Assembly (NCBI GenBank): GCA_963826525.1
Contig: CAWGXH010000005.1
Span: 295,933 to 359,932, forward strand
From: an uncultured Methanomicrobiaceae archaeon
Lineage (GTDB): Archaea > Halobacteriota > Methanomicrobia > Methanomicrobiales > Methanoculleaceae
Reading direction: 5' to 3'
DNA length: 64,000 nt
In this document: positions 1 to 64,000 of the stretch, one piece after another
Layout of the letters: every line of letters starts with the position of its first letter
Position numbering within the stretch: position 1 is the stretch's first letter
Program-made: the position numbers and the translations under genes
Notes under the pieces: model-generated
Databases searched by the model: none
Told to the model about the DNA's origin: nothing
What the model saw: only the letters and a program-made list of their open reading frames with translations

Positions 1-124
1 GTTCACAAGAGTCTGACGCGGCGTATCATGGTACTTGGGTAACTGCGAGAGATGCCGGAATTATTCAGGGCAGAATGTTCCGGGCTATGCCCACCTTTAA
101 GATATAATATTGGTACTTTTATAT

Positions 125-494
125 ATGCAGATCAATTTTAAGCGATACGGGCTGTACCTCGTCCGGTGGCAGCTTCTCGACGCCGATCCTTGCCGTCGCC
201 CTCTATCTTCTTGCGCCTATCGGAGCGCTGGCTGCAACGGTCGTTGCAAACTTGATCGGCGGGCTCATCTTCTTCTGGGTCGATCGGTTCATCTTCACGT
301 CGCAGGCGCTCGCCGCCCAGTGGGAGGTGCGGGAAGAGATCCGATGCGTCGACTGCGGCAGAGTGGCGCGTGGATACCGGCTGGTGCGTGCCGATAATTA
401 CGACCGGAGCGGAGACGCCGAGCCTGAGTTCCGCTGCGAGGAGTGTTCGAAGAAGAAGTCCGAAGAACTCCGCAAGAGGGGCATCAGGCTGTGA
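125..494 (+). CDS. Small membrane protein with C-terminal CxxC...CxxC zinc-ribbon-like motif (frameshift near 175)
   Basis: MQINFKRYGLYLVRWQL joins, after a 1-nt shift, a hydrophobic segment and ORF 252..494 (CVDC...CEEC). Confidence 0.6.
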
Positions 495-506
495 CGGAAC
501 CTCTCC

Positions 507-1065
507 TCACCGGATCAGCGTGAGGACAGCACATGCCGCAAGCGGGACGACCAGGTTATCGTCGATCGGGGAGACGACCTCGACTATTCCTGTCACCACA
601 GCGACGAAGAGCGCCGTCCATGGCGGGATGAAGAGCGAGAGGGCAGCAGCGGTCGCGATAATCCCGGAAAGCGTCCCTTCAACCGATTTTTTCCGGTACA
701 GTGTGTGCTTCCCGATCCTGATACCGACAAGCGTCGAGACGCTGTCGAGGATACCGAGGGTGACGAGACCGATGGCGGTGAAGAACGCGACCAAAGACGG
801 TGTAGCAGAGGAGTGCGCTGATCCCGTATGCGAGGGTGCCCTTCATCGGCACTCTGCCCCGGCGTTTAACCTCATCCAGCAGGGAGACCAGCCCCGGGAT
901 CGGGATATCGTAGCCGCGGGTTATGACGTCAAGGATGATAAAACCGGTGAAGAGGACGAGACTCAGGAAGATCAGGGCGGTTCCCGGCTGTACGGTGACG
1001 AGGATCAGAGCCCCGAGTATACCCATCAGGAAATGCACCGTCTGCCGGAACACCTCGTCGACCAT
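507..1065 (-). CDS. Polyprenol/phytol kinase (SEC59/DGK1/VTE5-like CTP-dependent membrane kinase), frameshift near 795
   Basis: N-part EVFRQTVHFLMG (ORF 679..1134) plus C-part DSVSTLVG...KKSVEGT...DDNLVVP (ORF 507..794) are family motifs. Confidence 0.75.
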
Positions 1066-1190
1066 CGCATGATTCTCACAATCATACTGTTTAAATTCTC
1101 CTGCAGCAGGTATCCGGCGATCACCCCCTGTCACTCGCGTTACTTTCTTAAGGTCTTCTCCTATCTTACTCCGGAACAGGGGATCTGTAT

Positions 1191-1958
1191 ATGAGAAGAA
1201 ATGTGTATGCCAACCCGCCTATCTCCGAGGCGGTATGCGAATTCCGGTTTCCACTGGAGATGCCCTGGGATATGACGTTCCCGGGAATTTTGTTCGAAAA
1301 CATGAAGAGTATGTATCCGAAACGGGATCAGCGATGGGTCCGTGAGGTGGTCGTCATGCTCGGTCCCGAAGGGCTCCGGGAAGAACTCCTGGTCACCGAA
1401 CGCTCCATGCTCTCGACCGAGGACGGCACCTGTGCCGTCCAGGTGGGGCCCCGGCTCTTCTCCGTGAACTGCCAGAGACCCCACGCAGACTGGGACGAAT
1501 TTAGCCAGCGGATCGACGGTGCATACTCCCGCTTCCGTAACGTCATCGGCGTGCCCGGGATCAGGACACTGAACCTTCGCTACATCAACACCATCGAGAT
1601 TCCGGAAGAGGAGATCGCCCTTGGCGATTACTTCTCATTCTACCCGACCTTCCCCGAAGCGCTCAAAGGGCTGCCGGTCGGATTCATCTCCGGTGCGGAG
1701 TTCTCGTTCGAGGAGGGACGGGACAACTGCCGGGTGGAGCTCACCGATGCGGTGGCCGATATGCCCGGGACAAATGCGTTTCTCCTAAACATCGACTACT
1801 ACCTGACGGAAGAAGGGGATATTGCACCCGATGACGTGATGGCGTGGATAGGCCAGGCACACGAACGGGTGGAGATGATCTTCGAGGCCTGTATCACCGA
1901 TAGGCTGCGGAGTCTCTTCGGGCGACGAAGGGAAGAAGAGGCGCTCGCCGCACCGTAA
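1191..1958 (+). CDS. TIGR04255 family protein
   Basis: N-terminal YANPPISEAVCEFRF, LRYINTI, and C-terminal FEACITD pattern. Confidence 0.75.
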   Translation: MRRNVYANPPISEAVCEFRFPLEMPWDMTFPGILFENMKSMYPKRDQRWVREVVVMLGPEGLREELLVTERSMLSTEDGTCAVQVGPRLFSVNCQRPHADWDEFSQRIDGAYSRFRNVIGVPGIRTLNLRYINTIEIPEEEIALGDYFSFYPTFPEALKGLPVGFISGAEFSFEEGRDNCRVELTDAVADMPGTNAFLLNIDYYLTEEGDIAPDDVMAWIGQAHERVEMIFEACITDRLRSLFGRRREEEALAAP

Positions 1959-2016
1959 TGTGAGCGGGAGGTCATCTCCCGCTCATCTTCGTATCGGCGA
2001 TCTCCTGGCCGGTCGA

Positions 2017-2440
2017 TCACTCCAGGCTTCCCATGTCGACGCCCACCAGCCCGACGACGGTGCCGTTTGAGTCCTTTATCGGAGCATATCCGGAGATGGC
2101 GGTATACGTGACGTTACCCCACTGTGCGGTGTAGAACGCGGGTTCCGCGGAGGGCTCCACAAATCCGGCGAGAAACGCGGTGTCCAGAGCCGTTGGATAG
2201 CAGACATAGCCGATCGGCGCTCCGTCATTGATACTGTAGTCGGCATCGACGATGTACTCGGTGGCATTCCCCACCTTCCGCATCGTATAGATATAGAGGA
2301 TATCGGAGTTGGACGACCGGATGGCATCGAGCTGGTCACGGATATCGCGATGAACTCTTGCGTATCCTCATCCCCCGGCTTGAGCGCCGCCAGGGCGTCA
2401 ACGGCGATCTGGTCTGCGATCTCCACTGCAAGGACTTTCG
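2017..2440 (-). pseudogene. Truncated paralog of the Cache sensor domain of the 2988..3808 gene
   Basis: ALKPGDEDTQEF...YTMRKVG...DADY...GYAPIKDSNGTVVGLVGVDM closely matches the neighbouring gene. No TM helices or HAMP domain, no clear start, and a frameshift near 2345. Confidence 0.65.
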
Positions 2441-2746
2441 GATCGCTTTCTGCTGTCTCCGCCGGCACCGGTTTCGTCTTAATGCAAAAAGCCGGTTTTC
2501 GGACTTCCCCGGCAGCGTTTACCAACCCCTGTGTACTGCCGGTGCGCGGCCCTTATGCCGCGGCGCCCAGGAGAGCACGAGATCCGTAAAGGTACAAAAT
2601 CCGCTCGTATTCGCTGGTCCGAACGTAGGGCACGGCACCGGGCTATGAGAAAAGATGGTGGACGATTACGGATATCGAGGGGGGTTTAAACCGTTACCCT
2701 CAATTACCCGGGCAACTACCACCGTGAGTGGGAGAGGATCCCCCTC

Positions 2747-2977
2747 TCATCCCATGCGGGTAATCCTTGATGCGAGTTCTTCGGCTTTCTTCTTCTCGAT
2801 GATCAGTGCCGCCGATGTGCTGACCCATGTGGCCAGTTCGGGGATGTGCGACTTCTGCAGATCGGTGAATGCAAGACCGTTTAAGTGGGACTTTGTCTGC
2901 CGTTCAAGAAATCGCTCGGCTGCCGGGCCGAGATACTGAAGAGATACTTTCAGTACCTCGTCTGAGAGCTGGCTCAT
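2747..2977 (-). CDS. 76-aa helical protein (YLGPAA motif)
   Basis: MSQLSDEV... has its own AGGAGG RBS directly upstream of the ATG at 2977. Confidence 0.65.
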   Translation of the reverse strand: MSQLSDEVLKVSLQYLGPAAERFLERQTKSHLNGLAFTDLQKSHIPELATWVSTSAALIIEKKKAEELASRITRMG

Positions 2978-2987
2978 CCAAACCCTC

Positions 2988-3808
2988 CTACTTTGTCCCG
3001 TACTCAGGTCCATCATGATCTTGAGGCTCGCGACCATTCGGCCGAAGGACTCCGCGAGTTCTCCGATCTCGTCTTTCCGCTCGACGTCGACGGAGACGTC
3101 GGTGCTGCCCATGCTGATCGCATTTGCCGTTCCGTTCAGTTTCTTGATGTCGCGGATGATCGTCCGCGAGAAGAGAGCGATGAACCCGCCGGCAACGAGA
3201 ATGGCGATACCGATTACTACGAAGATGGTGTTCCCGATGAAGTCCTGCCGTGCGATCACCCGGGAGCTGTCCATGTCGACACCCACGAGCCCGACGACGG
3301 CGCCGGCCGAGTCCTTCACGGGAGCATACCCTGATAGGACGGTGCCCCACTGGTCGGTGGTGAACTCGCTGTCTGCAGAGGATTCCACAAATCCGGCGAG
3401 CAACTCGGGAACTGTCTCGTCGTAGAGATCGCCGATTGCGGCTCCGTCATCGATACCGTAATCGGCATCCACGACGAACTCGACGGTGTCCCCGACGTTC
3501 CGCATCGTGTAGAGGTAGAGGATCTCGGGGCTCGAGGACCGGATGGTATCGAGCTGGTCACGGATCGCGACGAACTCTTGCGTATCCTCGTCCCCCGGCC
3601 GGAGCGCCGCCATGGCGTCACCGTCGATCTGGGTTGCGATGACCGCTGCCAGCGCTTTCAGCTCGTCCTGCGTGGTCTCCTTTAATGCTGATTTCGTCTC
3701 TCCATAGGTAAATACAAACGTAAGCCCTGATATAACGAGAATCAGGACGATGAAACTGACCGTCAGTTTGGTCTGAATGCTCTGTTGCCACGGTGTCAAA
3801 ACACACAC
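2988..3808 (-). CDS. Membrane Cache-like sensor + HAMP protein without output domain
   Basis: TM, extracytoplasmic domain (DQWGTVLSGYAPVKD), TM, HAMP (ERKDEIGELAESFGRM). The likely true end is MMDPEYGTK* at 2988 if one base is missing near 3010. Confidence 0.75.
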
Positions 3809-3959
3809 TCCTTTCCGGATACTCTATTTTGGAGGGCAAAACTTAAACATTCGTAAATGTTTCGGCGATTCTGAATGCCTGTATGGCAATTTAACGGCGT
3901 ATTTTTGGAGTGCTGGAAAAATACAGTGCCCTGGGATTTTTCCAGTACCCTTGGAAACA

Positions 3960-4653
3960 TCACTTCTCGACGATGTACCGGACGAGGCTTTCGGGCCTGA
4001 TTCCGACGGCGTTCAGGACAAGGACCAGAAGATAGAGGACGCTCAACCGGTATTTCCCGACCGCGGCATACCGCCGGTGCGAGGCTCTGATCGTCCGGTC
4101 AATCCTGATAAGTCTCCCATACTGCCGTGCCGCCCGGGAGAAGACGAAGTCCTCAAGATAGGGAAGCTGCTCATACCCGCCGATCCGGAAGAAAGCCTCT
4201 CTCTCGATGAAGATGCCGAAGTCTCCGAAGTATGTCTCTGTCCTCTCTGCGAGGATGTTGCCGACGGCACTTGTCAGACGAAGCAGGGGATCCTGGGTGT
4301 CGAAGGAGTGCAAAAAACCACCGCCGATCACGGTATCTTCCGCACACACCTGCTCGATAACCCGCAGGGAATCGTGCGGGATCCGGCAATCTGCATGTAG
4401 AAAGAGCAGAATAGCACCTGCGGCATGTGCTGCCCCGGCATTCATCTGGAGCCCCCGCCCCTTCGGTGATGTCAGCAGGAGAAACCTGTGGCGAAGCGAC
4501 GAGGCGACAGCAGCAATCTCCCGGAGCGTCCCGTCCCGGCTGCCGCCGTCGACGACGATAATCTCGAGATCCCCGGCAAGACCGTCGACGTGCGAGAGGT
4601 ACTCTAGAATAGTTCCCTCTTCGTTCAGGACCCGGTGTGATGATAGATATCAT
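3960..4653 (-). CDS. TIGR04283-family GT2 glycosyltransferase (rSAM/selenodomain-associated transferase 2), frameshift near 4632
   Basis: MISIITP(V)LNEE, IIVVDGGSRD, GRGLQMNAGA, LLFLHADC, YFGDFGIF, LEDF. Confidence 0.8.
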
Positions 4654-4735
4654 AGTCCCCGCATGACTGCAGTCACCGTCATCAACATATATGATAATGT
4701 CATGGTAGGGGGTGTGGCTTCAGGGGCTCGTCGGC

Positions 4736-5860
4736 ATGAGTAATAACCGACAGACGACAGAGATCGAAGACAGCATAGTTTCCTGTGGGTGTCTCCACCT
4801 CGATGCCGGAGAGGTAATCCGCTATTTTGAGGAAGAGCGGGTCTACTCTATCCAGATAGAATCGAATCTCTCCTGTCCTCAGGGTTGCCGTTATTGCTAC
4901 GCATCGGCAGACGGTGCGCACGCATGGGAACTTTCGGCCGAGGATATCTCCGCCGTGCTCTATGCAGGAGCAACGATGGACGTGAAGGCAATCGAATGGC
5001 TCGGCGGCGACCCGCTGTGCCGGCCGGACTGGTACGAGCTGATGGTTCACGCCGCGGATCTCGGATTTGTCAATAACATATGGACGAGCGGGATACCGCT
5101 TGCGGACCCTGCCGTTGCAAGCCGGGCAGTCGAGGTGACGGAAGGCGGGTTCATCTCCGTGCATCTCGACAGCCTGAACCCCGGGATCTACGGTCTGCTG
5201 CATACCGGAGACGCGGACGCGAAGATCCGGGCGATATGCCGCGGTATAGAGGCCGTCCTCTCCCTCGGAAAGCCTGCCGGCGAACTTGCAAACTGCATCA
5301 CCTTCACGCGCCCCCTGGCCGGCGACGACGTGAAAGAGACGATGCGGCACTTCTCTGAGGACCTCGGGATGAAGATCTGCCTGACCCAGATCTGCAGCGT
5401 CGGCCTTGCGGAGGTTCATCAGGAGTGGATACCGACCCCGGGGGAGATCCGCGACGCCTGCAGAGAGCGGGATAGGATCTGTTTCCCCGATTCGTCATGG
5501 TCGCTTGGTACGATGGACGTGAACAAATTCTACTGCGGCGGAACTGTCTGTGTAACGGTGGACGGCGATGTCACGCCCTGTTCGGTGATCAGAAAGGGGT
5601 ATGGCAACATCAGGGAGAGGTCGCTTCGTAAGATCGTGGAAGAGCACCGGGACGATCTGCTCTTCTCCCGGATGAAGCAGCCGGGTGCGAACCCTTCCTC
5701 CTGCACCTGGTGCGAGCAGAGTGCCATCTGCTGGGGATGCCGGGCTCTGGCATACTACGCGACAGGGGATCTCTGCGGAGAAGACCCGAAGTGCTGGCGT
5801 GCAGCCTTCGGAGGTGAGAAGCAGGGGGTGATCTCGTGGGCAAAAAACGGATGCCGATGA
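4736..5860 (+). CDS. Radical SAM/SPASM-domain protein
   Basis: CPQGCRYC motif, GGDP, and Cys-rich SPASM (YCGG...GDVTPCS...CTWCEQSAICWGCRA...DPKC). Confidence 0.9.
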   Translation: MSNNRQTTEIEDSIVSCGCLHLDAGEVIRYFEEERVYSIQIESNLSCPQGCRYCYASADGAHAWELSAEDISAVLYAGATMDVKAIEWLGGDPLCRPDWYELMVHAADLGFVNNIWTSGIPLADPAVASRAVEVTEGGFISVHLDSLNPGIYGLLHTGDADAKIRAICRGIEAVLSLGKPAGELANCITFTRPLAGDDVKETMRHFSEDLGMKICLTQICSVGLAEVHQEWIPTPGEIRDACRERDRICFPDSSWSLGTMDVNKFYCGGTVCVTVDGDVTPCSVIRKGYGNIRERSLRKIVEEHRDDLLFSRMKQPGANPSSCTWCEQSAICWGCRALAYYATGDLCGEDPKCWRAAFGGEKQGVISWAKNGCR

Positions 5861-6642
5861 TGGATATCAACGTCGGTGACGTGATGACCGCCTATGAAGG
5901 ACCGGTCGGCCGGATCTGGGAGATGCTGATGGGAGAAGAGATCCATGTCGGCGGCGAGGAGGAGACCCGGACTCTTGCGGAGATGGCGGGAATCGGTGAA
6001 GAGAGTCGCGTTCTCGACGTCCTTGCCGGTCTCGGAGGGCCGGCGAGGCACCTTTCACGAAGGTATGGTGCGACGGTGATGGGCCTTGACGTCACGCCCC
6101 GCATGGTCGCCGAAGCAGCAGAACGGACGAAGAACGAAGGGCTCGACGATCGCGTCACCTTCAGGCAGGGGAACGCCCTTGATATGCCTTTCAGATCCGG
6201 CACCTTCGATATCGTCTGGGGACAGGACTCCTGGTGCTATGTAACCGATAAAGACCGCCTGCTGAAGGAATGCAGCAGGGTAACAAAACCGGGAGGCACC
6301 ATCGCCTTCACCGACTGGGTGCAGACCGGGCCGATGAGCGATGAGGAGCGGCACACCCTCACCACCTTCATGGTATTTCCGTACATGGAGACGCTCGAAG
6401 GATATACCGAACTCCTTACGCAGAACGGATTCGTGGTGACGAGGCGGGAAGATATCAGTGATGGTTTTGCCCGGCAGATGCACCGCTACCATGCATGTCT
6501 CACCGGCGAGCTCAAGCGCGAGATCGTCAATCTCTTCGAGGAAGAGACCTTCCGGGATGCGGAATGCGGACTCGCACTCTGGAAGAAAGCCGCCGAAGAA
6601 GGGAAGGTAGGCCGCGGCCGTTTTATCGGGCGGAAACCCTGA
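5836..6642 (+). CDS. Class I SAM-dependent methyltransferase (sarcosine/dimethylglycine- or sterol-MT-like)
   Basis: VLDVLAGLGGPA motif I, GNALDMPF, FDIVWGQD, KPGG. Confidence 0.85.
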   Translation: MGKKRMPMMDINVGDVMTAYEGPVGRIWEMLMGEEIHVGGEEETRTLAEMAGIGEESRVLDVLAGLGGPARHLSRRYGATVMGLDVTPRMVAEAAERTKNEGLDDRVTFRQGNALDMPFRSGTFDIVWGQDSWCYVTDKDRLLKECSRVTKPGGTIAFTDWVQTGPMSDEERHTLTTFMVFPYMETLEGYTELLTQNGFVVTRREDISDGFARQMHRYHACLTGELKREIVNLFEEETFRDAECGLALWKKAAEEGKVGRGRFIGRKP

Positions 6643-7337
6643 TGCAGGCAGCTGCCATCATGGCCAAAGCGCCGTACGCGGGGCACGTCAAGACCCGCCT
6701 TGTACCCCCGCTCTCTCCGGCAGAAGCGGCTCTGCTCTATGAAAGTTTTCTGCTCGATACGATCGAAGAGCTCGGGCGGGTGAGCGGCATCGCCCCGTTC
6801 CTTGCCTATACTCCCCGGGCTGCAGAGCCCTACTTCTCCGGAATCGTACCGAAGGGGTATACGCTCATCGCCCAGTCACCGGGGGATCTCGGCGACCGTC
6901 TCGCCCGCGTAGCGGAGGCACTCTTTCGTCGCGGTGCGACCGCAGTGGTACTGCTCGGCAGCGATACGCCGACGCTCCCGATAGAGCTCGTTCACCGTGC
7001 ATTCCGGAGCCTTTCACACGCCGACGTCGTTCTTGGCCCATCAACCGACGGCGGCTACTATCTTATAGGAATGCAGAGGCCGACTCCCGGACTTTTTGCC
7101 GATATCCCGTGGAGTTCCGGGCGTGTTGCTGCATGCACGCGTGCCCGCGCCGGAGACCTCGGGGTGACGGTATCCCTCCTTCCACCCTGGAGCGATATCG
7201 ACACGGCGGACGACCTGGAGCGGCTCTGCCGCACGCTCGCCGGATCCCCGGAGAATATCGGTCCTGCCCGGCATACCCGATCTGCGCTTGTACGGCTCGG
7301 ACTGCTGCCGTCAGAGGCGGCCGATCACGGCCGGTGA
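6642..7337 (+). CDS. TIGR04282/DUF2064-family transferase (rSAM/selenodomain-associated transferase 1)
   Basis: MAKAPYAGHVKTRL, QSPGDLGDRL, GSDTPTL, GPSTDGGYYLIG, DIDTADDL. Start overlaps the upstream stop (TGATG). Confidence 0.85.
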   Translation: MQAAAIMAKAPYAGHVKTRLVPPLSPAEAALLYESFLLDTIEELGRVSGIAPFLAYTPRAAEPYFSGIVPKGYTLIAQSPGDLGDRLARVAEALFRRGATAVVLLGSDTPTLPIELVHRAFRSLSHADVVLGPSTDGGYYLIGMQRPTPGLFADIPWSSGRVAACTRARAGDLGVTVSLLPPWSDIDTADDLERLCRTLAGSPENIGPARHTRSALVRLGLLPSEAADHGR

Positions 7338-7534
7338 ACCTTCTTGATCGCCTCGAAGAGCTCTGCCTGGCTGGTGTACTGCCGATCGTCGATCTTACGC
7401 AGAGCATTGACGACCTCGTCGGGTGCGTCCTCCTGCTCGGCATAGTCGATGAGTTCCTGCTTGCTCTTCGGGTACTCGAGAGCGACCATATACTCCTGCA
7501 CACGCTGCGTGCCGAATCCCATCCTCTGTCCCAT
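7325..7534 (-). CDS. DUF2795 domain protein
   Basis: EYPKSKQELIDYAEQEDAPDEVVNALRKIDDRQY pattern, with an AGGAG RBS. Confidence 0.75.
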   Translation of the reverse strand: MGQRMGFGTQRVQEYMVALEYPKSKQELIDYAEQEDAPDEVVNALRKIDDRQYTSQAELFEAIKKVHRP

Positions 7535-7784
7535 ACGCGATCTCCTCCTTTCGGGCTCCGTCCTTGAGATCCGGGAATATAAATGTATCGCCATCACGGC
7601 GGATCTGCGAAAAGTACAGGATCACGGCAGGTGCTGTGCTGAAAAATCCCCGCGAGCTTTGTGGGAGTCCAATGTGTGCGCAAAGGCATTCAGAAGAGCA
7701 CCTGCAGGGTGGAGGACTCGCGGCAGAACAGGTGAGCGTGAAGAGGCATGGTTGCCGCACTCACCGCTCACCTATCCTGCAGTC

Positions 7785-7991
7785 TCACTCGACCTGGCCG
7801 ATTCCTTTGCTGACATCAACGGCGGAGTTGTACTGCTGGTCGGGGATCGCCCGCAGGATGTTGATGACATCCTGATCGGCGTTGTTCTTCTTTGCGTGCT
7901 CGACAATCTCCTGCCTGCTTGCAGGATAGTCCATACCGGCAAGGAACTTCTGGATGTATGCCGGACTAACACTTCCTCGCTGTTCGGCCAT
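7785..7991 (-). CDS. DUF2795 domain protein
   Basis: LAGMDYPASRQEIVEHAKKNNADQDVINILRAIPDQQYNS, with a GGAGGTGA RBS. Confidence 0.8.
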   Translation of the reverse strand: MAEQRGSVSPAYIQKFLAGMDYPASRQEIVEHAKKNNADQDVINILRAIPDQQYNSAVDVSKGIGQVE

Positions 7992-8253
7992 AATTGTCAC
8001 CTCCGCGACGCTGGGCACCGTCCTCAGTATTTCGTATATACCTTACTACGATTCGAGGATTGAGGGGTACCATTCTTCCGGACTGCCGGAGTATCCCGGA
8101 TACTTCTCCTTTCACCAAGAACAGCCTGCCGGGGGGGAAATCCCCGCCCGGATGCCGGTAGCCTGCTCTCCTGCGCCTGGTGAAGGCTCCCCCGGTATCC
8201 ATGGCGTGCGTTGCCGTTGTCAGGAAAAACTACCTGTCAATGGACAGTCCCGA

Positions 8254-8880
8254 CTATGAGGATTTTTTTCCGCTCGCCGATGCTTCTCCACCCTTCTTCG
8301 CGACACGCTTGCGGGTCTCCTCGTCGGCAGCCTGAAGGCCGCGAACCTCGTGCGGGGCCGTGCCGCCGGCACGGGCGACACGTTCCCGGGTCTCTTCGTC
8401 GGCAGCCTGAAGGCCGCGAACCTCGTGCGGGGCCGTGCCGCCGGCACGGGCGACACGTTCCCGGGTCTCCTCTTCGGCGGCCTGAAGGCCGCGGACTTCG
8501 TGCGGGGCCGCACCGCCGGCACGGGCGACACGTTCCCGGGTCTCTTCGTCGGCAGTCTGAAGGCCGCGAACCTCGTGCGGGGCCGTGCCGCCGGCACGGG
8601 CGACACGTTCCCGGGTCTCCTTATCGGCAGCGGCAAGCCCGATTTTTTCACCGGACGAAGCTGATGTCGATGCAACGTCATGTCCAGCGAGCGCTTTGCT
8701 GATATCAATCGGTGAGTGATACGTCGAATCAGGCAGGCTCTTCAGAGTGTCGATGATATCCTTATTGGCATCATTCTTCTTTGCCTGATTAACGAGGTCC
8801 TTCCTGCCGGCCGGATAATCGATGCCTTTCAGATACTTTTCGATTACCACCGGATTTGCCTTTATCTCCGATTTTGGCAT
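8254..8880 (-). CDS. DUF2795 domain fused to KGG (GsiB/Con-10-like) stress repeats
   Basis: N-terminal LKGIDYPAGRKDL..., then 25-aa repeats ending ARAGG/AKKGG. GGAGGTGA RBS. Confidence 0.8.
   Translation of the reverse strand: MPKSEIKANPVVIEKYLKGIDYPAGRKDLVNQAKKNDANKDIIDTLKSLPDSTYHSPIDISKALAGHDVASTSASSGEKIGLAAADKETRERVARAGGTAPHEVRGLQTADEETRERVARAGGAAPHEVRGLQAAEEETRERVARAGGTAPHEVRGLQAADEETRERVARAGGTAPHEVRGLQAADEETRKRVAKKGGEASASGKKSS
8287..8640 (-). repeat. Coding tandem repeat, 75-bp unit, about 4.7 copies
   Basis: GGCAGCCTGAAGGCCGCGAACCTCGTGCGG recurs at 8326 and 8401. The unit translates to GLQAADEETRERVARAGGTAPHEVR. Confidence 0.95.
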
Positions 8881-9286
8881 TATCCGTCACCTCCCGTGAC
8901 GGCGGGTTTCATGGCAGCACTAATATATTAATCCCTATTATGCCACATTCCCCGTCACGACGTACGGTTCCATCCTTGCGGACATGAGGAAACTGTCGGA
9001 ACACCCAGCCTGCCGGAGCATCCCGCCGGACTGCCTCTACCATGACAATTTCCAATTTTCCGGCGCAAGATCCCGATACTAATCAACGGGTACATATCTC
9101 ACGAGGAGCACACCGTCCGGTCTTATACTCCCCGTATACACTTCGGTAATCACCGGAAGGTTCATCCCGGCCAGGTGGCGGAGAGGAGATGCGCGGCCGG
9201 AGGGGATCGTGATAACTGGCCTGGGGAAGAAAAAGGTGTTCGATCGCCCCCTGCCGTCCGACCCTCCTCGGACGGCGGGAACAAAG

Positions 9287-10046
9287 TCACGCGAATGGTG
9301 TGAGATCGCGCAGCAGCCTTCGGATCTGTCCGAAGTGCAGTTCCGGCCTTGCTAGAATACAGAGATAGTCCTCACCAAACGGGGTGATGAGCAGGTTTCC
9401 CTCACGGTAGAAACTGGTCATCTGTACAAAAGAGCCCAGATTGGTGATCGAGGTGAAGCAGGACGCCCAGCGGATCATATCCTCCGCCGTGGCAACGAGG
9501 TAGTCGAAATCGGCATCACCGGCCGAACTGATGACGAGCCCTTCTCTGAAGCGGGCGACTGCTAGTATCCCGGGCTCGGCCAGCAGGCAGGCGGGATCGG
9601 AGCCCGGGTGTTCATCGCGGGGCTCTGCAGCGTCACGCTCCGTAAGTGATGGTGGCGAGGCTTTCCGGACGGGAGTCTCCTCCGTATGCAGGCATTCCGG
9701 AACTGCAGGTGTCGGAGGCTCGTCGTCGCCGTATGCAAGAGCAAAACCCTCGCCTGAGCAGGCGGCATACGCTGCCAGAAACTCGTCGTGCGAGTAGCGT
9801 CGCATATCAAAGTCAAGGAGAGACTGCTGTGCGAAGTGACTTCTGAGCGGCAGGTCCCTTTAGCATATTGGCCGCATACCGGAAGTAGTATGCAAGCGGC
9901 GTCCCCTTCCGCACCAGAATGAAGCCTTTTCCGTCCTGAACCGTGATCGCTACGATTCCGACGAACCTGGCCGTATGCGAATAGATCCACTCAAGCGGTG
10001 CCTGCATCTCTCCGATGCTCGTTCCCTGAGGCAGTCTGTCGATCAT
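9287..10046 (-). CDS. DUF2226/PATAN-like N-domain + roadblock/LC7-like C-domain protein (frameshift near 9815)
   Basis: N-part LPQG...FVGIVAITVQDGKGFILVRKGTPLAYY joins the ORF 9287..9805 C-part GILAVARFREGLVI...GQIRRLL (roadblock-like pattern). Confidence 0.55.
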
Positions 10047-10106
10047 AGGACGAAAGGTGTGGTTTTACGGTGTTCACCGGCGGTGCAGAACGTTATTCCT
10101 GCAGCG

Positions 10107-10535
10107 TCACTCCGTATCTTCTTTTGCCAGAGTGTCGAGGATCCTGTACGCGTTGACGAGTTTTCCAAAAGCTACGGCGAGCTCGCCGATCTCGTCGTTG
10201 CTGACGACGGTGATCTCGGTTTCATCGAGATTCCCCCGGCTCACGCTCGTTGCAACCTTGGAGAGCTGCTCGATCGGACTTGTAATGCTCTGTGCGAGGA
10301 AGAAACTCCACATCACCACAAGGCCTACCGTGAGGAGGGTCAGCAGGAAGATACTGTTCTGGAGGCCGAGCAATGCAATCACGCTCCCGGTATCGCCTGC
10401 CGACACCAGCCCGAGGAGCGCGACCGGGATAACCGCAACGAAGAGCATACTGGCCATCAGTTTGTAGAAGATCGGGATCTGGAGTGAAAACCCCTGGGTT
10501 CCGAGTTCAAACTGTTTCTGTGCCCATTCAACCAT
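10107..10535 (-). CDS. Two-TM HAMP-only protein
   Basis: Two hydrophobic helices, then ITSPIEQL...SNDEIGELAVAFGKL. No output domain. Confidence 0.8.
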   Translation of the reverse strand: MVEWAQKQFELGTQGFSLQIPIFYKLMASMLFVAVIPVALLGLVSAGDTGSVIALLGLQNSIFLLTLLTVGLVVMWSFFLAQSITSPIEQLSKVATSVSRGNLDETEITVVSNDEIGELAVAFGKLVNAYRILDTLAKEDTE

Positions 10536-10967
10536 ATGTGATTATAGTCATAGTGTACTATTAATAATTAACCATTTTTTCCAGTGCCTATTATTGAGCT
10601 ATACCAAAAAATATCTATTCTTATTAGCTAAAATTACTAATTACTGAGCTGAAAACAGCAATAGAAAGATACGTCTGTGGTGTAAACTAAGTTGCCTTGC
10701 CTGCGCATGACATTACATTACCAAATGCTGATAAACCAGATGCTTTTCACATGCTCCGGGAGATATTATCTCCCCCGTCTTCAACGGTGCCCTGCCGGGG
10801 GGCGCATAATCTCTGCAGAAGTAGATGGAATGAAGCAGCGAGGGTGGAAGCGTGTGAACACTTTCCGCTGAAGGCCCAAAACCAAAGGGGATATCCGGAT
10901 AATGAAGGGAATTCAGGGCAGAATAGATGGTCAACCATATAAGCCAGTGATGTTAAACAATAGGAAC

Positions 10968-12281
10968 GTGAAATCGGCGATACTCGGTGGCGGGCTGACG
11001 GGGATCACCCTTGCCCGGCTCTTGCAGGAAAAAGGAGAAGATGTCGTTGTCCTGGAGCGCGAATCACAAATCGGCGGCCTCTGCCGGTCGGTCACCAGTG
11101 CCGGTTTCACCTTCGATATCGGAGGCTCGCATATCATTTTTTCGCGGGATTCCGAAGTACTTGCGTTCATGCGTGAGGTGCTCGGTGAGAATAAAGACCA
11201 GCGGGCACGCAATACGAAGATCCTCTATAAAGACCGATACGTAAAATACCCCTTCGAGAACGGCCTTGCCGCCCTGCCGAAGGACGACCTCTTCTTCTGC
11301 ATCAACGAGTTTGTCAGGACCCTCATCGCCGTCGAGAAAGGGGAGGTACCACCCCCGACGAACTTTGCCGGGTGGATCACCGCGACGTTCGGGAGAGGGA
11401 TAGCCGAATGCTACATGCTCCCCTACAACGAGAAGATCTGGAACTACCCCGCAGAACGGATGTCGCACCACTGGGTCGACGGCCGTATTCCCCGCCCCCC
11501 CGTAGAAGATATCATCAAGTCCGCCATCGGCATCGAGACCGAAGGCTACACCCACCAGGCCGTCTTCACCTACCCGGTGGCAGGAGGGATCGAGGCTCTT
11601 ATCCGCGCAATTGCCGCCCCCGTCACCCCGTCCGTCATAACCGGATTCTCCGTCGCCTCAATCCGCGAGCGAGACGGTACTTTCATCATCAGCGACGGAG
11701 ATCGGGAGATCGAGGCCGACCGGATCATCTCGACGATCCCGCTCCAGGCGCTCCTTCCAGCCCTCGAGGATGTTCCGCCGGAGGTTCTCGAGGCCTGCGA
11801 CGCCCTCCGCTACAACTCCCTCTGCTCGGTCTTCATCGGCCTTCGGACTTCCGTTCCCGATCTCTCCTGGGTCTATGTCCCCGAGGAGCGTGTCGGGCTC
11901 TTCAACCGGATCTCCTTCCCCTCGAATTACAGCACCGCTGTCGCTCCCGAAGGGCACGGCTCCATCCTCGCCGAGATTACCTACAACGAAGGCGATGCGA
12001 TCTCCCGGATGACCGATACGGAGGCGATCGATCATACCGTCTCCTCACTCTGCGAGGCGGGGATCATCCGCGATGCCGGGGACGTCGTCTACACCGGCGT
12101 CGAGCGCCAGAAATTCGCCTACGTCGTCTATGATCTCGACTACCAAAAGAATATCACTCTAGTACGGGAATACTGCCGTGCCCGGAATATCGCTCTCGTC
12201 GGGCGTTTCTCCGAGTTTGAGTATCTGAACATGGACGGCTGCATCAGGAGCGCAATCACCTTTGCGAGGGCTGATCGATGA
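10968..12281 (+). CDS. FAD-dependent oxidoreductase (protoporphyrinogen oxidase/UDP-galactopyranose mutase-like)
   Basis: GGGLTG dinucleotide motif, IGGLCRS, FDIGGSHI, PYNEKIW, GRFSEFEYLNMD. GTG start. Confidence 0.8.
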   Translation: MKSAILGGGLTGITLARLLQEKGEDVVVLERESQIGGLCRSVTSAGFTFDIGGSHIIFSRDSEVLAFMREVLGENKDQRARNTKILYKDRYVKYPFENGLAALPKDDLFFCINEFVRTLIAVEKGEVPPPTNFAGWITATFGRGIAECYMLPYNEKIWNYPAERMSHHWVDGRIPRPPVEDIIKSAIGIETEGYTHQAVFTYPVAGGIEALIRAIAAPVTPSVITGFSVASIRERDGTFIISDGDREIEADRIISTIPLQALLPALEDVPPEVLEACDALRYNSLCSVFIGLRTSVPDLSWVYVPEERVGLFNRISFPSNYSTAVAPEGHGSILAEITYNEGDAISRMTDTEAIDHTVSSLCEAGIIRDAGDVVYTGVERQKFAYVVYDLDYQKNITLVREYCRARNIALVGRFSEFEYLNMDGCIRSAITFARADR

Positions 12282-13255
12282 GAGTCAACATCTTCGTTGA
12301 AGATTTCCGTTTTCTCAAGTATATCGGGTGTGCGACGGCCGCAAGGACGCTCTATAACTACCTCTCCCGGTTGCCCGACCTCGAGGTGGCGCGAAACTCC
12401 TACAGAGACCGTTTCGACCTGACCCACTACCATACCTTCGGACCGTGGGCGATGTACCACCTCAAGTTCACCGACGGGGTAAAAGTCCTCACCGCTCACT
12501 CGACGCCGCGGCTGAACGACGGGAACGTCGCCTTTTCCAAGCGGATTAACAGGGTATATCCGAAGATCTACCGGCAGTTCGATCACATCATCACCATCTC
12601 CGAACCCTGCCACCGCGAGACCGACCAGATGGTGCCCGAGGTCGAAAAGACACTTATTCCGAACGGCATCGACCGGGAGTACTTCACCCCGGACGCAAAG
12701 AAGCGCCGGCTCTTCCGGGAGCAGTACGATATCGAGCCCGGCCAGAAAGTGGTGCTCTCCGTCGGGCAGCAGACCCCGCGGAAGGGTATATACGATTTCC
12801 TCAAACTCGCTGCAAAGCACCCGGAGATGACTTGGGTCTGGGTGGGCGGGTTCCCCTACGGCACACTCTCAAAGGACTATACCCGGATCCAGATGGCAAA
12901 AAGCCGCTGCCACGACAACGTCATCTTCACGGGCCTGGTCGACGATATCTCGGCTCCGTACTGCGGGGCGGACGTCTTCTTCATGCCCTCGTATGCCGAG
13001 ACCTTCGGTCTTGTCATTGTCGAGGCGCTCGCAACCGGCCTTCCGGTGATCGCACGGGACATCTATGAGTTCCGCGAGATCTTCGGCGACTCGGTGCTCT
13101 TCTTCCGGGATGCCGGAGAAGTGCAGGAGATGCTCGGAAACGACACGCTGCTCAAGACCTGCAAGCGGCAGGCCCGGGAGTCGACAGAGAAATATGACAT
13201 CAAGCTTATTGCCGGAATGCATCAACAGTTGTACAAAGACCTGGTGGAGCCATGA
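12278..13255 (+). CDS. Glycosyltransferase family 4
   Basis: IPNGID, RKG, PSYAETFGLVIVEALATGLPVI. Confidence 0.9.
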   Translation: MRVNIFVEDFRFLKYIGCATAARTLYNYLSRLPDLEVARNSYRDRFDLTHYHTFGPWAMYHLKFTDGVKVLTAHSTPRLNDGNVAFSKRINRVYPKIYRQFDHIITISEPCHRETDQMVPEVEKTLIPNGIDREYFTPDAKKRRLFREQYDIEPGQKVVLSVGQQTPRKGIYDFLKLAAKHPEMTWVWVGGFPYGTLSKDYTRIQMAKSRCHDNVIFTGLVDDISAPYCGADVFFMPSYAETFGLVIVEALATGLPVIARDIYEFREIFGDSVLFFRDAGEVQEMLGNDTLLKTCKRQARESTEKYDIKLIAGMHQQLYKDLVEP

Positions 13256-13950
13256 TATCGATCATCATTCCGACCTACAACGAAGAAGAGAATATCACCC
13301 GGTGCTTATTGTCGCTCGCCGACCAGACGGTGCCGAGGAGTACCTACGAGATCATCGTTGTGGACGGAAACTCGAAAGACCGGACGCGTGAACTCGCCGA
13401 ACCGCTCGCCGACAGTGTCTTTATCCAGAAGAGCAAGAAGGTCGGGGGCGCCAGAAACGACGGCGTGATGGAATCACGGGGATCGATCGCCGCGACGACG
13501 GATGCAGACTGTATTCTGCCCCGAAACTGGGTGGAGACGATCGCACGCGACTTCGACCGCCGCGATATCGTCCAGCTCTACGGGACAGTCTATCCCCTCG
13601 AGGGCGGGATCAAGAACAATCTCTCGCTCGTCGGTGCCAACACCTTCTCCCGGTTCGGCTACTATACCCGCACCATCTACTTCACGCTCGGGTGCAACAC
13701 TGCGTTCGACCGTGACGCCTTCATCGAAGCCGGGATGTACCGGTGCATCGACGCCGGAGACGACCTCGAGATCGCGCAGCGGATGCGCAAGCTCGGCAGG
13801 GTGATGCTCGACCCGTCCCTTCGTGTCGGTTTCTCCATGCGCCGCTACCAGCAGTTCGGGACGATCAAGTCGGTCTACGAGTGGCTGGCAATCGTGGCGA
13901 GCGGCGGCGATTCTGCCAAAGCCAGCTACTCAAAACGGATCTATAAGTGA
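13252..13950 (+). CDS. Glycosyltransferase family 2
   Basis: SIIIPTYNEE, VVDGNSKD, TDADC. Confidence 0.9.
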   Translation: MISIIIPTYNEEENITRCLLSLADQTVPRSTYEIIVVDGNSKDRTRELAEPLADSVFIQKSKKVGGARNDGVMESRGSIAATTDADCILPRNWVETIARDFDRRDIVQLYGTVYPLEGGIKNNLSLVGANTFSRFGYYTRTIYFTLGCNTAFDRDAFIEAGMYRCIDAGDDLEIAQRMRKLGRVMLDPSLRVGFSMRRYQQFGTIKSVYEWLAIVASGGDSAKASYSKRIYK

Positions 13951-13962
13951 CGGCCGGGCCGG

Positions 13963-14451
13963 TCAGAACCGGCAGCTTGCCCTCCCCTGTTTTGCAAGAT
14001 ACTGCTGGTGATACTCCTCCGCCCGCCAGAACGTCGAGGCCGGTTCGATCGCGGTGACGACCTCTCTCCGAAACTTACCGGAGCGCCCGATCTGCTCTTT
14101 CGACTCCCGGGCGGCGGCCTCCTGCTCCGGGGTGTGGTAAAAGATCACCGACCGGTACTGCGTCCCGATATCGGGCCCCTGCCGATTCGGCGTCGTCGGG
14201 TCGTGCACCGTCCAGAAGACGTGCAGCAGGTTCTCGTACCGCACCATCGTCGGGTCGTATACTATCTCGACAACCTCTGCGTGGCCGGTTCGCCCCGTGC
14301 AGACATCCCGATAGGAAGGGTTCTCGACCGTGCCTCCCATGAACCCGACCGCCGTCGATACGACGCCGGGAACCTTCCGGAAGGCCTCTTCGACGCCCCA
14401 GAAACAACCTGCACCGAACGTAGCCTTCTCAAAATCACTCTTCTCTGCCAT
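13963..14451 (-). CDS. msrA: Peptide-methionine (S)-S-oxide reductase
   Basis: [43 protein letters not shown]. Confidence 0.95.
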
Positions 14452-14634
14452 CGGTAGCATCCTTGCGATGATGGATAAAAAAGGTGCCGACGATACGTGC
14501 ACGTCAGAGATATAAGCGCCCGCTAGATCTTTTCAAGCCGTTGAAGGCAGGCTTTTCACCAACCCGGCATCGCTTGCGGGCGGAGTAAAAGCCCTTTGGG
14601 CACGATTCTTTCCTCTCTTCGATACAGCTTCCGG

Positions 14635-14892
14635 TCACGGGCGTTTATCCCGGACGCTCCTCTCCCTGCCTATCGTCTCGACGGCATAGAAGAGAGCGAG
14701 CGTCATGAGCGGCATCAGGACCAGGAACATCAGGTACTCGAGAGACGCTTCCCCGAACTGATCGATCGAGAAGATCACGGCCTTCTCCGGCGATGAGTAT
14801 GCTTTCAGGAATGTCCACACAAAGAGCGATGCGACTCCGTAGGTAATGATTAACCCAAGGTAGACTACAAATGCCTTTACTCTTCCCCCCAT
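14635..14892 (-). CDS. Small two-TM hypothetical protein
   Basis: MGGRVKAFVVYLG..., two hydrophobic segments, TATA-like TATATTTATAT upstream. Confidence 0.55.
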   Translation of the reverse strand: MGGRVKAFVVYLGLIITYGVASLFVWTFLKAYSSPEKAVIFSIDQFGEASLEYLMFLVLMPLMTLALFYAVETIGRERSVRDKRP

Positions 14893-15064
14893 TGTTTTTC
14901 CCCTAAGCCAGAGTGAACTCTGCTTTTGACGTCGTCGATACAAGCATGAGATACTGGGAACACACATATAAATATATCGCTGGGAGCCTGACGAGACCTG
15001 CGCATACGGCTATCAGGGCCGTCGGACGGAGATACTAATAGCTCATCGGGATAATACAATCCGC

Positions 15065-15622
15065 ATGAACAGCAGCATCGAGACGGAAGCCGTCATCATC
15101 GTCGCCCGGTTGATGGCACTCTCCGCGCGGACGGCTCCGAAGGGGAAAGGAGTCGACGCGATAGCGATCGCGGTGGTCACGGGAGGCGACCTTGCCGAGC
15201 TTGCCCGGTCGATGAACGCCTTCGGCGAAGAGAACGATATGGCCTTCTTCATCAGGGATGCAAAGAATGTCGCGGAGAGCGATGCCTGCGTCCTTATCGG
15301 GTCGGAGGTGACCAGCGTCGTCGGGATCAACTGCGGGGGATGCGGATTTGCAACCTGTGCAGAGATGCAGGAAGCACAGAAAGAGAGCCTGAAATGCGAT
15401 ACCCCGTTCAAAGGGTATAACTGCGTTGTCCGCATGGCGGATCTCGGTATCGCCGTCGGTTCCGCAGTCAAGACGGCATCCATCCACAACGTCGACAACC
15501 GGATCATGTATACCGCCGGTGTCGGCGCACTCAGGCTCGGCTGGATGGCGGGGTGCGGCGTCGCCTACGGTATTCCCCTCAAAGCAGCGGGCAAGAATAT
15601 CTTCTTTGACCGCACACGCTAA
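15065..15622 (+). CDS. DUF2148 ferredoxin-domain protein
   Basis: ARTAPKGKG, NCGGCGFATC, DLGIAVGSA, VDNRIMYTAG. Confidence 0.85.
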   Translation: MNSSIETEAVIIVARLMALSARTAPKGKGVDAIAIAVVTGGDLAELARSMNAFGEENDMAFFIRDAKNVAESDACVLIGSEVTSVVGINCGGCGFATCAEMQEAQKESLKCDTPFKGYNCVVRMADLGIAVGSAVKTASIHNVDNRIMYTAGVGALRLGWMAGCGVAYGIPLKAAGKNIFFDRTR

Positions 15623-15636
15623 CCGATTGTGATACC

Positions 15637-16716
15637 ATGGCCGTCATGAAGATCCGGGGAGGCGATCTCGATCTCGTCGAGTATGATTTCCCCTCATTCC
15701 CTCCGGGCGAGAATATCCGAACACTCGGGCTCAAGAATGAGTACGCCCTTTCTCCCGTCACGGGAGTCGTGCGGGTGCGGGCACCCTCCCGCATCCACCT
15801 CACCGTCCTTGATATGAACCGGTTCGCACCGGACAGGCCGGGAGGCGGCGGGATTGGGTTTGCCATCAAAACCTACTGCACCGCAGAGGTTGCCTGCATC
15901 CCGTCCGGGATAGAGATCGACTACTCGCGAAAACCCATCCTGCGCCACTTCATCGAGGTCTTCCGGGATGTCGTCGGCTACGAGGGAGGATTTGCCGTCT
16001 CGGCGCGCGACCACATGCACGAGCACGTCGGCCTCGGGTCGACCAGCACCATTCTTATCGCCGTTGCAAACGCCCTGAACGCTGCGGTCGGCGCCCCGTT
16101 GACGCAGGATCAGCTTCGCATCCTCCTCGGCAGCAACTACGTCGAAGAGACGGCCGAAGGCAGTGTCGCCTTCGGGTTCGAGACCGGCGTCGGGCCGGCC
16201 GTCAGCACCTACGGCGGCATGGCGATCATGGGCGACGAGCTGACGCTCGTCTACCGCCACCCCTTCGCCGAAGGGAAGCGGGTCTACATTGCCATCCCGC
16301 CTTCGGACATCTCGTCTGCAGGTGAGAAAGAATTCGATCTCCTGATGAACAAGGCACGGACGCTCGACTACCGCGACCGCGAGCTCAAGTCGTATATGGT
16401 CCTGATGGACCTGATCCCGGCCCTCGAGCGGGACAATCTTGCGAAGATTGGCGAGATCGTCTGGGAGATCGAGTTCCGGGGTTCGAAGCGTGCCGAAGTC
16501 GAGCACCACGGGTTCGGACTCTACCAGTATATGGCCGCACTTCGCGATGCCGGATTCGAGTTTGTGGGGATGAGTTCGGTAGGCCCTTCGATCGCCGTCA
16601 TCACCGACCGCGACGAAGCGGATGTGGCCGCAGTCTTCGGATCGCTCGGTCTGAAGATAGCCATCGCCACCGAGGTCGATAACGAAGGCCTGACGATCAG
16701 TCTCCCCGACCGCTAA
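15637..16716 (+). CDS. GHMP kinase family protein (beta-RFAP synthase-like)
   Basis: APSRIHL, GGGGIGF, HEHVGLGSTS, GMSSVGP. Confidence 0.8.
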   Translation: MAVMKIRGGDLDLVEYDFPSFPPGENIRTLGLKNEYALSPVTGVVRVRAPSRIHLTVLDMNRFAPDRPGGGGIGFAIKTYCTAEVACIPSGIEIDYSRKPILRHFIEVFRDVVGYEGGFAVSARDHMHEHVGLGSTSTILIAVANALNAAVGAPLTQDQLRILLGSNYVEETAEGSVAFGFETGVGPAVSTYGGMAIMGDELTLVYRHPFAEGKRVYIAIPPSDISSAGEKEFDLLMNKARTLDYRDRELKSYMVLMDLIPALERDNLAKIGEIVWEIEFRGSKRAEVEHHGFGLYQYMAALRDAGFEFVGMSSVGPSIAVITDRDEADVAAVFGSLGLKIAIATEVDNEGLTISLPDR

Positions 16717-16796
16717 CTTTTTTACGAGTTTTGTGCATCATCTCCCGGTGTGCCGGATAGGGAGACCGTTCCTTACGACCTGACCTGGAGAGAAGC

Positions 16797-17480
16797 ATGG
16801 TGGGTTTGAAAGCGTGTGTACTGCTCCTGGTTGTTGCTGCAGTCCTTGCCGGTCATGTATCGGCGATAGAGATCCCACTCCTGCTCTTTGACGACTCCTT
16901 CGAAACAGGGACTTTTGAGAACTGGGATGAGATCGGGGACAAGTGGCATATTACGGACGACGCCCATACCGGAGAGTATGCAGCAGTCTGCATCGTCGAA
17001 GGGGAGGTTGATGCGCCCGGCAGGGCGCTCGTCAAGGTGCTGAATTACACGGGCAGTTATATGGTCGAGGGGTGGTTCAAGACCAACAAACTCGGCACCC
17101 TTACGTGCAGCGGCCTGTACATCCTCGGGGAGGTTCCCGGGAAAGAGTCGCTCCTCTATTCGCTGCAGGTGATCGAGGGCGGCCGGATCGGCTACAACCA
17201 GTGGAACGAATCAGGGAAACACCACCTCTACTCCGACGAACCCATTATCAGGGCGGGGCAGTGGCACCGGTTCAGTGTCTGCTACGACCGTGACGCATCG
17301 ACCCAGTCAGTTCGGATCGACGGCAGGTGTCTCGGGACGTCTCCGTTAAGGACGCTCTTTGGCGAACCCATCGAACCGGACGAGTACATATCGCTCCGGA
17401 TAGGCGGCGGGTCTACCTGGGGGATCGGGGACGAACCCGATATCGCAGTCCTCGACGATATCCAGGTGACGACCCTCTGA
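16797..17480 (+). CDS. Secreted beta-sandwich (LamG/concanavalin-like) hypothetical protein
   Basis: Signal peptide, FDDSFETG, GQWHRFSVCYD, LDDIQV. Confidence 0.6.
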   Translation: MVGLKACVLLLVVAAVLAGHVSAIEIPLLLFDDSFETGTFENWDEIGDKWHITDDAHTGEYAAVCIVEGEVDAPGRALVKVLNYTGSYMVEGWFKTNKLGTLTCSGLYILGEVPGKESLLYSLQVIEGGRIGYNQWNESGKHHLYSDEPIIRAGQWHRFSVCYDRDASTQSVRIDGRCLGTSPLRTLFGEPIEPDEYISLRIGGGSTWGIGDEPDIAVLDDIQVTTL

Positions 17481-17502
17481 TAGATGCCGGCGCCGGAAAA
17501 AG

Positions 17503-18283
17503 TTATGACGTTGTGAAGGAGAGGGAGATGAGCGTGGTCGGGCTGTCGTTCTCCGACTCCGCGACGACGACGCCGTCGGCGACCAGGGCGGCATACAGGG
17601 TTCCCGACACCGGCGCGGCCTTCTTCACCGTCACGTACGCGGCTTTGCCCGTGCCGAGCGGGAACTCCTTCTCCAGATCAATGGTATCCGTCCACTCCGA
17701 CAGTGAGGTTCCATCGAGTTCCGAAAAGATCCGCACCGTCCCGTTATACCGGATCGCGAGGACGTAGTCCACCTCGCCGGTCAGCAGTTCCGGCGAAGGA
17801 TCGACGAACCGCATGGTCTCCGGTGTGTCGTAGACGAAACCTCCTTGCAGGTTTCCGCTACTATCTTTGATGGGTATCTGCATGACGATCCTCTGCTGGA
17901 CGACGCCACTCTCATCGAACTCCGGTGCAGCCGCCCAGGTATCGCTCGCCTGATACGGGATGTACACGTCGCTGCCGGTCCCGAGAACCGGCTGTATCCG
18001 GTATGTTCCGTCCGTCGTGTTGGCAGCGGTGATCAGCATAAGTTCAGTCCCGTCGGGAGACGATACGAGGTCGGCCGCCTGGTACTTCGGTGCATACGGC
18101 GTCGTCGGCGTCGTCGTCGACCGGAGTCTCCGGCGTTGTCGCCTGCTCTGTGGGCTCTGCCGTCGGTAGTGTCGTTGCCGGAGTCTGCTGCTCGGTGGTA
18201 TTGCCGCTGCCCGTACATCCGCAGGTTAGCAGTGCGACAAGTACCAGCACAAGGGGAGAGAATCGGAGGATCGCTCTAAGCAT
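17503..18283 (-). CDS. Secreted/lipoprotein with Thr/Pro-rich linker (frameshift near 18100)
   Basis: Lipobox-like LLTCGC, a TPATTLPT linker, and continuation into ORF 17503..18039. Confidence 0.6.
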
Positions 18284-18760
18284 ACCGGAGCATTACGCTC
18301 TGATGTTCTAAAACGTTCCGGTACGGCTCCCGGCGGTTCTGCGGCGGGAGGCCGGCCTCTCCGCTGCAGGAAAGATGAGCAAAAGCCAAAAGCGGTGCTT
18401 GATACCTTCCGGTCGTCCGGCAGCGAAGGGAAACTCCCAATGCTTGAGTTTGCCGTCTGCTATGACAGGGACGAAGGGAGAGCGAAAGAGATCGCCCGGG
18501 GGTGGTTCCCCATCGCCGCACACGAAGGCGAACCAAACCGGGTCATCTGTTCATCGACAGGATAGGAACAGCGATCCGGGGGCCGACCGCGTCGCCACTA
18601 CCCGGGACGGGCCAAAACCGGCGCGGCAACGTCCTCCCCGCGTTCGGGCCGCGCGCTTCCTCGCGGGAATACCTGCCGCCTGAACCGGGAGAGCCGCAGT
18701 TCTCACGGAGATACACCCCTCTTTTCGGCAGGTGTGCTGGAAAAAAAGTATTCCGACCGA

Positions 18761-19955
18761 TTAGAAATCGGTCATAATCCGGAACTGGTCGATCTCTTCC
18801 TGGCTGAGTTCCTCGAGGAACTCCTCGGCCGCATGCTGTATGTTCTTGCTTGCGGTGATGGCGCGGCCGACCACGAGGATATCCGCACCGGAGGCAAGGG
18901 CGTCCTTCACGACGTGCTGCCTGATGCCGCCTGCCGTTGCGACGAGGAGCCTCTTGCCGCCCGCTTCCTTGATGGCGGGGATGTTGCCCCATGCGTGCGC
19001 GGTCCCTTCGACGTCGATAGCCCGGTGGAGGCTCGACGATATCGGGCTTGACGGCGAGGCTCTCGATGAGGGCGACCGGGTCATCGACGTTCAGCATGTC
19101 GACCACGGTGTAGATGCCGGTCTTCTTGGTGTCGCGGATCGCCTTTTCGATGGTGGAGGCAGGCGCAAGACCGGAGATGACGACGGCATCGGCGCCGGCG
19201 TCGGCCGCCATCCGTGCCTCGAGGTTGCCGGTGTCGAGGGTCTTTAAGTCCGCTATGATGAAGGCGTTCGGCCGGAGTTTCCGGATCTCTCCTATCACGG
19301 AGAGGCCGAACTTCTTAATGAGCGGCGTGCCCGCTTCGATGAGGAGGTGATCGTTCTGCGGGAGCCCGGCGAGCACACGCTCGACCTGCCGCATGTCCAC
19401 GAGGTCCATCGCCACCTGCAGGTAGGGCGGATCCCAGAGCCGCTGCACCTTAAAGCCCATGACGGCGTGGGCGGCACGGTCCTTCTCGTGGAGGAGCGTA
19501 TCCGCGTCGGGGAAGCGGTCGAGCGCACGCCTGACAGCGAGTTTCATCGCCCCGTAGTTGAAGCGGTAGATCCTGTTGTAGTCCTCTGCGCTCGGGTGCA
19601 TGAAGACGCTTGCGAGGATGACGATATCATCGATATCGATCCCCTCGAAGACGCCTTCTTCGAGCGAGTCGGCCACGGCCTTTGCGACTGCTGCCTGCAT
19701 TGGCCCGAACATCTGGTTCACCTGTGCCTCTTTCTTGAGGGTGACCTTCGGGATAACGAGGGTTGCAGGCTTCGTCATCAGGTTCGGACGCACGACACCG
19801 AGCAGGGGCGTGTGGCCGGCGGAGAGCTGCGAGAATGCATTTACAAAGGCATGCCCGACAGGCCCGTTTTTGTCCCCGATGATTAAATCGATATGCGCGA
19901 GTTCCGCGCCTTCTCCAACGAGTGCTTCGCCAATAAGATACATAAACGTCCCCAT
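18761..19955 (-). CDS. fae-hps: Bifunctional formaldehyde-activating enzyme / 3-hexulose-6-phosphate synthase (frameshift near 19030)
   Basis: Fae domain (GEALVGEGAELAHIDL...KPAT) plus HPS (LQVAMD, EAGTPLIKKFG, DLKTLDTG). C-terminus HRAID...VVGRAIT...QFRIMTDF lies in ORF 18761..19084. Confidence 0.92.
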
Positions 19956-20148
19956 TATTCTGCCCTCATATTAGGAGGGCATATTATATTAACACGCCCG
20001 CATCGACATGGTCGCCTGCAGCCCGGGATAATCTCCGGTACTTTGTACAGGAGGAACGGAGATGGAATAGCCGGATTATCCGGGAAGATCTGCAAAGAAT
20101 GCTGCAAAAATCGCAGGCTGCTTCATAACGTCCGGAAGAAGTAAGATG

Positions 20149-20301
20149 TGGGGTCGGTGAGATTTGAACTCACGATCGACGGGTCTCTCCGACATGCATC
20201 AGTGCTCCAACGGGTCATCATCTCTTCATCAGGAGACCCATTGTTCATCACATGCAAAGACCGCTGGAGCCCGTCGCCATTCCTGACTAGGCCACGACCC
20301 C
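20149..20301 (-). tRNA. tRNA-Trp(CCA) with a 79-nt intron at position 37/38
   Basis: GGGGTCG/CGACCCC acceptor, ACGGG-CT-CCA-G | intron | A-CCCGT anticodon arm, GTGAG-TTCAAAT-CTCAC T arm. Confidence 0.95.
20185..20263 (-). ncRNA. Intron-encoded box C/D guide RNA of pre-tRNA-Trp
   Basis: C (GTGATGA), D' (CTGA), C' (ATGATGA) and D (CTGA) boxes. Guides are complementary to the C39 and C34 regions. Confidence 0.9.
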
Positions 20302-20396
20302 ACGTGCACTGTATAGAGAGGGAGTCTCGAGTATTAAGATTTACGCTATGCCGGTGCAGCAATCTTTTATTTTCCCTATCTTCCCATATGTATAGG

Positions 20397-22097
20397 ATGG
20401 TTGAGGGCAGTTACGCGTGTGGAAGTTCCGATATCCTCCTGCAGGGTATCACCATAGGAGAGATGCTGAACAGGATTGCGACACGGTATCCTGAGAACGA
20501 GGCTATCGTCTCGGTTCATCAGGATATCCGGTGGACGTATGCGGGTTTTCTCGACCGCGTGAACAGCCTTGCACGCGCGCTCATGGCCATCGGCGTCGAG
20601 CGCGGGGACCGTGTCGGCATCTGGTCGCTCAACTATGCCGAGTGGGTGCTCACCCAGTTTGCCACCGCCAAGATTGGCGCGATCATGGTGAACATCAACC
20701 CCGCCTACCGGACGTACGAGTTCGAGTACGCCGTCAAGCAGTCCGAGGTGCAGACGCTCCTCATCCAGGGGCGGTTCAAGACCTCCGACTACGTCGGGAT
20801 GTTCTACGAAGCGTGCCCCGAGGCGTTCGAAGGCACACCTGGTCGGATTAACAGCGATACGTTCCCGTTCTTAAAGAACGTCGTCTTCATCGGCGATATC
20901 CCCTATAACGGCATGTTCACCTGGGACGAACTCCTCGAGAAGGGAGAGGCGATCAGCCCGAACGAACTTGCCGAGCGTGAGGAGTCGCTCGGGTTCGACG
21001 ATGCGATCAATATCCAGTACACCAGCGGCACGACCGGGTTTCCGAAAGGCGTCGTGCTGACGCACCACAATATCCTCAACAACGGCTACATCATCGGGGA
21101 GGGGATGAAGTTCACCGAGGCGGACCGGCTCTGTATCCCGGTGCCCTTCTACCACTGCTTCGGGATGGTGCTCTCGAATATGGCCTGCGTCACGCACGGT
21201 TCGACGATGGTGCTCCCGTCCCCCGTCTTCAACGCCGAGGCCGTCCTCCAGACGATCCAGGACGAGAAGTGCACGGCCGTCCACGGTGTCCCGACGATGT
21301 TCATCGCCGAGCTCTCGCACCCGGATTTCCCGTCGTTCCGGCTCGAGTCGCTCCGGACGGGGATTATGGCCGGGTCTCCCTGCCCGATCGAGGTGATGAA
21401 GGAGGTCAATAAGAAGATGAACATGTCCGATATCGTCATCGTCTACGGGCAGACCGAGACATCTCCCGGCGTCACCATGACGACGACGGTCGACCCGCTC
21501 GAGCGGCGCGTCTCCACGGTGGGAAGGCCGTTCCCCCACACGGAGATCAAGATCGTCGACCCGAACACGAAGAAGGTCGTCCCCCGCGGCGAGACCGGGG
21601 AGATCTGCGCCCGGGGCTACTGCGTCATGCGCTGCTACTACAACAACCCAAGCGCCACCCACGCCACCATCGACGATAACGGCTGGAACCACACCGGCGA
21701 CCTCGGGACCATGGACGACGAGGACTACATCCGGATCGTCGGCCGCCTGAAGGATATGGTCATCCGCGGCGGCGAGAATATCTACCCCCGCGAGATCGAG
21801 GAGTTCCTCCACAACCACCCGGCAATCGCCGACGTCTACGTCATCGGTGTGCCGGACCAGAAGTACGGCGAAGAACTGATGGCCTGGATCAAGGTGGAAG
21901 GCGGGGCGACCCTGACCGACGACGCGGTGAAGGAGTTCTGCCGCGGCAAGATTGCGCATTTCAAGATCCCGCGCTACTACAAATACGTCGACGACTTCCC
22001 GATGACCATCTCCGGCAAGATCCAGAAGTTCAAGATGCGGGAGCAGGCGATCGAGGAACTCGGTCTCGAATGCGCCTCGAAGATCGAGACGGCGTGA
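20397..22097 (+). CDS. AMP-binding acyl-CoA synthetase
   Basis: [44 protein letters not shown]. Confidence 0.93.
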
Positions 22098-22124
22098 CGA
22101 TTCATCCGGAACCTTTTTTTCAGC

Positions 22125-22968
22125 ATGGACGGCGCTGCCCTTCTTCAGGAGATCGAAGCGATTCTCGCCGATCCGACCGTAAACCGGCTCGCCCCGGATT
22201 GCCCGGAACCGGCATGGGCCAGCCCGCTCATCGGCGTCTCCCGGGGCGACGACTCGCTCTACCGGGAATTTGCGGAAAGTATCGGCCCGTTCTACTGGAC
22301 GCCCCTCGAGGCGTTCCGCACTGCGTTCCCCGAGAGCGACAGCACGGCTGCCGATCTTGCCGTCATCGTCTGGGCGCTGCCGCAGACCGGAGCGACGCGG
22401 CGGGACCACCGGGCGTCGGGAGAACTCCCCGCACGCCGCTGGAGCCTCTCTCGCCACTACGGGGAGCAGGTGAATGACCATATCCGGGACCATCTTGCCT
22501 CCCTGCTCACCGGAGCCGGTTACCCGGCCGTCGCGCCCGTCAGGCTCCCTGCGTGGCGGCGTGAGGAATCGGAGAGATTCGGGCTTTCTTCCCGCTGGTC
22601 GGAGCGGCACGCCGCCTACGCATCAGGTCTCGGCACCTTCGGTCTCTGCGACGGCCTTATTACGGAGCGGGGTAAGGCGGTGCGCCTCGGGTCGGTCATC
22701 GCCAGGATTGATCTATCCGCCACGCCGCGGCCGTACACCGGCCGCACCGCGGTACTGTCTCCATACTGCCGGGTGTACCGCCTGCATCCGCCGCTGTCCT
22801 GCGGGAGCGATCTCCGCGGAAGGGCACGACAAAGAGCGGTGTTACGAGTACATCCGGCAGGTGGCGATGCCCTTCGTCGAGAGTGATATCGGCCTCGGGG
22901 TCTCAAGCTGCGGCCTCTGCCAGGCCGGTGTGCCCTGCGAAGCACAACGACCCCGCCGTCCCGGATAA
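22125..22968 (+). CDS. Epoxyqueuosine reductase/reductive dehalogenase-like 4Fe-4S protein (frameshift near 22745)
   Basis: WSERHAAYASGLGTFGL, RLGSVI, then YC...CTACIRRCP...C...CGLCQAGVPC. Confidence 0.8.
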
Positions 22969-22975
22969 AAAAAAA
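22967..22975 (-). terminator. Archaeal T-tract terminator (T9 on minus strand) after the deaminase
   Basis: A9 run a few bases beyond the stop at 22979. Confidence 0.5.
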
Positions 22976-22978
22976 GGT

Positions 22979-24305
22979 TTACGAGGCGTCCTCGGACCGG
23001 CGAACCAGCGCCGCAGCCGCTTCCGCGGCTCCTTTCAGGATTGCGGCCTCGCCGGGGACGACACGGTCGTACATGACGAACCTGCCGCCGCAGAGGACGG
23101 TATGCACCGCTCCCCCGTTACAGGCATAGGCTATATTCGAGTCGGCGTTGTGGAGCGGCGTTGCGCACGCCTTCCGGCGGTCGACGAGCACGATATCGGC
23201 AGGTGCTCCGACGGTCAGGGTCCCGGGGCCGATGCCGAGCGCCCGTGCCCCTCCCGCCGTTGCGACCCGGATCGCCTCGTTCTGCAGGGAGCAGTGTCTG
23301 GGAGTTCCAGGCGAACTTCTGCAGCAGTGCTGCAAACTTCACCTCCTCGAGCATATCCAGGTTGTTGTTCGAGGCGCAGCCGTCGGTTCCGAGGCAGACG
23401 TTCGCCCCGGACTCCCGGAGGTGGTGGTAGGGCATGGCACGCCCGACGGCGAGCTTCATGTTGCTTGCAGGGTTGTGGGAGGCGTTGACGCCCCGCTCCG
23501 CAAAGAGCCGGCAGTCGGCCTCGTCGAGCCAGCAGCAGTGTGCGGCGACCGTCCGCGGCGTTAAGCAGCCGCATTCGTCGAGGAGCACGGGAGGGCGTTT
23601 GCCGTGCTGCGCCACACAGTCGACGACCTCTTGCTCGGTCTCGCTGACGTGGATGTGGATGCCGATCTCCTGCTCGCGAGCGTAGTCGGCACACCAGCGG
23701 AGCCCTTCCGGCGAAACGGTGTAGACCGCGTGCGGCCCGACCGCAGCCCTGAGCCGCGGGTTCTTCTGCCCCTTGATGTGGGAGACGAGCGCTTTGGTCG
23801 CTCGTATCTCGGTCTCGCGCTTCTCCTCCATCGCTAGATCGATGAACCCGTGGGCGAAGGTGCCCCGGATTCCCATCTCGTCGGTCGCCTCGGCGGCCCG
23901 GTCCATGAAGAAGTACATGTCGTTGAAGGCGGTCGTGCCCGTGCGGATCATCTCAAGGCACGCGAGCTTCGTGCCCCAGTAGACGTCGTCGCCGGTCAGG
24001 TGCGCTTCGAGCGGCCAGATCTTCTGCGTCAGCCACTCCTGGAGCGGCATATCGTCGGCATACCCGCGGAGCAGCGTCATCGCCGCGTGGGTGTGGGTGT
24101 TCACGAGCCCCGGGATGGCAATGCTCTCGGAGCCGTCGACTGCGATATCGACATCGACGACATCCCGTACGCCGTTCTTCTCGTCGATCCCGACGATCGT
24201 TCCCGTCTCGTCGATCGCAATATCCACCCGCTTTCCGCCGACCAGAACGTCGGTGATGAGGATCGAACCCTCCTTCTCAAAGATGTCGTCGATAATCTCC
24301 TTCAT
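22979..24305 (-). CDS. dadD: 5'-deoxyadenosine / MTA-SAH deaminase (amidohydrolase), frameshift near 23285
   Basis: PGLVNTHTHAAMTLLRG, GPHAVYT, HIHVSET, HNPASNMKL, LGTDGCASNN. Adjacent to an MTAP-family gene. Confidence 0.8.
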
Positions 24306-24973
24306 GTCAATCGCTCCACAATTTTCTCGAGGATCTCTTCGGTCCTTCCGCAGTACGCCCGCGAGGTCGCGAGGATGTGTTCGTAGGTGAGGAGTTCCTC
24401 ACCGATGCCGTGCGCGTAGTTGTCCACCGTGCAGACGGCGGCATACCGCATGCCGAGCTCGAGAGCGAGCGTCGCCTCGCTCGCCACCGTCATGCCGACG
24501 ATGTCGGCAACCTTTGCAAGTGCTTTGACTTCGGCTACCGTCTCGATGCGCGGGCCGCGTGTCTGGACGTATATCCCGCCGTTCTGCGCCTGCGGCACCA
24601 GTTCGCAGAGCGTCCCGCTGAGTTCCGCATCCAGTTCCGGCCGGATATGTTCGATCCGGTAGTCGTGGATCGAGGGTATATCAGTTATGCTCAGGTAGTC
24701 GGACGGGACCATCACCGATCCCGGCGTGATGGCGGGCTTGAGCGACCCGGCGGAGCCGAAGGCGACGATCCGGTCCACCCCGAGGATGGCGAGCGCCGCG
24801 AGGCAGGCACGGTAGTTGATGCGGTGCGGGGGAAGGCCGAACTGGTGGCGCATGAGGAGCGCGAACTCTCCCGTATACACTTCGGCACGCCCGAACGGCG
24901 TGCTGACCGTCTCTTTTTCAAGCGGCGGCAGGTCGGCGAAGAGCAGGCTCGTTCCGCCGATGATCCCGAGCAT
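24302..24973 (-). CDS. MTAP-family purine nucleoside phosphorylase (methylthioinosine phosphorylase-like)
   Basis: GIIGGT, TPFG, RH...PPHRINYRA, GPRIET, VGMT, VDNYA. Confidence 0.9.
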   Translation of the reverse strand: MLGIIGGTSLLFADLPPLEKETVSTPFGRAEVYTGEFALLMRHQFGLPPHRINYRACLAALAILGVDRIVAFGSAGSLKPAITPGSVMVPSDYLSITDIPSIHDYRIEHIRPELDAELSGTLCELVPQAQNGGIYVQTRGPRIETVAEVKALAKVADIVGMTVASEATLALELGMRYAAVCTVDNYAHGIGEELLTYEHILATSRAYCGRTEEILEKIVERLT

Positions 24974-25146
24974 CAGCGGTATCCTCCGTTCACGCAGTCC
25001 ATCGGCGAATCTCCGGGTTCATGCGCCCTTCCGTGCTTCATCTGTGTACCGGTTGCCCGTGCAGGCTCAAAAACCAATCTATCCGGCTCCTGGCGCGGCG
25101 GACTGCTCCAGCAGGCATAAGCCCCGGGAGCGACCACGCTAGTACG

Positions 25147-26268
25147 ATGGGCAGATTTTTGACCGTTGATGACGACGCGATCCGTGAAGGGCGCTGTACC
25201 GACGTCTATTTTGAGCGGATCACCGATGTCCTTGCGAAAGACGAGATCAACCCGGAGGTCGTCATGGAGGTCGGCGCACCGGCTCTCCCGGACGGGTGGG
25301 CGGTCTTCTGCGGCCTCGCCGACGTCCTCTCGCTCCTCGAAGGGCTCGACCTCGACGTCGCTGCGATGCCGGAGGGCTCGGTCTTCTTCCCCGGCGAGCC
25401 GGTGCTCCGCATTACCGGGAGCTATCGCACCTTCGCCGCGTACGAGACGGCGATCCTCGGGTTCCTCTGTCATGCATCCGGGGTCGCCTCGGCAGCGGCG
25501 CATATCCGCATGGCCGCCGGCGGTCGCCCGGTCTACTCCTTCGGGTCGCGCCGCCAGCACCCCGCGATCGCCGCGATGATCGAGCGTGCCGCCTGGATAG
25601 GCGGGGTCGACGGCGTCTCGAACACCTGTGCTCCGGAGGGTATCCCCCTCGCCGGAACGATGCCGCACGCGTTCGTCATGTGCTACCCGCGGCAGGAGGA
25701 TGCCTGGACGGCCTTCGACCGCCACGCGCCGCCGTCCGTCCCGCGGATCATGCTCTGCGATACCTTCGACGACGAGAAGTCGGAGGCGGTCAGGGCGGCG
25801 AAGCTCGGCTGCGCTGCGGTCAGGCTCGACACGCCGCGCTCCCGGCGGGGCGATATGCGCTCGATCATCGAGGAGGTGCGCTGGGAGCTCGACGCCCGCG
25901 GCTACGGGGACGTCCGGATCTTCCTCTCCGGCGGCGTCACGCGCGAGGACATCCTCGCCTACCGCGATATCGTCGATGCCTTCGGGGTCGGCGGCGCGAT
26001 CGCGAACGCGCCCGTGATCGACTTCTCGATGGATATCGTGGAGATAGACGGCAGAATATGCGCAAAACGCGGAAAGCGCAGCGGTTCAAAGCAGGTCTAC
26101 GACCTCCCGTCCGGCAAGCATCTCGTGCGCCCCGCCCGCGAGCCCGCTCCCGACGGCGCAACGCCGCTCCTCGTTCCCTGCATCGAAAGCGGCCGCATCG
26201 TGCGGGACTCCGGACATACGGAGGCACGGGAGCGGGTTTTATCCCGTCTCTCCCGGCTGACGGCGTGA
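25147..26268 (+). CDS. Nicotinate phosphoribosyltransferase
   Basis: TDVYF, YETAILG, SFGSRR, GTMPHA, VRLDTP, SGG, FGVG, AKRGK. Confidence 0.9.
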   Translation: MGRFLTVDDDAIREGRCTDVYFERITDVLAKDEINPEVVMEVGAPALPDGWAVFCGLADVLSLLEGLDLDVAAMPEGSVFFPGEPVLRITGSYRTFAAYETAILGFLCHASGVASAAAHIRMAAGGRPVYSFGSRRQHPAIAAMIERAAWIGGVDGVSNTCAPEGIPLAGTMPHAFVMCYPRQEDAWTAFDRHAPPSVPRIMLCDTFDDEKSEAVRAAKLGCAAVRLDTPRSRRGDMRSIIEEVRWELDARGYGDVRIFLSGGVTREDILAYRDIVDAFGVGGAIANAPVIDFSMDIVEIDGRICAKRGKRSGSKQVYDLPSGKHLVRPAREPAPDGATPLLVPCIESGRIVRDSGHTEARERVLSRLSRLTA

Positions 26269-26297
26269 AGGGCGGTGAAAATCAGAAACGAATCATT

Positions 26298-26585
26298 TTA
26301 TCTGATAGAGGACAACATTGTAGGGTAACAGCAGCGGGCCGATAGATCAGGGGAAGATCGCTTCCTTGGCATGGAAGAGGCCGCGGGTTCAATTCCCGCT
26401 CGGTCCATCCTTTTTCGTGATAGAAAAAATATCACAGGCTGTATTCCGGAAATAGCATCTCTGGTTAGCGCATCGAGGAATCGGCTGGCGTTTCCGACGC
26501 GGTTTTTCAGAAAGTCGTGGACTTCCGGGGAGACGGTGATGTTGAGCCGTCGCCGGATACGGTTTTCGTGCGGTTCGTTTGTCAT
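26298..26585 (-). mobile_element. Probable N-terminal fragment (intN) of an SSV1/pTN3-type tyrosine integrase reading antisense through tRNA-Ala
   Basis: RHH-like RRRLNITVSPEVHDFLKNRVGNASRFLDAL is in frame with the antisense tRNA translation MDRAGIEPAASSMP. Confidence 0.6.
26336..26407 (+). tRNA. tRNA-Ala(GGC)
   Basis: Cloverleaf with CTTCC-TT-GGC-AT-GGAAG anticodon arm and the G3:U70 Ala identity pair. Confidence 0.95.
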
Positions 26586-26727
26586 TTTCTCTTTCTCTTG
26601 CTTTCTGTTTGCGGTGTGCGTACACTTACACCTCCGTACGGACACTCCGGTGATCATGCGTAGGCGGCGGGAGGTCTTAGGGAGGGAGTAACATACGTTG
26701 CGGGAGTACCGGAGGGAGACTGGACGT

Positions 26728-26964
26728 TCATTCCCTGACTTTGGCAGTGAGGGTGTATTCCAAGAGTCCTTCTTCGGTGGGAATCTCCTCGCCCTTCTCC
26801 TGGAGATCCTCAAGGTAGATCCCGATGGCCTCCCGTGCCATTGTTATTGCTTCATCGACGGTCTCCCCGAAGGTGACGCGAGCACGGGCAAGCGTCGGCA
26901 CAGTGACGGTATACCCGCCTTCCGGCTCCTTACGGAGGAGGATACGGTAATGCAGATGCCTCAT
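26728..26964 (-). CDS. hicB: HicB-family antitoxin
   Basis: YRILLRKEPEGGYTVTVPTL...TFGETVDEAITMAREAI...EEIP. Confidence 0.85.
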   Translation of the reverse strand: MRHLHYRILLRKEPEGGYTVTVPTLARARVTFGETVDEAITMAREAIGIYLEDLQEKGEEIPTEEGLLEYTLTAKVRE

Positions 26965-27231
26965 CTCATCGCACCCCTGCTCGTGATCATACATTACCCG
27001 ATGAGCGATAAATGATGTCCGTGCGGGTGTCACCCTCTCGGTGATACCTCACGATGAACGCTTTCGTAGATATGAAAGGGAGTTTGAGATGCGGTGTTTG
27101 AGATCTGCCGGCGAAAACCCGAAAGCAGCACACTTCCGGACACCTTCCACGACGTCGTTCCGGCACTCTATTCCGGGTTGGCCTATTGGATTCTGGAAAG
27201 ATTGATGTTACCCTGTGGTGTATTATGGTGT

Positions 27232-27474
27232 ATGGCAGTGGAAGCTACAATCAAGGTGACTCCGGACGTAAAGCAGAGGCTGGATGCGTTGAAAAAATAC
27301 CCCCGGGAGACGTACAACGACGTGATCGACCGCCTTACCCGGGACGCCCTGGAGGAGGCTGCGGAGGAGCTGACGGATGAGGATATCCGCGACATCGAAG
27401 AAGCAATTCAGGATATCAAGGCCGGGAGAGTCTATACCACGGATGAGCTGAAAAGAGAACTCGGGATTGATTAG
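27232..27474 (+). CDS. Antitoxin (RelB-like/RHH) of a type II TA pair
   Basis: TIKVTPDVKQRLDALK...ETYNDVIDRL...DIKAGRVYTTDELKRELG, directly upstream of RelE. Confidence 0.8.
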   Translation: MAVEATIKVTPDVKQRLDALKKYPRETYNDVIDRLTRDALEEAAEELTDEDIRDIEEAIQDIKAGRVYTTDELKRELGID

Positions 27475-27732
27475 ATGCCCTATACGGTGATCTGGACTGA
27501 AAAGGCGCTCAAAAATCTGAAACAACTTCCCCGCGAAACCGCTGCGAGGATCATCGCAGCGGTCGAGAAGATCCGTGACAATCCTCACGAGCACCTGCAG
27601 CACCTGCAGGGGTCTCCTTACTTCAAGTTGCGGGTGGGCAACTATCGTGCCGTCCTGGACCTGCGAAAGAAGGCTCTGATTGTGTACGTCATCAAGGTCG
27701 GGAAGCGAGAGAATATTTACGACACTATCTAA
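27475..27732 (+). CDS. relE: RelE/ParE family toxin
   Basis: YTVIWTEKALKNLKQL...YFKLRVGNYRAV...VIKVGKRENIY. Confidence 0.9.
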   Translation: MPYTVIWTEKALKNLKQLPRETAARIIAAVEKIRDNPHEHLQHLQGSPYFKLRVGNYRAVLDLRKKALIVYVIKVGKRENIYDTI

Positions 27733-27944
27733 AGACCTCCTCTCGCATATGGTGGAGCAGGAGAAGAAACGCCGGTTCATCGAGGATATGAACTGCATCG
27801 AGGCTGAAGGGGATTTCGTGGAGCTTGACTTTGACGTTCCGGATACCGGTTGACTGCAAGGTCCTTGAGGGTATCCGGAGCCTCAGCCAAAAGAGCCGGC
27901 AGATTCATGATACACTACGGTAGCCGGAGAGGCGACGTTTCTAT

Positions 27945-28103
27945 TCAACCCGGCTGATCGTCATCTTCCTCATCGCACTCGAGGATGAACGCTCCCTGGT
28001 ACCCGCACTGTCGACAGTAGTACAGCGTCGCATACAGGCCGCGGGCATCCCAGTAAACATCGGTACTCCGGCAGATCGGGCAGCGTATGATCTTTCGCGT
28101 CAT
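27945..28103 (-). CDS. 52-aa zinc-ribbon microprotein (not in ORF track)
   Basis: MTRKIIRCPICRSTDVYWDARGLYATLYYCRQCGYQGAFILECDEEDDDQPG*, with a GGAGTGA RBS. Confidence 0.75.
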   Translation of the reverse strand: MTRKIIRCPICRSTDVYWDARGLYATLYYCRQCGYQGAFILECDEEDDDQPG

Positions 28104-28278
28104 TCACGCATCACTCCGAAAAGGCAGGCGTCGGCCACGCACTATGAAGGGGAAGGAGGGGAGACTATTCAAAGGTTGTGGATTCTATCAGGCTCTCGCA
28201 TCGGGAACTGAGGCAGGGGCTTCGACGATACGGGCGTGCTCATCCTGATGCACGAGCGGGTTGAACGCATTAACAAAG

Positions 28279-28626
28279 TTACTCACGCTTATATTTTCCA
28301 TAGGCATTCGTCCAGGTATCGGCTATCTTGAGAAATGCAGGATACCCATTCTGTTTGATGAACAGAGTCGCCTCCTGATACTTTTTGTATTTATACCCCT
28401 TTTTACCGTAGAACTCGTTAATTATCTGGCATGTGAGGAGATCTGGACAATCGGCGCAAGAAGTATACCCCTTTGTAATACAGCATACCTTTATCCTGCA
28501 TCTGGCCTTGCCGATATCCCGCTCTCCGGTATCATATCCGATTTTGCATCCTTTGCAGAGGTGTTCCTCCACTACCCGACATCTCCCGCAGTACGCACCA
28601 CAACAGCCTATTTCCGATAGAGACAT
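28279..28626 (-). CDS. DUF3795 Cys-rich protein
   Basis: GCCGAYCGRC...CKGC...CRIKVCC...SCADC. AT-richer than its flanks. Confidence 0.8.
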   Translation of the reverse strand: MSLSEIGCCGAYCGRCRVVEEHLCKGCKIGYDTGERDIGKARCRIKVCCITKGYTSCADCPDLLTCQIINEFYGKKGYKYKKYQEATLFIKQNGYPAFLKIADTWTNAYGKYKRE

Positions 28627-28932
28627 GCCACCAGATGCTTCGTTTTGTTTGCAATGTATTTTCCGAAACACGATCCGCTCTGCAGGTTTTTGATCACGTT
28701 CTTCCCATCACCGGTTAGCCCTCTAAAGCCTGGTATCTCCGGCCGGAAAGCCGGTTAAACGGCAGCATGCGATCGCTCAGCCGCCGCCTGCATCGCACCC
28801 GCGAGAGCACCCTGCAGACGATAGTCCGTTCGTGATAGCACGGCACACAGCCCGGCCAGGTATTATTAAGTACTTCCGCTCGATACATCCCCGAACGGAG
28901 GCGAGAAGATCGATCAGGAGAAAAAGCTCGAA

Positions 28933-30207
28933 ATGGCAGTCAGCGGGACAGGTTGGCCTGGAGCCGGTTGCCGGGGGATTCACCGCGCCCGTCGCGCTTG
29001 CATCCCCGGGCGACGGGAGCGGGCGGCTCTTCGTCGCGGATCAGGTCGGCATCATCCGGATCATCGACGGAGACGGCCGTCTGCTTGATCCGCCCTTCCT
29101 AGACCTCACCGACCGGATCGTCAAACTGCACGGCGGATACGATGAACGCGGACTGCTCGGCATTGCGTTCCACCCGAAGTTCACGGAGAACGGCAGGTTC
29201 TTCGTCTACTACAGCGCCCCGCTCGCAGAAGGGGCGCCTCCTGACTGGGATCACACCAGCCGGATAGCGGAGTTTGCCGTCCGGGTAGACGACAAAAACC
29301 GGGCGGACCCCTACTCCGAGCGGGTGATCCTGGAGGTCGACCAGCCGCAGCTCAATCACAACGGCGGCTCGATCGCCTTTGGCCCGGGCGGCTACCTCTA
29401 CATCCCGCTCGGTGACGGCGGCGGTGGCCGCGACGTCGGTACAGGTCACCCGCCCGGAGGAAACGGGCAGGACATCACCACGCTGCTCGGCAGCATCCTC
29501 CGGATCGATATCGACGGCGAGGAACCCTACGGGATCCCAAAGGACAACCCGTTTGTCGGGAAAGAGGGGCGGGATGAGATCTACGCCTACGGCCTCCGCA
29601 ATCCGTGGCGCACGGCCTTCGATGCCGGAGGCGAAAACCGCCTGTTTTCTGCCGACGCCGGGCAGTACCTCTGGGAATCGGTGAAGATCATCGAAGCGGG
29701 CGGCAATCACGGGTGGAACCTCAAGGAAGGCAACCATGCCTTCGACCCCAGGAATCCCTACCAGTCACCGGAAGACGTGCCGAAGGTCGGCCTCCGCGGC
29801 GAACCCCTGATCGCCCCGATCATCGAGTACCGAACGCCAAACAGCCCGGCGGCATCGGCATGGTCGTTATCGGCGGATACGTCTACCGTGGAAGTAGCAT
29901 CCCTGCGTTTGAAGGATGCTACATCTTCGGCGAATGGAACCGGGCGGGTGCCGACGGCGACGGCATCATCTTCATAGCAACGCCACCGGAGAAGGACAGC
30001 ACAGAAAAAATGTGGGAGTTTGGGGAGGTCGAGGTGGCCGTGAACAGGACGGAGAACCGGACCATCGGAGCTTACGTCCTCGCATTCGGGCAGGACGCGG
30101 AGCGTGAACTCTATGTCCTGACCTCGGAGAACCGGGGGCCGACCGGGGAGACGGGTTGTGTCTACCGGCTGGTTCCGCCGCCGGAACCAGGTAAGCCGGT
30201 ATCCTGA
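28933..30207 (+). CDS. PQQ-dependent glucose/sorbosone dehydrogenase family protein (frameshifts near 28945 and 29832)
   Basis: RLFVADQVG, ERGLLGIAFHP, NHNGG, YAYGLRNPWR, GGNHGW, then IGGYVYRG...FGQDAERELY. Confidence 0.85.
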
Positions 30208-30318
30208 TCAGGCCGCGTCTTCTTCGTCAAAATCCGGAGCGGGTGAAGGAGCGACTCTGCCGCTGCCGAACCGGGCGGCGAGGGGGTGACCGTCCCCCCG
30301 TCCGGGATCACATCGCGA

Positions 30319-32704
<2,386 letters not shown>

Positions 32705-32722
32705 AGTAATCCCAGTTAATTA

Positions 32723-32739
32723 GTTCGTTTTTACCTAAC
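32723..32739. promoter_or_regulatory. Putative MarR operator upstream of lon (GTTCGTT-N3-ACCTAAC)
   Basis: Imperfect copy of the palindrome at 33195, lying between a TTAAAA TATA-like box and the lon start. Confidence 0.65.
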
Positions 32740-32758
32740 TTTTAAGCCAGCAAAAAAA

Positions 32759-33175
32759 TTACCTGACCTTTTTCAGAATTTCAATAAGGAGAGCCATCTC
32801 TTTCTCATCCAACGAGTTCGCCATCCTTTCGATGACCCGACGCAAAGCATTCCGGTCGGCCTGTGCTATCATCTGCCCTTTCTCGGTCAGGCGGATGTAC
32901 ACGATTCTTCCATCGTCAGGAGACTTTTGCCTGTACGCACACTCCATCCGGACAAACCTGTTGACCATCTCCGTGATGGTGGGTTTTGAGGTTCTGGTGA
33001 TCTCGGCAAGTCTGCTGAATGTTACGTCCCCGTTTTCATCAATGACCTTCAGATAGTTGATCTGCTTCACCGTCATATCCGCGAGCCCGCACTCGGAGAA
33101 GATCTGACAAGAGCATTCGTTTTTGATCGTGAGCAAGCGTTCAAAAACGTCGAATAAATGCTCTTTTCTCACCAT
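32759..33175 (-). CDS. MarR family transcriptional regulator
   Basis: MTVKQINYL, TFSRLAE...SKPTITEMVNRF, SPDDGRIVYIRLTEKG. Confidence 0.9.
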   Translation of the reverse strand: MVRKEHLFDVFERLLTIKNECSCQIFSECGLADMTVKQINYLKVIDENGDVTFSRLAEITRTSKPTITEMVNRFVRMECAYRQKSPDDGRIVYIRLTEKGQMIAQADRNALRRVIERMANSLDEKEMALLIEILKKVR

Positions 33176-33194
33176 GGTAACCGATTCTTTGTTA

Positions 33195-33211
33195 GTTAGG
33201 TTTTACCTAAC
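33195..33211. promoter_or_regulatory. Putative MarR autoregulatory operator (GTTAGGT-N3-ACCTAAC)
   Basis: Perfect 7-3-7 palindrome just downstream of a TTTATG TATA-like box. Confidence 0.7.
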
Positions 33212-33507
33212 CATAAAGGTTGTGATCGGGTATCCGCTCGCCACCGTCTGACCCGTGTCGTTGAGGCCTTCGATGCCGGAAAATGCTTCACGGTAAACTC
33301 TATTCTGCTTTCCCGGCCGTCATCCGTCCTTCCGTATTCCACATACCGACGAATAGATCGAGGCGCCTGTGTCCGGGATTCGGCTTCTCTAGGGTGCTCT
33401 TTGTCATAATGGCCATTCCTTTCCGCGATCTGCACGATACGCCCGCAACCATCAGATCCGAGCAACGTGCCGGAAAAACGGGTGATTCCGGGTTTTCAGC
33501 CGCTTAT

Positions 33508-34485
33508 CTATCCTTTCCGCATCTCTCTCAGAAGTTCGGCGAAGCGATCCATGCTCTCGGCCGCTCCTTCCTCCATCCCCGATGCAAGCATCCCGTCGCG
33601 ATCTTCGACCGTCTGGAAGACGGATCGGTCCGTCATCTTCGTCCTGCCGTTCAGGTCCTCGAGCGTCACCGTCTCGAGCAGCACGTGGCCAGGCATGCCT
33701 TCGAACTCGAAGGTATAGATGAGCCGCTCGGGCGGCGTAATATCGTGATACACACCACGGAATGCGTACTCGTTGCCTTCGGCGTCGCGCTGGACGAAGC
33801 GCCAGATGCCGCCCGGCCGCACGTCCATCTGCTCGACCGTGGTCGTGAGGCTTCGTGGCCCCCACCAGCGGGGTATGAACTCCGGATCCGTGACCGCCCT
33901 CCACACGAGATCGCGCGGCGCGTCGAAGATGCGCGTCGTGACGATATCCTGCCGTCCCGGTTCAGCAGTACTATGCGTCTTCGCCATCGCGGCTTCCCCT
34001 TCCTCCAGGACCTTTGCGAGTTTGTCGAGAGATTCGTTCCACCCGGCCCTGCTCATATCGTACATCTGACCCGCCGGAATACCGGCCGAACGCAGAGTCA
34101 TCGTCGTCCTACCGTCGTCTTCTTCGAACGTCACCGTCACCAGGAGCTCGAGCGGCCAGTCTCCGCTCATCCCATAGTGCGAGGCCGGAACCACGTTGCC
34201 TTCCGCATCCGAGAACGAATCGGTGTAGACGATCTTCTCGGGCCTGGCGATCTCGCGATACTCGCCTGTGCTCCAGAACTCCTGCCCCTCGGGCGAGCGC
34301 ATGCACCAGAGATACCTGCCGCCCTCGCGGAGATCGATCCTGATGACCGGTGCGGTGAACCCTTTCGGTCCCCACCAGCGCATGAAGTATTCCGGCTCCG
34401 TCCATGCCTTCCACACGAGTTCCCGCGGCGCGTCGAAGGTGCGGGTGATGATCATTTCCTTGCGATCTTGCTCTGCTTTCATCAT
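33508..34485 (-). CDS. Tandem SRPBCC/Aha1-domain protein
   Basis: Two copies of TRxFDAPRxLVWxAxTxPE...WWGP. Confidence 0.9.
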   Translation of the reverse strand: MMKAEQDRKEMIITRTFDAPRELVWKAWTEPEYFMRWWGPKGFTAPVIRIDLREGGRYLWCMRSPEGQEFWSTGEYREIARPEKIVYTDSFSDAEGNVVPASHYGMSGDWPLELLVTVTFEEDDGRTTMTLRSAGIPAGQMYDMSRAGWNESLDKLAKVLEEGEAAMAKTHSTAEPGRQDIVTTRIFDAPRDLVWRAVTDPEFIPRWWGPRSLTTTVEQMDVRPGGIWRFVQRDAEGNEYAFRGVYHDITPPERLIYTFEFEGMPGHVLLETVTLEDLNGRTKMTDRSVFQTVEDRDGMLASGMEEGAAESMDRFAELLREMRKG

Positions 34486-34922
34486 AGCATGTTCACCTCA
34501 TAGGTGCCCCCCCTTGGTGACCGGATAGCAATGAATGCATCGCTGGTTCCGCACCCGTCCAGCAGCCCGGGTAGATCCGGATACGGTTGCCGCACGTATC
34601 GCTGAATACGTGACGAACGAACCGGAGCAATGCGGCAGGCAAAAATCGTCCTCAACCATTCCGCTTTCTCCCCACGGAGTCCGTCGTATGCCCGGGCCTT
34701 CCCTGCATGGTTACCTCCGAAGAGACTCCTGACCGGGCACACGAGATCGATCCGTCGGTATGGCGGCAATCCGCTGCGCTCTCAACAGAAATGATGAGGT
34801 CAATTCCAGAATCCGCACATTTGCGCGAGAAAGTATCGCGAAAGAGGGAGGGGGAGGGGCTCGTTCCCCAACCGGTAGAAACCCTGCCCGGCCTGTCTTC
34901 CGGCCTGCACCGGCAGACCCGT

Positions 34923-35427
34923 TCACCGGGTCATCAGCGCGTGGATGCCCCGCAGGATATCGATCGGTTCCGGTGGATTGCCCGGGACCTTCAGATCGAC
35001 GGGGAGGACGGCGTCGACTCCGCCGAGGACCGCGTAGGTCCCCCGGTAGATCCCACCGTCGCACGCGTCGTCTCCGACCGCTATGACGTACTTCGGGGCC
35101 GGCATCGCTTCGTAGGTCTTCTTCACCGCAACCTCCATGTTCCGCGTCACCGCACCGGTGACGAGAAGGAGGTCCGCGTGGCGGGGCGACGCGACGAACG
35201 AGATGCCGAACCGTTCTACATCGTAATGCGGAGACGAGAGCAGGTTTATCTCGATCTCCGTCGCGTTGTCGCTCCCGGAGTCAAGTTCGCGGATGGCGAG
35301 GCTCCGCCTCATCCTATCGTCGACGGCCGCCTTCAATTCCCTGCCGATCGCCTCGAACTCCGGGTCGGAGAGAGGGATATCTTCGGTCGTTTTCCGGGAG
35401 ATAACATTCCTGAGGTACTGGTAGCAT
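34923..35427 (-). CDS. NuoB/HyfI-like small subunit of an Ehr-type complex, lacking the Fe-S cysteines (1-nt shift just after the start)
   Basis: YDVERFGISFVASPRHADLLLVTGAVT and PKYVIAVG are family motifs. Ligand sites read GSDNAT, GDDAC and PGNPP. Confidence 0.85.
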
Positions 35428-35437
35428 TCCTGTCACC

Positions 35438-37021
35438 TCATAGATCGGTCCCGGCGTACGAGAGGTTGAGGCTCTTGTTGATCACCGGGAAGTCTGCCAC
35501 GATGTTCCCCATCACGGCGTGCTGGATCGCCTGCCAGGTGCAGAACGATGCTGTCCTGACCGAGTAGCGGTCGATCCTGCCGTCTCTCACCCGGACCCAG
35601 TGGACGTTCTGCCCGCGGGCGGACTCGACCATCCCCCGGGCATATCCGTCCGGCACGCCGTCGTCCTCTGCGATCACCGGCCCGTTCGGCAGGTGCTCGA
35701 GGCACGAGCGGATCATCGAGAGCGAATCCATGACCTCGGACGCCTTCAGGCTGAACCGGGCGAGCACATCTCCGCCGGTAAGTGTCCGCACCGGCGGTAC
35801 GATCTCGGCGTAGGCACCGTACGGGTGGTCACGGCGGACGTCGCGGTTCGCTCCCGATGCACGAGCGGCTGGCCCTGTGATGTGGAGCGGGCGGACAAGC
35901 CGCGGCTCGATGATACCGGTCGTTGCAAAGCGGTCGATGACCGTCGGCGAGGCGAGGACGATCTTCAGCGAATCACGGAGCCGTTCCTCCGCACCGGGCA
36001 GGAAACAGGATAGGCTCCGGATCCGGTCGTGCGAGATATCAGCGTCGACCCCGCCGATCCTGACGGCGCCCCGCATGAACCGCGACCCGGTCAGATCCCG
36101 GTTCATGCGGAAGAACTCCTCGCGGAGCACCGTGAAACGGTTGGCGCCGACGGGATACGCGACATCCACGAGCATCCCGGCCAGATCCCCGAGATGGGAG
36201 CAGATCCGTTCGAGCTCGGCGTAGATCGTCCGGAGGTATTCCGCACGGTCCGGGACGTCTATCCCTGCAATCTTCTCGATCGCAAGCGAGAACCCGAGGG
36301 CGTTCGCGACACTTTCGTCGCCGCTGATCGCTTCGGCGACGGCGACGCACTCGCGCGGTCTCTTCCCTTCGGCGAGTTTCTCTATACCCCGGTGTTTGTA
36401 GAACATCCGCACCTCGAGGTTCGCGATGGTCTCGCCGATCACGCTGAACCTGAAGTGGCCCGGCTCGATAATTCCCGCGTGCACCGGCCCGACCGGGATC
36501 TGATACACGCCCTCCCCCTCGACCGGCATAAATCGGTACTCCTCCTCGGGGGTGATGGCGGTCCTCGGCGAGAATGGTCTGTTGGGAACCGATCTCTTCA
36601 GCGGGTGGAAGCCCTCGGGGTAACACTCGTGGAGGACGAGCCTTCTTTTATCGAACGCATCCGGAAAATCGATCCCGAAGAGGTCACGGATCTTGCGCTC
36701 GTACCACGACGCCGAGGAAAAGATGCGGTCGACGGAGGGAGCCGATCCCTCCTCGAGAGTGCACGAGAGCGTGAGAGTCTCCGGGATGCCCGGTTTTTCC
36801 ATACAGTAGAGCAGACCGGTTCTCTCCTCACGGTCGAACCCCTCGACACAGGTTATATCGACGAGCTCGAAGCCCCGTTCTGCGGCCAGGCTGCAGAACA
36901 AGACGATCTCGCCGGGGTTAATCCCGACGGAGACCTCTCCGGGCAGGATCCGTTCGGGAACGGTGCCGGGTTTCAGTATCCCAAGCTCGGCGAGCATATC
37001 TCCTTCAGTCACGTTAGACAC
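35438..37021 (-). CDS. NuoC/D-like (HyfG-like) large subunit without NiFe-binding motifs (Ehr-type)
   Basis: WYERKIRDLFG, GPVHAGIIEPGHFRF, YKHRGIEK, ELERICSHL. EAISGDES and ADFPVINKSLNLSY replace both CxxC motifs. Confidence 0.9.
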   Translation of the reverse strand: MSNVTEGDMLAELGILKPGTVPERILPGEVSVGINPGEIVLFCSLAAERGFELVDITCVEGFDREERTGLLYCMEKPGIPETLTLSCTLEEGSAPSVDRIFSSASWYERKIRDLFGIDFPDAFDKRRLVLHECYPEGFHPLKRSVPNRPFSPRTAITPEEEYRFMPVEGEGVYQIPVGPVHAGIIEPGHFRFSVIGETIANLEVRMFYKHRGIEKLAEGKRPRECVAVAEAISGDESVANALGFSLAIEKIAGIDVPDRAEYLRTIYAELERICSHLGDLAGMLVDVAYPVGANRFTVLREEFFRMNRDLTGSRFMRGAVRIGGVDADISHDRIRSLSCFLPGAEERLRDSLKIVLASPTVIDRFATTGIIEPRLVRPLHITGPAARASGANRDVRRDHPYGAYAEIVPPVRTLTGGDVLARFSLKASEVMDSLSMIRSCLEHLPNGPVIAEDDGVPDGYARGMVESARGQNVHWVRVRDGRIDRYSVRTASFCTWQAIQHAVMGNIVADFPVINKSLNLSYAGTDL

Positions 37022-38498
37022 CTCCGAAGCCGAGTTCGGCGACGATCTGCGAGATCACCGAGACCTCCTGCACCGGGAACCAGAGTCCCTGGATCGTGAT
37101 GATGACGATAAGCAGGACAAAGGGCAGGCGCATCCCGAGTGGGACCGCATAGCGGTGCGGCTGCCGGCCGTCCGCCTCAGATCTGGCCGAAAACTCACGG
37201 ATCAGGAACCGTGCCATGCCCGCGACCGTGATCATGATAAGGAAGAGCGTCGCCGCAAGGAGCCAGGGGGAGACGGTCGCTATCTGGGTGAGCAGGAAGA
37301 ACTTGGTGTAGAAGATCGGGAACGGCGGCATGCCGACGATGGCAAGGGCGCCGACGATCATGCCCCAGGCGGCCGAAGGCTGCAGATCGAAGACATCGAC
37401 GATCCGGTCGTCCGCCCCCGGTTCGTGGTTCCGGTACTGCCGATGAAGAATTCCCGCCGAGAGGAAGAGCGATGCCTTCGTCAGCGAGTGGGCGAGCATG
37501 TGGATGACCACCCAGAAGATCGCGAGGGGCGACCCGACGCCGATGCCGAGGAGGAGGAGACCCATATTCTCGATACTCGAGAAGGCGATGAGTTTCTTGA
37601 GGTTCGTCTGGTAGAGCATCGCAAAGGATGCGATCCCGACCGAGAGGAGACCCGATACGAAGAGGATCAGGGAGACCCTCTCCGCGATCGGGGTCTGGTG
37701 AACGAGGGCGAAGACCCTGATGATCCCGTAGATGCCGACGTTGAGAAGAGCGCCCGAGAGGATGGCGCTCACGGCCGACGGTGCCTTCGAGTGGGCGTCG
37801 GGAAGCCAGGTGTGGAACGGGACGACACCCGATTTGGCGGCGAATCCGATGAAGAGGAAGACGAAGGCGGCAAAGAGCAGGGTCGGCGGGAAGGAGGCGG
37901 CGTGCTGCATCAGCACCGTCCAGGTGAGCGTCCCCTCCCCGAGGGTGCTCCGCGCGGTTTCGAAGAGGAAGATGATACCGGCAAACGAGAAGAGCATCGC
38001 GATGGATGCAATGAAGATGTACTTCAGTGCGGCGTCGATGTTCTCCCGGGCAGCAAGGATCGCAACGAGCAGGGCGGAGAATACCGTCGTCAGTTCGGCG
38101 AGGATCCAGAAGAGCCCGAGATTATCTGCAAAGAACGCAAGGGTGACGAAGAGCTGGAGGAGCGCAAGGCCGATATAGAAGAGCCGAAGGTTCTTCGGGT
38201 GAAGTTCGCCGGTCTCCATCAGCCGTTCGGTATATCCCCCTGCGTAGATGCTTGCGAAGAGGAAGACGATACCGGAGACGACGGCCAGGAAAACGCCGAG
38301 ATGGTCTGCAAAGAAGATCCCGCTTCCGAAATCAAGGTTGGCCTTCGGCAACGGCACGGTCAGGATAAGGGTGCCTGTTACGGCGAGAAGCGCGGCGCTC
38401 TCGACGGCGGCGAGGATGTGCAGGATGCGGCGATGCCCTATCAGCGCGAAACCGATGATCGCGGCGAGCACGATGAGCGGATAGGCGACGAGGATCAT
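37014..38498 (-). CDS. HyfF-like antiporter-type membrane subunit
   Basis: WILAELTT, AALKY, KSGVVPFHTWLPDAHSKAPSAVSA, IAFSSIEN, HSLTKASLF. Confidence 0.9.
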   Translation of the reverse strand: MILVAYPLIVLAAIIGFALIGHRRILHILAAVESAALLAVTGTLILTVPLPKANLDFGSGIFFADHLGVFLAVVSGIVFLFASIYAGGYTERLMETGELHPKNLRLFYIGLALLQLFVTLAFFADNLGLFWILAELTTVFSALLVAILAARENIDAALKYIFIASIAMLFSFAGIIFLFETARSTLGEGTLTWTVLMQHAASFPPTLLFAAFVFLFIGFAAKSGVVPFHTWLPDAHSKAPSAVSAILSGALLNVGIYGIIRVFALVHQTPIAERVSLILFVSGLLSVGIASFAMLYQTNLKKLIAFSSIENMGLLLLGIGVGSPLAIFWVVIHMLAHSLTKASLFLSAGILHRQYRNHEPGADDRIVDVFDLQPSAAWGMIVGALAIVGMPPFPIFYTKFFLLTQIATVSPWLLAATLFLIMITVAGMARFLIREFSARSEADGRQPHRYAVPLGMRLPFVLLIVIITIQGLWFPVQEVSVISQIVAELGFGGV

Positions 38499-39187
38499 GG
38501 AGCGTCCTCCCGCACGGTCCAGAGCGAATACTGTTTGAGTTTCTCTTCGTAGGCTTCGAGGGTGGAGTCGATACCGACGGTCAGGATTGTGGTCAGGAGT
38601 ACCAGGATGATGAGATCGATCATGATCATGACTTCCATGATGAACGGGAGTTCGGTGACGCAGATACCGAAGAGGAGGAGTCCGTTCTCCATCGAGAGAA
38701 AGCCGAGCACCTTGGTGATCGCCTTCTTCCGCGAGAAGACGACGAGCATTCCCATCAGCATCAGCGAGATCCCGATGACGGCGCCGAAGAAGAACGTCGG
38801 TTCGGACTCCGCATAGGTCGATAGGATGTTGCCGAGAGAGAGGTAGACGCCGATGATCAGCGCTATGGAGACGAGGATCGAGCTCGCGGGTGCCAGGTAA
38901 TGGAACTCCAGGTCGCGGCGGATACTGATCCGCTCCTGGATCTCTCCGATGAAGTACGGAATGATGAGCACCTTGCTCGCGACCGTGAGAGCGGCGATCC
39001 AGAGGAGAATGGTGCTTCCTTCCACGAGGGAGAATACCACCGCAAGTACTGCAAGCAGGAGCGACTGCAGCCGGTAGGTCGTGAGCAGGGCGGGAAGCGA
39101 CCGGGTCGATATCAGGAAGACGGCCGTGATGACGACCGCGGCGAAGATGAACCTGACGATGCCGTCGAGGGATAAGATTTCGGTCAT
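38495..39187 (-). CDS. HyfE-like membrane subunit
   Basis: YRLQS, KVLIIP, GFLSMENG. Confidence 0.85.
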   Translation of the reverse strand: MTEILSLDGIVRFIFAAVVITAVFLISTRSLPALLTTYRLQSLLLAVLAVVFSLVEGSTILLWIAALTVASKVLIIPYFIGEIQERISIRRDLEFHYLAPASSILVSIALIIGVYLSLGNILSTYAESEPTFFFGAVIGISLMLMGMLVVFSRKKAITKVLGFLSMENGLLLFGICVTELPFIMEVMIMIDLIILVLLTTILTVGIDSTLEAYEEKLKQYSLWTVREDAP

Positions 39188-40125
39188 GCGAACACCTCGA
39201 TGAAGATCGTGAGCACCGAGAAGAAGTAGGCGATGATGAAGAGGTTCGGGAGGGAGAAGAGCCGCATCTTCGCGATAGAGGACTCAAAGAGACCGATGAT
39301 CACCGAGATGACCGATCCCTTCACCGCAAAGAGGGCCATGGCGAGGAGGATGCCGCCCGCCGAGAGTTCGGTCACGAGCCCGAAAGGCATCAGCACCGAG
39401 ATCAGGATGGCGATGAGGAGCGTCTGCTTGATGGCGCCGGCATACTCCATCATTGCCAGGTTTCGTCCCGACTGTTCGAGAACCATGCCTTCGTGCACCA
39501 TGGTCAGCTCGAGATGGGTCTCCGGGTTGTCGACCGGGATCCGGCCGGTCTCGACGATCAGAATGATGAAGAGCGAAACGGCAACGAGGATCATCGTCAC
39601 GCTCGCCGGGAAGAATGCTCCCGCCGTCTCCCGCGCGATATCGAGAAGGTTGAGCGATTGGGCAACGACGGCGAGCGCCGCCAGGACGACGATGGAGGTC
39701 GGTTCGATGACGGCTGCAAGGCTCATCTCCCGCGAGGAGCCCATCCCGCCGAAGGCGCTTCCGGCGTCGAGGCCGGAGAGCGCCGTAAAGAACCGGGCCG
39801 TCCCGAGCAGGTAGAGGAAGAGGATGACGTTCCCGAATCCGGCCACCGGTTCGGGGACGTACAGCAGGGGCACGAAGAGCGTCGCGACGACGGCCATGCT
39901 CAGGCAGACATAGGGAGTGACCCGCATGACCCACGAGGAGGCCGATGAGTAGACCGTCTCTTTCCCGAGGAGCTTTGCGATGGTGTAGTACGTCTGGAAA
40001 AGGCTCGGTCCGCGCCGTCCCTGCGACCAGGCCTTCACCTTCTTGATCAGGCTCATGAAGAGCGGTGAGATCAGGAGAACGAAACCGATGTTCAGCAGTG
40101 CGAAGACGATGAAGGAGCCGTTCAT
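39184..40125 (-). CDS. HyfC/NuoH-like membrane subunit
   Basis: QGRRGPS, FGGMGSSRE, ETGRIPVDNPETHLELTMVHE. Confidence 0.9.
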   Translation of the reverse strand: MNGSFIVFALLNIGFVLLISPLFMSLIKKVKAWSQGRRGPSLFQTYYTIAKLLGKETVYSSASSWVMRVTPYVCLSMAVVATLFVPLLYVPEPVAGFGNVILFLYLLGTARFFTALSGLDAGSAFGGMGSSREMSLAAVIEPTSIVVLAALAVVAQSLNLLDIARETAGAFFPASVTMILVAVSLFIILIVETGRIPVDNPETHLELTMVHEGMVLEQSGRNLAMMEYAGAIKQTLLIAILISVLMPFGLVTELSAGGILLAMALFAVKGSVISVIIGLFESSIAKMRLFSLPNLFIIAYFFSVLTIFIEVFA

Positions 40126-42063
40126 ACGAACCACCCCATGCCGAGCACCAGGATGACGATGCTCACGAAGATATAGAGTACGTAGGTATCCAGAGTTCCC
40201 GCATGGAAGTTTCGGACGAGCGAGGAGACGGCGAGGGCTCCCCGGGCCACCGGGAGGTAGAGGTACTCCTCGAAGAACCTGATCAGCGAGATCTCGGCGC
40301 GGGCTCCTGCCACGATCGCCCGGTCAGGGTCGAGCCAGGTCTTCTCGATCTTCTTATTTGTCCGGTATACGGAGGAGAATATGGTGACCACGGGCTCTGA
40401 GTATCCCGTTCCCGTATACTCCATCCGACCGTTCTGGGAGAGGAGGCCGCATCCCCACGTCTCCGCAACCCGCGTTTCCCGCGAGGCGGTTGCCGCCACC
40501 GCGAGGAAGACGGCGCCGAGGGTTATGGCTATCAGCATGCCGACGACGAGCATGTCGGGCAGGGGGAGGTCGTAGCCGAGGACCGAGAAGATTCTGGAAC
40601 GAACCGATACCCGTTGCCACGCAGAGGCCGGCCAGGATCCCGGGCCCGATAAGCATCGACCTGCACGGTTCCTCCGCATGCATGGCACGGTCCGACCGGG
40701 GAAGGGCAAGGAAGGTGATCCCGAAGGCCTTGACGAAGCAGGCAGCCGCAAGGGCTCCGGTCAGGGCGAAGAGCGAGAGGGCGAAGATGAGGAGAACCTT
40801 CGTGAGCGGATCGACGACCTGGAGGCCGAAGAAGAGCGACTCAAAGAGCATCAGTTCGCTGATGAAACCGTTCAGCGGCGGGAACGCGGCGATGGCGATC
40901 GCTCCTACGGAGAAGAGGCCCGCGGTGAACGGCATCCGGTGGACGAGCCCCCCCATCTCTTCCATGTTCCGGGTGTGGGTGGCGGCGACGACGGAACCCG
41001 CCGCCATGAAGAGGAGACTCTTGAAGAGGGCGTGGTTGAAGGAGTGGAAGAGAGCCGCAAGGAGACTGAGCGTCGAGAGCGCCGGCATGCCGAGGTCGGA
41101 GAAGATCACGGCGAGACCAATCCCGCCGAAGATGATCCCGATGTTCTCGATGCTGCTGTAGGCGAGCAGACCCTTGATATCGGTCTCTTTATAGGCATAA
41201 ATGATCCCGAGGATCGCGCTCGCGGTGCCGAAGAGAAGAATGACGGCGCCCCAGGTGAAGTCGAGCCTGAATATATCGAGGACTGCGCGCACGAGGCCGT
41301 ATACAGCGACCTTCAGCATCACGCCCGACATCAGGGCGGAGATATTCGAGGGGCTGGCCGGGTGGGCGTACGGAAGCCACTTGTGGAACGGGATAACGCC
41401 TGCCTTGACCGCGAAACCGAGGAAGAGGCAGAGGAATGCCGCGAGAGCCCCGGGGGAAACGAGCGGCGAGGCCGGGATGAGGGCAAATGTCCCCGTCTCG
41501 CCGTAGAGGAGAATAAAGCCGATAAGGAGGAAGACCGTGGAGAGCTGGGTCATCACCGCGTAGAAGAGTCCTGCCCGTCCGATCCCTTCGCTCTCGAAGT
41601 CGTAGAGGACGAGGAGAAGCGAAGCGACGGCCATCATCTCCCAGAAGACAAGGAACTGGATTGTGGTTCCGGCGAGGATCACCATTCCCATCGAGAGGAG
41701 GAAGAGGTTCATCAGGGAGACGAGCAGGTTCCTCCGCCGGGGATGGTCGCAGTGCTCCACGTATCCGAAGGAATAGACGGCATCGGCGATGCCGACGACG
41801 CCCAGGATCAGAAGGAAGAGCGCCGAGAGTCTGTCGAGCACGACGGTGAAATCGACTCCGGGGAGCAGATGCCAGAGCGTCGCGGAGACGGTCGTATCCT
41901 GCAGGAGCACCGGAAGTGCGGCTCCCGCAAGGAAGGCTGATCCGAACCCGGTCGCGATGAGCGAGATCGTCCGGACATGCGTATCCTCCCGCCTGATGAG
42001 GAGGGGGAGGGCGGTGCCCAGAAGGAGCGCGAAGAAGCCGGCAAACAGGAGGTAAAGAGTCAT
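40122..42063 (-). CDS. HyfB-like antiporter-type membrane subunit (frameshift near 40590)
   Basis: FWEMM, KAGVIPFHKWLPYAHPASPSNISALMSG, LAYSSIEN, PPLNGFISE, and C-terminal TWGCG...MEYT. Confidence 0.9.
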
Positions 42064-42090
42064 TCCTATCACGTCCGTTGATTGTTCCGG

Positions 42091-42699
42091 TTATACTCGC
42101 GCCTTGCCCGGTTCCCGCTTCATGGGCGTGACCTCAAGGGTCTCCAGTGATCCGCTATTGAAGCTGAACCGCTCCCGGATCGTCTTAGGAAGTTCCCTCT
42201 CGAGGATAGTGAAAAAACCGAAAGATGCGTAAAAACCGACGAGCTCGGTGCGGGAGTGCATGTACAAAACCTCCCGCTCACCACATTCGCGGATGAGAAG
42301 ATCCATCAGTTGTCTGGCGACTCCCCGGCCCCGATACTCGGGAAGAACGAAGACGCCGTCCACGTCGTACCCGTCCGGATGCGTGCGGCACCGGGCGGCA
42401 CCGATAAGGTATCCTCCGATCAACGCTCCGAAGATCCTGTCGCTGCCCGGATGCGCCTTCTGGTCGTGGTAGTGGCTCCATACCTCTCTTTCGACACGCA
42501 GGAACTCGTGGGGAAAGAGTTCGCGTATCTCAAGGCGGCCTTCGATCCCCGTGGATGCCTGCGCTGCACGTGTCTGGCGGAATTTTCTCTTCAAACCTTC
42601 AATAGTCCGAACATCCTCGGCAACGATCGTCTGGAGCGTGAGGAGGGACAGATCTTCATCGGGATTATGAATGCTATGCTCTGGCATATCGGAAATCAT
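42091..42699 (-). CDS. GNAT family N-acetyltransferase
   Basis: VFVLPEYRGRGVA, FYASFGF. Confidence 0.85.
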   Translation of the reverse strand: MISDMPEHSIHNPDEDLSLLTLQTIVAEDVRTIEGLKRKFRQTRAAQASTGIEGRLEIRELFPHEFLRVEREVWSHYHDQKAHPGSDRIFGALIGGYLIGAARCRTHPDGYDVDGVFVLPEYRGRGVARQLMDLLIRECGEREVLYMHSRTELVGFYASFGFFTILERELPKTIRERFSFNSGSLETLEVTPMKREPGKARV

Positions 42700-42912
42700 G
42701 CTGTATCGTGACCTCGTACGGAATTTATTCTGGAGTCATGGAGATCTCAGGGCCTCACGGCATGCCCGCCGGATAGTGAAGTGCCGGGCACGAGAACCTG
42801 CGGAACGCTGGTGATTCCATGCGCGTTGAAAATAGGCCTCCCGAATTCAAATCGGCAATCTCGAGAGGTTTTTTAGGTTGATTATCGAGTGTATCACCAG
42901 TAAGCGTCCTTG

Positions 42913-42934
42913 GGTATTACTGTTCAATAATACC
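42913..42934. promoter_or_regulatory. Palindromic operator GGTATTA-N8-TAATACC next to the TATA box of the GNAT-Ehr operon
   Basis: Perfect 7-bp arms (9/10 extended) immediately 3' of minus-strand CTATAAAT. Confidence 0.6.
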
Positions 42935-43674
42935 ATTTATAGTTTGCCCACGAAAAGATGGGTGTCTGCAGCCCTTTTAAGATTTGCGTGGTTTCGAGGC
43001 ATCCCAATCTGCGATGCGCCGGGATCTGCCGGATTTCTATCCGGGTTCCTGCGAGGAGAACCGGAAGGTGGTATCGATGAGATGTTGATGGAAGCACCAT
43101 CGCGGAGGCTCGTATCGCCGAACCACCCAAAGATCATCCCGGATGCGGCTCTTCGAGATCAGGGGAGAAACGGGTAGTACCTCGATGTACATGGTGCACG
43201 GCATCGGCAACGTCGATCCGGCAGCACCCGGAGAAACACGGTATCGGTGGAAGACCCCTACCATATACCCGGCCCGCGGCCTGCCTACCGAACGGAAAGC
43301 GTCGGTGCCTCCTCCTCCGCCCGAAGAGGAGCGCGGCCGCCGCCATTCCCGTGCGTCTGTGAGGGCGAGCCTATCCCGCCGCTCGGCGACCCCGGTTCGG
43401 TCACGGTGACGTAGTCAGCGCGGCGGCAGGTGTCGGTCTCATCGGCATTCGTCAGGGTCACGGCGAACTGCTGCAGGTCCGCGAAGTAGAAGCTTTCCCG
43501 TCTACACTTGCGGCAATCGTCTGGAGAAAAAACCCGGCTAACGCGTGAGATGACAGGTGAGCAGATGCCGGAAGACCGGAAGGTATTCTGGAAGGCAGCG
43601 AAATAAAAAAGGTCTTGTGGAATATTATAATATTCTAGCAATATAATTAGAACACACCGAGGGAGAGTCCTGCT

Positions 43675-45455
43675 ATGGCACCACTGACCGAAACCACCCG
43701 GATACTCATCATCGGCGTCCTGCTCGGGATATCGGTCTTTCTGACGTACTATTTTCACCTCGTCCTGCAGGTAGGGACCGTCTTCTCCCACTTCTTCTAC
43801 ATACCCATCATCCTCGCCGCGCTCTGGTGGGGGAGAAAGGGCGTCCTCGTGGCGTTCTTTCTGGGCGGGCTCGTTCTCGCGAGTCACTTCCTCTTCAGAA
43901 CCGAAGTGGTGACCTTCAACGACTACGGACGTGCGCTGATGTTCGTCGTGGTCGCATTCGTCATCGCCTCGCTCTCCGAGCGACTGAAGAGCCAGCAGAA
44001 GGATACCGAGAAAGAGCGTGACCGGGCACAGGGCTACCTGGACGTGGCTGCCGTCCTGCTCGTCGTCATCAACGCGGATCAGACCATCGGCCTCATCAAC
44101 CGCCGCGGCTGCGAACTCCTGGGATACCGGGAGGATGAACTCGTCGGGAAGAACTGGTTCGACGTAGCCATCCCGGAGCGGATCCGGGAGGACACCCGGC
44201 AGGCATTCACGCACCGGTTATCCGGGATAGCCTCGTCGTATGGGAGTGATGAGTATGTCATCGTGACGAAGGGCGGGGATGAACGCACGCTCATCTGGAG
44301 GGGGGCCATTCTGAAGGATGCCGGCGGCCGCACCACCGGGATCATCGGGTCGGGGAAGGACATCACCGACCGGATCCGGGCGGAGAAGGCGCTCAGGAAC
44401 AGCGAGGCCCAGCTCCCGCGACGATCTTCGAGAACCTGAACGAAGGATTGGTCGTCGCCGACCTCGACGGCAACCTGCTGCATTGGAATCGTGCCGCCCA
44501 AGAACTGTACGAACTGCCCGGCCTTGGGGAAATACTGAGTAATCAGAGCGAATTCGGTGCGCTCTTCGAGATTTCGACCATAGACGGCACCGTCCTTCCG
44601 ATGGAAAAGTGGCCTCTGTCCCGCATCCTGCACGGGGAGCACCTTCGGGATATGGAAGTGACGGAACCGGCGCATCGGGACCGACTGGCAGCGCATATTC
44701 AACTTCGGCGGCAGCCTCGTCCGCGACACGGACGGCAATCCGCTCATGGCGGTGGTCACGTTCACCGACATCACCGGGCGCAAGCAGACGGAAGAAGCCA
44801 TTCTGGCGGCGAACGAGGAGGCAAACCTGTACCTCGACATCATGGTGCACGACATCAACAACACCAATTCGGTAGCACTCGGGTACAGCGATCTCCTCGA
44901 TGGAGAGTGGAAGGGGAAAACCGGGCGATGGCGCAGAAGATCCGATCGGCCGTCAGCCGGAGCATCCAGATCATCCGGAACGTCTCCACGATCCGGCGTC
45001 TCCGCTCACCGAACCCCGCCCTGAAACCTGTCGACCTCGACGCCGTGATCCGGGCAGAAATAGAGCAGCATCCCGAGACCAGCATCCGGTACAGCGGCCG
45101 GCCGGCCTTTGTCAGAGGCGACGACCTCCTCCCCGCGATATTCACCAACCTCGTCGGCAACAGCATCAAGTTCGGCGAACCCGATGTCGTGATAACGATC
45201 CGGGCCCTTGAGCAGGACGGCGAGGTGCTGGTCTCGGTCGAGGACACGGGCCCGGGCATACCCGATGCGATGAAACCCACGCTCTTCTCCCGGTTCAGGA
45301 AGGGGAAGAGTAAGAGAAGCGGCAAGGGTCTCGGCCTCTACATCGTGCGGATGCTCGTGGAGCGCTATGGCGGCAGGGTCTGGGTGGAGGACCGGGTGCC
45401 GGGTCACCCCGAGAAGGGGGCGGCATTCCGGTTCACGCTGCGGAAGGCGCGATAA
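43675..45455 (+). CDS. Membrane PAS-PAS sensor histidine kinase (several frameshifts near 44417, 44665, 44905)
   Basis: Four-TM N-domain, PAS domains, H-box DIMVHDINN, NLVGNSIKF, DTGPGI, GKGLGL. Paralog of 54900..56687. Confidence 0.85.
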
Positions 45456-45537
45456 GCATAATCTGGGGCACCGGAACGTAGCCGAAGCTCAGAGCGGATC
45501 CCGGGAAGGCATGTGAGCGGTAAAAGAGCCTCTCCGC

Positions 45538-47253
45538 TCAATGCTCGAAGTGCAGCCTGACCCGGCATTCGCCTTCCCGCTCGTCCGTGCGCACGGCATC
45601 GGCATACTGCCGTATCAGAAGGACGGGGAGCCGGGCAAGGTTTTCCTCGTCGGCAAGCAGATCACCGCCGTCGCACGGCAACCGGCCGGCTTCGAGGTCG
45701 AGCGATCTCCCCCGGTACCCGGCATCGATATTGAGCGCCTCTTCGGTGAACGTCACGTCCACCTGCACCGGGCCGTCCGCAGCACCGGTCATGGTGATCA
45801 GCTCCATCAGTTCGTTCACCGCGGATTCCGCCCGGTGGATCACCTCTGGCCGGGCACCCCAGGCGCCGCCGACCTTCTCGAAGAACGAGAAGATTGCGCC
45901 CGGAAACCCGGTCCCGGGTTCGAGTGTCAGCGACTGCCGCTCTGCGATCCCGATCCTGAAGACGAGGTTGACGACGAGTGCCGTCACGGTCGCGACGGAG
46001 AGCGCAGAGGCAAAGACCGGCTGGACGAGCGGATGCATGCCGTCGGCAAAGCCCGGGATCATCCCTGCCGCGAGACCGAAGATGAACGAGAGCCCGACGA
46101 CGAAGGTCTTGCGGGCATCCAGCATCCTCGAGGTGATGATGCGGAGCCCCGTGACGATGATGAAGGTGACGGCGTAGATAACGACCGCCCCCATCACCGG
46201 GGACGGCATGATGACGAATGCCGCGGCCAGTTTCGGGACGAAGACGAGGACGAGCAGTATCGCTGCGACGACGTACGCAATTGCCCTGCTCGCTGCTCCC
46301 GTTCCGATGGAGAGTCCGACGTTGCTCGAGGAGGTCGCCTGCCCCATTCCACCGAGTATTCCCGCGACGACGGCGGAGAGGCCGTCGGCAAGGATGCCGC
46401 CGCTGATATTCTGCATATCGGGCCGCTTCCAGCCGGTATCGTTGATCTTCTGGCAGGTGGTAAGGTCGCCGATGGTCTTGAAGGTGGAGGAGAGTACGAC
46501 GATGATGAACGGGAGGAGGAGCGCTACATCGAACGACCATCCGGGGTGACGGATCTCGGGGAGTGCAAAGAGCGGCGCATCGATGAATTGGGCAATCGCG
46601 TCTGCCCCGAGAACACCCGTCAGCCCGGCGGCGATATACCCGGCCACCATCCCGACGAGGACGGAGTACAGCCGGAGCCCTCCCTTGCTCCAGACACTGG
46701 CGGCGATCATGGTGCCGAGGGTGACCGCGGCGACGAGGAGTTCCGCCGGCTCGCTGACGGGATCGCCGGTTCCGGTGCCGATGAGGTTCTGGACGGCTAT
46801 CGGGATGACCGCTATACCGACCATCGTGACGACCACGCCGGTAACCTCGGCGGGGAAGAGGAACCGAAGACGATTGAGGAACCGTGAGAAAAGGGCTTCG
46901 GCAACGCCGGCAGCGGCCGTCATGCCGTAGAGCAGGGAGAGGCCGCCGGTCTGCACCGCGAGGAGCGATGCAGCGATATACGACGGGCCGCAGACCGCAG
47001 GACAGAGGTACCCGGACCCGATCCCTCTTCTATTCATCGTCTGCAGCACCGTTCCGATACAGCCTGCCAGCATCGACATGGTGACGATAAACGTCGCGTC
47101 TTCGGCACTGCCCCCGACCGCCCTGATGATGACGACCGGAAAGACGAGTGCACTCATAACGATGAAAATATGCTGGAGCCCGAGGAGGAGAAGGGTAACG
47201 GTCGGCGGTGTCTCGTCTACCCCATAGATCAGGTCGGGCGGCTTTGTCGGCAT
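45538..47253 (-). CDS. NCS2 (uracil/xanthine) permease with C-terminal cytoplasmic extension
   Basis: LGLQH, GILADGL, SSSNVG, P.PVMG, plus a ~130-aa soluble tail. Confidence 0.88.
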   Translation of the reverse strand: MPTKPPDLIYGVDETPPTVTLLLLGLQHIFIVMSALVFPVVIIRAVGGSAEDATFIVTMSMLAGCIGTVLQTMNRRGIGSGYLCPAVCGPSYIAASLLAVQTGGLSLLYGMTAAAGVAEALFSRFLNRLRFLFPAEVTGVVVTMVGIAVIPIAVQNLIGTGTGDPVSEPAELLVAAVTLGTMIAASVWSKGGLRLYSVLVGMVAGYIAAGLTGVLGADAIAQFIDAPLFALPEIRHPGWSFDVALLLPFIIVVLSSTFKTIGDLTTCQKINDTGWKRPDMQNISGGILADGLSAVVAGILGGMGQATSSSNVGLSIGTGAASRAIAYVVAAILLVLVFVPKLAAAFVIMPSPVMGAVVIYAVTFIIVTGLRIITSRMLDARKTFVVGLSFIFGLAAGMIPGFADGMHPLVQPVFASALSVATVTALVVNLVFRIGIAERQSLTLEPGTGFPGAIFSFFEKVGGAWGARPEVIHRAESAVNELMELITMTGAADGPVQVDVTFTEEALNIDAGYRGRSLDLEAGRLPCDGGDLLADEENLARLPVLLIRQYADAVRTDEREGECRVRLHFEH

Positions 47254-47512
47254 AGTACTCGTGGCCTAAAGGTGAATAGCGGTGTCGCTTGCATCGGTGC
47301 TCTGTGATTGTCCGAGGACATTTGGGTGCTGCTGTTTCATTTTAACCGATGTAATGCCCCAGTTATCGATAATGTTCCATCTCCAGCGGGAAAATGCTTT
47401 TGAAAAGGATTCGCTCTTTCCGGCCCCGGCCGGAACGGAAGAGAAACAATTATCATCAGGGATGCACGGTATTTGCTCAGCACAGTGGATATCTCGGACA
47501 GGAGGCAGGACT

Positions 47513-48031
47513 ATGAGTGTTATCGGAAGCATGTTTCCAAGAATCCAGGGGCGTTCACTTGCAGGCTCGGAGGTAACGATCCCCGATGCAGTTTCCGGCC
47601 GCATTGCGTTTATCTCCGTCGCGTTCGAACGACATGCACAAGGGATGCTGGACTCCTGGAGCGAGCCGTTTGTACGGAAATTCGGCGGCAACGAGGCCTA
47701 TGTCGCCTATGAGCTGCCCATCATCGACGCGTTCTGGCCGAGGCTGATCTCGTTCTCCATTGACGCAGGCATGAGAAGCGGTATCCCCCGCGAGAAGCAC
47801 CCCTATGTGGTGACCTACTATGGTGATTCGACCGACCTTGGACAGGCGCTGGAGATCGACGACCGCTCACTCGGGTATGTCTACCTCCTCGATCGCCAGG
47901 GGATCGTCCGGTGGGCAGGCAGGGGATATGCGACCGACGATCGGATACGTGAGATGATCGGCATTGCAGCAGAACTCGGGGCGGGAGGCATAGGTATTCC
48001 CGGCACCCGGAAACAGGCAATGTTTAAATAG
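47513..48031 (+). CDS. ATP10-like thioredoxin-fold protein
   Basis: FPRIQGRSLAG...LDSW...IDAGMRSGIP...VYLLDRQGIVRWAGRG. Confidence 0.65.
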   Translation: MSVIGSMFPRIQGRSLAGSEVTIPDAVSGRIAFISVAFERHAQGMLDSWSEPFVRKFGGNEAYVAYELPIIDAFWPRLISFSIDAGMRSGIPREKHPYVVTYYGDSTDLGQALEIDDRSLGYVYLLDRQGIVRWAGRGYATDDRIREMIGIAAELGAGGIGIPGTRKQAMFK

Positions 48032-48372
48032 CAGGATTTCCGCCCCGTTCTTCCGGAATTTCGACCCTCACAGAAGCCCTCAGACGGCCGATCTCGGGGC
48101 GGGGCATAGCATCCATCCTCCCAGAGATTACCCCGGCTCATATCGTCGTTATACCCCGATGAATTCTCCGTATTTTACAGATCGGAGCAAAATAATCGCT
48201 TTTACCGTATGCCCCGGTTTCGCCCTGCAGAAATGCCGCAAAAACCGAAAAATATGCGATCTTCGGGCGTATTTTCAACCGCGGTGAGGGCACCCCTCCA
48301 CATGCCCATCGGGTCTCTCCCCGACACCATTAAGACACCCCGGTTCGTTCTTGTACGCACAGGAAAAAGTGC

Positions 48373-48891
48373 ATGGACGTCGTCGAGGGCTTCATCTATA
48401 TAATCATCTTCATCAGCCTGGTCGTTTTCCTGGCCGGCGGCGGGGTTGCCGTAGCGGCTGCTGCCGTTCTCCGCCACCTGGATGACCGGCTGCTCCGGGC
48501 GGCGTTTCTCGCCGCAGGCATGGCGCTGAACTTTCTCCTCTTTGCAGAGACCGATGTATCGTGGCTGCTCATCGGGGCGCTGCTCATCGGCACGCCGATG
48601 GCTGTTCTGGTCCCCCCGTTTCTGATCTTCGACCGCCCCGGAAAGAGCCTCCGCCTCTCTCACGTCCTGGTTTGCTACGTGCTCGTCGCGGCGCCGGGCA
48701 TCCTGCTCCCGTTTGCCCTCATCGCCTCCGGCCTCTCTATGATCCCGTTCATCTACTGGCATACGCCGCTCTCGAATGCCCTGCTCTACCTCTGTCTTCT
48801 GCTCGCGGATATCGGCGTCGCGTCGGTCGTCTACCTGCTCATCGGCAGGGTGGCCACGGTGCTGCAAAAGCCCACTCCCGCCGCCAGGTAA
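48373..48891 (+). CDS. Multi-TM hypothetical protein
   Basis: Five hydrophobic segments. Confidence 0.6.
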   Translation: MDVVEGFIYIIIFISLVVFLAGGGVAVAAAAVLRHLDDRLLRAAFLAAGMALNFLLFAETDVSWLLIGALLIGTPMAVLVPPFLIFDRPGKSLRLSHVLVCYVLVAAPGILLPFALIASGLSMIPFIYWHTPLSNALLYLCLLLADIGVASVVYLLIGRVATVLQKPTPAAR

Positions 48892-48995
48892 GGTATCCCT
48901 TCGGGAAGGAAGAATGCGGTAAAAGTGCCGGTAGAACAGCGTAGTGCATGCAGCACCATTTCCTTTAACGGTCGGTACTGCATAGTACCGTACCT

Positions 48996-51335
48996 ATGAG
49001 TGGAAGGGAAGGCCAGTATACCCGGATCCGGGAATTTCTTCAGGACCGGTATCCCGAGGCGGTTTCAATCTCCACAATCTCGCGCACCTTGAAAATGAAC
49101 CGCGGTTCCGTGGCCAAGTATCTCGAGGTACTCCAGTCTCACGGCCATGTAATCATGAAACCCTTCGGCAAGGCCAAATTATATTCCTCGGCGCAAAATG
49201 TCCCGTTCGACGATCTCTTCGACTATCTTTCCGATGCGATCGTCATCCTCGACGCGGACATGCATATCCTCATGGTGAATAGAAGTTTCATCGATACTTT
49301 CAACATCCATTCCGGAAGGAACATCATCGGCAGCGAACTGTCCCGGATACATCTGTCGCTCTTTGATAACCCCACGATCTGGGAAAATATTGACCGGATC
49401 CTGAGTTCCCAGACCTTCATCAACGAGATGCTGCTGATCGAGCGTGGGACAGAACGGATATTTCTCACGGAATTCATCTCCACGGTTATACCTTCCCTCT
49501 CATTTACCGGAAAACCGGGAATTATGATAAGTCTCCGCGACATCACCATGTGGAAGAAAACCGAAGAGGCGTTGAAAAACAGCGAACGCAAGATTCGCAC
49601 CCTATTCGAGGAAGTCCCGAGCGGCATCTTCCTCTTCCAGGAAGACGGAACCATCCTGAATGCAAACCGGGCTTCGCTCGAGATCCTCGGGCTCGCGAGG
49701 TTCACCGACCTTGCAGATTTCAAGCTCTATGACGTCATGTGTTCCCGGGAGATTGTCCAGGGCCTGATCAGAAAAGGGAAGATCGCCGAACTGACGCTGT
49801 CATGCAACTTCGACCGGATGAAAGCAGAGACCCTTACGTCGACCAAAAAATCCGGCGTAGCGTATTTCCAGGTTGTGTTTGCACCGGTCACCGATAAAGG
49901 GGGAAAAGCGCCCCGTGAATTTTTTATTCTCTTCCTCGATATCACGGCAAAGAAAATTGCCGAGAAACAGCTGAAAGAGCGATACCAGGGGATAATGAGT
50001 AACCTGCCGGGGATCATCTACCAGTTCTATGCCCGGGATACCGGCGAATGGGGAGTCTATTACGTCAATGAACGCTCGCAGGAGATCTATGGAGTAACGA
50101 CCGAGCCGCTCGAGACCTGGTTTGCGAGGTACGGCGCATGCATCGCTCCGGAGGACCAGGAACGCTGGTTCGAATCGATCAACGACGTGATACGGAGGGT
50201 TGCACCCTGGGAATTCGAAGGACGATTCCTGAAACCCACCGGGGAGGAGATGCACATCCGGGGAGTATCCCAGCCGGTGCGTCTGAAAAACGAGACGGTC
50301 TGGAACGGGATATTCCTGGATATTACCGACCGGAAGAAGGCGGAAGAGGCACTGCGCATGAGCGAAGAGCGGCTCCGGGGTATCACCAGCAACCTTCCGG
50401 GGATCGTCTACCAGTTCTATGCCCGCGACTCCGGCGCATGGGGTATGTATTACGTCGACGACCGTTCCACTGAAGTCTATGGTCTCCGCCCCGACCCCCT
50501 GGATACCTGGATCCAGCGCTACGGTTCCTGTATCGCTCCGGAAGACCGGGAACGCTGGGTCAAATCGATAGAGGACGTGATACGGAGAGTTTCACCCTGG
50601 GAGTTCGAGGGGAAATTTATCAAGCCGACCGGAGAGGAGATGTTCATCCGGGTACTCTCACAGCCAGTCCGGCTGAAGAACGAGACGGTCTGGAATGGGA
50701 TCATCCTCGATATCACCGACCGGAAGAGAGCGGAGGAGGCGCTTCGCAGGACCGAATTGAAGGAGGTCCGGTATCACTCGTTCTTTGAGAACACCTGCAA
50801 CGGCGTATTGATCTATGAGCCGGTCGGGCAGGGAGAGGAGTACATCATCAAAGACGTCAACAGGGTAACGGCAGCCCTCCTGCGGACGAACAAAGAAGAT
50901 CTCGTCGGAAAGAAACTCTTCGAGGAATTCCCCGATCTCCCGAACCCGTACGTGCACGATCTCCTGTATCGCGTTCTGACCACCGAAAAGCCGGAGTTCG
51001 TTACGCCGCTCAAGTACCGGAACCGCGAGGACTTTCCCTGGATCTCCCATTATGTCTTCAAACTTCCTTCCGGGGAGATCGCCTCGTTCATGATCGACGT
51101 CACCGAAGCGGTGATAGAGGATACAAGCCCCGGAACAGAGGCCGGCGCGTCAGCTCGCACACCTTCCGGCGGGATCCCCTCTTTTTTGCGCTCATCCCTC
51201 TTCGCCACCGTTACTATCTGTGCGTGCGGGATTCAATGGCGAGCAATAACTGGTCGCAGATCTTTTCGCAGGGAGGGGATCCTGGAGTATTTTTCCACGC
51301 ATAGGAGAAACCGGGAGTATTCCCAGAATCATTGA
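48996..51335 (+). CDS. Winged-HTH + multi-PAS one-component regulator (C-terminal end uncertain)
   Basis: SISTISRTLKMNRGSVAKYLEVL HTH followed by five PAS-like domains ending DIT.RK. No kinase domain. Confidence 0.8.
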   Translation: MSGREGQYTRIREFLQDRYPEAVSISTISRTLKMNRGSVAKYLEVLQSHGHVIMKPFGKAKLYSSAQNVPFDDLFDYLSDAIVILDADMHILMVNRSFIDTFNIHSGRNIIGSELSRIHLSLFDNPTIWENIDRILSSQTFINEMLLIERGTERIFLTEFISTVIPSLSFTGKPGIMISLRDITMWKKTEEALKNSERKIRTLFEEVPSGIFLFQEDGTILNANRASLEILGLARFTDLADFKLYDVMCSREIVQGLIRKGKIAELTLSCNFDRMKAETLTSTKKSGVAYFQVVFAPVTDKGGKAPREFFILFLDITAKKIAEKQLKERYQGIMSNLPGIIYQFYARDTGEWGVYYVNERSQEIYGVTTEPLETWFARYGACIAPEDQERWFESINDVIRRVAPWEFEGRFLKPTGEEMHIRGVSQPVRLKNETVWNGIFLDITDRKKAEEALRMSEERLRGITSNLPGIVYQFYARDSGAWGMYYVDDRSTEVYGLRPDPLDTWIQRYGSCIAPEDRERWVKSIEDVIRRVSPWEFEGKFIKPTGEEMFIRVLSQPVRLKNETVWNGIILDITDRKRAEEALRRTELKEVRYHSFFENTCNGVLIYEPVGQGEEYIIKDVNRVTAALLRTNKEDLVGKKLFEEFPDLPNPYVHDLLYRVLTTEKPEFVTPLKYRNREDFPWISHYVFKLPSGEIASFMIDVTEAVIEDTSPGTEAGASARTPSGGIPSFLRSSLFATVTICACGIQWRAITGRRSFRREGILEYFSTHRRNREYSQNH
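49989..50748 (+). repeat. Internal tandem duplication of a PAS domain (390-bp period)
   Basis: GI.SNLPGI.YQFYARD...QPVRLKNETVWNGI.LDITDRK starts at 49989 and at 50379. Confidence 0.9.
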
Positions 51336-51638
51336 CCGTGGCGGTCTTCACGTAATGGCGAGCAATAAAAAACAGGTTTATCTGTGCCATCGTGAAATTT
51401 CAGTACGTGGATGAAAGTCCACAATACCGGAAACGAGCGAAACAGCATGGGCGAGGCAGCCGGGATCCACAATAACGTACATTGAGGTCAACAACTTTCG
51501 ACGAGTATCGCCTCGGATATGTGGACTCCAGCCGAACACACCGATCAATGTATAACCGGAACAATAGTTCAATATTTTGATCGCGAGATCTGTCATTTAC
51601 CCGTGCGTGTCCCTCTTTTCCGGCACGAGGTAGTAAAC

Positions 51639-52631
51639 ATGGAGACGAAAGTAGGATATTTCGCGTCTCTGGAGCAGTACAAGCCCAGAGAAGCACTGGA
51701 ACAGACCATTCGGGCAGAAAATGTCGGTTTTGACTCGGTCTGGGCTGACGACCATTTTCACCCGTGGTACCACACCAACGCGCAGTCCGCACAGGCCTGG
51801 GCATGGATGGGTGCGGCACTCGAAGCAACGAAGAAAGTCTTCATCTCCACCTGTATCACCTGCCCGATCCTGCGGTACAACCCGGCGATCGTCGCGCAGA
51901 CATTCGCAACCCTCCGGCAGATGTATCCGGGAAGAGTAGGTGTTGCCGTCGGCGCCGGCGAGGCCATGAACGAAGTGCCGGTAACGGGCGAGTGGCCGAG
52001 CGTACCCGAGCGCCAGGACATGACGGTGGAAGCCATCGGAGTGATGCGTCAGCTCTGGGGAAGCCAGGAGCCCGTCACCTTCAAAGGGAAGTATTTCACC
52101 CTCGATAAGGCGTTCATGTACACCAAACCCGAAGATGAGGTTCCTCTCTACTTCAGCGGAATGGGTCCGAAGGGAGCACGGCTGGCAGGGAAATACGGCG
52201 ACCACCTCATGACGGTGGCTGCGGACCCGTCTGTACTGAAGAACGTTACCATCCCGAACTTCGTAAAGGGTGCGGCTGACTCGGGAAAAGACCCCGCCAA
52301 GATGGAGCGTGCGATGCTGATCTGGTACTCCGCCGATCCCGACTACGAAAAAGCAATTGAGGGACTGCGTTTCTGGGCCGGTTGCCTGGTTCCTGCCATG
52401 TTCAAGTACAAGGTCTACGACTCAAAGGAGGTCGAACTCCACGCAAACCTCGTAGGGCACGATATGATGAAAGAAAACTACATGGTTGCAACCGATGCGG
52501 AAGACCTTATCAAGGAGATCGAGAGATTCAAAGCCGCTGGAATCACTCATTTCTGCCTCGGAAATTCGAGTCCCGATGTGAACCGGGGCATCGATATCTT
52601 CAAGGAAGTAATCCCCGCAGTGAAAGAATAA
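51639..52631 (+). CDS. adf: F420-dependent secondary alcohol dehydrogenase (LLM family)
   Basis: GYFASLEQY, DDHFHPWYH.NAQSAQAWAW, GAGEAMNE and RFWAGCLVP closely resemble Methanoculleus Adf as I recall it. Confidence 0.88.
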   Translation: METKVGYFASLEQYKPREALEQTIRAENVGFDSVWADDHFHPWYHTNAQSAQAWAWMGAALEATKKVFISTCITCPILRYNPAIVAQTFATLRQMYPGRVGVAVGAGEAMNEVPVTGEWPSVPERQDMTVEAIGVMRQLWGSQEPVTFKGKYFTLDKAFMYTKPEDEVPLYFSGMGPKGARLAGKYGDHLMTVAADPSVLKNVTIPNFVKGAADSGKDPAKMERAMLIWYSADPDYEKAIEGLRFWAGCLVPAMFKYKVYDSKEVELHANLVGHDMMKENYMVATDAEDLIKEIERFKAAGITHFCLGNSSPDVNRGIDIFKEVIPAVKE

Positions 52632-52681
52632 GATTTACCTATCTTACTCTTTTTACCTGCTCATAGGACTGGAGAACAATT

Positions 52682-53074
52682 ATGGAACAGAAGAACGTCC
52701 TGGATATCTTTGACCCTGGAGTCGTGTTTCTCCCCGATCTTGAGATCGTGAGTGCGGAAAAACCCTGGTATCCGCATCCTGAGTGGAAAGGGGTCTTCCT
52801 TAAAGACCTGGTGACCGGAAAAGAGACCGGCGGTGCGTTCAGTTACCACCTCGTCCGGGTGTGGAAGAACTGTGAGGTCATGGACCATGACCACGAAACC
52901 CAGTGGGAATGGAATCGCATCATCGACGGGACGGGGGTCTTTTTGTTCGAAGACAAGGAGATTCCCCTCGCTGACGGTCAGACATTTGTCACCCCGCCAG
53001 GGGTCCGTCATGCGGTGAGTGCGCACCATGAGGATCTTTCGCTGCTGGCAGTCTTCGTACCGGCGCTCGTGTGA
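52682..53074 (+). CDS. Cupin domain protein
   Basis: HDHETQWE...PPGVRH metal-binding motifs. Confidence 0.8.
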   Translation: MEQKNVLDIFDPGVVFLPDLEIVSAEKPWYPHPEWKGVFLKDLVTGKETGGAFSYHLVRVWKNCEVMDHDHETQWEWNRIIDGTGVFLFEDKEIPLADGQTFVTPPGVRHAVSAHHEDLSLLAVFVPALV

Positions 53075-53336
53075 GTCGTCGCATACGAATGAGCCTGTAC
53101 CGGAGTTTGTCCCCAAAACACTCCGGCAGGAGGGGGCGATCCCACTCCTGCCCATCTCCCGATGTGATAACCCGGCAAAGACTGTACTCGCGATCCGGCA
53201 TCTATTGCAGTTTTTTCGGCTCTGTTGAAACCTATTCTGGTTCCTCCCTATCCTGATGAGGCTGGTGCCGGACCAGGCTTGTCCCCGGGACGACCTTTTT
53301 TCTCGGGCATCTCCTCATGCCGTGGACCGTGGTGGC

Positions 53337-53520
53337 TATCGCCATTGGGGGTGGGGCTGACGGGGAGGCGACCGGGGGTCTCCCCCACCGCTAGGTCGCG
53401 AGAGGGAGACCCCTCCCCTGTCCCCACCCCTCCGGCGCTCCGCCTCCTCCCCGCCCCGGGGGCGGGGGCAGTCATGGCGATACCCGATGGAAAGCCGTGC
53501 TCCGGAGTGCGGCCATCGGG
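53337..53520. repeat. Highly self-complementary GC-rich intergenic element (ncRNA or REP/MITE-like)
   Basis: At least six perfect helices, listed in findings. Confidence 0.6.
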
Positions 53521-53730
53521 AGCAGACAGATCCGGGTTCAACAGAGCCGAAAATTCCCTGTTCTGCGTGAGGGCAGAGCGCCCGCCCCCACACGCCGAAA
53601 TTCCTAACATAAAGTGACAAGATGCATTAGAGGGGGACGTTCCCATACCCGAAGGCTCGATCGCCTGTCTCCCGGGCAGAGGCATGCCATGGCTGCCGTA
53701 AAGGCAGCAACCACGAAAAAAATAAGGGAG

Positions 53731-54425
53731 TTAGTTCTGCTTTCTCCCGGAAACCAGCAGCAGCCCCACAATCAGCAGGGCACCGCCGGCCAGAGCCGGG
53801 GAGAGGGGTGACTTCTGCGTGGGAGCCGGTGTCGGCGCCGCATTCATCGTCACGTACAGATCGACCGTCTCGCCGTTGGCGGGGAACCGGTCGATAGAGC
53901 CTGTGTAGGGCAGATACCCTTCTTTTGTCACGGTGTAGGTCTTGTAGGGCGTCCCGGTCGTATAGACCTGCACGGAGAGGACGTTCTGGCTGGTGACACC
54001 TTTGACATCGTTGTCAAACTGGACCGTCACGCCGTCAACGTTGGAGTGGACGGTGTACCAGCCGATATCTCCGCCGATCGGCGCCGGTGCGGGGGTCTGG
54101 ACCGGGTTCAAGGTTGCGTAGAGATCGAAGACCTCTCCCTTGCCGGGGACGGAGTTGATGCCCCCGTAGTAGGTGGCGTATCCGTCCTTCTCGACACGGA
54201 ACGTCTGGTAGGCAGATCCGGTGGTGTAGACCGGGACGTACAGCACACCGGCCTCGATCGTGCCCTGGTATCGTTGTCGAAGTAGACATCGGCTCCGTTC
54301 ACGTTACAGTTGACCGCATACCACCCGTTGTCTCCGCCTACGGGTGGCTGAGCACTCGAAGGAAGGACGATAAGACAGCAGGCAACAAGGGAAAATATCA
54401 GGAAATTGCGTACAACGCTCTGCAT
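53731..54425 (-). CDS. Cell-surface protein with two PEGA-like repeats and a C-terminal sorting signal (frameshift near 54260)
   Basis: Signal peptide, two GGD.GWY.V..NV.G..V.FD repeats, and PTPAPTQKSPL + TM + basic tail. Confidence 0.75.
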
Positions 54426-54899
54426 AAAAGCCTCCGCTTTAATTATTAAATTATCCCCGCACGGATATACCTTTCTCTATTATAACGGTAGAAATGCGAT
54501 ACTAAACGTAATTTGGGGGAGAAATCCGGTATATTTCGGTTCAGCAACAGAGTTTGCGTGTTGTTCCCGGTTGGTCCCCGCAGAAACGCGCCCATGCACG
54601 ACCTCCCTGCATACCGTGTCCTCATGGTCAAAGGGGGTTGAAAACAGTTCGTATCGGAACAGGGCGGGAACCCCACGGGAGCCTCGGAGAAGCCGGGTTG
54701 TGGCGCTGCTGCCCGGTAATCCCACCGGTGGCGTCCCTTATCGTGGGGATGGTGTCTGAGGGCAGGCCTGGAGAGCCCAAAAGACGGCGAGCAGGTATCC
54801 GGGAAACTGTGCCGGAGAACAACTGCTCATACCACGATCCGATGAATTTTATTGCAGGAAAATTATAAGACCAGAACCTGCATGGGGGAGAATCCTGCC

Positions 54900-56687
54900 A
54901 TGGCACCACTGCCCGAGACCATCCGTATATTCATCATCGGCGCCCTGCTCGGGATATCGGTTTTCCTGACCTATTACTTTCATGCGGTTCTCTCGGTCGG
55001 GGCCGTCTTCTCCCACTTCTTCTACATACCCATCATCCTTGCTGCGCTCTGGTGGGGGAGAAAGGGCATCAGCGTGGCGTTCTTCCTTGGCGGGCTGGTC
55101 CTGATAAGCCACTTCCTCCTCAGGACCGGCGTCGGGACCTTCAACGACTACGGGCGTGCGCTGATGTTTGTCGTGGTCGCAGTCGTCATCGCCACGCTCT
55201 CCGAGCGGTTAAAAAGGCAGCAGAAGGACACCGAGAGAGAGCGTGACCGGGCCCAGGGCTACCTGGACGTGGCTGCCGTTCTCCTCGTCGTCATCAACGC
55301 GGACCAGACCGTCGGCCTCATCAACCGCCGTGGCTGCGAGTTGCTCGGTTACCGCGAGGAGGAACTGCTCGGGAAGAACTGGTTCGACGTAGCGGTCCCG
55401 GAGCGCAACAGGGAGGACGCCCGCCGGGCATTCACCCGCATGGTGGCATCCGGGGTATCCAAGACACCCGAGACGGATGAGAACGTCATCGTGACGGGGA
55501 GTGGCGATGAGCGCACACTCATCTGGAAGGAGACCGTTCTCCGGGACACCGACGGCCGGGTCACCGGGGTCCTCGGGTCGGGGAAGGACATCACCGACCG
55601 GATCCGGGCGGAGGAGGCGCTCCGGAACAGCGAGGCCCAGCTCCGGACGATCGTCGAGAACCTGAACGAAGGGCTGGGCGTCTTCGACCTCGACGGCAAC
55701 CCGCTCCACTGGAACCGTGCCGCCCGGGATATCTTCGGACTGCTCGGCCTTGAGGATGCCCCCGGGAACGTGAGCGAGTTCGGCAATATCTTCGAACTTG
55801 CAACGATGGACGGTACCGTCCTCCCGGTGGAGGAGTGGCCCCTCTCCCGCGTCCTGCGCGGGGATCAGGTCCAGGATATGGAGGTGCGTACCCTGCGTAT
55901 CGGGACTGAGCGGCAGCGTGTATTCAACTACGGCGGCACCCTCGTCCGCGATGCGGACGGCAACCCGTTCATGGCGGTGGTTACGTTCACCGACATCACC
56001 GAACGGAAAGAGTCGGAAGAAGCCATCATGACGGCGAACGAGGAGGCGAACCTCTACCTGGACATCATGGTCCATGATATCAACAACGTCAATACCGTGG
56101 CACTCGGATACAGCGACATCCTCAGCGAAGACCTGGAAGGAAAGAACCGGGAGATGGCGCAGAAGATCTGGTCATCCGTCCGCCAGAGCATCGAGATCAT
56201 CCAGAACGTCTCCACGATCCGGCGTCTCCGCCCCCCAAACCCCGTCCTGAAACCCGTCGACCTCGACGCCGTCATCCGGACCGAGCTGAGCAGCACCCGG
56301 AGACCACCATCCGGTACAAGCGGCACGTCGGTCGACGTCAGGGCCGACGACCTCCTTTCTGAGGTCTTCACGAACCTGATTGGGAACGCCATCAAGTTCG
56401 GGGAGCCCGATGTCGTGGTCACGATCCGGGTCGAGGAGCAGGACGGGGAAGTGCTGGTCTCGGTCGAGGACACCGGCCCGGGCATTCCCGACGCGATAAA
56501 GCCCACCCTCTTCTCCCGTTTCCGGAAGGGGAAGAGTTCGAGGAGCGGCAAGGGTCTCGGCCTTTACATCGTGCGGATGCTTGTCGAGCGGTATGGGGGG
56601 AGCGTCCGGGTGGAAGACCGGGTGCCCGGCCGGCCGGAGGAAGGGGCGGCATTCCGGTTCACGCTCATAAAGGCGCGGGACGAGTGA
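54900..56687 (+). CDS. Membrane PAS-PAS sensor histidine kinase
   Basis: Four TM helices, two PAS domains, DIMVHDINN, NLIGNAIKF, DTGPGI, GKGLGL. Confidence 0.92.
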   Translation: MAPLPETIRIFIIGALLGISVFLTYYFHAVLSVGAVFSHFFYIPIILAALWWGRKGISVAFFLGGLVLISHFLLRTGVGTFNDYGRALMFVVVAVVIATLSERLKRQQKDTERERDRAQGYLDVAAVLLVVINADQTVGLINRRGCELLGYREEELLGKNWFDVAVPERNREDARRAFTRMVASGVSKTPETDENVIVTGSGDERTLIWKETVLRDTDGRVTGVLGSGKDITDRIRAEEALRNSEAQLRTIVENLNEGLGVFDLDGNPLHWNRAARDIFGLLGLEDAPGNVSEFGNIFELATMDGTVLPVEEWPLSRVLRGDQVQDMEVRTLRIGTERQRVFNYGGTLVRDADGNPFMAVVTFTDITERKESEEAIMTANEEANLYLDIMVHDINNVNTVALGYSDILSEDLEGKNREMAQKIWSSVRQSIEIIQNVSTIRRLRPPNPVLKPVDLDAVIRTELSSTRRPPSGTSGTSVDVRADDLLSEVFTNLIGNAIKFGEPDVVVTIRVEEQDGEVLVSVEDTGPGIPDAIKPTLFSRFRKGKSSRSGKGLGLYIVRMLVERYGGSVRVEDRVPGRPEEGAAFRFTLIKARDE

Positions 56688-56845
56688 ACAAATCCGGGCA
56701 AAGAGCCGGACGGCCCCGCAGTTCCCGGCTGCACGGGCCGCAATGGGGCATCAGCCGGCATAAACAAAGGAAATCCCTGGTACGCCCCGGAGAAAGACCC
56801 GTCGAAATAAAAAGGTTTTTTGCCAATCTGCATATTCTCTCTACT

Positions 56846-58355
56846 ATGAAACACCGTGCGATCACCGCTTTCCTGGCTGCATCCGCCCTCCTCTTCGTCT
56901 TTGCGGCAGGATGCATTGCAGCCACGGAAGAAGAACAAGATGGATATCCCCGCTTCCTCGCCGGCCGACGAGGCCTATGCGAAGGGGCTCGCCGAGTATG
57001 CGGACGCCAATTACCGGGTCGCCGAAGAACGCTTTGCAGAGGCCTACACCCTCTACGCCGGCGATCCGGATAAAGCCAGAGCAGCCAGGGACGCTATGTT
57101 CCGGGCGAACCGGACGGTCATGGTACCCGTTCGACACCGCGGCCGCGGAGGCAGCGATGCGGGAGAAGGTCCCCGGCATCACCGACGAGCAGATAGCCGA
57201 CTGGCTGGAGAACCGGGCCCAGAAGATTGTCTCGGAAAACGAGACGCTCTACTTCTACGACGTCGCCGGGAACTACCTCTACGCGCACTTCGACGAGATG
57301 CGGAAGCAGAACGAGAGGGGTCTCGACTTCGACTACCGGTCGGTATGCCTGGTCGAGGAACAGCCCGAAGGGCCCGGGCCGTACGCAACCCGGTGCACTA
57401 CGCGGGGACCGAACGGTTCGAATCCCCTCGAGACGCTCCCGACGACGGGCGTGCTGAAGATTCGGTTCCCGCTCCCGGTCGAGACGGACTCGCAGCGAAA
57501 CGTCACCGTCACCAACCTCTCGTGCCCCGGGTACATCGTCGCGGGCCCGGTCACCACGGGCGCTATCGGCTACGTCTACTACGAGATCCCGGCCGGGGCG
57601 GTCAACGGGAACCTCGTCCTCTCGGTGGATATCGCGTTCACCTCCTACGAACAGATCTTTGACGATATCGACCCTGCACTGGTCGGGAGTACAACACGAG
57701 CGATCCCGATACCTGCTCTACACCGCGTCCGAGCGCAATATCGAACTTACGGATGCGATCCGGAAGAAAGCGCTCGAGATCGTCGGGAACGAGACAAACC
57801 CGCACCTTCAGGCGCAGATGATCTACTACCATATCATCGAGACCTACCCCTACAGCCATGTCCCGCACGGTTCGCTCGAGCCCGCGAGCCCAAGGTCGCC
57901 GAGTCCACGCACATGTTCGAGACCGGCCACGGCGACTGCGGCACCCAGAGCATGCTTTTCTGCATTCTGCCGGTCGCTCGGGATCCCCGCCCGTGCTATC
58001 GGGGGTTACCAGATGGTCATAGCCGAGGCTCCCGGCACCCACTTCTGGCGGAGACCACCTCCCCGGCTACGGCTGGGTCCCGAACGACCCCACCGTTGCC
58101 GAGGCGGCCGACTGGGTCGCCATCTCCGACGAGAAGCGGTCGGCGTTCAAGGATTACTACGCCACGAACCTCGATCCTGCTCGCTTCGTCATCCAGAAGA
58201 ACGTCGATGCCCCGATGGACCCGGCCCTGCCGGAAGATGCCGCCATCTTCAGGTTAGTCAGGCAGGACCCGGCGATTGTCTCCGATACGGCAGACTACGA
58301 CCTGGATATCTTCTGGACGGAATCATTGAGCGTCAGTCTTGCGGCCGTCGACTGA
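56846..58355 (+). CDS. Transglutaminase-like domain lipoprotein (multiple frameshifts)
   Basis: Lipobox FAAGC, a TPR-like segment, catalytic GHGDCGTQSMLF, RSLGIPAR, HFWAE, and GW.PNDPT spread over several frames. Confidence 0.75.
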
Positions 58356-58917
58356 TACCCCTCTTTTTAGCAACAGGCCCTTTCCGATATCCCGGTGCCC
58401 GGGTAACTACGGGCCGTGCATCGCTACCCGTGTGAGCCATGGGCTCCCACCGACCCGGCCCCTCACGGTGATTATCCGATCGGATGCGCGGTTGCTGCCA
58501 TCCGTCGCGGGCAAGGTTATTGCACGGCAGATTCGCCGGCGCACGCAACCGGGTGTTGATAGTCGCGGTCGTGGATCGAGGCGGTTTTTCCCGAAACACC
58601 CATATGTTTGGGATAAAATCCTGGAATCAGCCAGATATCGGTCGAGTTTACTCCGGATGAAACTGCTGGAGATGGAAGCCGTCCTGAGAAATTTACATAT
58701 AACCAGAAAAAACAGGCGATGTGATACGATAGTTGCGTGGATGGGAGAGAGATTTTTCAACTAATAATGCCTATTTTTTTCTACCGAATTTAATAATCGA
58801 TATGAATTTCTCTGATGATAATACCGTAATATCTATCCGTAGAACAATTCGTCAACGTATATATGGATAGATCTCATATAACTTGGTTAACAAACCGATT
58901 TCAATCGCCAGACTGCC

Positions 58918-60084
58918 GTGTCACATCATGACTCCGAGAAACCCGCTGACCTGAGAAAGTTCGCAGCTCCTGAATTTATCTGTGGATACGGAGCACTGCA
59001 GTTGCAGGCCCGGTATGCACGCAACTTCGGGATGAAACAGGTGCTCCTCGACCACGCACCCGGGCGTCCGGCTGCAGGCTGGGCAGAGGCTGTCGGGGAG
59101 AGCCTGACAGAAGCCGGGGTATCGTTCACCATCTTCGACTCCATCTCTGTCAATCCCCGCTCGAGGCAGGTGATGTCGGGCATGGAGGTGTATCGGTCCG
59201 AAGAGTCCATCGGCATCGTCGCCGTCGGGGGAGGAAGTTCGATGGATTGCGCCAAGGGGATCGGGATACCAGGCGCTTCAACATGCGGGATATCCTCACG
59301 TTCGAGGGCGTCGACCATGTGCCGGTGCCTGCGCCGCCTCTCATCTGCATCCCAGGCGCTCCCGGGAGTTCTGCCGACGTCTCCCAGTTCGCGATCATCA
59401 CGGACGAAGAGCGAAAACGGAAAGATTGCCATCATCTCCAAGACACTCGTTCCCGACATCTCTCTGCTCAAATCCCGAACCGCTGACGACGATGTCTTCG
59501 GTTGACCGTGAAATACCGGCATGGACGCCCTCTGCCACGCGATCGAGGCCTACGTATCGAACGCCAGTTCCCCGATGACCGACATGCATGCCCTTGAGGC
59601 GATACCTACCGGCTCATCCATGACGCACTGCCTGCGGTCATCCTGGAGCCGGAAGACCTGGACCTGCGGTTCTCGACCCTCCTGGCGAGCCTTTCATGCC
59701 GGCCTGGCGTTCTCAAACGCCGAGCCTCGGAGGTGCATGCGATGGCGACGTCTCGGCGGGTTCTGCGATTTTCGCACGGGCGGTGCAATGCGCTGCTCCT
59801 TGAGCATGTGATCCCGGCCAACTACGAGGCGGCACCGGAGCGATACGGACCGGATAGGAGCGATCATCGGCCCGGCACAGGGCGAGATGGACGTCTCCGG
59901 CAAGAGAGGGTGGCGGCATTCAGGAGATCGCTGGCATCACCGAGACCCTCGCCCGCAATCGGTGTTCGCGAGGACGCGATCCACACCCTTGCCAGAAGGG
60001 CGTATACCGACCCCTGTATGGTAACGAATCCACGCAGGCTCACCTGCGAAGATATCGAAACGGATCTATAAACATGCGCTCTGA
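58918..60084 (+). CDS. ercA: Iron-containing alcohol dehydrogenase-like regulator, ErcA family (multiple frameshifts)
   Basis: LRKFAAPEF, NPR, AVGGGSSMDCAKGIG, SSADVSQFAII, GMDALCHAIEAYVS, DPCMVTNPR. Confidence 0.7.
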
Positions 60085-61208
60085 ACGTCCTGATACCGGG
60101 ATATGCTCCGGGAGAAGATCATCGGCCTTGGAGAGACGTCTCTCCATAAGAGTTACTATCCGGAGTATGCAGAGCCGGCTTGAGGAACTCGAACGGTTCA
60201 GGGCCCTGCTCGACCAGACGCACGACGCAATTTCCTGATCGGACAGACCGGGAAAGTTGCGGACGTTAACGCATCTGCGGGAGTGTCTCGGCTAATCAAA
60301 GGAGAGAGCCTGTTGCGATACCGTTTGCCAGGCTGATCTCCCCGCAGCAGAAGGCCAGACTCTCTGAGTTCATCCGGAAGATCAGCGATCGTCCATCAGC
60401 GTCCGGCAGGTCTGCATTGCATCGCTTCTATCCCGGGAGGGGACGGAGATCCCGATGGAGATCACCGTCGGTCCGTCACTTTCGGCGGCGAGCAATATAT
60501 CGTAGCGATTGCACGGGCATTACGGACGGATCCGCACCCAGAGCGACTCAAGATAAAGGAGAGCGCTCTTGAATCGTCGACGAACGGCATCCTCATCGCC
60601 GATCTCACCGGGGCCGTATGTACGCCAACCCGGGTTTTGCCTCAATGTTCGGGTACCAGCAGAAGGAAGCGATCACCGGGAGAAACCTGGAGGCGTTCTT
60701 TGCAGACCCCACCCTCGGCGAAAAGATCACGGGTCATCTCCTGATAACCGTACGATCGTGGACGAGATGATCGGGCTGCGGGATAACGGATCCCCGTTTC
60801 ACATCCAGGTCTCGGGCAGCGTCGTGCAGAAAATGCCCGGCAGCCGCTCTGCATCATGCTGATCGTTATGGATATCACCGAGCGCATACTCACCGAACAG
60901 ATGCGACGGGAGACGTACTCGCAGATTGAAAAGAATATCGAGCAGTTTGCTGTTCTCGGGGATCATATCCGGAACCCGCTGCAGGTGATCGTCGGGTATG
61001 CGGAGATGATCGACGACCCGCTCGTCGCAAAGATCCTCGATCAGTCGTGCCGGATTGACGGGATCGTCACCGGACTGACCGGGGATGGGTCGAGTCGGCG
61101 AACGTCAGGCGGTTCCTGCGAAAGCACGGGGACGGTGCGGAGCCTCCTCTGCAGGCGTTTGTCCGGATCTCGACCCGGAAGAAGACTCCTGATTCTCCCG
61201 GGAGATAA
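60074..61208 (+). CDS. ErcS-like PAS protein with HisKA-like C-terminus lacking HATPase (multiple frameshifts)
   Basis: LREKIIGLGETSLHKSYYPE N-terminus overlapping the ercA stop, PAS fragments, and QIEKNIEQFAVLGDHIRNPLQVI...RGWVES. Confidence 0.65.
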
Positions 61209-61350
61209 AGCCGTCATCTTTTCGCCGAGGATGGCCTGCACGCTCTTCTTTGATGAGGTGAAAAAGGCCTGTCGCGGGTTTGAGCCACGTAAAGCGCGTC
61301 TGCTCTGAGCACAATACTACTGACAGGGATCTCTTCCCCAAAACAAGAAA

Positions 61351-61420
61351 CGCCCCGGCCAGGGATTCGAACCCGGTCGAAAGCCGGAGGCTTTCAGGAT
61401 ATCCACTACCCTACCGAGAC
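61351..61420 (-). tRNA. tRNA-Arg(CCG), with apparent indel errors
   Basis: GTCTCGG/CCGGGGC acceptor with G discriminator, GGGT/ATCC D stem, AAAGC-CTCCG-GCTTT (loop 2 nt short), TTCGAAT loop. Confidence 0.7.
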
Positions 61421-61469
61421 TGCCATATGATGTTGTCGTGTATGGTATAAAAGGCCAGCGGAGAGAGGG

Positions 61470-62499
61470 GGTTCCAACCCTCCGCGATTCATAGAGCTGC
61501 CAGATTTTGCACGCTCCTTCGTGGCTGACCATGCAGGGGCCCACCGGGGTGCGCGGGGTGCAGGCCTTCCCGAAGAGTGCAGTCCGACGGCCGGGCGATG
61601 CCGCGCAGCACCTTATCGCAGATGCAGGCGAATGCTTGTCCACGTGCCGGATTTCGATATCGAACTTCTTCGCGCGTCGTAGCCCTCGAACTCCGGCTTT
61701 AAGCGGAGGCCGGATGCCGGGATCACGGGAAAGCCGCGCCATTCGACGTCGAACGGCTCGAAGACCTCGTACATGAGGCGTTTGGCCTTGACGTTCCCCT
61801 CCCGGGTGACCACGCGCGGGTAGGCGTTGTCCACCCGGTGCACCCCCTCGTGGATCTGCTGCACCGCCATCAGGAGGGCGAGGAGGATATCTTCAGGCTC
61901 GAACCCTCCGACGACCTGGGGAACCGGGAACTGCTGGTCCTCCTCGTAGCCCATCACCGCGCAGACGTGGCCCGGGAGGATGAACCCGTCAAGCGCCGCC
62001 TCCCCCTGACCGAGGAGCCATGCCATCGCGGGCGGGACGAGCCGGTGGCACGAGAGGATGGAGAAGTTTTCGGGCGGGCGGGAGAGGATGGTGGCGGCGA
62101 CCGTCGGCGCGGTGGTCTCAAAGCCGACCGATACGAAGACGACTTCGCGGTCCGGCTCTCTTCTCGCGATCTCCACCGCCTTGTGGACGCCCTGCACCAC
62201 CCGGATGTCGCCGCCGCTCGACTCAAGCGACCCTTCGACCCGGGAACACGCAAGAGGTCGCCGTAGGTGGCGATGGTGCAGTCCCGCTCCACCAGGTCGA
62301 GCGCGGCATCGATCTCGCCCTGCGGCGTGATGCAGACCGGACAGCCCGGCCCCATCACGATCTTGAGACGCTCGGGGAGGATGCTCCGGAGTCCGGCGCG
62401 CGCGATCGCCGCCTCGTGCGTCCCGCAGATATGCATGAGCGTGATATCCCGGTCAACGAGGGCACGGAGCGTATCGAGGATTTCCTTACCAACCGCCAT
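61470..62499 (-). CDS. hypD: Hydrogenase maturation protein HypD (several frameshifts; end approximate)
   Basis: [46 protein letters not shown]. Confidence 0.9.
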
Positions 62500-62546
62500 G
62501 AATTATCATGCTTATATCTCCACCCAAAGCACATATTCAGTACCGA

Positions 62547-63576
62547 ATGAACAGCATCATCTACGGGAGTGCGCTCATTGTCGCCGGGGTCCTCGCAGCG
62601 TTCGTCGTTCACGGGTCTTTCGGTGGCTGCAGAAGCGGGCCGACCTCACTGAAATCGAGCTGGACGACATCGTCCTCTACTGGCTCGACAAACCTCTCTG
62701 TATCTCTATAGTCCTGGGTTCCGTCTCGATCGCCGTAACGCTCTTCGTCGACCCCGCGGCCCTCCTCGGGGAGGATACGCGTGGCTCTTCTCCGGGAAGT
62801 ACTTCTCCGCGGTGGCAATCCTCATCGCGGCATGGGCAATCTCCTCGTTTGCCTACAAGCTTCGTCAGCCTCTACGGCAGGTGGATAGCGTCAAAGACCG
62901 AGACCGATCTTGACGACCGGATCATCCGGCTGCTCGAAGTCTCGGCACGCTACGTGGTCTGGTTCATCGCCATCCTCATGATCCTCCAGACACTCGAGGT
63001 GGACATCACGCCGCTCATCGCCGGTGCCGGGATCGCCGGTCTGGCGGTGGCGCTCGCGGCCCAGGACATCATCTCCAACTTCTTTGGGGGTGCGGTGATC
63101 CTCATGGACAAGCCGTTTGCGGTGAACGAGCGGGATCAAGATCGACACCTACCTCGGGGACGTGCTCAGCATCGGCCCCCGGAGCACCCGGATTCAGGAC
63201 GATGGATTACCAGATGATCACCATCCCGAACTCAAAGGTCGCGAGCAGCGTCATCACCAACTACGCCATGCCGGACGTCAAGTTAAAGATCAAGGTCCCG
63301 ATCTCGGTCGCGTACGGCAGCGATGTCAAGCGGGTAAAAGAGATCCTCCTCGAGATCGCAGGCGAGGCGGCGGCGCGGTCGGAGTGCGTCCTCTGCGACC
63401 CTGCACCGACCGTCTACTTCCTTGAGTTCGCCGATTCGAGCCTGAACTTCATGCTCGTCATCTGGGCGAAAGCCTTCAACCTGGCCTGGGACGTCCAGGA
63501 CTACGTGAACACGCGCGTCTCCGAGCGGTTTGCAGAAGAAGGAATCGAGATCCGATCCCGCAGTGGACATCCATAG
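62547..63576 (+). CDS. mscS: Small-conductance mechanosensitive channel family protein (frameshifted)
   Basis: GAGIAGLAVALAAQDIISNFFGG, DKPF, IPNS, VAYGSD, FADSSLNF. Confidence 0.85.
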
Positions 63577-64000
63577 TCGGCATGATCAGGCTGCCGATAA
63601 AATTATTCCCCCTTTTTCCCGTACCAGCTGATCCGGCCCGGGTCTCAAGGAGTCTCAAGCACTTTGCGACCTCGGCGGGACGGAGGCCGGTAAGGACGGC
63701 GATATCGTTTGACGTGCAGGGCCGGCGCCTGATGGTCGCAAGGATGATTCGGCGGCGTCCTCGACCTCCGGCGGCATCGCCCGGCTCTCCGGTGCTGCCC
63801 CGATCGCCCGCGTTCCCGCCGAGCATTGACGCGATCCGCTCGATAGCCCCGGGCGTTGCCGGCTGGACCCGCATCTCGGTGCCGGGCCGATCGAGGGTGT
63901 TCACCTGGACGCGGTCCGGGCCGTGGCGGCGATGGCGTCCCTCAGGCGGAGGAGTTCCTCTTCGGTGTCGTTCTCGCCCGGGACGATGAAGACCTCGAGC
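63570..64000 (-). CDS. C-terminal part of a radical SAM protein (COG0731-like); truncated by the window edge, end approximate
   Basis: LEVFIVPGENDTEEEL...PDRVQVNTLDRPG...ILATIRRRPCT. Confidence 0.65.

What the first reader, a model, noticed from the sequence alone, without database searches (positions are those of the whole stretch)
34923..42063. Ehr-type complex-I-family membrane machine apparently without any redox cofactor
Seen: six overlapping genes (HyfB-, C-, E-, F-, G- and I-like). The large subunit lacks both NiFe CxxC motifs (EAISGDES; ADFPVINKSLNLSY), which is established for Ehr complexes. Unusually, the NuoB-like subunit has also lost all four canonical [4Fe-4S] ligands. GSCNGC reads GSDNAT, VGDCA reads VGDDA, and PGCPP reads PGNPP. 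The codons (GAC, ACG, GAC, AAT) each differ from Cys codons by at least 2 bases, so they are not indel errors, and the flanking motifs remain conserved. No NuoI/HyfH ferredoxin gene is in the operon. Inference: a conserved, non-redox ion-coupled device, for example a pmf-driven CO2/bicarbonate or ion transporter analogous to DabAB/MpsAB. Alternatively it has a novel Asp/Asn-ligated metal site.
Basis: partly seen in the sequence, partly recalled or inferred. Interest (0 to 1): 0.85.

Follow-up and report, generated by a model that had tools for sequence, protein, structure and literature searches.

The report
Cofactor-free Ehr complex of a methanogen
This is a six-gene relative of membrane hydrogenases and respiratory complex I that has lost every usual metal-binding site yet is tightly conserved, so it probably moves ions without moving electrons; the family (Ehr) is already named but its job is untested.

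Summary
Window 34923-42072 (minus strand) carries ehrABCDLS, the gene set named Ehr in Methanospirillum hungatei (PMC4704411). All four [4Fe-4S] ligands of the NuoB-like subunit are replaced (D54, T57, D121, N151). All four NiFe ligands of the large subunit are replaced too (S233, E236, S521, G524). No NuoI/HyfH-type gene is in the operon.

This is not strain decay. The same residues recur in 70-81 related loci from Methanomicrobiales, Methanosarcina and Bathyarchaeia. ehrS has dN/dS of 0.08-0.13 and is the most conserved subunit. The ion-path Lys/Glu residues of the membrane subunits are invariant.

It is not unusual either. About 20 of 130 typed NuoB-like cluster representatives lack all four cysteines, and this scan has noted cofactor-free Ehr complexes on other genomes.

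Function is inferred: a non-redox, ion-coupled machine. Support for the CO2/bicarbonate idea is weak and confined to one lineage, where a beta-carbonic anhydrase lies beside the operon in 17 Methanoregula-type loci.

This copy has two uncompensated 1-base insertions, in ehrA and at the 5' end of ehrS. Reads could not settle whether they are real.

Verdict: a new member of a known kind. Coppi 2005 and Marreiros 2013 could not be read.

The parts
42091..42699 (-). GNAT-family acetyltransferase gene, 18 bp upstream of ehrA on the same strand; probably co-transcribed
   Evidence: PF00583, E 1.1e-14. An adjacent same-strand homologue occurs in 27 of 36 Methanomicrobiales-type loci with at least 0.8 kb upstream, in 0 of 22 Methanosarcina-type loci and in 0 of 6 Bathyarchaeia loci. 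It lies inside the block that is syntenic with L007-L009.
40122..42072 (-). ehrA (HyfB/NuoL-M-like antiporter-type subunit), frame broken by one extra base near 40592
   Evidence: PF00361 and PF00662. NF006418 positions 3-488 fall in ORF 40354-42072 and positions 487-644 in ORF 40122-40751. There is an extra A relative to L007, L008 and L009. TM5 Glu, TM7 Lys, TM8 Lys and TM12 Glu are present in 65 of 65 sequences.
39184..40134 (-). ehrB (HyfC/NuoH-like)
   Evidence: PF00146, E 2.9e-34. 101 of 316 columns are at least 97% conserved in 70 sequences, including the equivalents of E. coli NuoH R46, K70, E71, R148, E157, R209, D213, E220 and E228.
38495..39187 (-). ehrC (HyfE-like, with a NuoK-like C-terminal half)
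   Evidence: NF008556, E 5e-14, below the cut-off. Membrane carboxylates E167, E185 and D191 are invariant in 72 sequences.
37014..38495 (-). ehrD (HyfF/NuoL-like antiporter-type subunit)
   Evidence: NF006427, 610.9 bits, above the cut-off of 511. TM5 Glu and TM7 Lys are present in 67 of 67 sequences. The equivalents of His338 and Lys342 are present in 66-67 of 67. The TM12 position is Lys in 58 and Glu in 9.
35438..37021 (-). ehrL (fused NuoC-NuoD / HyfG-like large subunit without NiFe ligands)
   Evidence: PF00329, PF00346 and PF00374. Against HycE 7z0s_E, the NiFe cysteines read S233, E236, S521 and G524, the same in 70 of 70 sequences. 148 of 527 columns are at least 97% conserved, including both rebuilt motifs and the GPVHAGIIEPGHFRF loop.
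34923..35427 (-). ehrS (NuoB/HyfI-like small subunit without Fe-S ligands), frame broken by one extra base near 35415
   Evidence: PF01058. Ligand positions read D54, T57, D121 and N151 against HycG and MbhJ. 69 of 168 columns are at least 97% conserved in 81 sequences. dN/dS is 0.08-0.13. The AlphaFold2 model has pLDDT 94, and its best structural matches are MbhJ, HycG and PSST. There is an extra C relative to L007-L009.

Best explanation
The region is an ehrABCDLS operon, the same gene set as Methanospirillum hungatei Mhun_1817-1822, in a Methanomicrobiales archaeon. It encodes a six-subunit membrane complex descended from group-4 [NiFe] hydrogenases and complex I.

Shown:
- The large subunit has none of the four NiFe cysteines.
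- The small subunit has none of the four [4Fe-4S] cysteines.
- There is no NuoI/HyfH ferredoxin subunit, and no other strictly conserved cysteine set exists in any subunit.
- The replacement residues, and the motifs around both vacated pockets, are invariant across a clade spanning Methanomicrobiales, Methanosarcina and Bathyarchaeia.
- The small subunit is the most conserved subunit.
- The Lys/Glu chain of both antiporter-like subunits is intact, as are the NuoH-like carboxylates and the NuoD-type loop.

Inferred: the complex still translocates H+ or Na+ through the complex-I-type membrane arm, but it is not driven by electron transfer through metal clusters. The rebuilt, carboxylate-rich hydrophilic pocket (EhrS D54, D/E121, N151; EhrL S233, D235, E236) most likely binds a proton, cation or small ligand. 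It would couple or gate ion movement by the same electrostatic and conformational relay that complex I uses. In this reading the complex is a redox-independent ion translocator or antiporter-type device.

The physiological substrate is unknown. The two 1-base insertions in this copy are probably assembly errors or very recent lesions.
For: - Family assignment.
- Ligand loss shown against solved homologues. The codons were checked.
- Ligand loss across the clade: EhrS D54, D121, C123 and N151 are at least 97% conserved in 81 sequences. EhrL reads S/E/S/G in 70 of 70. Four more distant members at 55-59% identity read D, A, E, N and S/E/S/G.
- No obligatory Cys set: the EhrL cysteines at 58, 225, 245 and 494 are each replaced by S, A, G or V in some members, and 50 of 70 members have all four.
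- Gene order: pieces covering at least 85% of each subunit were found in 65-81 of the 81 sequences taken (80 fetched loci plus the window).
- Selection: dN/dS for the window against L007-L009 is 0.08-0.10 for ehrS and 0.16-0.37 for the other subunits.
- Fraction of invariant columns: EhrS 0.41, EhrB 0.32, EhrL 0.28, EhrA 0.24, EhrC 0.20, EhrD 0.18.
- Membrane arm: TM5 Glu and TM7 Lys are present in 65 of 65 and 67 of 67 sequences, with the other residues as in NuoM and NuoL. NuoH-type residues are kept.
- The EhrS fold is confidently predicted without the cluster (pLDDT 94) and superposes on MbhJ (TM 0.87, 1.9 A).
- The same genome has three paralogous NuoB-like genes that keep all four cysteines, so the organism does make normal versions.
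- No redox-partner gene is conserved beside the operon in all three lineages.
Against: - No experiment on any member was found.
- Papers on M. hungatei still list Ehr among ferredoxin-reducing hydrogenases (PMC4704411 passages; PMC11087674 legend).
- A non-cysteine or organic cofactor cannot be excluded from sequence alone.
- A related Cys-free clade (Solirubrobacteraceae) is often fused to a ferredoxin domain, so loss of the NuoB cluster does not by itself prove loss of redox function.
- The very high conservation of the hydrophilic arm suggests a specific chemistry that a plain antiporter would not need.
- This copy has two frame breaks.
- Four long aminoacyl-tRNA synthetase genes elsewhere in the genome are intact, so sequencing error is not proven.
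Confidence: 0.55

Rival explanations
1. Still a redox enzyme. Under this reading the vacated pockets bind a non-canonical cofactor, such as a flavin or deazaflavin, a metal held by Asp, Glu, Asn or His, or a cluster supplied by a partner. Alternatively two substrates exchange a hydride directly, as in proton-translocating transhydrogenase, and that drives ion pumping.
For: - The hydrophilic arm is the most constrained part of the complex.
- Ligand positions 1, 3 and 4 are strictly D, D/E and N in the methanogen clade.
- Clade-specific invariant His, Asp and Glu residues line the former NiFe motifs.
- A related Cys-free clade carries a fused ferredoxin domain.
- Held papers assume electron transfer (PMC6349859 and PMC10432482 passages).
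- From recall, not from any call: the NuoB fold is flavodoxin-like.
Against: - No ferredoxin, flavoprotein, formate dehydrogenase or NuoEF-type gene is conserved next to the operon across lineages.
- No nucleotide- or flavin-binding Pfam domain was found in the six proteins.
- Relatives in the same supported Cys-free clade have Gly or Ala at ligand position 3.
- Position 2 varies between T and A.
- C123 is Val in one member.
Confidence: 0.2
2. Energy-coupled CO2/bicarbonate interconversion. This is the first reader's example, analogous in principle to DabAB/MpsAB or to cyanobacterial NDH-1 with CupA. CO2 hydration in the hydrophilic pocket would be pulled by proton removal through the membrane arm.
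For: - A beta-carbonic anhydrase gene (PF00484, E 2.5e-48) lies 1.0-1.7 kb upstream, divergently oriented, in 17 loci. These are 12 of 21 Methanoregula-type loci and 5 of 8 unnamed Methanomicrobiales loci with at least 2.5 kb upstream.
- All hosts are CO2-fixing anaerobes (established knowledge).
Against: - The linkage is confined to one lineage. It is absent from 0 of 22 Methanosarcina-type loci, 0 of 6 Bathyarchaeia loci, 0 of 3 nearest relatives and the window. This genome's only PF00484 gene is on another contig.
- There is no DabA or CupA-type domain and no recognisable Zn site.
- A neighbouring ordinary carbonic anhydrase could equally be unrelated synteny.
Confidence: 0.1
3. In this particular genome the operon is a recently inactivated pseudogene cluster. 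The two frameshifts would be real, whatever the family does elsewhere.
For: - Two uncompensated +1 insertions relative to three relatives, in ehrA and ehrS.
- Four long aminoacyl-tRNA synthetase genes elsewhere are intact.
- The operon is accessory in the order, found in 21 of 151 genomes sampled and not in the same-genus representative.
Against: - Unrelated neighbours are also frame-broken. Lon is split between its AAA and Lon_C parts, and a histidine kinase is broken. That points to local assembly error.
- dN/dS on the window's branch is as low as between intact relatives.
- The genome is 87.6% complete in 16 contigs, a profile compatible with indel-prone assembly (inference).
- Reads did not cover either site.
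Confidence: 0.12

Closest known systems
Ehr complex of Methanospirillum hungatei JF-1 (ehrABCDLS, Mhun_1817-1822), called 'Pmh' by Anderson et al. 2009
   Same: The same six-gene composition and naming, a methanogen host, and a large subunit lacking the NiFe cysteines. Homologous operons were reported in Methanosarcina (PMC4704411 and PMC2686161, passages read).
   Different: Those papers do not mention loss of the small-subunit Fe-S ligands, and they treat the complex as a ferredoxin-reducing hydrogenase.
Ehr (Ech-hydrogenase-related) complex of Geobacter sulfurreducens, GSU0739-45 (Coppi 2005; class surveyed by Marreiros et al. 2013)
   Same: A membrane complex with NuoL-like, HyfE-like, large (EhrL) and small (EhrS) subunits, no NiFe site and unknown function (PMC7894505 passages).
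   Different: It is bacterial, and its subunits were more abundant with formate (PMC7894505). Its small-subunit ligand state was not examined here. The founding papers are not held, so what they say about EhrS is unknown to me.
E. coli formate hydrogenlyase / hydrogenase-4 (HycE-HycG, Hyf; PDB 7z0s)
   Same: It is the best solved sequence match of both hydrophilic subunits: EhrL E 6.5e-73 and EhrS E 8.4e-31. Fold and subunit order are the same as in hyfB, C, E, F, G and I.
   Different: FHL has the NiFe site, the proximal 4Fe-4S cluster and ferredoxin-type subunits. Here all eight ligands are replaced and no ferredoxin subunit is encoded.
Pyrococcus furiosus membrane-bound hydrogenase MBH (PDB 6cfw)
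   Same: The EhrS model superposes on MbhJ (TM 0.87, rmsd 1.9 A over 132 columns). Both combine an Mrp-like membrane arm with a hydrogenase-like arm.
   Different: MBH is a true ferredoxin-oxidising, H2-evolving enzyme with three clusters and a NiFe site.
DabAB/MpsAB and cyanobacterial NDH-1 with CupA (energy-coupled CO2 hydration)
   Same: The resemblance is one of principle only: a complex-I-type antiporter-like subunit coupled to non-redox chemistry.
   Different: No DabA or CupA homologue was found, and no Zn site was recognised. Those systems lack NuoB, NuoD and NuoH-type subunits (recalled).
Mrp-type multisubunit cation/proton antiporter
   Same: Two PF00361 antiporter-like subunits with the full Lys/Glu set, and a possibly redox-free mode of action.
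   Different: Ehr has NuoH, NuoCD and NuoB-like subunits that Mrp lacks. It has no recognised MrpB, C, E, F or G genes in the operon.

Membership tests
Ehr (energy-converting / Ech-hydrogenase-related complex) | Operon of NuoL/M/N-like, NuoH-like, HyfE-like, NuoL/M/N-like, NuoCD/large-subunit-like and NuoB/small-subunit-like genes (ehrABCDLS) | tested here: met
   The order is conserved in the related loci.
Ehr (energy-converting / Ech-hydrogenase-related complex) | [quoted passage not shown] | tested here: met
   The positions read S233, E236, S521 and G524 against HycE, in 70 of 70 clade members.
Group 4 membrane-bound [NiFe] hydrogenase (Hyf, Hyc, Ech, Mbh) | Four cysteine ligands of the NiFe centre in the large subunit | tested here: not met
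Group 4 membrane-bound [NiFe] hydrogenase (Hyf, Hyc, Ech, Mbh) | Proximal [4Fe-4S] cluster in the small subunit and a 2x[4Fe-4S] ferredoxin-type subunit | tested here: not met
   The ligand positions read D, T, D and N. No ferredoxin-domain gene is in the operon.
Respiratory complex I / NDH-1 | Cluster N2 ligands in NuoB, and NuoI, NuoA and NuoJ subunits | tested here: not met
   The equivalents of NuoB C129 and C158 are D121 and N151. No NuoI gene is present. NuoA and NuoJ were not looked for specifically.
Respiratory complex I / NDH-1 | Lys/Glu chain of the antiporter-like subunits and NuoH carboxylates (E. coli numbering recalled from the literature) | tested here: met
DabAB / MpsAB CO2-hydration pump | DabA/MpsB-type Zn-binding subunit (PF10070) next to a single NuoL-like subunit | tested here: not met
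   None of the six operon proteins, and none of the flank proteins scanned, hit such a family. Only an ordinary beta-carbonic anhydrase was found, in one lineage.
Mrp antiporter | Seven-gene mrpABCDEFG set without hydrophilic NuoB or NuoD-like subunits | tested here: not met
   The operon has NuoB, NuoCD and NuoH-like genes and only two PF00361 genes.

The most novel reading that the evidence does not exclude
The vacated NiFe and Fe-S pockets have been rebuilt into one conserved, carboxylate-rich site. It comprises EhrS D54, D/E121 and N151, and EhrL S233, D235 and E236, plus the invariant DFPxINKSxNLSYAGTD tail. This site would bind a cation or carry out a non-redox, proton-releasing or proton-consuming reaction, with CO2 hydration as the leading candidate. 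It would pass the charge change through the intact NuoD loop and NuoH relay to the antiporter-like subunits. That would make it a complex-I-type coupling engine running with no electron transfer at all.
Probability: 0.2. Interest if true: 0.85.

Novelty: new member of a known kind. Interest (0 to 1): 0.45.

Why it matters
Ehr complexes are widespread and named, but nobody has shown what they do. Papers on methanogens still count this one as a ferredoxin-reducing hydrogenase.

A sequence-level demonstration that the whole methanogen clade cannot hold the NiFe site or any canonical Fe-S cluster, while being strongly conserved, has two consequences. It removes Ehr from H2 and ferredoxin budgets in metabolic models. 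It also offers a natural test of whether complex-I-type coupling machinery can run without redox chemistry.

Members sit in Methanosarcina, which has a genetic system (recalled), so the question is testable by experiment.

Tried and rejected
- Reads. Only one public run (X1, soil metagenome contigs) shared words with the operon, at 6%. When laid, it covered 12 of 30 bins and neither frameshift site. There is therefore no verdict on the insertions. No RNA holder was listed.\n- Riboswitch lead from earlier scan notes (fluoride-linked Ehr-like operons). No Rfam family other than tRNA and a C/D-box RNA reached threshold in the window, or in 7 of the 80 related loci, chosen to span the lineages.\n- CorA. 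This gene lies upstream of ehr in one Bathyarchaeia locus and is found in that locus only, so it was dropped.\n- Cysteines C58, C225, C245 and C494 of EhrL as a new cluster site. Rejected as obligatory ligands because each is individually replaced in some members.\n- Multiple independent losses of the cluster. The free tree needs 5 changes (at least 4 forced by well-supported branches). An AU test does not reject a single Cys-free clade (p 0.131), so this is unresolved.\n- Bacterial-type promoter and terminator scan: uninformative for an archaeon.\n- Literature. Searches found no held paper stating that EhrS lacks its Fe-S ligands, and none characterising an archaeal Ehr. Searches were swamped by 'electronic health record' and 'Ehrlichia'. 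Marreiros 2013 (PMID 23000657) is not held, and Coppi 2005 was not found in the library.\n- Supplements are closed. Supplementary Note 4 and Fig. 3 of PMC6349859, and Fig. S6b of PMC7304191, may describe small-subunit ligands.\n- complex prediction was not used, because EhrL with EhrS is a textbook pair.
Full report
WHAT IS THERE

On the minus strand of window 34923-42072 lie six co-directional genes that overlap or abut. Pfam and NCBIfam identify them as follows.
- A HyfB-like antiporter-type subunit (PF00361, PF00662; NF006418).
- A NuoH/HyfC-like subunit (PF00146).
- A HyfE-like subunit (NF008556, below its cut-off).
- A HyfF-like antiporter-type subunit (NF006427, 610.9 bits against a cut-off of 511).
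- A fused NuoC-NuoD/HyfG-like large subunit (PF00329, PF00346, PF00374).
- A NuoB/HyfI-like small subunit (PF01058).

This is the composition and order that the M. hungatei genome paper calls ehrABCDLS, Mhun_1817-1822 (PMC4704411, passages read). Anderson et al. 2009 described the same operon as a putative membrane-bound hydrogenase whose large subunit lacks the NiFe cysteines, with homologues in Methanosarcina (PMC2686161, passages read). A GNAT acetyltransferase gene (42091-42699, PF00583) sits 18 bp upstream on the same strand.

THE OBSERVATION

The phmmer alignments to solved structures put D, T, D and N of the small subunit opposite the four cluster cysteines of E. coli HycG (7z0s_G) and P. 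furiosus MbhJ (6cfw_J). They put S, E, S and G of the large subunit opposite the four NiFe cysteines of HycE (7z0s_E). No ferredoxin-type gene is in the operon.

- The small subunit is about 167 aa, like its homologues. Its ATG is at 35427, and the frame is then broken by one extra C near 35415.
- ehrA is split by one extra A near 40592. NF006418 positions 3-488 and 487-644 lie in two frames.

Three relatives at 83-87% DNA identity (L007-L009) lack both insertions and read ehrA in one frame.

DECAY OR CONSERVED CLADE?

It is a conserved clade.
- The 120 best database homologues listed are 70-96% identical. The 14 that I aligned all carry GSDNA(T/A)E, VGDDACDGG and PGNPP.
- A scan of one genome per species returned 201 encoding loci, of which the best 80 were kept. 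The scan pattern was itself the Cys-free motif, so it could only find Cys-free members.
- These loci come from Methanofollis/Methanoculleus-type, Methanoregula-type, Methanosarcina-type and Bathyarchaeia records. They hold the six genes in the same order. Pieces covering at least 85% of each subunit were found in 65-81 of the 81 sequences taken (80 fetched loci plus the window).
- D54, D121, C123 and N151 of EhrS are each at least 97% conserved in 81 sequences.
- The NiFe positions read S, E, S, G in 70 of 70 sequences.
- Four more distant members (55-59% identical), fetched from the order survey, read D, A, E, N and S, E, S, G. One of them has Val in place of C123.
- dN/dS between the window and L007-L009 is 0.08-0.10 for ehrS and 0.16-0.37 for the other five genes.
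- By fraction of invariant columns, EhrS (0.41) is the most constrained subunit. It is followed by EhrB (0.32) and EhrL (0.28), ahead of the membrane subunits EhrA, EhrC and EhrD (0.24-0.18).
- Both rebuilt motifs of EhrL (E230, S233, G234, D235, E236, A239, N240, and D510 through D526) are invariant. So is the 16-residue NuoD-type loop V177-F192.
- An AlphaFold2 model of EhrS is confident throughout the ligand loops (mean pLDDT 94). It superposes best on MbhJ, HycG and PSST.
- The same genome has three paralogous NuoB-like genes with all four cysteines.

IS ANY OTHER REDOX SITE HIDDEN?

- No subunit hits a ferredoxin, flavin or nucleotide-binding family.
- The only strictly conserved cysteines are single ones: EhrS C123 and two in EhrA.
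- EhrL has four frequent cysteines, at 58, 225, 245 and 494. Each is replaced by S, A, G or V in some members, and 50 of 70 members keep all four. The window itself has Ser at 245. They are therefore not obligatory ligands.
- A non-cysteine or organic cofactor cannot be excluded from sequence.

THE MEMBRANE ARM

I aligned the clade with E. coli NuoL, NuoM and NuoN, fetched. The residue numbers are recalled from the literature.
- EhrA keeps the TM5 Glu, TM7 Lys, TM8 Lys and TM12 Glu in 65 of 65 sequences.
- EhrD keeps the TM5 Glu and TM7 Lys in 67 of 67, and the NuoL-type His and Lys in 66-67 of 67. Its TM12 position is Lys in 58 and Glu in 9.
- EhrB keeps the equivalents of NuoH R46, K70, E71, R148, E157, R209, D213, E220 and E228.
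- EhrC has invariant membrane carboxylates.

The ion path and the coupling interface therefore look functional.

HOW UNUSUAL IS IT?

Not very.
- Of the 150 best representatives of 50%-identity clusters found with EhrS, 130 rows including the query could be typed at all four positions. Of these, 90 are C-C-C-C, 20 have no cysteine and 20 have one to three.
- The query lies in a supported (SH-aLRT 95) group of 12 rows. Eleven of them are Cys-free, but their residues differ: DADN, DAAD, STDN, SVGN, NEGD, SEGD, NEGN and DVEA.
- A second Cys-free group belongs to Solirubrobacteraceae, and many of its members are fused to a ferredoxin domain.
- The quick tree needs 5 changes of state. An AU test does not reject one Cys-free clade (p 0.131). 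One loss versus several losses is therefore open.
- Earlier notes of this scan report cofactor-free Ehr complexes on other genomes. They agree with what I tested here but are not independent evidence.

CONTEXT AND DISTRIBUTION

- Similarity to the nearest relatives starts and stops at the edges of the GNAT-ehr block, roughly 34919 to 42900.
- In a sample of the order, EhrS at E <= 1e-40 was found in 21 of 151 genomes and 8 of 33 genera. It was found in 10 of 12 genomes of one genus and 3 of 30 in the window's own family. It was not found in the same-genus representative.
- The operon is thus an accessory, probably exchanged, cassette (inference).
- No neighbour is shared by all lineages.
- The GNAT gene is adjacent in 27 of 36 Methanomicrobiales-type loci and in none of 22 Methanosarcina-type or 6 Bathyarchaeia loci.
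- A beta-carbonic anhydrase (PF00484) lies 1.0-1.7 kb upstream, divergently oriented, in 17 loci of the Methanoregula type only. This genome's only PF00484 gene is on another contig.
- No riboswitch was found in the window or in 7 of the 80 related loci.

THE FRAMESHIFTS

- For assembly error: unrelated neighbours are also broken. Lon is split between its AAA part and its lid plus Lon_C part, and a histidine kinase lacks a continuous frame. dN/dS on the window's branch is also low.
- Against: four long aminoacyl-tRNA synthetase genes elsewhere are intact.
- The one public run that shares words with the operon does not cover either site.
- This is undecided. I lean towards error.

HOW IT MOST LIKELY WORKS

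- Shown: loss of all eight canonical ligands, absence of a ferredoxin subunit, strong constraint on the hydrophilic arm and on the coupling loops, and intact ion-path residues.
- Inferred: the complex still moves H+ or Na+ but is not driven by electrons passing through metal clusters. The rebuilt carboxylate-rich pocket binds a proton, cation or small ligand, and it gates or drives translocation through the complex-I-type relay.
- I give this reading 0.55.
- The rivals are a non-canonical redox cofactor or direct hydride transfer (0.2), energy-coupled CO2 hydration (0.1, a special case of the non-redox reading), and strain-specific inactivation (0.12, which concerns this copy only).

NOVELTY

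The family and this very operon type are named in print, and its NiFe loss is in print. In seven searches of the held library I found no statement of the small-subunit loss, and no functional study of an archaeal Ehr. The two founding papers (Coppi 2005; Marreiros 2013) could not be read, and supplements are closed. I file it as a new member of a known kind, with moderate interest. The interest comes from the unanswered question of what a cofactor-free complex-I-like machine does, and from the presence of members in genetically tractable Methanosarcina.

Noticed in passing
window 30308-32704 (-): The Lon protease gene is split by a frameshift. The LON substrate-binding and AAA domains lie in one ORF, and the lid and Lon_C domains lie in an overlapping ORF in another frame.
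   Followed up: partly
window 43675-45455 (+): A DUF4118-PAS histidine kinase lacks a continuous frame. PAS and HATPase_c lie in separate ORFs. By eye, the H-box region lies in a third ORF (44746-45024), which gave no Pfam hit.
   Followed up: partly
window 20149-20301 (-): A tRNA gene spans 153 bases with a C/D-box sR3 RNA (RF01133, 59.3 bits) inside it, that is, an intron-borne guide RNA.
   Followed up: no
L060:1728-2336 (-) and 16 other Methanoregula-type loci: A beta-carbonic anhydrase gene lies 1.0-1.7 kb upstream of ehrA, divergently oriented. Beyond it, in 21 loci, lies a small five-cysteine protein with no Pfam family, for example L012:1176-1538.
   Followed up: partly
P0316-P0420 (relatives of P0188): Cys-free NuoB-like domains of Solirubrobacteraceae are commonly fused to a ferredoxin domain (PF13459, PF00037), giving proteins of about 260 aa. 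This is a different way of living without the NuoB cluster.
   Followed up: no
window ~34919-42900 versus L007-L009: DNA similarity to the nearest relatives begins and ends at the GNAT-ehr block, and the operon is patchy in the order (21 of 151 genomes). This suggests transfer as a cassette.
   Followed up: partly
Methanosarcina-type loci, e.g. L050:11854-12639 (+): A FilR1-type regulator gene (PF08350) lies about 1 kb downstream of ehrS in 25 Methanosarcina-type loci.
   Followed up: no
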